Shown: positions 1-28,502 of the stretch, one piece after another
How positions within the stretch are numbered: position 1 is the first letter of the stretch
How the letters are laid out: every line of letters starts with the position of its first letter
IMG/VR virus record: IMGVR_UViG_3300012664_000083
Location: 1 to 28,502 of that record
Reading direction: 5' to 3' (one strand)
Source of the DNA: a virus
Lineage: Duplodnaviria; Caudoviricetes
Length of the DNA stretch: 28,502 bases
Translations under genes and position numbers: made by a program
The notes under the pieces: model-generated
Seen by the model: only the letters and a program-made list of their open reading frames with translations
Database searches by the model: none
Told to the model about the DNA's origin: nothing

Positions 1-249
1 GGCATGAACCCTATGGCTATGGCAGCAGCTTTGCGTGGCAAACAGCCACAAACAGGTGCAGACGCAGCAAAAATGAATGAATTTGGCGCTTATATGCCTT
101 GGACACAAGCAGCTACTGCTGAAAAATATGGCACAGACCCTTATTCACAGCAAAGCAGAATGTTAGCTTCTCAAGAGTTGGGAATGGGTAGCCCAGTTAG
201 TAATATGCCCGTAGCTGGCGCTTACGGTCAACTGTTACCAAATAATTAA
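1..249 (+). CDS. Putative internal virion/ejection protein, probably 5'-truncated
   Basis: Frame is open from base 1 (GGC ATG...). Ala/Gln/Gly/Met-rich, directly upstream of two ejection-like genes. Confidence 0.45.
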   Translation, partial: GMNPMAMAAALRGKQPQTGADAAKMNEFGAYMPWTQAATAEKYGTDPYSQQSRMLASQELGMGSPVSNMPVAGAYGQLLPNN

Positions 250-258
250 GGAATAGCT

Positions 259-1332
259 ATGGCAGACGCACTTAACTTAGCACAAGCTGGCACTATGTCG
301 CCAGAAGATTACGCCCAACAGCAAGCATTAACTCGCCAACAACAAATGGCGCAAATGCTTATGCAACAAGGTCAGCAACAGCCACAAGGTCAAATGGTTA
401 GTGGTCGTTATGTGCCTACTTCATTCTTTCAAAACATTACCCCTTTAGCTAATATTGCTGCGTCACAATATATTGGCAACAAAGCTGATACTGAAGCTGC
501 TAAATTGGCTCAAAGAATTCGTGAAGGCAAAGAATCAGAAAGACAAGCCGCTTTACAACAAATTAAAGCTGGCAATCCTACTGGCGCTTTAGAGTTACCA
601 AATGTATATGGTGGCGCTGCCCCTTATCAATCAGCATTAATTGAACAAGCTATTCCTAAGAAACCAAGCGCTGTGCAAGAGTTTGAATATGCACAACAAA
701 ACCCACAATTTGGTCAATACCAAGTTGGGTTAAAGCGTGCTGGTGCGCCTAATACTATTGTGTCTATGGGCAAGTCTATTGCTGGTGAAATTGGCCCAAT
801 GATGAAAGAAGCACAGGGAATGGCTACTGCGGCAGTTAAAACTGAAGATTCTGCTAATAGAATCACGCAAGCTATTGATAGTAATAAGTTATTTACTGGA
901 ACAGGCGCTAATGTGCGACTTGGTGCAGCACAAATAGCTAATACTTTAGGCTTTGGTGGTGACACTTTAGAAGCTAAAATTGGCAATACACGCCAAGCTA
1001 TGCAAGGTCTTGCTGAATTGACATTACAAGGTCGTCAGCAAATGCGTGGTCAAGGTGCTATTACTGAGTCTGAAAGCAAACTGGCTGAAAGAGCTATTTC
1101 TGGTGACATTAACTTTACTCCAGGTGAAATTAAACAATTGGCTGCTGCTGCTAAACGGTCATCCGCCTATACATACGATAATTACCAGTCTAAGCTACAA
1201 AGTATGGCTAAAAACCCTGATACTGCTGGTATGGTGCCTTATTATGAAGTGCCAAGAATGACTCCGCAAGGCGCAATGCCAAATCAATCCGCTATTGACG
1301 CTGAAATCGCCCGTAGACAAGGAAATAGATAA
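259..1332 (+). CDS. Putative DNA ejection (internal virion) protein, 357 aa
   Basis: AAGGA RBS at 249-253. Gln/Ala/Gly-rich, Cys/Trp-free helical protein upstream of the tail fibre genes, as for podovirus ejection proteins. Confidence 0.6.
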   Translation: MADALNLAQAGTMSPEDYAQQQALTRQQQMAQMLMQQGQQQPQGQMVSGRYVPTSFFQNITPLANIAASQYIGNKADTEAAKLAQRIREGKESERQAALQQIKAGNPTGALELPNVYGGAAPYQSALIEQAIPKKPSAVQEFEYAQQNPQFGQYQVGLKRAGAPNTIVSMGKSIAGEIGPMMKEAQGMATAAVKTEDSANRITQAIDSNKLFTGTGANVRLGAAQIANTLGFGGDTLEAKIGNTRQAMQGLAELTLQGRQQMRGQGAITESESKLAERAISGDINFTPGEIKQLAAAAKRSSAYTYDNYQSKLQSMAKNPDTAGMVPYYEVPRMTPQGAMPNQSAIDAEIARRQGNR

Positions 1333-2981
1333 TGGATTTATCCCAACTATCTGATGCTGATTTGATGGCTTTGAAAGCCAATGATTTGTCTAAAATGTCT
1401 GACCAAGGCTTAATAACTTTAAAAGGTGGTCAATCCGCTACGCCTCAAGCACAACCAGTTAAACAAACGCCCGAAATACCACAATGGCAGTCAGCTATTG
1501 TAGGCGCTGGCAAAGGTATTGTTGACCCTGCTTTGGCTATTGCGCAATATTCAGGCGGTAAGCCTGCCGAAGTTTCACAAGCTATTCAGCAACGCATGAA
1601 GCCGTTTCAAGAAGCTAACCCAATGACTTTTGGCGCTGGACAAATTGGCGGTGGCGTATTGACTGGTGGCGCTTTAATGAAAGGCGCTGGCATGATTCCT
1701 AGTTTTGCTAGGGCTAACCCTTATATTCAAGGCGCAGCAGTTGGAGGCGCTAGTGGCGCATTAACTCCTACAGAATCAGGCGTTAGTGGCATGGAAGCAG
1801 TCCAAGAAATACCTCAAAAAGTTGGTTTAGGTGCAGTAGGTGGCGCTGGTGGTACAGCACTAGGTCGTGGAGTAGCTAATGTAGTAGCACCAAAATTAAA
1901 TGAAGCTGCACAAAAATTAATTGGCGAAGGCGTTAATTTAACTCCTGGTCAAATGATGGGTGGCGCACTTAGAAAGTTAGAAGATAAGCTAACTAGCGTA
2001 CCTTTACTTGGCGATATTATTGATTACACTCGCACTAAAGGTATTGAAGAATTCAACAAAGCAGCCTTTAAGCGTGCTTTAGACCCTATTGGTGGCACAG
2101 TACCTAAAGAAACTGGGCGTGCTGGTGTGGAGGCTGTAAAGACTCAAATTAGTGATGCTTACAATACATTGCTACCTAAGATGACTTTTGTACCAGATAA
2201 ACCTTTATACGACAGCCTTTCTCGTTTGGATAAAGTGGTTGTTGGTTTGCCAAAACCAGAAACAAAAATGGTTGCAGACAATGTTAAGTCAATTATCCAA
2301 AAGCACATGCCTGAAAATGGTTTGATTAGCGGTGGCTCTTATAAAGCTATTGAGTCTGATTTAGGTGAATTGGCATCAAATTATGCTGGTTCAAGTGGCA
2401 CAGAAGCAATGGTTGGTAAAGCCTATAAATCAGCTTTAGGGCAAGTAAGAGAAGCATTAGCAAGAAGCAATCCTGACTATGCTGAAGAATTAGGCAATAT
2501 TAATAAAGCGTTTGCTAATTTCTCTCGTATTCGCAGGGCTGGGTCAATGGCTAATACCCAAGAAATGATAACCCCTAGCCAGTTAGCTAATGCTGTAAAA
2601 GCTGCCGATGAGTCTGCTGGTAAAGGCGCTACTGCTACAGGCAAAGCATTAATGCAAGACCTTACCGATGCTGGCGTACAAGTATTACCAAGTAAAATAC
2701 CTGATTCTGGTACTGCCGGAAGAAGTGCATTAGTTAATATGTTATTAGGTGCTGGTGGGGCTGCTGGTGGTAGTAGTGCTTATCAAGCGTTTCCTACGGT
2801 GACTACTGTAGGCGCTGGATTAGCTGGCGCTGCTGCTGCCCCTTATTTGCCTGGCGCAAGACAGTTAGCAACTACATTGATTGGCAAACGCCCAGAAGCA
2901 GCAAAGAAATTAGCAGATGCAATTCGTGAATTAGCCCCATACATGGCTGCACCTGCGGCTCAAAAATCAGTCGGAGAATAA
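1332..2981 (+). CDS. Putative DNA ejection (internal virion) protein, 549 aa
   Basis: TAATG coupling to the previous gene. Repeated N-terminal DLSxLSD motif, Gly/Ala-rich hydrophobic segments, no Cys. Confidence 0.6.
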   Translation: MDLSQLSDADLMALKANDLSKMSDQGLITLKGGQSATPQAQPVKQTPEIPQWQSAIVGAGKGIVDPALAIAQYSGGKPAEVSQAIQQRMKPFQEANPMTFGAGQIGGGVLTGGALMKGAGMIPSFARANPYIQGAAVGGASGALTPTESGVSGMEAVQEIPQKVGLGAVGGAGGTALGRGVANVVAPKLNEAAQKLIGEGVNLTPGQMMGGALRKLEDKLTSVPLLGDIIDYTRTKGIEEFNKAAFKRALDPIGGTVPKETGRAGVEAVKTQISDAYNTLLPKMTFVPDKPLYDSLSRLDKVVVGLPKPETKMVADNVKSIIQKHMPENGLISGGSYKAIESDLGELASNYAGSSGTEAMVGKAYKSALGQVREALARSNPDYAEELGNINKAFANFSRIRRAGSMANTQEMITPSQLANAVKAADESAGKGATATGKALMQDLTDAGVQVLPSKIPDSGTAGRSALVNMLLGAGGAAGGSSAYQAFPTVTTVGAGLAGAAAAPYLPGARQLATTLIGKRPEAAKKLADAIRELAPYMAAPAAQKSVGE

Positions 2982-2983
2982 AA

Positions 2984-3649
2984 ATGAGTAGAAACGGTAG
3001 CGGTACATATACACTCCCTGCTGGCAATCCAGTAGTTTCGGGTACAACAATTAGCTCTGCATGGGCTAATACAACCCTTAATAACATCGCTGCTGCGCTT
3101 ACTGACTCATTAGCTGCTGATGGTCAAACAACGGCTACAGGCAACCTTAAAATGGGTAATAACCGCATTACTGGGTTAGCCGATGGTATTGCAGATACAG
3201 ACGCTGCAAGTTTAGGCCAAGTAAACACTATTGTCGGAGATTATGTCCTTGTTTCAGATATTGGCGTAACTGTAGAAGCCTACAACACACATATTGTTAA
3301 AGACAATGTAGTGTCAGATTTTACAAAACAACAGTATTTTGGCAATGTAGCGTTAACTGATGCTACGACTATTGCTTGGAACGCTGAAACTGCCCAAGTA
3401 GCTACTTTTACCTTTGTTAGCTCAAATCGTACAATGGGTGCGCCAACCAATTTAGTAAGCGGAGCATACTATGGTCTTGCTATAATTCAAAATGCTGGCA
3501 GTAATACTTTGACATGGGATTCTGTGTTTAAGTGGACTGGCGGTACAGCACCAACGCTATCTACAGCAGCAGGCGCAAAGGATTACTTTGTGTTTAGAAG
3601 TGATGGCACGAATATGTATGAACAAGGTCGCTCACTAGGGGTTTCTTAA
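2984..3649 (+). CDS. Tail fibre anchor/adaptor protein, 221 aa
   Basis: GGAG RBS. N-terminus MSRNGSGTYTLPAGNPVV..TTISSAWAN..DGQT..LKMG..ITGL is typical of podovirus tail-attachment domains. C-terminal 109 aa shared with 23779-25935. Confidence 0.75.
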   Translation: MSRNGSGTYTLPAGNPVVSGTTISSAWANTTLNNIAAALTDSLAADGQTTATGNLKMGNNRITGLADGIADTDAASLGQVNTIVGDYVLVSDIGVTVEAYNTHIVKDNVVSDFTKQQYFGNVALTDATTIAWNAETAQVATFTFVSSNRTMGAPTNLVSGAYYGLAIIQNAGSNTLTWDSVFKWTGGTAPTLSTAAGAKDYFVFRSDGTNMYEQGRSLGVS

Positions 3650-6243
3650 TGACTTTACCTGTCGTATTTACAGCTAATGGGCCGTCAGGCTATAACTTAA
3701 CTAAATCTTTAAGGTTTAGAGGTAGTGCTTCTGCAACTTTAAGCCGCACTCCTGCTAGTGCTAGTAATCAACAAAAATGGACTTTAAGCACATGGGTTAA
3801 GCGTGGCACAATTTATGATGCAACATTAGATAACTATATATTTGGTGCTGGTTCTTCAGGTAGTAACAGGTTTTTATTTGGATTTGGAAATACTACAGAA
3901 AATTTAGCGGTCGTTGCTACAAATAGTGGCTCAAATGTCCTTATTTTAAATACAACCCCAGTTTATCGTGACCCATCAGCTTGGTATCACATGGTTTTGG
4001 CAATAGATACAACCCAAGCAACCGCATCAAATCGTGCAATTTTGTATGTAAATGGAGTGCAAGTTACTGCATTTTCAACAGCAACATACCCAGCACAAAA
4101 TACTAATTTGGTAGTAAACGCTACTAATGCCCATGCTTTTGGTAGCAGAGGTTATGCGGCTTCAGATTATTACGATGGCTACATGACTGAAATCAACTTT
4201 GTTGATGGTCAGCAATTAACTCCATCTTCATTTGGCTCTACAAACGCATTAACAGGTGTATGGCAACCAGCTAAATACACAGGCACTTATGGCACTAATG
4301 GCTTTTATTTACCATTTACAGACAATTCTGCAACTACTCCAGTAGGACTAGGTAAAGATTTTTCAGGCAACTCTGGCACAGCTATTGTAGGCACAACCAC
4401 AAGTGGCTCTAATTCAATGACAGTAGTGTCTTTAACTGGCATTTCTGTAGGCAATACTGTAACTGGACCTGGCATACCAACCGGAACTTATGTAACTGCT
4501 GCTTCAGTATTAACAGTAACTTTATCGCAAAACGCTACAAGCTCTAATGTAAGTCAAAGCTACACTTTTGCTGGCAATAACTGGTTTTGCAACAATATTA
4601 GCTTAACTGCTGGTAGCACTTACGATTCAATGACTGATGTACCTACATTGACAAGTGCAACAACAGGTAACTTTTGCACATGGAATCCACTTACAAAATG
4701 GCGAGGCACATTGTCAAACGGCAATCTGTCTATGTCAGGTACTGCTGGTGACACAACTGGAACAATGTCATTAACTGGTGGCAAATGGTATTACGAATGC
4801 ACCATTCTTGGCGGTACAAATGAACATAACATTGGATTTGCTACATCAAGCGTTGGTGCGTCAGCTTCTGCTGGCTCTGGAATTAGAGGTGCTGGCTCTT
4901 ATGTTATTTATTCATTCAATGGCATATTTTATAATAGCGGTTCAGCAAGCTCATCGCTAACAACCTTTGCCGCAAATGATGTAGTAATGCTTGCTTATGA
5001 CGCTGATAACGCAAAGATTTATGTTGGTAAAAACGGCACTTGGTTAAATAGTGCTGTACCAGCTTCAGGCACAGGTGCGGTATCAACAACTGCAACTGCT
5101 CCATTAAATCCTATTTATCAATTTGATTCAGGCAATGCAACTGGTTGCAATACTAACTTTGGTCAGCAACCATTTACCTACACTCCGCCTACTGGTTTTA
5201 ACGCACTCAATACTTATAACTTACCTACTAGCACTATTGTTAAAGGTAGCCCTAATTTTGATGTAAGTTTATATACTGGTACTGGTGCTACTCAAACAAT
5301 TACAACAAACGCACAATTAGCGAATGGTGCGTTAATTTGGACTAAAACAAGAAGTAACGCAGTTAACTGGGACACTCGCTCAACAGGAATGACAAATAAT
5401 TACTCATTCTTGCAAAGCAATACTACTAACGCTGAAGAAACAACGGCAACTCAATATGCTATGACATTTAGTAATGGTAGCTATACAGTTGGTGCTGGCG
5501 ATAATATTAACCAAAGCACAAGAACATTTGTGGGTTATCAATGGGCTTTAGGTTCTGCTGTATCAAATACTGCTGGTTCTATTACTTCTTCAGTTCAAGT
5601 TAATGCTTCTGCTGGGTTTAGTGTAGTTACTTATACAGGTACAGCCGCAAACGCTACTGTAGGGCATGGGTTGGGCGTTGCTCCTAGTATGGTAATTGTA
5701 AAACGCAGAGATTCAACATCAAATTGGCCCTCTTATCACAAGTCTTTAGGGGCAACTGATGGAATTTATCTTAATTTAACAAACGCAACAACAGCTTCAA
5801 CTTTATTTTGGAATGATACTGCTCCAACAAGTTCAGTATTTTCTCTTGGGTCTGGGTCTGGAACAAATGCAAGTGGTGGAACTTATGTAGCCTATTGCTG
5901 GTCACCTATTGCTGGTTATTCTGCTATGGGTAGCTATACAGGTAATGGTTCTACTGATGGCCCATTTGTATATACAGGGTTTAAGCCTAAATTTGTGATG
6001 TTTAAGCGTACAGATTCTACTGGTTCTTGGCATATATTTGATTCTTCAAGAAACCCATATAATTTGACTGATTTAAATTTATACGCAAACGGAACAAATA
6101 CTGACACTCAAAACAATCAAATTGATTTGTTAAGCAATGGCTTTAAATGCAGAAGCTCTGATACCGATGACAATGCTAGTGGCGGTACAGTTATTTACAT
6201 GGCATTTGCCGAAAACCCCTTTAAAAACGCTTTAGCGAGGTAA
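3649..6243 (+). CDS. Receptor-binding/tail protein with concanavalin-A-like (LamG) and SPRY-like domains, 864 aa
   Basis: Motifs SLRF..WTLSTWVKRG, YRDPSAWYH, YDGYMTEINFVDG, GKWYYE, NFGQQPF, VGHGLGVAP, YTGNG..GPFVYTGFKP, YMAFAENPF; Thr/Ser/Gly-rich beta composition. Confidence 0.8.
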   Translation: MTLPVVFTANGPSGYNLTKSLRFRGSASATLSRTPASASNQQKWTLSTWVKRGTIYDATLDNYIFGAGSSGSNRFLFGFGNTTENLAVVATNSGSNVLILNTTPVYRDPSAWYHMVLAIDTTQATASNRAILYVNGVQVTAFSTATYPAQNTNLVVNATNAHAFGSRGYAASDYYDGYMTEINFVDGQQLTPSSFGSTNALTGVWQPAKYTGTYGTNGFYLPFTDNSATTPVGLGKDFSGNSGTAIVGTTTSGSNSMTVVSLTGISVGNTVTGPGIPTGTYVTAASVLTVTLSQNATSSNVSQSYTFAGNNWFCNNISLTAGSTYDSMTDVPTLTSATTGNFCTWNPLTKWRGTLSNGNLSMSGTAGDTTGTMSLTGGKWYYECTILGGTNEHNIGFATSSVGASASAGSGIRGAGSYVIYSFNGIFYNSGSASSSLTTFAANDVVMLAYDADNAKIYVGKNGTWLNSAVPASGTGAVSTTATAPLNPIYQFDSGNATGCNTNFGQQPFTYTPPTGFNALNTYNLPTSTIVKGSPNFDVSLYTGTGATQTITTNAQLANGALIWTKTRSNAVNWDTRSTGMTNNYSFLQSNTTNAEETTATQYAMTFSNGSYTVGAGDNINQSTRTFVGYQWALGSAVSNTAGSITSSVQVNASAGFSVVTYTGTAANATVGHGLGVAPSMVIVKRRDSTSNWPSYHKSLGATDGIYLNLTNATTASTLFWNDTAPTSSVFSLGSGSGTNASGGTYVAYCWSPIAGYSAMGSYTGNGSTDGPFVYTGFKPKFVMFKRTDSTGSWHIFDSSRNPYNLTDLNLYANGTNTDTQNNQIDLLSNGFKCRSSDTDDNASGGTVIYMAFAENPFKNALAR

Positions 6244-6245
6244 TT

Positions 6246-6839
6246 ATGTTTTATTGCACACAAAACCAACAATACATTAACGAAGGTACAGCTTTTGAAA
6301 TCAATGGTGTACAGTACCCAGCTAACTGGTTAAATCTGTCCACACCTGAAGAAAAAGCTGACATTGGCTTAGAAGAAGTTATTGCTACTAATCAACCAGC
6401 AAACGACACTTACTATTGGGTTAGTCAGACATTAGTTGGCCCTGACCTTACTTATACCAACACACCAAAAGACTTAACTGGCGTAAAAACTAACGCACTT
6501 AGTTTAGTAAATACTACAGCATACTCATTGTTACAGCCTAGCGATTGGATGGTAGTAAAAGCTACTGAAACTTCTACCCCTGTTAATCCTGACTGGAATA
6601 GCTGGAGAGCAAGCATTAGAGCCTGTGCTGACAATGCTCGCACTTTAATTACACAAGCCTTTGATGTTGACGCAGTAGCAGGTGTAATGGGTGCAATTAT
6701 TTGGCCTAAATCACCATCGACATTGGTGGCTGAAGCGGCACAAGCGGCTGAAGAAGTAACTGAGGAAGTGGTTGAGCCAGTAGTTGAAGAAACGCCCGTA
6801 GTTGACTCTGTAGTTGAAACACCAACTGAGGTTGCATAA
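6246..6839 (+). CDS. Tail fibre assembly chaperone-like protein with acidic C-terminal tail
   Basis: GAGG RBS. QYPANWL motif and LL..SDWMV...W..WRASIR...WP segment typical of fibre chaperones; follows the fibre genes. Confidence 0.6.
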   Translation: MFYCTQNQQYINEGTAFEINGVQYPANWLNLSTPEEKADIGLEEVIATNQPANDTYYWVSQTLVGPDLTYTNTPKDLTGVKTNALSLVNTTAYSLLQPSDWMVVKATETSTPVNPDWNSWRASIRACADNARTLITQAFDVDAVAGVMGAIIWPKSPSTLVAEAAQAAEEVTEEVVEPVVEETPVVDSVVETPTEVA

Positions 6840-7027
6840 TGTTGCTAATCTCTTGGGTATTTGACAAACTAGGTTATATGCCAAAAGTGACAGTTGACAC
6901 TAATTGGCCTTTTCCTGCTACACAACAAGATTATGTAGCGCCTGATTTTGAAAAGCCAATCAAGAAAGTAGCCAAAAAGACTGCTAAAATACCTAAAGCG
7001 ACTACTCGCAAACCTAAAACTAAGTGA
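6839..7027 (+). CDS. Small hypothetical protein with Lys-rich C-terminus
   Basis: GAGG RBS and TAATG coupling; WPFP motif; tail KKVAKKTAKIPKATTRKPKTK. Confidence 0.6.
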   Translation: MLLISWVFDKLGYMPKVTVDTNWPFPATQQDYVAPDFEKPIKKVAKKTAKIPKATTRKPKTK

Positions 7028-7034
7028 GTAGCGT

Positions 7035-7250
7035 ATGGCAGACCTTGACAATTTCGACATGTTTAAATTTGGTGGATTGGTTAACCAAGTTGAAAACTTA
7101 CAAATTAAAGTAGATAAGCTAGAAGAAGGCATGGAAGAATTGCTTGCTTTGGCTAACAAAGGTCGGGGTGGCTTCTGGGCTGGCATGGCAATCGTGTCAG
7201 CTTTCTCAACATTCGTGGGATTTGTAACGCACTACTTCATGGGCAAATGA
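7035..7250 (+). CDS. Coiled-coil plus single-TM membrane protein (holin/antiholin-like)
   Basis: Heptad N-terminus, then KGRGGFWAGMAIVSAFSTFVGFV TM segment; first gene of the lysis cluster. Confidence 0.6.
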   Translation: MADLDNFDMFKFGGLVNQVENLQIKVDKLEEGMEELLALANKGRGGFWAGMAIVSAFSTFVGFVTHYFMGK

Positions 7251-7251
7251 T

Positions 7252-7698
7252 GTGGCCTACGGATTACCTGAAAGCGCTAAAGCCCTTGCAGACAGCATTA
7301 ACGCAAGCAGAGGGGCATCTAAAGAGTTGTCTAACTCTATTGAAGGTATACAGCGAGATGGCCTGGATGTCGCCCAACAAAAAGCCCAAGAAAGACTCAG
7401 ATTAAAGCGTGAAGCTGAAGTCAAAAAACAGCTTGCTATACACAAAGCCCTTGCAGAATACAAAAACAGAAAATTAATCAGCGAAGAAGAATTTAAGCTA
7501 AAAACTGAGTTTATTAGAAAGTATGGCGCTAAAGACTGGGAAGAAGTGTTGAAGATTAAGAATGAGCTAGAAAGACTGGAAAAGCTAGAAAAGCAACAGT
7601 TTGACGAAGATTTAAAAAAAGTGCGTTATGTGCAGTTTTGGTGTTTTTTAGCAGCAGCATGGATAGCTTGGTATTTAACCTGGGGAATTAAGGAGTAG
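7252..7698 (+). CDS. Coiled-coil protein with C-terminal TM anchor (lysis cluster)
   Basis: GTG start with weak RBS; charged helical body and YVQFWCFLAAAWIAWYLTW anchor. Confidence 0.55.
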   Translation: MAYGLPESAKALADSINASRGASKELSNSIEGIQRDGLDVAQQKAQERLRLKREAEVKKQLAIHKALAEYKNRKLISEEEFKLKTEFIRKYGAKDWEEVLKIKNELERLEKLEKQQFDEDLKKVRYVQFWCFLAAAWIAWYLTWGIKE

Positions 7699-7700
7699 TT

Positions 7701-8108
7701 ATGTTTGGTATAGACGACATTGTTAGTGTAGGAATGAAGCTAGTTGACAAGCTAATTCCCGACCCAGAAGCTAAAGCTAAAGCCCAGCTTGACCTTGCTA
7801 AATTAGCGCAAGACGGCAAACTTGCCGATATACAAGCCGATGTGCAAGAAGCACAGGAGCTCACCAAGCGCTTGCAAGCTGATATGGCTAGTGACTCTTG
7901 GTTAAGTAAAAATATACGCCCTATGACGCTTATAGCTATCCTAGCAGGCTACTTTACATTTGCTATGCTGTCAGCTTTTAACATTGAAACAAACAAATCT
8001 TATGTTGAATTGTTGGGTCAATGGGGCATGTTGATTATGTCGTTTTACTTTGGTGGTCGCACTCTAGAAAAAATCATTGATATGAGGGCTAAAAATGGAA
8101 AAGAATAA
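7701..8108 (+). CDS. Holin of the 3TM (GTA-holin-like) family
   Basis: AAGGAG RBS; LIPDPEAKAKA, SDSWLSKNIRP and FYFGGRTLEK motifs with TM segments; upstream of the endolysin. Confidence 0.75.
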   Translation: MFGIDDIVSVGMKLVDKLIPDPEAKAKAQLDLAKLAQDGKLADIQADVQEAQELTKRLQADMASDSWLSKNIRPMTLIAILAGYFTFAMLSAFNIETNKSYVELLGQWGMLIMSFYFGGRTLEKIIDMRAKNGKE

Positions 8109-8313
8109 ATTAAGCACTTATGTTACTTTTTCTGTAACTATTACACTTTGCGTAGTGGTTATTGGCATGGTCGGCACAATGATGGCTGGCATGTTTGACG
8201 CTGATGTCAGTAACGACAAAATATTTGAAGCAATTACCCCAGCTTTTCAGACAATTATTGGTGGATTTATTGGCTTAATTACAGGTATTAAACTAGGACA
8301 AGACGATGAGTGA
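8095..8313 (+). CDS. Small two-TM membrane protein (holin-like)
   Basis: GAGG RBS; two hydrophobic segments; PAFQTIIGGFIGL motif. Confidence 0.6.
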   Translation: MEKNKLSTYVTFSVTITLCVVVIGMVGTMMAGMFDADVSNDKIFEAITPAFQTIIGGFIGLITGIKLGQDDE

Positions 8314-8818
8314 TAGCTTTAAAGAATGTTTAGATTTATTGTTAAAATCTGAAGGTGGTTGGGTAAACCATCCTAGCGACCCAGGCGGTGAAACCAATTT
8401 AGGCGTTACCAAACGTGTTTGGGAAGAATATGTAGGCCACCCTGTAGAAAGCCTTAAAAAGCTAACTAAAGAAGATGTAGCACCCTTGTACGAATTAAAA
8501 TACTGGAGGCCTTGCTACTGTGAAGTATTACCTAGAGGACTCGATTTTGCTGTCTTTTCAATGGGAGTTAACGCAGGGCCAGGAAGAAGCATTAAACTGC
8601 TTCAGCAAGCTATTGGCTGTGTACCTGATGGAGTTATCGGACCAAAAACAAGAGAGCTTATTTCCAACAGTAATAGCGCAGATATTATCGCAAAATTCTC
8701 TGAAACTAGACGGCACTATTACGAGTCATTAAAGACCTTCCCTGTCTTTGGCAAGGGATGGCTTGCACGAGTAGACAGAGAAGAATTAGAAGCGTTAAAT
8801 ATGGCTAAAAACGGCTGA
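8306..8818 (+). CDS. Endolysin, glycoside hydrolase family 108 with C-terminal peptidoglycan-binding domain
   Basis: EGGWVNHPSDPGGETNLGVT catalytic motif, YW, VNAGPGR, DGVIGPKT, FGKGWLARV. Confidence 0.9.
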   Translation: MSDSFKECLDLLLKSEGGWVNHPSDPGGETNLGVTKRVWEEYVGHPVESLKKLTKEDVAPLYELKYWRPCYCEVLPRGLDFAVFSMGVNAGPGRSIKLLQQAIGCVPDGVIGPKTRELISNSNSADIIAKFSETRRHYYESLKTFPVFGKGWLARVDREELEALNMAKNG

Positions 8819-9019
8819 CCTGTGCGTATTAAGCAAGTCTAAAGGTTTCTCTAAACGCTTTGCAGCATTGCTAGGGTGGCAACACCATTTGTCACCCATT
8901 TGCTCAATCAGCTCTTTAGTACGCATTTTGTTATGCTCAACTAGCAACTCGTAAATGTCATAGCTAAAGTGGCCTGCTTTAATCATTTGCTTGAGTAAAT
9001 CTCTGTCGTTATTTGTCAT
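8795..9019 (-). CDS. Hypothetical protein, last gene of the leftward arm
   Basis: ATGA coupling at 9016-9019; overlaps the endolysin 3' end by 24 bp. Confidence 0.65.
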   Translation of the reverse strand: MTNNDRDLLKQMIKAGHFSYDIYELLVEHNKMRTKELIEQMGDKWCCHPSNAAKRLEKPLDLLNTHRSAVFSHI

Positions 9020-9279
9020 TTCTCTTGTGCCTTTCTTATGCCAAATTTAGGGTGCGTTTTTCTTAATTCTAAAGTTTCGGCATCAATTTCTTTAATTTTC
9101 TTTTCCGTTGCTTTTTTGGCTTGCAATTCAGACAAATATTCGCCCAAATAATCGCCATTAACCCTAGAAATCCAAGTGTTATCGCTTATTGAAATTCTAG
9201 TAACTGTTCCAATAATTTTTCCTGTTTGTTGCTCGTTGTAATAAGCACTATGCCTTCTTTCATTCCATTCATATTTCAT
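9016..9279 (-). CDS. Hypothetical cassette protein ending RKAQEK (start revised to MKYEW at 9279)
   Basis: ATGA stop/start overlap at 9276-9279 matches the other cassettes, so it is preferred to the ORF-track start at 9297. Confidence 0.7.
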   Translation of the reverse strand: MKYEWNERRHSAYYNEQQTGKIIGTVTRISISDNTWISRVNGDYLGEYLSELQAKKATEKKIKEIDAETLELRKTHPKFGIRKAQEK

Positions 9280-9458
9280 TTCTCTTGTGCCTTCCATTCG
9301 CTATAAAAATACCTATAAACAGGCAATAATCCAAACAGCCAAGTGCCTACCTTTTCTTTATCAATTTCCCTGTATTCAACGATTGGTGCTTCTTGGTGTG
9401 GCACATAACGAATTCGCAGAAATTCATCGTTTTTAAATCTTGGAATAACCCTAATCAT
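9276..9458 (-). CDS. Hypothetical cassette protein ending WKAQEK
   Basis: ATGA coupling at both ends; WLFGLLPVY motif. Confidence 0.7.
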   Translation of the reverse strand: MIRVIPRFKNDEFLRIRYVPHQEAPIVEYREIDKEKVGTWLFGLLPVYRYFYSEWKAQEK

Positions 9459-9730
9459 TTTTCTTGTGCCTTTCTTAGTATTGCTCTAGCAAAATGCCAC
9501 TCAACAGGTCTTTTGTCATTTGCTGGTCTGTTATTAACAACATAAAGCCATAAATCTATAATTTCTTTTACCGATGGCTCTGTTAGTGTCTTTGCTGGAT
9601 GGGTGTAGAGTGGAATATCAAATTCATTGTTTTTTTTCTTTTGAACTTGAATGGTAATAGAACCAAATTCGTAATTACCTAGAAAAATCAAAGTATCTTT
9701 TTTAGTCCACGCTACTGGTTCATTGTTCAT
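9455..9730 (-). CDS. EPVAW/PLYTHP-motif protein (Eaa-like modular early protein) ending RKAQEK
   Basis: MNNEPVAW...IPLYTHPAKTLT...FARAILRKAQEK; paralog of the next gene. Confidence 0.7.
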   Translation of the reverse strand: MNNEPVAWTKKDTLIFLGNYEFGSITIQVQKKKNNEFDIPLYTHPAKTLTEPSVKEIIDLWLYVVNNRPANDKRPVEWHFARAILRKAQEK

Positions 9731-9936
9731 TTCTCTTGTGCCTTTCTTAGTATTGCTCTAGCAAAATCAACAAGCTGGCTACCATATTCACCATGATTTT
9801 CACCAGCAATTTCTAATATTTCCTCATCTGTTAGTGTCTTTGCTGGATGAGTGTAGAGTGGAATAGCATCTTTATCTTCTTTAGCACATTCACACCAAAG
9901 TCTTAACTTTTTAAACCACGCTACTGGTTCATTCAT
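9727..9936 (-). CDS. EPVAW/PLYTHP-motif protein ending RKAQEK (start revised to 9936)
   Basis: MNEPVAW...IPLYTHPAKTLT...FARAILRKAQEK; GGCGGA RBS upstream; overlaps the stop of the preceding gene. Confidence 0.7.
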   Translation of the reverse strand: MNEPVAWFKKLRLWCECAKEDKDAIPLYTHPAKTLTDEEILEIAGENHGEYGSQLVDFARAILRKAQEK

Positions 9937-10111
9937 ATTTTCCGCCATAACTTAACCAAGGTTTTTGCTGCAATTCATAACCAAACACATAAAACAATGG
10001 ATTGTATTCAGCAACAATGCGTCTTTTTGCTTGTAAAGTTGTGCCACTGACTTTAATTACAGTGTCAATTTGGCTCATTAACTTAAACATGTCATTCTTT
10101 AAAAAGCTCAT
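9929..10111 (-). CDS. Hypothetical protein
   Basis: Tiles the leftward operon with overlaps at both ends; exact start uncertain. Confidence 0.55.
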   Translation of the reverse strand: MSFLKNDMFKLMSQIDTVIKVSGTTLQAKRRIVAEYNPLFYVFGYELQQKPWLSYGGKYE

Positions 10112-10358
10112 TTATGCCCATTTCCTCTCTTGTTTTAATGGATTTAAGGTAATTTTTAAGCGCTTTGTCGTCTTCTTTAAAAATTTTGTTAAATAAACCA
10201 TGTGTAGGGTGTCGTGGCGTATGCTCATGGAATGTGCCATGCAGCACATAGTAACTAAACGCCCTACAAGCTTTTTCGTATTCTTTACAGTCTGGCGCTT
10301 GCTTGCATTTGTCGCAAGGGGCTTCCCCCTCAAACACCCTTCTTCCGTATATATCCAT
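10092..10358 (-). CDS. Hypothetical Cys-cluster (metal-binding?) protein
   Basis: PCDKC...C......C pattern; GAGGG RBS and TAATG coupling. Confidence 0.65.
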   Translation of the reverse strand: MDIYGRRVFEGEAPCDKCKQAPDCKEYEKACRAFSYYVLHGTFHEHTPRHPTHGLFNKIFKEDDKALKNYLKSIKTREEMGINELFKE

Positions 10359-10573
10359 TAAGCTACCCTCGCTCTATATTCGTAACAGGCTTCACGGGCA
10401 TCGTCTAAAAACTTATCCCATCCACCAAGGCTAATAATCATTTCCAATACATTAATGTCTGTATCGGTGATGTAGATTTCGCATATATCGTCATCGCCAT
10501 AGCCGTGTACATCAACAGATGTATCACCAACATATAACCAACCCATATACGGTGCTTTTTTGTGTTTTGTCAT
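10358..10573 (-). CDS. Hypothetical acidic protein
   Basis: AAGGGGAAA RBS at 10577-10585. Confidence 0.7.
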   Translation of the reverse strand: MTKHKKAPYMGWLYVGDTSVDVHGYGDDDICEIYITDTDINVLEMIISLGGWDKFLDDAREACYEYRARVA

Positions 10574-10594
10574 TTATTTCCCCTTAAAAACTGT

Positions 10595-10655
10595 AGTTTC
10601 TTGGTAATTGCAATGAGTGTCTATTATGACAAACCCTTAGTTGTGTATAAACAAC
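10595..10655 (-). promoter_or_regulatory. Putative activator-dependent promoter with upstream operator
   Basis: Minus strand: TAAGGGTTTGTCATAA box, -35 TAGACA (10618-10623), 17 bp, GAAACT (10595-10600). Inverted repeat GTTGT-N6-ACAAC at 10640-10655. Same layout recurs at 14172-14216. Confidence 0.55.
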
Positions 10656-10662
10656 AAAAAGG

Positions 10663-10693
10663 TGACCTACTCGTTTCTTTACACTTTCGGTCA
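10663..10693 (-). ncRNA. Hairpin with loop-E/sarcin-ricin-type internal loop (possible terminator or protein-binding site)
   Basis: UGACC-GAA-AG...CG-AGUA-GGUCA, followed by CCUUUUUG. Confidence 0.45.
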
Positions 10694-10699
10694 TTGTTA

Positions 10700-10758
10700 G
10701 GTGGGGGCGGTGCGCACGGACACACATGGTAGGCAGAAGGGGAAACCACCTCGCCCCC
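10700..10758 (-). ncRNA. tRNA-like three-way-junction RNA with anti-Shine-Dalgarno loop
   Basis: 7-bp GGGGGCG/CGCCCCC stem plus ACC 3' end; GGUGG/CUACC stem with loop UUUCCCCUUCUGC; GUGUG/CGCAC stem with UCCGUG loop. G-U pairs favour the minus strand. Confidence 0.6.
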
Positions 10759-10762
10759 GTTG

Positions 10763-11512
10763 TTAGTTTAGCTTATTTTTAAGTTTGTATAAGCCTAAAA
10801 GATGTAAAAACATTTGATAGCCGTCACGCAAGTCTTGCTCATCATGCTCATAGATTGCTACCTCACCTGTAGTGCCATTAATATACACATTTGCACAGCG
10901 TGCTGTAGGGGCTAAAACCTCACGATAAGCAGCTAATTGCATGGTATGCTCAGTATAGGGTGTTAATTCACCAGGGGATTTTTCCGTAGTCTTGAAGTCA
11001 ATTACGACCCCACTAAAGTCATGGCGTGCTTTGCAATACAAATCGCACTTACCGCCATATCCTTCTTGTGCGTTAACTAATGACTGCTCTGGAATCCATA
11101 ACTGAGCGCCAAAATGAGCTGTTACGGCCTCATCGACTGCTCGAACATACGCTGGCATATCCGGCACAAATTCATTGTTATAGAAGCTTTCAATCCAATC
11201 ATGGATAAGTGTGCCTCGGTCTGCTGCTTCACGGCTTTTACGCTTGGCTAGGTCAAGAATACGACTGATGTATTCTTTCTCATCTTCACCATCTAGGCGA
11301 GGATTAGCAAGCGTGGCGTGCAATACTTCTGTTTGTTTCCATGTATCAAGGCCTGCTTTTGATAGCTGTCCGTTAATTGTTGATACGCTTGGCACAAGTG
11401 TGCCTGGTGCTGACTTGGCATCTCGAAGCGTAGTGCTTCTTTCTTTGCCGTTTTTACCAATGGTTGTATAGCGTGGCGCTCCTGTTTGGGCGCAATACCA
11501 ATGCTCTGACAT
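10763..11512 (-). CDS. PD-(D/E)xK exonuclease (lambda-exo/Cas4-like superfamily)
   Basis: PSVSTI, RGTLIH, E..L, YGGKCDL, VIDFKT, QLAAY motifs; AAGGGGAAA RBS; clustered with ERF and SSB-like genes. Confidence 0.85.
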   Translation of the reverse strand: MSEHWYCAQTGAPRYTTIGKNGKERSTTLRDAKSAPGTLVPSVSTINGQLSKAGLDTWKQTEVLHATLANPRLDGEDEKEYISRILDLAKRKSREAADRGTLIHDWIESFYNNEFVPDMPAYVRAVDEAVTAHFGAQLWIPEQSLVNAQEGYGGKCDLYCKARHDFSGVVIDFKTTEKSPGELTPYTEHTMQLAAYREVLAPTARCANVYINGTTGEVAIYEHDEQDLRDGYQMFLHLLGLYKLKNKLN

Positions 11513-11534
11513 AAATTTCCCCTTATTTGTAGCA

Positions 11535-11735
11535 TTAATTACACATTTTTAGAATTTCGGCCTTTTCAGCCTCATTTGTTACTTTTTCTGCCGCTACTTT
11601 GACTACTGTATTAATGACACTAACCAACCCCTCAAGGGTCATTGAAATTAACTGTCTTTCCTCATCCACATGAAATTCCTCAGTATGAATGGACTCTATG
11701 TTTTGCTGAATAGCATCATTAATAACAGTTTTCAT
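11535..11735 (-). CDS. Hypothetical protein
   Basis: AAGGG RBS; sits in the recombination operon. Confidence 0.65.
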   Translation of the reverse strand: MKTVINDAIQQNIESIHTEEFHVDEERQLISMTLEGLVSVINTVVKVAAEKVTNEAEKAEILKMCN

Positions 11736-11743
11736 ATTAACCC

Positions 11744-11998
11744 TTAAAATGGGACATCGTCATCAATAGTATTGCGTGGTAATTCATCGCTTCCTGCTGC
11801 GGTAAAGCCTTTAGGTTGTTTTTCTTTGCCTATCGAAACGCTGAAAAACTTGCCTTTTTGACCTTCTTTAACCCAAGCTGACAGCCAATGCTCTTTTCCA
11901 TTAACCATAATTGAACCCGTATAGTCAGGATGAGTTTCCGTTGTTTTGCGGTCATTTTTAAATAGCGAGCCGCTACCTTCTTTTGGTGTATAAGCCAT
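11744..11998 (-). CDS. Small single-stranded DNA-binding protein
   Basis: GSLFKN..K...HPDYTG..WLSAW..GKFFS core and acidic SSB-type tail DDDVPF. Confidence 0.75.
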   Translation of the reverse strand: MAYTPKEGSGSLFKNDRKTTETHPDYTGSIMVNGKEHWLSAWVKEGQKGKFFSVSIGKEKQPKGFTAAGSDELPRNTIDDDVPF

Positions 11999-12010
11999 GT
12001 CATATTCCCC

Positions 12011-12451
12011 TTAAATTTCTTTAGGTTTAACTACTGCTGGTTTAGATTGTGGATTGCTGGCAGCATTGCCATCGTCATCCGCTTGCACTACTCCTACTAC
12101 TGCTGCTAATGCGTATCTACGCATATAAGTTAAAGCTGACCCAGCGCCTTGTGCGTCTGCTTTAGTAACCGGTACAGACATCTCTTGACTAAGGTATTCG
12201 CCAGACTTGTGGCTAATTACTGTAGTCAATGACATAGATTTGTCATGGTCTGTATAAAGCCCTGGAAACTGCATAACTGCTAGGCCATTTTCAGCTAACA
12301 AGCTACGGCAAGCATCCCATACAGACTCAAGGTCAGCGTATTTAGACTTAAAAAATGGATTGGCAGAGTCTTTAACGGCATGGGACATTTTGCCTTGCAC
12401 GATTGACAAAGCCAATGTTAGGTTAGCAATGCTTTCTGATTGATTAATCAT
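12011..12451 (-). CDS. erf: ERF-family single-strand annealing protein
   Basis: KDSANPFFKSKYADL, HKSGE, QGAGSALTYMRRYAL...DDDG signature. Confidence 0.92.
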   Translation of the reverse strand: MINQSESIANLTLALSIVQGKMSHAVKDSANPFFKSKYADLESVWDACRSLLAENGLAVMQFPGLYTDHDKSMSLTTVISHKSGEYLSQEMSVPVTKADAQGAGSALTYMRRYALAAVVGVVQADDDGNAASNPQSKPAVVKPKEI

Positions 12452-12651
12452 TTTGCACCCCCAAAAATTACACCAAAGTCGTTAATGATGTCACGCAATA
12501 CAGGATTAACTTGACTGTTGCGTGGTTTGCCACAGGCTTGGCGTATGCAGTCAACTTGCGCTTGTGTAAGCTCGCCACCGTATTCCATGTCGTCAAGCGC
12601 TGACTCTAAAAATTCTTCATGCTCAAGCATTAATTGATTTAATTCACCCAT
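12448..12651 (-). CDS. Hypothetical protein, first gene of the leftward transcript
   Basis: AAGGGGAA RBS at 12657-12664; ATGA coupling to erf. Confidence 0.7.
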   Translation of the reverse strand: MGELNQLMLEHEEFLESALDDMEYGGELTQAQVDCIRQACGKPRNSQVNPVLRDIINDFGVIFGGAK

Positions 12652-12670
12652 CTAAATTCCCCTTAGATAA

Positions 12671-12777
12671 ATAGCAAAATTGCTATAAGTAAGACTTTAA
12701 CATAACTTAAAACAGTTTTGCAAATATATTTTTAAGCGTTGTATTTACACACTTTGTCGTGGTAAGATTACTTCACT
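12671..12777. promoter_or_regulatory. Divergent sigma70-like promoter region (PL/PR-like)
   Basis: Leftward TTGCAA-18-TAAAGT and rightward TTGTAT-18-TAAGAT, both with extended -10 TGn. Palindrome ATAGCAA-AA-TTGCTAT at 12671-12686. GTTGT-N6-ACACT over the rightward -35. Confidence 0.6.
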
Positions 12778-13044
12778 ATGAATATAAAACTAACCGAACA
12801 CGCATTACTTCAACTATTGGGTGGCACAGTTAAAGTCGCAAAGATGTGCGATGTAGAGCCAGCAGCCGTGTCCCAATGGCGTAAAAACGGCATACCAAGG
12901 GAGCAATTATTGTTTCTTGGAGCCAGAATTGAAAAAGAAAGTCATGGCTTAGTCACTCGTCAAGACTTATTTCCAAACAACTTTTGGTTAATTTGGCCTG
13001 AGTTACTTAAAAACAACGCATTTGGAGCGCAAGACGATGAGTGA
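12778..13044 (+). CDS. Cro/YdaS-like HTH transcriptional regulator
   Basis: LGGTVKVAKMCDVEPAAVSQWRKNGIP HTH and VTRQDLFP..W.IWPEL tail; first rightward gene; no RBS, possibly leaderless. Confidence 0.85.
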   Translation: MNIKLTEHALLQLLGGTVKVAKMCDVEPAAVSQWRKNGIPREQLLFLGARIEKESHGLVTRQDLFPNNFWLIWPELLKNNAFGAQDDE

Positions 13045-13876
13045 CCCATTTGAAATATTAGAGCCAACAGTAATTAGCTTTAGCGGTGGTCGCACTTCAG
13101 CTTATATGCTTTGGAGGATATTGCAATCAAATAATGGGCTTCCAGAAGAAGCTATTGTTACTTTTGCAAATACAGGTAAAGAAGAAGAAGCTACGCTTGA
13201 ATTTGTAAGGGATTGCGGTAAAAACTGGGGCGTTGACATTCATTGGGTTGAATACCAACACGCTGAAAAACCAGCAGACCGTTGGAAAAAAGTTAACTTT
13301 GAAACTGCAAGTCGTAATGGCGAACCATTTTTTGATTTAATAGACCAAAACGGCTCATTATACCTTCCAAACCCAGTAGCTAGGATATGCACCGCCAAAC
13401 TTAAAATTCGCACCATACACGCTTATTTAAAGGCTTTAGGGTGGAAACATAACGAGAACATGGATTGGGTTGGTATTCGTGCCGATGAAATGCGTAGGGC
13501 TGCAAAAATGGACAGGGAGCGCACTCCATTGGTAACGGCTGGTGTTACCAAAGAAACTGTAGGTAAATTCTGGAAAGAGCAGTCTTTTGATTTGGGTCTG
13601 CCAAATATGAATGGCGTAACCATGCACGGAAACTGCGATTTATGCTTTTTAAAGCCTACACATCAAATTATTAGCCTAATTAGAGAAAAGCCTGAAAGGG
13701 CTGATTGGTGGATTAAGATGGAATCTCATGCCAATTCAAGCAATAAAACTTATGGTGACGGGGCAAAGTTTCGTAAAGACCGCCCAAGTTATGCAGAATT
13801 AAAGAAGTTTGCATTATCCCATGACGATATGTTTCCTACAGATGAGGAAGGTATACCTTGTTTTTGCGGTGACTAA
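13037..13876 (+). CDS. PAPS-reductase-family (PP-loop, CysH/DndC-like) protein; start revised to ATG 13037
   Basis: SFSGGRTS PP-loop, FANTGKE, R.CT..LK, GIRADE, NCDLCFLK, terminal CFC; GGAG RBS at 13024-13027. Confidence 0.85.
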   Translation: MSDPFEILEPTVISFSGGRTSAYMLWRILQSNNGLPEEAIVTFANTGKEEEATLEFVRDCGKNWGVDIHWVEYQHAEKPADRWKKVNFETASRNGEPFFDLIDQNGSLYLPNPVARICTAKLKIRTIHAYLKALGWKHNENMDWVGIRADEMRRAAKMDRERTPLVTAGVTKETVGKFWKEQSFDLGLPNMNGVTMHGNCDLCFLKPTHQIISLIREKPERADWWIKMESHANSSNKTYGDGAKFRKDRPSYAELKKFALSHDDMFPTDEEGIPCFCGD

Positions 13877-13892
13877 TAATTTGTTGTAAACT
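13864..13892 (+). promoter_or_regulatory. Putative sigma70 promoter for the intergenic RNA
   Basis: TTGCGG (13864-13869), 17 bp, TAAACT (13887-13892); predicted start ~13898 coincides with the first stem. Confidence 0.5.
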
Positions 13893-13897
13893 CACTT

Positions 13898-14088
13898 TCC
13901 TATCTCGAGGCTCTAACGACATACCAGGGGATAGGATTAACAGCGCTACTGGGGGTAATGGTTGAAACAGCGCAATATAGGTGGCGAAGATAGTGCCTAT
14001 ACCATGCAAGACTGTCGGGTGATGCGATTCCTCAATGGAAGCATTTGAAGGCACACTTAGGTAGGCTAGGTGTGCTCAAACCTCTTGG
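13898..14088 (+). ncRNA. Unidentified highly structured ncRNA (~190 nt)
   Basis: At least six stems with G-U pairs on the plus strand, in a gene-free segment that is GC-richer than its flanks (see findings). Confidence 0.65.
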
Positions 14089-14096
14089 AATTACTA

Positions 14097-14157
14097 TTAA
14101 AGACCTTATTAATACCTATAAGTACTAATAAAGAAGTCTTTAACATACCTATAAGTA
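14097..14157. repeat. AT-rich imperfect hairpin with two 13-bp direct repeats (candidate replication origin)
   Basis: TTAAAGAC (14097-14104)/GTCTTTAA (14136-14143) enclosing TTATTA/TAATAA; ATACCTATAAGTA at 14112-14124 and 14145-14157. Confidence 0.7.
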
Positions 14158-14171
14158 TCAAAAATACAACA

Positions 14172-14216
14172 TTAGGGAAAATACTTAGTGACAACTACAA
14201 AAAATAATAAGAAACT
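14172..14216 (+). promoter_or_regulatory. Putative activator-dependent promoter
   Basis: TTAGGGAAAATACTTA box, GTGACA (14188-14193), 17 bp, GAAACT (14211-14216); same layout as 10595-10639. Confidence 0.55.
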
Positions 14217-14256
14217 GTAATCACTCAATAACGAGTAAACATTTAAGGGGAATTAA

Positions 14257-14568
14257 ATGAAAGACTTTTTAGGCGCATGTTTGTTAGGTGCAGTATTAGG
14301 CGGTATGTTTGCTTACGGTGTACCAGCTAAAGCACAGACCATACCAATGACTAATGCCCAAGGCTATAACATTGGCACAGTACAAATCAACGGCAATAAA
14401 GCGCAATTTGTAAACGCTTCTGGCGTTACTACACAAGTAGCTACGCTATATCCAAATCAAATTGTTATACAAACTCCTAGCGGTGTAACAACTGCGGTAA
14501 TTGGTGGTACAGGTTATACAGTACCAGCTAGCCCACCATCACCAATGACACCACGGGTAATGCAATGA
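14257..14568 (+). CDS. Exported protein with signal peptide, beta-rich
   Basis: AAGGGGAA RBS; hydrophobic N-terminus ending PAKA-Q (SPase I-like site); Pro-rich tail. Confidence 0.7.
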   Translation: MKDFLGACLLGAVLGGMFAYGVPAKAQTIPMTNAQGYNIGTVQINGNKAQFVNASGVTTQVATLYPNQIVIQTPSGVTTAVIGGTGYTVPASPPSPMTPRVMQ

Positions 14569-14741
14569 CTTGGCAAACAAATTTTATTTGTGATGTTTGT
14601 GGAAAAAACAGAGGTAGGCAATTTAATCATGTTGAGTGCAATAAACTTAGACAAAAAAATTCGCCAAAAAGATACCAAAAATCACCAAAAACCTATAGCA
14701 ATAAAAATATTAACAATTTACTTAAATTAGTGGGGGAGTAA
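14565..14741 (+). CDS. 58-aa basic zinc-finger-like protein (not in ORF track)
   Basis: MTWQTNFICDVCGKNRGRQFNHVECNKLRQK...; ATGA coupling upstream and TAATG coupling downstream. Confidence 0.7.
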   Translation: MTWQTNFICDVCGKNRGRQFNHVECNKLRQKNSPKRYQKSPKTYSNKNINNLLKLVGE

Positions 14742-15112
14742 TGTTTGATGAATTCTGGTCGGCATATCCACGCAAAATAGCTAAAGCTGTTGCACGAAAG
14801 GCTTTTGCTAAATTGACTGAGCAACAACAATTAGACGCTTGCAAAGCTATTGATGACCACAATGCGTACTGGCAAGCTAAAGAAACTGATTTAGAATTTA
14901 TACCCCATCCAGCCACCTGGTTAAATCAGGAAAGATGGGAAGATGAATTAGTAATTGAACCCAAGAAACAAAAAGAATCTAAAGAATGGATGTTTAGCAA
15001 TGAAGGCATTGACGCTAAAGCAAGAGAGTTGGGTATTATGGGAAATGGCTATGACACTTATGCAAGCCTTAAAGCTAAATGTATGAAAAAGCTAGGCATG
15101 AGTGCGGTGTAA
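14741..15112 (+). CDS. Replication protein, stand-alone C-terminal initiator/DnaT-like domain
   Basis: FDEFWSAYPRK..K..A.KAF.KL and FIPHPATWLNQERWEDE motifs of phage replication organizers; GGGGGAG RBS. Confidence 0.75.
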   Translation: MFDEFWSAYPRKIAKAVARKAFAKLTEQQQLDACKAIDDHNAYWQAKETDLEFIPHPATWLNQERWEDELVIEPKKQKESKEWMFSNEGIDAKARELGIMGNGYDTYASLKAKCMKKLGMSAV

Positions 15113-15291
15113 GGTATTTGTGCCATTTACGGCATAAAAAAGGTTTGACTTGGTTTCGTATATACATCAGCGAAAAAAACTTTAGTCAAGCATTGTTAAA
15201 CGACTTCTATGACCAATGGAAGCTAGGTAATAAAGGGGAATGGGGATGTTGGAAAAATACATTGTCGCAGCAACAGGGCTTGGGTATTTAG
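15079..15291 (+). CDS. Hypothetical protein
   Basis: Tiles the operon; RHEC.VR and QW..GN.G..G.W motifs. Confidence 0.55.
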   Translation: MYEKARHECGVRYLCHLRHKKGLTWFRIYISEKNFSQALLNDFYDQWKLGNKGEWGCWKNTLSQQQGLGI

Positions 15292-15392
15292 TAGTAGGCC
15301 TTGCACAATACTTTAAAGGGTCATTGTCAAACGGTTTAATTTGGATTGGCTACGCTGCCGCCCAAGTTGGTTTGTGGATGAATCTCAAATGA
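15246..15392 (+). CDS. 48-aa two-TM membrane protein (not in ORF track)
   Basis: MLEKYIVAATGLGYLVVGLAQYFKGSLSNGLIWIGYAAAQVGLWMNLK; AAGGGGAA RBS at 15233-15240; ATGA coupling to the next gene. Confidence 0.7.
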   Translation: MLEKYIVAATGLGYLVVGLAQYFKGSLSNGLIWIGYAAAQVGLWMNLK

Positions 15393-15937
15393 TTGGCGTA
15401 TTATTTGCACGGCAAGACAGCCGTTATAAACAACTGTCAGGATATGATGTTTACGACATTGACCGTGATGCTCGTAACTTTAATGAAACATATCCAGTTA
15501 TTGCGCATCCACCATGCAGGGCTTGGGGCAGATTAAGCCACATGGCTAATCCAAGGCCAGATGAAAAAGATTTAGCTTGGTTTGCTTTAGATAAAGTGCG
15601 TAAAAATGGTGGCGTTTTAGAACACCCAAAAGGCAGTCGGCTGTGGAAAGAAGCGCCATTGCCAATGCCAGGCGATGCGCCTGATGAACACGGTGGTTTT
15701 ACTATTCTTATTGACCAATACCATTTTGGTCATGTAGCTAGAAAATGGACTCACCTTTACATTGTTGGAATTACACCAGACCAAGTGCCAGCTATTCCTG
15801 TGCGTGAAGGCACGCCTTGGAAAACTATATGTGGGATTACAGGTCAACCTGGGCGCAGATGCACTCAATACGAAAGGGAATACAGCCCCGATGGTCTTAT
15901 TGAGTTTATGACTGCAATTTGTGAGATGATTAAATGA
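15389..15937 (+). CDS. Divergent C5-cytosine-methyltransferase-like protein (start revised to 15389)
   Basis: IAHPPC (motif IV), VLEHP (motif VI-like), Q..FGH...K.T.L (motif VIII-like); no canonical FxGxG. Confidence 0.6.
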   Translation: MIGVLFARQDSRYKQLSGYDVYDIDRDARNFNETYPVIAHPPCRAWGRLSHMANPRPDEKDLAWFALDKVRKNGGVLEHPKGSRLWKEAPLPMPGDAPDEHGGFTILIDQYHFGHVARKWTHLYIVGITPDQVPAIPVREGTPWKTICGITGQPGRRCTQYEREYSPDGLIEFMTAICEMIK

Positions 15938-16263
15938 AAGACTATGACCCTAATGACGCTATTGATTTCATTTTCAAAACAGCGCCAGCGTATGCAAAGG
16001 CAAAAGGTAACCTCGCTCAATTCGAGGCGTTTAGACACAGCCTTAAAGCTATTGAAATGGCAAAATCAGAAGCAACGGCTATTAACGCAAAAGAAATGGA
16101 TGCGTATAAGTCGCAGGCTTATCAAGAGTTATGCGAAGCTATTGGGCTTGCAACAGAAGAAGTAGAAGCGTTGCGTTGGCAATTAGAAGCAGCCAAGATG
16201 CGCTTTGAAGCCTGGCGTACAGAATCAGCAACAAACCGAAACATAGAAAGAATGACTAGATGA
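15934..16263 (+). CDS. Helical/coiled-coil hypothetical protein (possibly UvsY-like)
   Basis: ATGA coupling; helical pattern YAKAK..AY....Y...L.W..EAWRT. Confidence 0.55.
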   Translation: MKDYDPNDAIDFIFKTAPAYAKAKGNLAQFEAFRHSLKAIEMAKSEATAINAKEMDAYKSQAYQELCEAIGLATEEVEALRWQLEAAKMRFEAWRTESATNRNIERMTR

Positions 16264-16439
16264 CCGACTACTCTGAAAATTACCTTTGTATTCAAAGATT
16301 AATGAAGCAATACCACAACGCTACGCTTAAATGTAATTTTGATTTAGCAACCAAGATTGCCCATGAATTAGCTGATGAAACCATTAAATTAGAGATTGCC
16401 AGCGTTAGGGCATTGAAAGACCAATGGCTGCGAAACTAA
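16260..16439 (+). CDS. 59-aa hypothetical protein (not in ORF track)
   Basis: MTDYSENYLCIQRLMKQYHNATLK...QWLRN; ATGA and TAATG couplings at its ends. Confidence 0.7.
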   Translation: MTDYSENYLCIQRLMKQYHNATLKCNFDLATKIAHELADETIKLEIASVRALKDQWLRN

Positions 16440-16804
16440 TGCGTAATATGTTTGCAAAGCACCAAGACTATGCAGACTTTAAAGGATTGATAGCCACTAA
16501 CCCTGGCTTTGTCCCATGCGACCTTGACGGTATAGCAGAGCGCAATGGGCAATTCTTGGTAATGGAATGGAAAAAGCCTGGTGAAAAACTAAGTGAAGGC
16601 CAAAAGATAATGCTTAAATCTTTAGCAAAAAAAGAAGGATTTATTGTTACTATCATTGTTGGCAATACCGATGAAGAAACAGTTATTGAAGGCTATTGGC
16701 AAATTACCAAAGATGGTGAGTTTTTAAAGTCAGGCACAAGTTTTGGTGAATTTAAACAATTTTACAGAGATTGGTACGCACTAGCTGATGGCTACAAAAG
16801 ATGA
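16439..16804 (+). CDS. PD-(D/E)xK nuclease-like protein (start revised to 16439)
   Basis: DLDG...FLVMEWK...LSEGQ motif. Confidence 0.6.
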   Translation: MRNMFAKHQDYADFKGLIATNPGFVPCDLDGIAERNGQFLVMEWKKPGEKLSEGQKIMLKSLAKKEGFIVTIIVGNTDEETVIEGYWQITKDGEFLKSGTSFGEFKQFYRDWYALADGYKR

Positions 16805-17072
16805 AAAGAAGCGCCTTAATCAGATTGCAGAACTCGGATGTATTTTATGCTCCGAAATCCTTGGGTTTGAAGGCACTCCGGCAGAACTCCATCATGTGCG
16901 GAGATATGGAACTAAACGGTCTACATCCCCTATCTTGCCGCTATGCCCAGAACACCATCGTGGAAATACCGGCCTTCACGGATTGGGTGCAAAGGGTTTT
17001 GAAAATAAATGGCACATTACCCAGGAGAGGCTCTTGGAGTGCGTTGATAAAAGACTTGGAAAGGGAAATTAG
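16788..17072 (+). CDS. HNH-type Zn nuclease, Ref/recombination-enhancement-like
   Basis: GCILC, AELHH, LPLCPEHH..G.H...F. Confidence 0.75.
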   Translation: MATKDEKKRLNQIAELGCILCSEILGFEGTPAELHHVRRYGTKRSTSPILPLCPEHHRGNTGLHGLGAKGFENKWHITQERLLECVDKRLGKGN

Positions 17073-17329
17073 TGAAAAAGATTGAAACAACTCTTGCTGA
17101 AAGAGAAAAAACTTATGGCGATTATGAAAAAGTTGCTTTAATTAGCCAAATAATAAAAGACATTCTTAAAGAAGGTGAGCAGTATATATATTTAAAGGCC
17201 TATCAATTAGAGTCTTTAGACATGATTGCTAACAAATTGGCAAGAATTGTTAACGGTGACCCTAAATACCGTGATTCATGGCATGACATTGAAGGTTACG
17301 CAAGATTAGTGTCGGACAAACTTAAATGA
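17072..17329 (+). CDS. DUF6378-like helical protein (nucleotide pyrophosphohydrolase-like)
   Basis: L.ER..YGD, MI..KLARI..GD....DSW.DI.GYA; GTG start after an AAGGGA RBS. Confidence 0.7.
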   Translation: MKKIETTLAEREKTYGDYEKVALISQIIKDILKEGEQYIYLKAYQLESLDMIANKLARIVNGDPKYRDSWHDIEGYARLVSDKLK

Positions 17330-17406
17330 ATGACCTACTACTATATTTTGGTGTTATAACATTGTTATTACCTATAATAGCGGTATGGATAACACTAAAG
17401 CTCTAA
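17326..17406 (+). CDS. 26-aa hydrophobic peptide (not in ORF track)
   Basis: MNDLLLYFGVITLLLPIIAVWITLKL; ATGA coupling. Confidence 0.45.
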   Translation: MNDLLLYFGVITLLLPIIAVWITLKL

Positions 17407-17742
17407 CGGGTCAAACCCCAATTCAGACGAGATACGGTGCGCTCTACTACGAAACTCCTTATCGTGGTGAGTCCACTTGCTCGTCTTATGACGGCTCATG
17501 TGTATACATTCGTGGCACAAAACACGAATTACCGTGTCCAAATGACCACAACGAGCAGAAGAAATAGTAATCGTATGCTCATACTTTTCCCCGTCATCGT
17601 ATAAATAACTACCCATTAACTGTGGGTCGCTATCTACAATAAAACAAATCTGCTCTGGCAACGGCATAGCCCATCTATCAAACGGCTTCATGCAATAAAT
17701 TGCTGAATACAAGTTACGAAGAATAGACGGAGTTAGCTTCAT
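17395..17742 (-). CDS. SprT-like zinc metalloprotease
   Basis: VLCHECIH (HExxH) and HHDKEF downstream ligand; ATGA coupling to the phosphoesterase. Confidence 0.75.
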   Translation of the reverse strand: MKLTPSILRNLYSAIYCMKPFDRWAMPLPEQICFIVDSDPQLMGSYLYDDGEKYEHTITISSARCGHLDTVIRVLCHECIHMSRHKTSKWTHHDKEFRSRAHRISSELGFDPLEL

Positions 17743-18698
17743 ACTTTATGTATCTTACCCCTAAACTCCACTTCATCCTCACCCCAAACCCTAATCATTT
17801 CAGGCTGCAATAACTTGCTTCTTTCAAAAGAAAGCATCACAAAGCCACTATTCCAATCTTTAGGAGTATCTTCTGTATAGCTAAACTGTTGACCATTAGG
17901 GTCGGCTAGTGTGCCGGTTTGGACTCCCCAGCGTGTGCCGTTATAGTCATTAAACGGAATAGCTGAAAGCACATGGGTATGACCTGTAATCATGTTAACG
18001 CCAGAATTAACTGCGTTATTTCTACCGCCAGTCCAGCCACCTTTCCAACGGTGTTTAATGCAAGTATCTTCATTTATCCAAAAAGACCAGCAAGGTTGCC
18101 ACATAGGAAAGTAATCACGCAAAGAAGTGCCACGCACACCTTCAAATGATGGAAGGTTGGCAATAATAGTCATTTCTAAGCGTTGGTCATGGTTACCCAT
18201 AGGCCAAAACAATTTAGCGCCCTTAGCTACAGCTTCAATCTCGCCCAAGAAATACTGGCAAGCGTCTAATTCTTCTTTAACTGTTGGGACTTTATTCCAG
18301 TCTTGGCGTGGGAAACGGCTTAAATTAGCCCCATCAAGCGCATCGCCATTGCATACTATGGCTGTAGGCTTAAACTCTTTAATCATCTCTAACAGAGCTT
18401 TAAACGCTGTAGTGGTATCGTCAGGCCAAAAGTGTGCATCGCTAAATACAATGACACGGCCTTTTTCTATGTCCATGCCTCTACGGACATGACCAGGTGT
18501 TTGCTCAATCTTTTTAGCGTAAGCTGGGTTTAGGCTAGCAAAAGTAGGTAATTCTATTTTTAAACGACTTTCTATTGACCTACGCCTAGCCATTACATTT
18601 CTTACCGCTATTCCATGCACTCTGCCAAATTCTGCTGGGCTTCCTATTTTATTCCAAGAAGCTATCCATTCTTCATCAGTTAAATGATAACCAGCCAT
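17739..18698 (-). CDS. Calcineurin-like metallophosphoesterase with N-terminal HTH-like region
   Basis: SDAH, NGDALD, GNHD, KH, GHTH motifs; AGGGGAA RBS. Confidence 0.88.
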   Translation of the reverse strand: MAGYHLTDEEWIASWNKIGSPAEFGRVHGIAVRNVMARRRSIESRLKIELPTFASLNPAYAKKIEQTPGHVRRGMDIEKGRVIVFSDAHFWPDDTTTAFKALLEMIKEFKPTAIVCNGDALDGANLSRFPRQDWNKVPTVKEELDACQYFLGEIEAVAKGAKLFWPMGNHDQRLEMTIIANLPSFEGVRGTSLRDYFPMWQPCWSFWINEDTCIKHRWKGGWTGGRNNAVNSGVNMITGHTHVLSAIPFNDYNGTRWGVQTGTLADPNGQQFSYTEDTPKDWNSGFVMLSFERSKLLQPEMIRVWGEDEVEFRGKIHKV

Positions 18699-18711
18699 TA
18701 AATTCCCCTAT

Positions 18712-18724
18712 AATCAATAAGTTA
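18712..18724 (+). promoter_or_regulatory. IHF consensus site in divergent intergenic region
   Basis: AATCAATAAGTTA matches WATCAANNNNTTR. Confidence 0.5.
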
Positions 18725-18743
18725 CTAAATACTAACCTAAAAT

Positions 18744-19028
18744 ATGTCATTCGCAAAAAAAGTTGATAAAAATCAAGCAAGTGTTGTAAAAGCGCTACGA
18801 GATAATGGTGCTGATGTATACCTATTGCACATGGTTGGCAAGGGAATACCAGACTTACTTGTGGCTTATGAAGGACACACTATTTTAATAGAAGTTAAAG
18901 ATGGTGTCGATAAACACTTTACACCCGACCAATTAAAGTTTATAGCTGGTTGGAAAGGTGGCGATTTATTTAGGGTAAATAACGAGCAAGAAGCTATAGA
19001 TTTGTTAAAATCGTACAAACTGGAGTGA
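18744..19028 (+). CDS. VRR-NUC-like PD-(D/E)xK nuclease/resolvase
   Basis: D.NQ..VV.ALR..G, GIPDLLV, LIEVK, T..Q..F...W.G. Confidence 0.8.
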   Translation: MSFAKKVDKNQASVVKALRDNGADVYLLHMVGKGIPDLLVAYEGHTILIEVKDGVDKHFTPDQLKFIAGWKGGDLFRVNNEQEAIDLLKSYKLE

Positions 19029-19031
19029 TAT

Positions 19032-19391
19032 ATGAATGACAACATGGCAATGTTTGCTGCTACGATGCTGCATAGCGCTACTAATACCCATTTTTTCCAT
19101 TGGAATACTGATTCTTTTTCTAAGCACATGGCTTTGGGAGAGTATTACGAGGAAATCGTGGAATTGGTAGATGACCTAGTAGAATCTTACATGGGTTGCT
19201 ATGAGCAGATTAAAACATTCCCAAGCGTCTATCACCAGCCTAAAGAAGCTGTTAAGTATATGGAATCATTGAAAAATTTTGTAGATGATGCCCGTAAAGA
19301 TTTGCCGCAAGAAACACAAATTCAGAATATTATTGATGAAATAGCCCAGCTTATTGACTCTACCCTCTACAAACTACGCTTTTTGAAATAA
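19032..19391 (+). CDS. Dps/ferritin-like four-helix protein
   Basis: HFFHW, HMALGEYYE, D.LVE.YMG, TLYKL; GGAG RBS. Confidence 0.75.
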   Translation: MNDNMAMFAATMLHSATNTHFFHWNTDSFSKHMALGEYYEEIVELVDDLVESYMGCYEQIKTFPSVYHQPKEAVKYMESLKNFVDDARKDLPQETQIQNIIDEIAQLIDSTLYKLRFLK

Positions 19392-19400
19392 GGACATATC

Positions 19401-19592
19401 ATGCCACTCGATAAATCAGGAAGCGCCCAAAGCGTAGGTAAGAACATCAAAGCAGAGATGAAAGCTGGTCGCCCAAAGAAACAAGCGGTGGCAATCGCCC
19501 TTAATGTTGAGCGTGATAATGCTAAAGGTAAGCGTAAAGCTACCCTTGAAGAAGCATACGGTAAATTCCTTGGAAAGCGTGAAGCAGAATGA
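19401..19592 (+). CDS. Small basic phage protein
   Basis: MPL.K..S...V..NI..EMKAG.P.KQAVAIAL motif; AAGGA RBS. Confidence 0.7.
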   Translation: MPLDKSGSAQSVGKNIKAEMKAGRPKKQAVAIALNVERDNAKGKRKATLEEAYGKFLGKREAE

Positions 19593-19813
19593 AACACATG
19601 AGCCGAGCCTACAAAAAAGAAGATGCTATGTTGCGCCCACATAAAGAGTCAACCCTTGAAAAACAAGAAGTTGCTCGCAATAAGCCAAAGCCACAAGAAT
19701 TAGCAGTAGGCGGTAAAGGTGACTTGCTTAACCCATTAAATAACAAGCGTATGAAGCGTAAGGCTGCATTACTGTCAGCTATGAATAAGCTGCACGACCC
19801 CGACATAGCATAG
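19589..19813 (+). CDS. Basic hypothetical protein
   Basis: ATGA coupling. Confidence 0.6.
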   Translation: MKHMSRAYKKEDAMLRPHKESTLEKQEVARNKPKPQELAVGGKGDLLNPLNNKRMKRKAALLSAMNKLHDPDIA

Positions 19814-19853
19814 AAATTGGTGTAGAATAAAACCCTTACAAATCAATTACTTG
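19800..19853 (+). promoter_or_regulatory. Putative late promoter plus IHF site upstream of terS
   Basis: CCGACA (19800-19805), 17 bp, TAGAAT (19823-19828); AATCAATTACTTG (19841-19853) matches the IHF consensus. Confidence 0.5.
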
Positions 19854-19860
19854 AGAATGT

Positions 19861-20181
19861 ATGGACAATAAAGTAGAAGAAACTAGAAAAAAGACTGGTG
19901 GTCGTAAGCCAGGAGTGCCTAATAAAGCCACTCAAGAGGCTCGTGAGGCTATTAAAGCCTTACTTGATGCCAACATACCTTATTTACAAACATGGATTGA
20001 AAGCACCGCAGAAGGCATATTTGACGACCTTACTGGAAAGTGGATTGTGCAACCTAATCCTGCCAAAGCCTGCGACATAGTGCAAAACCTTGTTGAATAC
20101 TCTGTACCTAAATTAGCAAGGACTGAGGTAGTAGGTGATGAAAAGACTCCTGTACGCATGGTGGTGTCTTGGAAGAAATAA
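19861..20181 (+). CDS. terS: Terminase small subunit
   Basis: KTGGRKPGVPNKAT N-terminus and PKLARTE..G C-terminus; immediately upstream of terL. Confidence 0.75.
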   Translation: MDNKVEETRKKTGGRKPGVPNKATQEAREAIKALLDANIPYLQTWIESTAEGIFDDLTGKWIVQPNPAKACDIVQNLVEYSVPKLARTEVVGDEKTPVRMVVSWKK

Positions 20182-21515
20182 TCCAAGAGGTAGAGTTAGA
20201 CTACCAACCTCGTGATGTATTCCTAGATTTCCATGAAAGAAGCCAACGCTGGGCAGTTATCGTAGCGCATAGACGCTGTGGAAAGACTGTTAGCTGTATT
20301 AATGAGTTGATATACAAAGCACTCATTGAGGGCAAAGAAGATGGCAGATATGCGTATGTTGCACCATATTACAGCCAAGCTAAGAATATCGCCTGGGACT
20401 ATCTACTAAGATTTAGTAAGCCAGTAATGGCAAAAGCCAATCAATCTGAACTATGGGTAGAGTTAATAAATGGGGCGAGAATACGATTATTCGGTGCTGA
20501 TAATGCTGATAGTCTGCGTGGTCTGTATCTTGACGGTATAGTTTTAGATGAGTATGCAGATATGCGCCCTCGTATTTGGGGCGAGATTATTCGGCCTTTG
20601 TTGGCAGACAGGCTTGGATGGGCAGTTTTCATTGGAACACCCAAAGGTCATAACGCCTTCTGGGACATCTATAGCAACGCCATTAAGAATGACAACTGGT
20701 ATGCCAAAACCCTAAGAGCAAGCCAAACAGGGCTACTTGCCAAAGAAGAATTAGAAGATGCTGCTAAGTCAATGACTCAAGACCAATACTTACAAGAGTT
20801 TGAGTGCGACTTTGAATCAGCCATTCTTGGCGCTTACTACGGTAAAGAAATGCGTCAGCTTACTGACCAAGGCAGAGTCACTAATGTAGAGTACGACCCC
20901 ATGTTTCCTGTGCATACAGCATGGGACTTGGGCTACTCAGACGATACCGCTATTTGGTGGTTTCAAGTGGTGCATGGCGAGATTAGACTGCTTGATTACC
21001 ACTCATCTAATGGTCAACCAATCGCTTTCTATGCCGGCATTATTCAGTCAAGAGAAAAAGAAAGAAGCTATTTGTATGGCACACATTACTTACCTCACGA
21101 TGCCCGTGCAAAAACATTAGCTAGCAATAAGTCCATAATTGAGCAACTTTCTGACAAAATTCCGTTAAAATGTTTAAAAATTGTGCCAAGTTTGTCACTT
21201 CAAGATGGAATTCAAGCAACTAGGTTAGCGCTTACTAGGGCTTGGTTTGACCACAAGTGCGAAGATGGCATTGAATGTTTACGGCAATACCAGCGTGAAT
21301 ACGATGAGGATAAGAAAGTATTTAGGGATAAACCCCGACATGACTGGACATCTCATGGTGCTGACGCATTTAGGATGTTAAGTATTGCCTGGAAAGAAGA
21401 AGCTAAGTTGCCCCATAAGGATGACTCCATTAAAGGGCTGTATGTAGGACAAACCGATGTATCGCTTAATGATATGTGGAAAGACACAAAAGTCAGGACA
21501 GCAGGGAGAATTTGA
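20169..21515 (+). CDS. terL: Terminase large subunit
   Basis: Walker A AHRRCGKT, Walker B IVLDE, IGTPKG coupling motif, QEFEC, nuclease WDLG..D and HD..SHGADA. Confidence 0.95.
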   Translation: MEEIIQEVELDYQPRDVFLDFHERSQRWAVIVAHRRCGKTVSCINELIYKALIEGKEDGRYAYVAPYYSQAKNIAWDYLLRFSKPVMAKANQSELWVELINGARIRLFGADNADSLRGLYLDGIVLDEYADMRPRIWGEIIRPLLADRLGWAVFIGTPKGHNAFWDIYSNAIKNDNWYAKTLRASQTGLLAKEELEDAAKSMTQDQYLQEFECDFESAILGAYYGKEMRQLTDQGRVTNVEYDPMFPVHTAWDLGYSDDTAIWWFQVVHGEIRLLDYHSSNGQPIAFYAGIIQSREKERSYLYGTHYLPHDARAKTLASNKSIIEQLSDKIPLKCLKIVPSLSLQDGIQATRLALTRAWFDHKCEDGIECLRQYQREYDEDKKVFRDKPRHDWTSHGADAFRMLSIAWKEEAKLPHKDDSIKGLYVGQTDVSLNDMWKDTKVRTAGRI

Positions 21516-23779
21516 TGGCGAATGATAAGGCAACTGTAAATCACAGTTATGAAGATTGGTACAAGACGATTATGGGGTACGAGCGTACCTATAAGCGTTG
21601 GGAAGCCCGTGTAGACCGCATCGTAAAGAAATATAAAGATGATTCAAGATACGACAGAAATCCTAATGCTCGCTTCAACATACTCTGGAGCAATGTCCAG
21701 ACTATTCAGCCAGCTATCTTTGCAAGACTTCCTAGACCTGATGTTAGCCGTAGATTTAGGGACAATGACCCAATAGGTCGTGTAGCTTCAATGATGCTTG
21801 AGCGTGCGCTTGAGTATGAGATTGAGCACTATGGTGACTACAAATCAGCCATGAATAACTCTGTGCTAGACCGCTTGCTTGGTGGTCGTGGCGTGGCTTG
21901 GGTGCGTTATGAGCCTCATTTTGCTGCTGATGAGCCAGGTGAGCCGGAAGATGGATTTAGCGTAACTGAAGATAGCGATGAAGCAGAAACTCCTGAAGCT
22001 GTTGAAAACGAGAACCCAGAGCGTATTGAGTATGAGTGCGCTCCTGTGGATTATGTCCATTGGAAAGACTTTGGACACACTACTGCCCGTACTTGGGAAG
22101 AAGTAACTGCGGTATGGCGTAGAGTTTATATGTCACGCCCTGCATTGGTAGAGCGTTTCGGTGAAGAATTGGGCGGTAAAGTACCACTCGATACCAAGCC
22201 TGATGACCAAAAACAATCCTATAAGTCTGATGATGGTCTATATGAGGCGGTAATCTATGAAATCTGGGATAAAGAAACAGGCAAAGTATTGTGGATTTCT
22301 AAGTCCCTCGGAAAGATTTTGGATGAGCGAGATGACCCACTTCAGCTTGAAAACTTTTGGCCTTGCCCTAAACCCCTTTACAGCACACTTACTACCGATA
22401 GCCTTGAGCCAATTCCTGACTTTGTTATTTACCAAGACCAAGCCCGTGAATTAGATGTATTGTGTGACCGCATTGATGGCTTAATTAACGCCCTTAAAGT
22501 GCGTGGCGTATATGACGCATCATCTAGCGAATTAGCCCGTTTATTCTCTGAAGGCGAAAATAACACCTTGATTCCAGTAAACAACTGGATGGCATTTGCT
22601 GAAAAGCAAGGCATGAAAGGCGCTATTGACCTAGTAGACATCACCCCATTTGCTAGTGCATTGCAACAATGCTACTCAGCAATGGAACAAGTTAAAGGTC
22701 AAATCTATGAATTGATGGGTATTGCCGATATTCAGCGTGGTCAAACTGACCCGAATGAAACATTGGGCGCACAAATCATCAAGTCAAACAATGCTGCTGG
22801 TCGTTTAAAGACCATGCAACACTCAGTAGTAGACTTTGCTACTAGCTTGCTGTCTATTAAAGCCCAAATCATCTGCAATCACTTTACAGACGATACATTG
22901 GTGCAAATCTCTGGAGCTATGCAATTAAGCCCACAAGACCAACAGTTGATTCCACAAGCTATTGCGTTATTGCGTGACCAAGCTGCTAAAAACTTCCGTA
23001 TTGAGGTCACTTCTGACTCAATGATTTACCAAGATGAGCAACAAGAAAAAGCTGACCGCATCGCTTTCTTGGCAGCAGTAGGCCAATATATGCAAATGGC
23101 ATTGCCAGCAGCACAAGCAAGCCCAGAGTTAACACCTATGTTGTGCGAGATGCTGAAGTTTGGTGTTACTGCGTTTAAAGCCGGTAAGCAATTAGAGGGA
23201 ATTATTGACGAAACTGCCGATAAACTGCGTGAAGCACAAAAACAAGCTGAAGGCCAACCTAAACAGCCTCCTGTAGAAATTCAGAAGGTGCAGATGCAAC
23301 AACAGGCTGAGATGCAAAAGCTACAAATGCAAGCCCAGCTTGAGCAAGTTAAGATGCAAAACCAAATGCAGCTTGAGAAGGCCAAGCAAGAGTATCAAGC
23401 CCAAGAGAATCAGCTTAAATTCCAGTTGGAAGAACAGCGTAATCAAATGGACAGGGAAATGGAAGTCAAAGTAGCTCAAATGAAAATGATGACTGAGCGC
23501 AACACTCAAGTGATGTTAGCTCACATTAACAATGGCGCTAAGATTGAAGTTGCCCGTATTGGCTCTGATGATTCTGATGGCGCACAAGCATACGCACATG
23601 AGGAAGATATGGCGCAAGCTATGGCTCACCCAATGCAACCTATTGCTGATGCTATTGGTCAAGGAAACGCACAAATGGCAAATGCAATTAGTGCTTTAGT
23701 TGATACAATTAACACTCAACATAGCCGACCAAAAACAGTAGTAAGAGGCGCTGACGGCAAAATTATCGGGGTTCAATAA
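21515..23779 (+). CDS. Portal protein, P22-like (start revised to ATG 21515)
   Basis: TGATG coupling with GGGAG RBS; ~754 aa, directly after terL, long Gln-rich C-terminal coiled-coil barrel. Confidence 0.88.
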   Translation: MANDKATVNHSYEDWYKTIMGYERTYKRWEARVDRIVKKYKDDSRYDRNPNARFNILWSNVQTIQPAIFARLPRPDVSRRFRDNDPIGRVASMMLERALEYEIEHYGDYKSAMNNSVLDRLLGGRGVAWVRYEPHFAADEPGEPEDGFSVTEDSDEAETPEAVENENPERIEYECAPVDYVHWKDFGHTTARTWEEVTAVWRRVYMSRPALVERFGEELGGKVPLDTKPDDQKQSYKSDDGLYEAVIYEIWDKETGKVLWISKSLGKILDERDDPLQLENFWPCPKPLYSTLTTDSLEPIPDFVIYQDQARELDVLCDRIDGLINALKVRGVYDASSSELARLFSEGENNTLIPVNNWMAFAEKQGMKGAIDLVDITPFASALQQCYSAMEQVKGQIYELMGIADIQRGQTDPNETLGAQIIKSNNAAGRLKTMQHSVVDFATSLLSIKAQIICNHFTDDTLVQISGAMQLSPQDQQLIPQAIALLRDQAAKNFRIEVTSDSMIYQDEQQEKADRIAFLAAVGQYMQMALPAAQASPELTPMLCEMLKFGVTAFKAGKQLEGIIDETADKLREAQKQAEGQPKQPPVEIQKVQMQQQAEMQKLQMQAQLEQVKMQNQMQLEKAKQEYQAQENQLKFQLEEQRNQMDREMEVKVAQMKMMTERNTQVMLAHINNGAKIEVARIGSDDSDGAQAYAHEEDMAQAMAHPMQPIADAIGQGNAQMANAISALVDTINTQHSRPKTVVRGADGKIIGVQ

Positions 23780-25935
23780 TGGCAATTAATGTCACACACA
23801 GTAAGGTTTCAACGATACCTGACGGAGATGACTCGTCATTAATACGCCCTAGTGATTGGAATGATGACCATGTAATAGCTGGTTTAGGCACAATGGCAGA
23901 GCAAGATGCCAACAATGTCAATATTACTGGTGGTGCAATTAGTGGAGTAACTGTATCTGGCTACATACCAACCACACAAAAAGCGCAAGCATTAGGCGTA
24001 GCAACACTAGACGCTGGTGGCACAGTACCGCTTAATCAAATCCCTGCAAGCATCATTGGTGGGTTAAACTATCAGGGTACTTGGAACGCTTCAACAAATA
24101 CGCCCACACTTACATCATCCGTTGGGACAAAAGGCTATTACTATGCTGTTAGCGTTTCAGGTACAACCAATTTAAACGGCATTACTGATTGGACTGTAGG
24201 CGACTTAGCGGTGTTTAATGGCACAGCTTGGGAACAGATTGACAATACAGACGCAGTAACTAGCGTCAATGGCTATACAGGCACAGTAGTCCTTGGATAT
24301 GCTGATGTAGGCGCTTTCCCTGCAACTGCTACCACAGGCACAGGCTCAGTCGTATTACAAACCAGCCCGACAATCAACACACCTACGCTATCAGGCGCAA
24401 CAGTAGATGGCACAGCTCCATACCTTAATTACACACCTACAACTGCTCCTACCTATGTAGAAGGCAGAGTTTTTTACGATTCAACAGCTAAAACTCTTAA
24501 TTACTATAACGACAATAGCCAAATGTCCGTCAACATCGGGCAAGAACAGATTGTCCGTGTACGCAATCAAACAGGGTCAACTATTCCTGATGGCACAGTA
24601 GTTTATGTAAATGGGGCAACTGGCAATACGCCTACTGTTGCTAAAGCCATAGCAACTAGTTTTTCTACTGCTGACATTATTGGCGTTACAACTACCGATA
24701 TTGCAAACAATGGATTTGGCTATGTAACTATCAACGGATTAGTCAATGGTTTAGATACATCGGCATTTGCTGAAGGTGATGCTGTATTCTTATCAGCTAC
24801 AACTGCTGGTGCATATACAACAACAGAGCCTACACGACCTAATTATTCAATTCAAGTAGGCGTAGTTCTTAGGGCAAACCCAAGTAACGGCACATTATTA
24901 GTTTCAGTACAAATTGTTTCTTGTGAAACCCAGCACATTGTTGGAACAGTAGCAGTAGACCAAGGCGGCACAGGCCAAACTAGCTATACCAATGGGCAAT
25001 TGCTAATCGGCAACACAACTGGCAATACACTAACAAAAAGCACTTTAACTGCTGGTACAGGCGTTTCTGTAACCAATGGCACAGGTTCAATTACCCTAGC
25101 TAATACAGGCGTTACTTCTGCCGTAGCTGGCACAGGAATCAGCGTTTCAAGTGCTACTGGTGCGGTAACTGTAACTAATTCTGCCCCTGACCAAACAGTA
25201 GTCTTGACTGCTGGTACAGGTATTAGCACTAGCGGTACATACCCTAATTTCACGATTACCAATACAGCCCCATCAAGCGGTGGTACTGTAACTAGCGTAA
25301 CTGGTACTGCACCTATTGTTTCAAGCGGTGGGAATACTCCAGCTATTAGTATTCCAGCCGCAACTGGTAGCGTAAACGGCTATCTGACAAGCACCGATTG
25401 GACTACTTTTAATAACAAAGGGTCTGGAACAGTAACAGCCGTATCAGTAGCTTCAGCTAACGGATTTACAGGTACATCAAGCGGTGGTGCAACTCCAGCT
25501 TTAACTTTGGCTACATCCATCACAGGAATGTTAAAAGGCAACGGAACGGCTATTTCTGCTGGTACTGCTGGTACGGATTATGTAGCTCCTGCAACTGCTA
25601 CTAACTTTACTGCACAGCAATACTTTGGCAATGTGGCCTTAACCGATGGGGCAACAATCTCATGGGCAGCCAATACTGCACAGGTAGCTACCTTTACATT
25701 TGTATCATCTAACCGCACTATGGGTGCTCCAACAGGTCTTGTAAGCGGTGCTTATTACGGCTTGGCAGTTATTCAAAATGGTGGTTCAAACACCCTTACA
25801 TGGAATAGCGTATTCAAATGGGCTGGTGGTACTGCTCCTACGCTATCAACTGCTGCTGGTGCTAAAGACTATTTCGTATTCCGTACAGACGGCACGAATA
25901 TGTATGAGCAAGGTCGTAGCTTGGGCGTTGCATGA
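23779..25935 (+). CDS. Second fibre protein in the head module, 718 aa
   Basis: Thr/Gly-rich mosaic: PSDWN..H anchor, GVATLD, YQGTWNA, VTSVNG.TG.V, repeated AGTGIS/VTSV units; C-terminus shared with 2984-3649. Confidence 0.75.
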   Translation: MAINVTHSKVSTIPDGDDSSLIRPSDWNDDHVIAGLGTMAEQDANNVNITGGAISGVTVSGYIPTTQKAQALGVATLDAGGTVPLNQIPASIIGGLNYQGTWNASTNTPTLTSSVGTKGYYYAVSVSGTTNLNGITDWTVGDLAVFNGTAWEQIDNTDAVTSVNGYTGTVVLGYADVGAFPATATTGTGSVVLQTSPTINTPTLSGATVDGTAPYLNYTPTTAPTYVEGRVFYDSTAKTLNYYNDNSQMSVNIGQEQIVRVRNQTGSTIPDGTVVYVNGATGNTPTVAKAIATSFSTADIIGVTTTDIANNGFGYVTINGLVNGLDTSAFAEGDAVFLSATTAGAYTTTEPTRPNYSIQVGVVLRANPSNGTLLVSVQIVSCETQHIVGTVAVDQGGTGQTSYTNGQLLIGNTTGNTLTKSTLTAGTGVSVTNGTGSITLANTGVTSAVAGTGISVSSATGAVTVTNSAPDQTVVLTAGTGISTSGTYPNFTITNTAPSSGGTVTSVTGTAPIVSSGGNTPAISIPAATGSVNGYLTSTDWTTFNNKGSGTVTAVSVASANGFTGTSSGGATPALTLATSITGMLKGNGTAISAGTAGTDYVAPATATNFTAQQYFGNVALTDGATISWAANTAQVATFTFVSSNRTMGAPTGLVSGAYYGLAVIQNGGSNTLTWNSVFKWAGGTAPTLSTAAGAKDYFVFRTDGTNMYEQGRSLGVA
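25606..25935 (+). repeat. Diverged 330-bp duplicate of 3320-3649
   Basis: 109-aa domains differ at 13 positions by manual alignment, with many synonymous changes. Confidence 0.95.
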
Positions 25936-26405
25936 TAGCTGCTTTTCAGTCAACCGCTTTTCAGAATGACGCATTTCAGATAGTCATTACACCTCCTGCG
26001 CCTAGTAATCCTACAGGTGGAGATGGTTGGACTAAAGAAGAATGGAAGCGTTATCAGGCAATAGATAAGAAAAAGCGTAAAGCTGAAGAAAAGCGCTTAG
26101 AAGCGTTAAAGCTAAACAAAGAAGCACGCAAGCAAGGTATTGCTGACTTAATTGACCCACCAAAAGTAAGCAAACGCAAACAAAAAGAATTACAATCTAA
26201 TCAAGCAGTTAGCGCTGATACACCGTCACAGCTAGCAAATATTGACAGGTACATCGCTAATCTTGAAAAGCAACAACAAGACCTGCAAACCGCAGTAGCA
26301 ATGAGAGAAGCAAAGCTCCGCTTAGAGCAGGAGTTAGCAATCTTAGAAGCAAAACGGCAAGCAGAATTAGACGATGAGGAAGCGTTATTAGCACTAATAC
26401 TTTAA
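25932..26405 (+). CDS. Coiled-coil hypothetical protein with N-terminal (AFQ)x3 motif
   Basis: MIAAFQSTAFQNDAFQ, Pro/Gly linker, charged helices, DDEEALLALIL tail. Confidence 0.65.
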   Translation: MIAAFQSTAFQNDAFQIVITPPAPSNPTGGDGWTKEEWKRYQAIDKKKRKAEEKRLEALKLNKEARKQGIADLIDPPKVSKRKQKELQSNQAVSADTPSQLANIDRYIANLEKQQQDLQTAVAMREAKLRLEQELAILEAKRQAELDDEEALLALIL

Positions 26406-27298
26406 ACGCACACCAGCAATACAAATTAGCTTATGAGCATTTGCACGCTGGGCGTTACCCTGCTGGGTTTAGGTTATTTGAATATCGTTGGCATCCTGAA
26501 ATTCTTGCCAATCAACCTATTCCATATCCAAGAGAACCTGCAAAGCCTGCAACATGGCGTGGTGAATCATTATTAGGTAAATCTATTGTTGTGCAAATGG
26601 AGCAAGGATTTGGTGACATATTCATGTATGCCCGTTTCTTGCCATTCCTAAAGATTTTAGGCGCTTCTAAAGTAGTAGTAATGACTGTGCCAGCCGTTAT
26701 TCCGCTATTGGGTCAAATGGATTGCATAGACCAGCTTACCAATTTAACGGAAGAAGGCCCAGGGCATGAATGTGACTACTGGATTGGGTCAATGTCATTA
26801 CCTTATTACATAGATTGCTCGCCAAACTACGCTAAAAACCTATTCCCTATTAAAAATGACAAAGTTGTAGCTTCAGAAGGCTACCTTGATGCCATACCTA
26901 GTGGTATAGAGCGCAAAGTAGGTGTTAATTGGTCTGCTTCTAAAGGTGCTTTACGCTGGATTAAGTCAATTTCTGCCGAAGAAATGAATAACTTGGTGGG
27001 TGATGACGCTTACTCGCTAAATCCTGAGTCTGATGGCGTGTTTAGACCCCTTCCTGACGATGGTTGGAAGAAAGATTGGTCAATTACTGCCAAACACATG
27101 AAAGCAATGAAGGGTGTAGTCACAGTTGATACAGGAACAGCCCACCTTGCAGGCGCATTAGGCGTTAAATGTGTTGTTTTATTACCACAAAAGTCATTTA
27201 TCTGTTGGCGTTGGAAAAATGCCCGATGGTATGACTCGGTAGTAACCCTAAGACAAGACGAATACCACAAATTACCAGAATTAATAAGGAGGATGTAA
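26402..27298 (+). CDS. TPR-associated GT9 (heptosyltransferase-like, GT-B) glycosyltransferase; start uncertain
   Basis: G..LFEYRW, EQGFGD, SMSLP, VGVNW, VVTVDTGTAHLAGALG, WRW...WYDSV...RQ. Coding-like sequence extends upstream of TTG 26441. Confidence 0.8.
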   Translation, partial: LNAHQQYKLAYEHLHAGRYPAGFRLFEYRWHPEILANQPIPYPREPAKPATWRGESLLGKSIVVQMEQGFGDIFMYARFLPFLKILGASKVVVMTVPAVIPLLGQMDCIDQLTNLTEEGPGHECDYWIGSMSLPYYIDCSPNYAKNLFPIKNDKVVASEGYLDAIPSGIERKVGVNWSASKGALRWIKSISAEEMNNLVGDDAYSLNPESDGVFRPLPDDGWKKDWSITAKHMKAMKGVVTVDTGTAHLAGALGVKCVVLLPQKSFICWRWKNARWYDSVVTLRQDEYHKLPELIRRM

Positions 27299-27696
27299 TG
27301 GCTTTGGTAAAGATGAGTGTTACATGTAACCATTGCAAGGTTACGCATGAAGAATATGACCCTAAACAGATGGATGATAGGGAGAAGTACCTATCCTACT
27401 GGAATTTGCCATTTGAAGGCGAAGAAGCCGACAAAGCATGGCAACAAAAACTAGAAATGACCCCAAAAGAAACCGCAATGGTCATGTCAGACATTGATGG
27501 TTATGTAAGCCAAGTAGATGGCACATGGATTAAAAGCCGTAGTCAGCACCGTAGCCACCTTAAACAACATCGCATGATTGAGTTGGGTAATGATGTACCA
27601 ATGCAGCACAAACAAGTAGATATGAGCACCAAATCCAAAGAAGCCCGTAAAAGGGATATTGCGGAGCAAGTGTATCAGAAGCTAAATTACAAATAA
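27298..27696 (+). CDS. Hypothetical protein with N-terminal CxxC, upstream of scaffold
   Basis: AAGGAGG RBS and TAATG coupling; DI.GY.S..DG..I.SRS.HR.HLK.H..IELGND motif. Confidence 0.7.
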   Translation: MALVKMSVTCNHCKVTHEEYDPKQMDDREKYLSYWNLPFEGEEADKAWQQKLEMTPKETAMVMSDIDGYVSQVDGTWIKSRSQHRSHLKQHRMIELGNDVPMQHKQVDMSTKSKEARKRDIAEQVYQKLNYK

Positions 27697-27716
27697 TCCG
27701 ACAACTTGGAGAAACC

Positions 27717-28502
27717 ATGTCAGAAGAACAGTTAGACCGCAGAGAACAATTAATGGCAGCTATGGAAGCTGCTGAGGAAGGCACTCTTGATGCACCAGTC
27801 GAAAAAGAAATTGCTGTGGTGGAAGATGATATTGCCGCAGAATCCGCTAAAGAGGAAATTAGCGCACAAGACGACAAAGAATCTACCGAAGATGCTGATT
27901 CTATTGAATTTGCGGATAAGGATGAAGCGGAGGCGGCAGCAGAAGAAGTTAAGCCTGTAACTCGCCCTTCTACATGGAAGAAAGAGTATGTCCAGATTTG
28001 GGACAAGATGGAAGCTGGTGAGCAGATTAGCAAAGAGGACTTTACTAAATTTGCCGAATATGCCAATCAGCGTGAGTCTGAGTATAAGAAAGGCGTAAGC
28101 ACTTATAAGGCTGAAGCTGACCGTGCTAGAAGCTACGAAGAAGCTATTGCTCCATTTATTCCTGAATTGCAAGCACAGAATATTAGCCCTGCTGCATGGA
28201 TTAATAATTTAGGTCGTGCGCACATGGTTTTGACAAAAGCACCGTATGACCAAAAAGTCGCTATGTTTCAAAGACTTGCGTCAGACTATGGTATACAATT
28301 TAATGGTGAGAGTGTTGCACAGCCACAACAGGTTGACGCATACACCCAACAGTTAATGAATCAACTTAACCAAGTTAACCAAGAAGTTAGCTCAATTAAG
28401 GGAAGATTTCAGCAGGAAGAAAACGCTCGTCTATCTAGTGAGATTGAGCGGGTTCGTAGTGATGTGGAGAAATTTCCGCATTTTGATGTGGTAAGGGAAG
28501 AA
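27717..28502 (+). CDS. Probable capsid scaffolding protein, 3'-truncated (not in ORF track)
   Basis: GGAG RBS, ATG 27717, MSEEQLDRREQLMAAMEAAEEG...; highly acidic N-terminus, then RPSTWKKE and helices; open to the window end. Confidence 0.75.
   Translation, partial: MSEEQLDRREQLMAAMEAAEEGTLDAPVEKEIAVVEDDIAAESAKEEISAQDDKESTEDADSIEFADKDEAEAAAEEVKPVTRPSTWKKEYVQIWDKMEAGEQISKEDFTKFAEYANQRESEYKKGVSTYKAEADRARSYEEAIAPFIPELQAQNISPAAWINNLGRAHMVLTKAPYDQKVAMFQRLASDYGIQFNGESVAQPQQVDAYTQQLMNQLNQVNQEVSSIKGRFQQEENARLSSEIERVRSDVEKFPHFDVVREE

Follow-up and report, generated by a model that had tools for sequence, protein, structure and literature searches.

In a family of uncultured lake phages we find a small RNA element, module A, which folds into a three-way junction and presents in its open loop the complement of a ribosome-binding site (RBS) variant used by the phage itself. 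Module A is a real and uncatalogued phage RNA family, and the comparison of related sequences provides good support for a pairing with the phage's own RBSs. That loop and RBS have changed together in related phages points to a possible RNA brake by which the phage would curb the synthesis of its own early proteins.

The window, i.e., the whole stretch of 28,502 nt analysed here, is a linear virus record (28.5 kb, 41% G+C, 83% complete) with tail and lysis genes in its left part and terminase and portal genes in its right part. Its leftward early operon (12651 to 8795) comprises a first gene, Erf, an SSB-like gene, an exonuclease and small ORFs; a Cro-like gene (at 12778) and a replication initiator are further genes of the window. 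A likely early leftward promoter, TTGCAA-18-TAAAGT with TG (12694..12723, minus strand), was read by eye and is below the scan threshold; it is the presumed source of the module A transcript.

Module A occupies positions 10700..10758 of the minus strand as a single copy in the window and starts 5 nt after the stop codon of the exonuclease gene (10763..11512, minus strand). According to the fold and to the copies in relatives, the outer stem P1 is formed by GGGGGCG (10752..10758) and CGCCCCC, the latter followed by an ACC tail (10700..10709); a putative RNase P cut would fall just before G10758. This 7-bp minus-strand stem with its 3' ACC, already noticed in a preliminary description made from the sequence alone, is present in the fold of 10758-10700. 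The same does not hold for the hairpin stem GGUGG/CUACC proposed there, which is in the wrong register (69.5% paired, no compensatory change). In the corrected register, stem P2 consists of AGGUGG (10746..10751) and CUGCCU (10731..10736), with 97% of cells paired and both-side changes in 3/6 pairs. It is this register that makes the loop (10737..10745) the exact 9-nt RBS complement UUUCCCCUU, in agreement with what had been claimed for these positions; 8/9 loop positions are unpaired at ≥0.97 in the ensemble. A junction ACCAU (10726..10730), of which most close relatives keep ACCA, leads to the side arm P3, GUGUG-UCCGUG-CGCAC (10710..10725), whose loop lies 13 bp from the 5' end, i.e., at the place of the tRNA T-loop. 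A pairing of the ACCAU junction with AUG was also considered and dropped, since CAU is not kept across subtypes.

On the minus strand, module A has an MFE of -27 kcal/mol (z -2.35, 4/200 shuffles as good), compared to z +0.11 for the plus strand of the region in the same fold test. The early-sense strand provides the better fold in 50/58 distinct sequences, with automatic boundaries off in about 9 of them. A plus-strand decoy or a DNA cruciform was rejected because G-U pairs favour the minus strand. For 12 window-type sequences, 99.1% of the cells of the structure are paired and 7 pairs are changed on both sides; none of 500 shuffles reached the covariation score, and slid controls were 45-59% paired. 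Two double changes in P1 stem from a one-base shift in three sequences and carry little weight; judged from the aligned copies, the both-side changes in P2 and P3 are genuine. Some subtypes of module A have only a bulge in place of the third stem. The motifs found in the side arm of the different clades are UCCGUG, UCACGGA, UCACGU, UACGUG and UUCAC. Of these, UCCGUG(A) is exactly complementary to UCACGGA, and most form part of the palindrome CACGUG, which may point to a kissing/dimerisation site or to a motif bound by a protein. When the side-arm motif was used for a DNA pattern scan, mostly chance matches were returned, the true ones being window-clade types.

A homologue of module A is found 3' of the exonuclease in 79/80 loci (the best 80 of 125 found; 77-99% identity), with 38 distinct sequences, and in the remaining one the contig ends 6 nt after the match. 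With a covariance model from the 12 window-type copies, the window yields a single copy, and two more are picked up in a clade of 46% exonuclease identity (E 5e-5 and 2e-4). The model does not detect the more diverged copies of clade X, which by comparison are related to module A in position, fold and loop. In all clades having the element, it is located 3' of the exonuclease stop or overlaps it. The latter is often seen in clade X (L219-L245, L360-L384), where the 5' stem of the RNA reaches back over the stop and the final codons of the exonuclease gene such that processing would truncate the exonuclease mRNA. In two loci (L032, L314), an inserted ORF (544 nt in L032) separates exonuclease and element, which is intact behind the ORF.

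Beyond these clades, other structures follow the exonuclease. The distant locus L201 (46%) has an ACC-ended stem which we rejected, as its pyrimidine tracts mismatch the commonest RBS AUAGGUGAA; the window-type covariance model does not pick it up. Also rejected was the clade L204-L216, which has only a terminator-like hairpin, in some loci preceded by UUCCCCUU, and AGGAG-type RBSs. In the sister clade Z (L246-L311 except L249), different modules directly follow the exonuclease stop and contain CUCCUU or UUCCUU inside a UCCUUCACGGGA hairpin, with RBSs of AGGAG/AAGGA type; the stretch is possibly an anti-SD for this standard class, though sequestered in a stem.

Among the outcomes that, according to the preliminary description, would speak against it or against its novelty are a loop lacking conservation and a match to a known Rfam family. 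The loop is conserved, and no family matches module A in the window, in 17 close loci or in 7 further loci. Within the passages returned by a full-text literature search, no description of module A was found; it may be contained, unnamed, among the 8,495 IMG/VR candidate RNAs of PMC10690425 or in the supplement of PMC5737381.

The sequence AAGGGGAA occurs 7 times in the window versus 0.67 +/- 0.89 times by chance (0/100 shuffles); one occurrence is the loop itself in plus-strand reading, and the other six are RBSs in front of start codons. On the minus strand, 9/9 matches to the loop are given by the RBS AAGGGGAAA of a 71-aa gene after the module array (10577..10585) and of the PD-(D/E)XK exonuclease (11516..11524). 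Eight nucleotides match for the SSB-like gene (12005..12012), and AAGGGGAA also serves as RBS (12657..12664) for the gene that opens the leftward early operon, the most consistently co-varying target, whose 67-aa protein has no match in Pfam, PHROG or atlas. On the plus strand, AAGGGGAA serves a 103-aa gene behind a Betaproteobacteria-1 RNA (14245..14252) and a short membrane-type ORF with likely start 15246 (15233..15240). A 7-nt match, AGGGGAA, is found for a metallophosphoesterase (18703..18709, minus strand). All of these sites had been correctly located in the preliminary description (10577, 11516, 12005, 12657, 14245, 15233, 18703).

Complementarity to the loop of at least 7 nt is found in 7/48 start regions, where 4 of the 48 coordinates are not at a start codon, and all 7 genes are non-structural, as had been stated. 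The accompanying view that structural genes mostly use GGAG, GAGG or AGGA is broadly right, apart from the virion genes at 3649 (UAGGGG) and 23779 (CGGGG) with their G-run sites. Among the 48 start regions, those of Erf, Cro and the replication initiator show no 7-nt match. A class of RBSs does match the loop, but given only 7/48 matched regions it does not comprise all early genes. In terms of energy, there are two near misses, one at the initiator (-11.0 kcal/mol) and one at some distance upstream of the holin start (-10.6). For the seven sites we obtain -11.5 to -12.8 kcal/mol with the loop and -6.4 to -7.9 with an assumed host anti-SD 9-mer; these duplex energies leave out the cost of pairing into a 9-nt loop. 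A second specificity site of the C4 a' type was rejected, as side-arm complements near targets are at chance level: within -80..+60 of target starts, the longest complement averages 5.28 nt for the own arm (148 regions) versus 5.31 for foreign arms.

To compare loop and RBS between clades, further clades were sampled via the exonuclease, genes were clustered by BLAST, and loci closer than about 97% were removed. Starts for the RBS counts were chosen by a host-type SD score, i.e., independently of the loop. Three joint shifts of loop and RBS are observed, namely UCCCUUU/AAAGGGAA, UCCCCUAA/UUAGGGGAA and UUCCCCCGA/UCGGGGGAA. When the first-gene RBS of non-redundant loci is compared with loop cores (match of at least 7 nt), 42/46 window-clade loci match UUCCCCUU. 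In the clade with the CCCCCGA loop (UUCCCCCGA), the own core UCGGGGGAA is matched in 9/9 and the window core in 0/9 loci; the 3-C clade has its own AAAGGGA in 4/4 and the window core in 0/4. The loop-less sister clade Z matches no core at all (0/46) and uses AGGAG or GAAAG. The exonuclease RBS behaves alike, with the own core present in 50/55 loci with 4-C loops (3-C core 1/55) and in 16/19 loci with 3-C loops (window core 1/19; at least one of the three misses, L382, is a mis-called start), and with 0/51 loop-core matches in clade Z. The predicted co-variation is thus seen as a co-change in three clades and as a joint absence of loop and RBS variant in the sister clade. A further clade, mostly fetched after the pattern had been seen, combines UUAGGGGA RBSs with CCCC(C)UA loops in 6/7 loci.

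In an exonuclease tree of 69 rows, which omits most window-clade, Z and Q loci, each of the three shifts sits on its own branch. The evidence therefore amounts to three events plus the single locus L333, which combines CGGGGAAAA with UUUUCCCCG, and not to hundreds of independent observations.

The correspondence has exceptions. In the CCCCCGA clade, the exonuclease RBS is still AAGGGGAA (8/10), and window-type sites outnumber own-type sites (1.60 vs 1.10 per locus), so the loop there fits the first gene and not the commonest RBS class. The earlier expectation that each loop matches the dominant RBS of its phage consequently fails in some lineages. Phages with GAUCCCCCG loops have a window-type first-gene RBS in 3/4 non-redundant loci and another gene with a 9-nt match in 12/12 loci, ACCCCCUUU loops reach matches of 7-8 nt only, and in two loci (L242, L243) the loop has four C's although the first-gene RBS has three G's. 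One X-clade gene (family 91) still has four G's in the 3-C clade, and locus L351 has kept fold and RBS but lost the loop sequence. Within the window clade, the UAUCCCC and UUUCCCC loops do not track GGGGAU versus GGGGAA (first gene 3/8 vs 11/35). We consider a functional pairing of loop and RBS, of whatever kind, to be likely.

How the RNA would be released was assessed by its likeness to tRNA. ARAGORN reports no tRNA gene and RF00005 does not match, so the tRNA cloverleaf with its D-arm and anticodon arm is absent. In 47/49 copies, the 5' end and the loop of the side arm are separated by a helix of 11-15 bp (13 in the window), irrespective of the shares that P1 and P3 have in it, which corresponds to the acceptor-plus-T helix of about 12 bp in a tRNA-like RNase P substrate. 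The T-arm-like hairpin of the preliminary description exists, but its 6-nt loop UCCGUG is no canonical T-loop; among the copies no canonical 7-nt T-loop is found, the other loops being AUCACGGA, CUUCACAC or bulges such as AUACGUG. An ACC 3' of the stem is present in 43/53 copies, as ACCU (also in the window) or ACCC and never as ACCA; a completion of the 3' end by trimming and CCA addition is possible. The tRNA mimicry of module A is partial: the helix, the 3' ACC and, in 3 loci, a real tRNA in the same array are in line with it, but there is neither a canonical T-loop nor an encoded CCA.

Module A heads an array of further ACC-ended modules, B and C, which have no anti-RBS loop. Module B (10661..10693, minus strand) has a short closing stem, a GAAA/AGUA internal loop, which we take to be a loop-E, a variable insert and an ACC end; it is found in 15/52 window-clade and 34/51 Z loci. 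Its inserts in relatives range from about 10 to about 100 nt (L012, L022, L035, L058), and the module looks like a processing scaffold for variable cargo. Module C is absent from the window and present in 44/52 window-clade and 37/51 Z loci. In L001 (about 3974-4058) it spans ~85 nt, starts with GGGCGUUAAGCCGCC, ends with AAAUACAGCCC and is built from nested stems; by eye it has a likely GCCGC/GCGGC pseudoknot. It seems to exceed module A in complexity and has no Rfam match in the 17 related loci scanned. Three loci contain a true tRNA-Asn inside the array, 111-128 nt behind the exonuclease stop. All this fits a polycistronic cluster that would be processed like tRNAs. Two public runs matched the stretch (shares 0.06 and 0.05), as contigs at depth 2-7: the run on record as RNA yields 3 pieces on the stretch, none of them over the element, while in the second, whose RNA label is a guess, the contig of a relative covers it.

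Pairing could also take place in cis and without excision, i.e., the element could act as a 3' structure within the early mRNA, folding back on RBSs of its own transcript (those of first gene, SSB, exonuclease and next gene) and causing silencing or decay. Both 9/9 sites indeed flank the element on its own strand, and 4/7 matched sites lie within the leftward operon, whose first gene is also the most consistent target. Nevertheless we regard this as unlikely. The RBS at 14245..14252 is on the opposite strand and can be reached only in trans, and opposite-strand sites co-vary as well: gene family 102 has AAAGGGAA with 3-C loops (4/4) and AAGGGGAA with 4/5-C loops (7/7), which favours action in trans. 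Furthermore, the ACC ends, the conserved helix length and the real tRNA in the array point to processing, and in the MFE structure computed for 10561-10765 the loop is free, with no pairing to the 10577 site.

Somewhat less probable still is a purely structural element for RNA processing or stabilisation (tRNA mimic, nuclease barrier, decoy) whose C-rich loop binds a protein or was copied from RBS sequences, with no functional pairing. Such a reading could draw on the ACC-ended neighbours without anti-RBS loop (B in 15/52, C in 44/52 window-clade loci), on the retained fold of L351, on the encoded Erf and exonuclease, which could copy short motifs, and on the T4 tRNA region with its two RNAs of unknown role (PMC3014915). 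Two observations argue against it. Inside clades the loop is fixed while its stem varies freely, and the bases flanking the C-run on either side shift in step with several RBS copies at once.

That the main targets lie outside the phage, i.e., are host mRNAs with G-rich SDs or competing related phages, and that the match to the own RBSs is a by-product of common RBS habits, appears improbable. Toxic small RNAs exist in Betaproteobacteria and may act in an anti-SD mode. As far as the published account goes, these RNAs (RF02278) are toxic when cloned in E. coli and of unknown function (PMC4603805); they are chromosomal and come with terminators, whereas module A has no RF02278 match and its loop follows the phage's own RBS. 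Some loops do fit the commonest RBS of their phage imperfectly, and the CUCCUU or UUCCUU of the clade Z modules resembles a general anti-SD. On the other hand, a weapon should select for escape of the own RBSs, yet these track the loop in three clades, and loops such as UUCCCCCGA are unlike a copy of a host anti-SD.

Very improbable, finally, is a loop that pairs without repressing and instead serves as the phage's own stand-in for the anti-SD, which would label or protect phage mRNAs or bring ribosomes to them for preferential translation: covariation shows pairing and not its sign, and the matched genes head early transcription units where strong expression is expected, but the G-run of every RBS dialect can wobble-pair with a CCUCC-type anti-SD so that no substitute is needed, covering the SD in an unstructured A/U-rich leader normally shuts out the 30S subunit, and P2 seems too short for an anticodon-arm role.

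The comparison shows that the structure is conserved, on which strand it forms, that loop and RBS are exactly complementary and that their changes are correlated across clades. On this basis we infer, with a confidence slightly above even, that module A is a processed antisense RNA which provides delayed negative feedback on early translation. It would be transcribed along with the leftward early genes, and host tRNA-processing enzymes, presumably RNase P, would release it from the small-RNA cluster as a small stable antisense RNA. In the cell, its open loop would pair with the private SD variant (AAGGGGAA here) of about seven early genes and block ribosome loading there, chiefly at the gene that heads its own operon and at the exonuclease. 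Since the stable RNA would accumulate while mRNAs turn over, early translation would be turned down after a delay; downstream genes may be affected by polarity. As a side effect, a later-entering related phage with the same RBS dialect would be hampered too.

Module A resembles C4 of P1/P7 in build and in RBS covering, but is not a member of the C4 family. As described, RNase P releases C4 from a longer transcript of the phage, and the b' loop of C4 covers an RBS (PMC5320573); changes in loop and target lead to heteroimmunity (PMC5320573, PMC12197685). Both RNAs have three stems in a junction and a loop complementary to a phage RBS (b'). Unlike C4, which addresses one temperate-phage operon with two loops (a', b'), module A has one loop for about seven dispersed RBSs, no second site, and 0 RF01695 matches in the window at E up to 10. 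The CI RNA of P4 is described as processed from the transcript it controls and as pairing with that transcript (PMC4825925); an origin from the same transcript as the targets is likewise proposed for module A. However, P4 CI pairs with the adjacent seqA/seqC and causes premature termination in the lysogen, while the sites of module A are SD motifs up to 8 kb away on both strands. C4 and P4 CI are lysogeny RNAs of temperate phages; in contrast, 0/5 relatives of the window phage at 98-100% completeness have a tyrosine integrase (PF00589) or an S24, CI-type peptidase (PF00717). The immunity put forward as one option in the preliminary description is therefore unlikely to be a lysogenic one.

Other likenesses concern the targets. 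In T4, RegB switches off early genes through the common SD motif GGAG (PMC3014915, PMC1702504), i.e., an early-gene class is addressed via its SD as well; RegB is a cleaving protein, whereas module A is an RNA that would pair with a phage-private SD variant which differs by clade. The SAS of Cluster K mycobacteriophages is an extended phage-specific RBS motif in front of a gene subset, for which a partner RNA or protein was proposed (PMC3203893). The available text of that paper names no partner, whereas the phages with module A themselves encode a candidate RNA partner, which co-varies with the motif. In sequence, the two systems are unrelated. RNAC and RNAD of T4, small RNAs from the phage tRNA region with unknown role, can be seen as an analogue of the module array, likened by description only; the part of their description available in PMC3014915 mentions no anti-RBS loop.

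A further-reading version is possible but rather doubtful. Here, module A would be a programmable RNA timer of apparently lytic phages, i.e., a tRNA-processed guide whose single loop addresses a private SD dialect and simultaneously shuts down the genes leading several early operons. Together with its dialect, the loop would drift into mutually non-interfering groups (AAGGGGAA, AAAGGGAA, UUAGGGGAA, UCGGGGGAA), forming RNA-defined exclusion groups without a repressor protein, and the neighbouring array modules would be further guides or effectors. Known phage antisense RNAs of similar build (C4, CI) act on one temperate-phage operon each. An RNA that acts on an entire private class of RBSs, and does so in a phage lacking integrase and CI, would, if true, be a new early-to-late control and would account for extended phage-specific RBS motifs such as the mycobacteriophage SAS. 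The natural loop/RBS pairs would be ready-made, mutually independent translational switches, and with four natural dialects the claim is testable in E. coli without the actual host.

Some further elements accompany the loop-matched genes. In the leader just before the first-gene RBS, a 16-nt hairpin AUAGCAAUUUUGCUAU is found (12671-12686, minus strand). A promoter-like site in front of the gene next to the array, TTTATA-17-CATAAT with TG (10623..10651, minus strand), overlaps an operator-like TAAGGG...CAT; it is weak, as the scan reports fewer sites than in shuffles. An imperfect palindrome of TAGGG...CCCTA type precedes two loop-matched genes (10639, minus strand; 14173, plus strand) and recurs after the array in many relatives; it is a candidate operator for the Cro-like protein.

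The relatives of the window phage are IMG/VR contigs of up to about 40 kb, and searches with exonuclease and portal found no cultured relative: outside the IMG/VR relatives, the closest exonuclease match (46%) is an uncultured podovirus from a spring, and the closest portal matches are at 32-39%. The single match in genome collections is a 4.8-kb contig in a Bacteroidetes bin, which is probably mis-binned. The Betaproteobacteria-1 RNA (RF02932; 13897-14020, plus strand; 93.7 bits), the only Rfam match within the window, is also present in 6/17 related loci scanned and hints at a betaproteobacterial host; phages of this kind presumably infect Polynucleobacter-like bacteria. It lies upstream of one loop-matched gene, that of 103 aa. 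PHROG matches further point to a PAPS-reductase-like gene (13022-13876) and a Dps/ferritin-like gene (19032-19391) in the window.

Follow-up and report, generated by a model that had tools for sequence, protein, structure and literature searches.

In plasmid ColE1, according to passages of PMC5043065 and PMC4412123, the persistent hybrid of RNA II depends on pairing between a segment of the RNA and the template; the hybrid is then cut by RNase H for use by Pol I, or serves for helicase loading. How the transcript starts this hybrid is termed speculative, even for ColE1, in the relevant passage of a 2016 review (PMC5043065). RNAs and proteins may also take each other's place. In cluster A mycobacterial prophages, as presented in parts of PMC7157519, related phages use at one place either an initiator protein (repA) or a non-coding RNA region, a tested precedent for an RNA that replaces an initiator gene. 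As a further case, the section of PMC3035462 that treats the MRB replicons of Vibrionaceae plasmids places a structured RNA in the region needed for Rep-independent replication. RNA origins are therefore already known in plasmids and mycobacterial prophages. Lambdoid origins, for their part, reside in the linker of the initiator gene.

Here we analyse a stretch of phage DNA of 28,502 nucleotides (the window), where a conserved RNA of about 195 nt, folded with three covarying pseudoknots, stands at the replication locus. Comparing sequences, we lean towards the view that this RNA is a replication origin, which would replace the origin-binding domain and the iterons of a lambda-O/YdaU-type initiator and operate through an R-loop. 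Three points are new: an orphan RNA motif receives a proposed function, it gains a 3' domain that carries a repeat, and a set of three RNAs, unrelated to one another, can trade places with one half of an initiator of lambdoid type.

The element and its setting

The window is a 28.5 kb freshwater phage record of IMG/VR, with an estimated completeness of 83% and the gene set of a tailed phage. Leftward genes code for an Erf recombinase, an exonuclease and an SSB; rightward, the order is cro, a PAPS-reductase-like gene, the RNA element, two small genes and an initiator fragment of 123 amino acids. The switch between the divergent transcription units lies about 1 kb from the element. The Cro/YdaS-like gene (12778..13044, plus strand) is the upstream anchor of the replication slot; the gap between the leftward operon and this gene is only about 125 nt (12651-12778) and contains no CI-like repressor gene. 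Among the 22 window proteins scanned there is no primase, helicase or full-length initiator, as a first, sequence-only reading of this DNA had stated.

That reading had taken the element for an unidentified RNA. A scan of the whole window against Rfam (E ≤ 5) returns a single match, RF02932 (Betaproteobacteria-1), at 13897-14020 on the plus strand. With 93.7 bits for a gathering cut-off of 49.4, and covering model positions 1-120, the first 124 nt of the element, which comprise P1, P2, P4 and the three pseudoknots, are a full-length member of this catalogued motif. Rfam types RF02932 as an sRNA and gives no function, so that the match does not explain the element. We take the motif to originate in Weinberg et al. 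(2017). The portions of that main text consulted (PMC5737381) do not name Betaproteobacteria-1, and a literature search brought up no account of this RNA under either name; the supplement of the 2017 paper, outside that search, may already describe the pseudoknots or the phage setting. No ribozyme or intron matches the window in Rfam at E ≤ 5, and a tRNA/tmRNA search of the window gives none, in agreement with the earlier view that the element contains neither tRNA nor hammerhead nor intron core. A coding explanation is rejected, as no reading frame is conserved among homologs; an antisense frame of 72 codons, once considered as a possible source of the conservation, fails likewise, as at most 21 of 59 homologs keep any one antisense frame open.

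Homologs were collected with a pattern for the core of the RNA, which gave at least 119 viral loci, 49 metagenome loci and few genome loci; a pattern scan of the genome collection gave seven matches, three of them due to chance. The linker GGCGAA discussed below belonged to the search pattern, so that its invariance is partly built in. BLAST with the RNA of the window finds no phage match and no real plasmid match over the element, while divergent queries lead to Acidovorax phage AP1, to MW202545 and to Burkholderia sp. THE68. The alignments comprise 48 non-redundant rows, and a separate model alignment has 63 rows; a covariance model derived with RNAalifold (R1), which retained only 14 pairs, was not used. 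In bacteria the RNA is rare: an order-wide Rfam search finds it in 2 of 151 genomes, one of which is the centre genome, with both copies in integrase-linked islands, one of them with a DUF927 gene.

A conserved fold with three covarying pseudoknots

Folded as a single sequence, the element is unexceptional (z -1.19). Its structure emerges from comparison. When P1, P2, P4, P7 and the three pseudoknots are scored over the 48 homologs, 87% of the cells are paired versus 74% after shuffling, none of 500 shuffles reaching the observed value; slid controls are paired at 30-42%. The nested part of the 63-row alignment gives 90% versus 70%. Shared changes were also counted along a tree, built from the same 63-row alignment that it tests, in which four control pairs show 2-5 shared changes. 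Covariation among homologs thus confirms the earlier suspicion of a complex, potentially pseudoknotted RNA, and conserved G-U pairs fix the plus strand as the transcript, as had been proposed.

The first hairpin, P1 (13898-13906/13928-13936), has changed on both sides at 9 of 9 pairs. Its loop supplies CCAG (13924-27) to pseudoknot 1, formed by CAG (13925-27) and CUG (13949-51), the pair 13924-13952 being added in some homologs; the three core pairs are formed in 60-62 of 61-62 rows, with 7 and 4 shared tree changes. P2 (GCGCU/AGCGC, 13943..13973), again changed on both sides at every one of its five pairs, holds in its loop CUGG, a G-run and AUGGU. The last of these words makes pseudoknot 2 with ACCAU (13958-62/14001-05), with both-side changes at 5/5 pairs, 89% pairing and 12 and 14 shared tree changes. 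The sequence-only reading had offered P2 and AUGGU/ACCAU as alternatives: both stems stand and, since both covary, they form a pseudoknot rather than alternatives. Then comes an H-type pseudoknot core (13977..14016), paired at 99-100%, made of P4 (AUAGGU/GCCUAU), the linker GGCGAA (13983-88) and P5 (GAUAGU 13989-94/ACUGUC 14011-16). Each of the six P5 pairs is formed in 60-63 of 63 rows, and the pair 13990-14015 underwent 18 tree changes, all 18 on both sides. Near-perfect as it is among homologs, P5 was missed in the initial list of stems. The strings in that list are all present where it placed them, and covariation bears out its P1, its CCAG/CUGG pairing, the AUAGGU/GCCUAU stem and the GCACACUUAG/CUAGGUGUGC hairpin; GGU/ACC is mostly kept among homologs. 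Two of its pairings are lost in the comparison, namely a kiss between CGACA and UGUCG (at four of its five pairs, only 27-37 of 57-62 rows can pair, and UGUC is used by P5) and a CAAGA/UCUUG stem (paired in 13-26 of 63 rows).

Short words in this core evoke known catalytic RNAs. In HDV-like ribozymes, a GGCGAA-type J4/2 is followed by a strand that pairs upstream; here the 5' strand of P5 follows GGCGAA and pairs downstream, a topology that misfits. Words resembling GACUA/UAGU suggested P7 of a group I intron, and there too the topology misfits the consensus. A GC-rich subgroup (L017, L029, L069, L108 and G010) keeps the knotted core with a different, repeat-rich 3' domain.

In the alignments, conservation extends about 70 nt beyond the Rfam end, to about 14092; the extent of about 190 nt first drawn (13898..14088) was approximately right, its end falling slightly short. 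The RF02932 model stops 70 nt before the end of the element and lacks P4, the pseudoknots and the repeat domain. This 3' domain (14017..14092, alignments A2 and A4), found also in phage AP1 and in the Burkholderia copies, consists of P6, of the hairpin P7, which bears a near-invariant GGCU and has changed on both sides at 8 of 11 pairs, and of a 3' tail. It carries a direct repeat: repeat 1 (14030..14041), of the CC-N-GG type, sits in the loop of P6, and repeat 2 (14081..14091), 51 nt after repeat 1, in the mostly unpaired tail. The word, of 10-12 nt with copies 45-85 nt apart, varies between phages and matches within each RNA. A parser fitted to 41 of 60 sequences yields 29 distinct pairs, whose copies are 78% identical versus 47% when shuffled, with a maximum of 58% in 10,000 shuffles. 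The other 19 sequences, window included, fall outside the parser, their flanks matching and their repeat centre being mismatched (by eye); we count them against the explanation proposed below. Three variable repeat positions show 11-14 shared tree changes versus 2-5 in the control pairs, and a shorter word after P5 also covaries, on the tree, with the 3' strand of P7. A complement of the repeat inside the RNA is not found beyond chance (5.5 versus 5.5). Of 50 repeat mismatches, 32 oppose G in repeat 1 to A in repeat 2 and 3 have the two bases the other way round, which is suggestive of what a G-T wobble of repeat 1 on the template at repeat 2 would allow, 21 of the 32 being at one position and the remainder standing at 11 versus 3 (p 0.057).

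Alternative modules in one replication slot

Eighty loci anchored on cro, near-duplicates included, illustrate what the slot may contain: 45 have a homolog of the element (RNA A), 22 an RNA B, 3 an RNA C, 5 a full-length DUF1376 gene without RNA, and 5 are too short. With a second anchor gene the distribution is 33 A, 10 B, 5 C and 5 DUF1376, with 27 loci unassigned (short or of other gene order). Two RNA types are found together in none of 364 loci. On a cro tree of 62 distinct rows the four slot types are interspersed and need 16 changes, at least 9 of them forced for A, so that swaps recur.

RNA B, of about 235 nt (L139:2194-2430, L214, L220, L269 and 67 viral pattern matches), occupies the same slot; in L181 and L184 a divergent form precedes the C-domain gene. 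Compensatory changes affect 12 of the 58 predicted pairs of RNA B, whose 3' strand has two possible partners, a pair of similar words further upstream. RNA C, of about 185 nt (L241:5201-5389, L251, L252, L305, L313, L182-L189), in this slot as well, displays compensatory changes by eye. Both end in a UUGGUC..CUAU word. Neither has a match in Rfam, and profile comparison of A, B and C detects no sequence similarity to each other.

RNAs and full-length initiator exclude each other in the records searched. DUF1376 is present in 0 of 36 virus records with RNA A (0 of 23 when at least 90% complete) and in 0 of 19 with RNA B or C; RNA A occurs in none of nine DUF1376 records, only one of which is near complete. 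These whole-record searches detected their positive controls (3/3 each); for initiators of other HTH families, the check covered the six genomes scanned with PHROGs. Counted against the exclusion, a metagenome-assembled genome (G037) has a DUF1376 gene 52 kb along the same contig as the RNA, beside other integrases, probably in a separate element. The DUF1376 alleles, of 247 amino acids, have tandem AACCAAG-type repeats in the linker and a tail related to the C-domain protein; we take these DUF1376/YdaU proteins to be lambda-O-like initiators with their origin within that linker. Their genes are located behind a promoter-like site similar to that of the RNA, and in L223 a nearly identical sequence precedes the leader of the gene. 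This leader, short, conserved and structured, stands about 100 nt before the DUF1376 start (L223, L270, L358, L363), with a complementary pair UUAGUCAC/UUGACUAC and GGCUAGG..CC.AAAAGC wording in common with the 3' end of RNA A; presumably reminiscent of P4 CI or IsrK-type RNAs, it has no Rfam match at gathering in L223 and L270.

RNA-bearing phages often retain half of the initiator. In 24 of the 36 RNA-A records there is only a C-domain piece of 115-149 codons. The one in the window, a protein of 123 amino acids (14741..15112, plus strand), has the C-terminal part of an initiator (phrog_270 positions 179-261 of 383, E 2e-18) and no N-terminal DNA-binding domain. It gives a weak profile match to the DUF1376 C-terminus (probability 57%, E 1e-4); a search for relatives of solved structure found none, and a protein atlas yields nothing beyond viral clusters without a name and a lead, below 0.9, to Phg_2220_C, a single-sequence fold model (pLDDT 53) having been set aside. 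Wherever a C-domain gene has at least 1400 nt of upstream sequence, RNA A, B or C is found there (64/64). A protein of 70 amino acids (15079-15291) with no PHROG or Pfam match, a candidate helicase-loading partner, follows the initiator gene in RNA-type and DUF1376-type modules alike. To be sure, what exclusion in the slot demonstrates is that modules alternate; it does not tell which component of a module is the active one. The early guess of a replication primer gains comparative support from the mutual exclusion of RNA and full-length initiator, and its primer mechanism stays a proposal.

The RNA is flanked by a promoter-like site and by a candidate unwinding region. Upstream, a promoter-like site (13864..13892, plus strand), with -35 TTGCGG (13864-69), 17 nt and -10 TAAACT (13887-92), is indeed present and predicts a start at the first stem (about 13897-13899), as first suggested, but it is too weak for a consensus scan. 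Just 5' of the RNA, 17 of 59 homologs have a -10-like hexamer and 29 others a leader with a hairpin and a T-run, which, resembling a terminator, may gate transcription into the RNA. In L023, L123, L220, L269 and L252, a long-hairpin leader with a terminator-like T-run is found 130 nt before the RNA, be it A, B or C; swapped in ahead of each of the three types, it is a possible control of copy number or timing. Downstream lies an AT-rich tract (14092..14250) with ATACCTATAAGTA repeats and an imperfect inverted repeat. In 57 of 58 homologs, the AT content of the 80 nt that follow the RNA exceeds that of the remaining locus (67% versus 57%), the sequence of the tract itself not being conserved. 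In a freshwater metatranscriptome, a contig of 223 nt, whose start falls within the -10 box, covers 13886-14090, the rest of the 2.2 kb compared being without any contig; a second has a contig of 151 nt inside the element, and in a third the contig runs on to 14204. These contigs, which show neither strand nor ends and may include DNA, are a weak hint of expression. No minus-strand promoter or terminator is called over the element, for which the contigs give no strand, and a search for an antisense control RNA at the element finds none.

Because the RNA is an allele of the origin-binding domain with its iterons, and is followed by an AT-rich tract in 57 of 58 cases, an RNA-based origin is the simplest account. 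In such an origin, host RNA polymerase would transcribe the RNA, whose knotted 5' domain would fold co-transcriptionally and display repeat 1 in the P6 loop. Behind the polymerase, repeat 1 could then pair with the repeat-2 segment of the template strand, in the role of the rG/dC pairing of ColE1; the 3' part of the transcript would stay hybridised, holding the duplex open into the AT-rich tract. The hybrid would either prime leading-strand synthesis, with RNase H and Pol I, or expose the displaced strand so that a helicase can be loaded; help would come from the C-domain-only protein in phages that have one, from a phage helicase or primase in other lineages, and from host restart proteins if there is neither. 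Some origin function, be it by an R-loop, an RNA-protein initiator or a DNA site, is likely, whereas the specific docking of one repeat on the other, deduced from how the copies vary, is tentative. A bolder reading, rather unlikely, is that, across a widespread group of betaproteobacterial phages, the DNA-binding half of the initiator has been repeatedly exchanged for one of at least three unrelated compact RNAs, with RNA A a programmable opener whose looped guide of 10-12 nt would pair with its own downstream template and whose invariant core may mature the primer.

Rival readings and known systems

The tethered nascent RNA might alternatively act as a scaffold for the C-domain-only protein or for a helicase loader, the repeats being two similar protein-binding sites. 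An RNA upstream of each of the 64 C-domain-only genes with enough flank would suit this RNA-protein initiator, as would the small CC..GG or GCU..RGC hairpins that both repeats can form and a compact triple pseudoknot fit for a binding scaffold. We find it improbable, however: 12 of the 36 RNA-bearing records have no phrog_270 C-domain match, 7 of these being at least 90% complete; the same protein family is served by three unrelated RNAs; and the partner genes vary between lineages.

Distant lineages illustrate this variety. In the complete genomes G001 and G005 the RNA is at the early-operon junction, with no recognised initiator, helicase, primase or polymerase among the ORFs scanned (36/47 and 30/42, the remainder being in the structural region). 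It comes before primase-helicase genes in G015 and G024, 34 nt after the primase stop, downstream of helicase and primase genes, in the cultured Acidovorax phage AP1, and about 1 kb after helicase/primase genes in MW202545. Both settings speak for the origin reading. ParB-like genes adjoin it in G001, G024 and AP1, with no ParA among the proteins scanned; they may be nuclease-fold modification genes. Several cases count against the origin reading. A divergent copy in G010 is about 12.7 kb from an N-truncated O-like gene and on the strand opposite to that of its neighbours, and in G025 and several metagenome loci the RNA precedes recombination or HNH genes. The 1.5-Mb plasmid of Burkholderia sp. 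THE68 harbours a pair of isolated copies of 264 bp, 88.6% alike and separated by 8.6 kb (L499:8997-9211 and 17587-17809, NZ_AP022319.1), each a whole element between metabolic genes, with no phage gene seen by eye in 27 kb. HNH endonuclease genes lie directly 3' of the RNA at six loci (L059, L383, L391, L399, L408, L413), two confirmed by PHROGs and the rest by eye; homing genes are known to sit at essential sites.

A ribozyme, a trans-acting small RNA or a self-mobile structured element that merely travels with the phage module would account for the orphans of the THE68 plasmid and of G178, where the copy lies in an integrase-bounded island, for the HNH genes directly after the RNA in several lineages, for the invariant single-stranded GGCGAA and GGCU, and for the sRNA type given by Rfam. 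We see a slim chance of this. The ribozyme, already guessed at by the sequence-only reading, finds no support, as the Rfam scan at E ≤ 5 gives no ribozyme, no intron and no family besides RF02932; the RNA is in single copy in each phage record searched; no recombinase or reverse transcriptase is linked to it; and the strict choice between three RNAs and an initiator is left unexplained. Catalysis could still be part of primer processing.

It is quite improbable that the RNA is a cis-regulatory leader (attenuator, antiterminator or translational switch) of the rightward operon of replication and late-early genes. Plasmid rep genes offer familiar examples of structured leaders, the RNA is 5' of the operon on the coding strand at most loci, and P7 and alternative pairings could switch. 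Yet the distance to the C-domain gene goes from 29 to 1626 nt with changing genes in between, the RNA of AP1 comes after the helicase and primase genes, P7 is not followed by a U-tract terminator, and the exclusion of the DNA-binding domain remains without explanation. Finally, that the element acts as single-stranded or duplex DNA (a primosome-assembly or single-strand-initiation site, its repeats being iterons for host factors) is very improbable: joint change of direct repeats is a typical mark of DNA binding sites, and Weinberg et al. consider, in the part of PMC5737381 that treats them, that their plasmid motifs may act as ssDNA, but conserved G-U pairs, together with a promoter or leader upstream, establish the plus strand as the transcript, three interlocked pseudoknots make an RNA-like fold, and metatranscriptome contigs, a weak point, cover the element.

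The RNA-based origin, if true, gives a function to an orphan Rfam motif, adds two uncatalogued RNA families, and shows that, in abundant freshwater phages, an RNA and a protein domain can stand in for each other as alleles of an origin of lambdoid type; if the bolder reading also holds, an RNA of about 200 nt is a functional domain of a phage initiator. The origin reading is directly testable, with a cassette of about 400 bp that is carried by the cultured phage AP1, and compensatory mutations in the repeat would show cleanly how a transcript sets off a persistent hybrid.

How, then, does the element compare with known systems? Most likely it would work like ColE1 RNA II without being one. It is proposed to have in common with RNA II, as described in parts of PMC5043065, PMC4412123, PMC4555960 and PMC6317783, a promoter-driven structured RNA, the absence of an origin-binding protein and an upstream segment that pairs with the template near the origin; as in ColE1-type replicons, no origin-binding initiator is encoded with the element, DUF1376 being in 0/36 and 0/19 records. 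By contrast, it has about 195 nt versus 550, with three pseudoknots and no homology (neither Rfam at E ≤ 5 in the window nor plasmid BLAST over the element finds RNA I or RNA II), a variable repeat of 10-12 nt instead of an rG/dC run, with no repeated G-run, which makes it an analogue at best, a following AT-rich tract, no RNA I detected, and often, in phages, a C-domain-only initiator or a helicase/primase beside it. Structured RNAs of Rep-independent replication regions, ARRPOF (multiply pseudoknotted), PAGEV and GEBRO, are comparable in the portions of PMC5737381 and PMC12990946 that present them, yet these and the MRB RNAs are, in the same partial accounts, plasmid-borne and longer, and the Rfam models of ARRPOF, PAGEV and GEBRO have no match in the window. 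Phage T4 oriF and oriG, too, combine a promoter, a downstream unwinding element and a persistent hybrid, whereas the passages on them in PMC4412123 describe no conserved RNA fold and T4 has its own replisome. A lambdoid O/YdaU origin unites a full-length initiator with iterons inside its gene; the window has the C-domain only, and its sister DUF1376 alleles have both. Closest in genetic logic, the mycobacterial prophage origins have a non-coding RNA alternating with an initiator gene among related phages, in parABS-linked plasmid-prophages of Actinobacteria, with no structure described in the sections concerned (PMC7157519), whereas the present element belongs to a cro-O-type module of betaproteobacterial phages, where half an initiator is replaced and three unrelated folds alternate.
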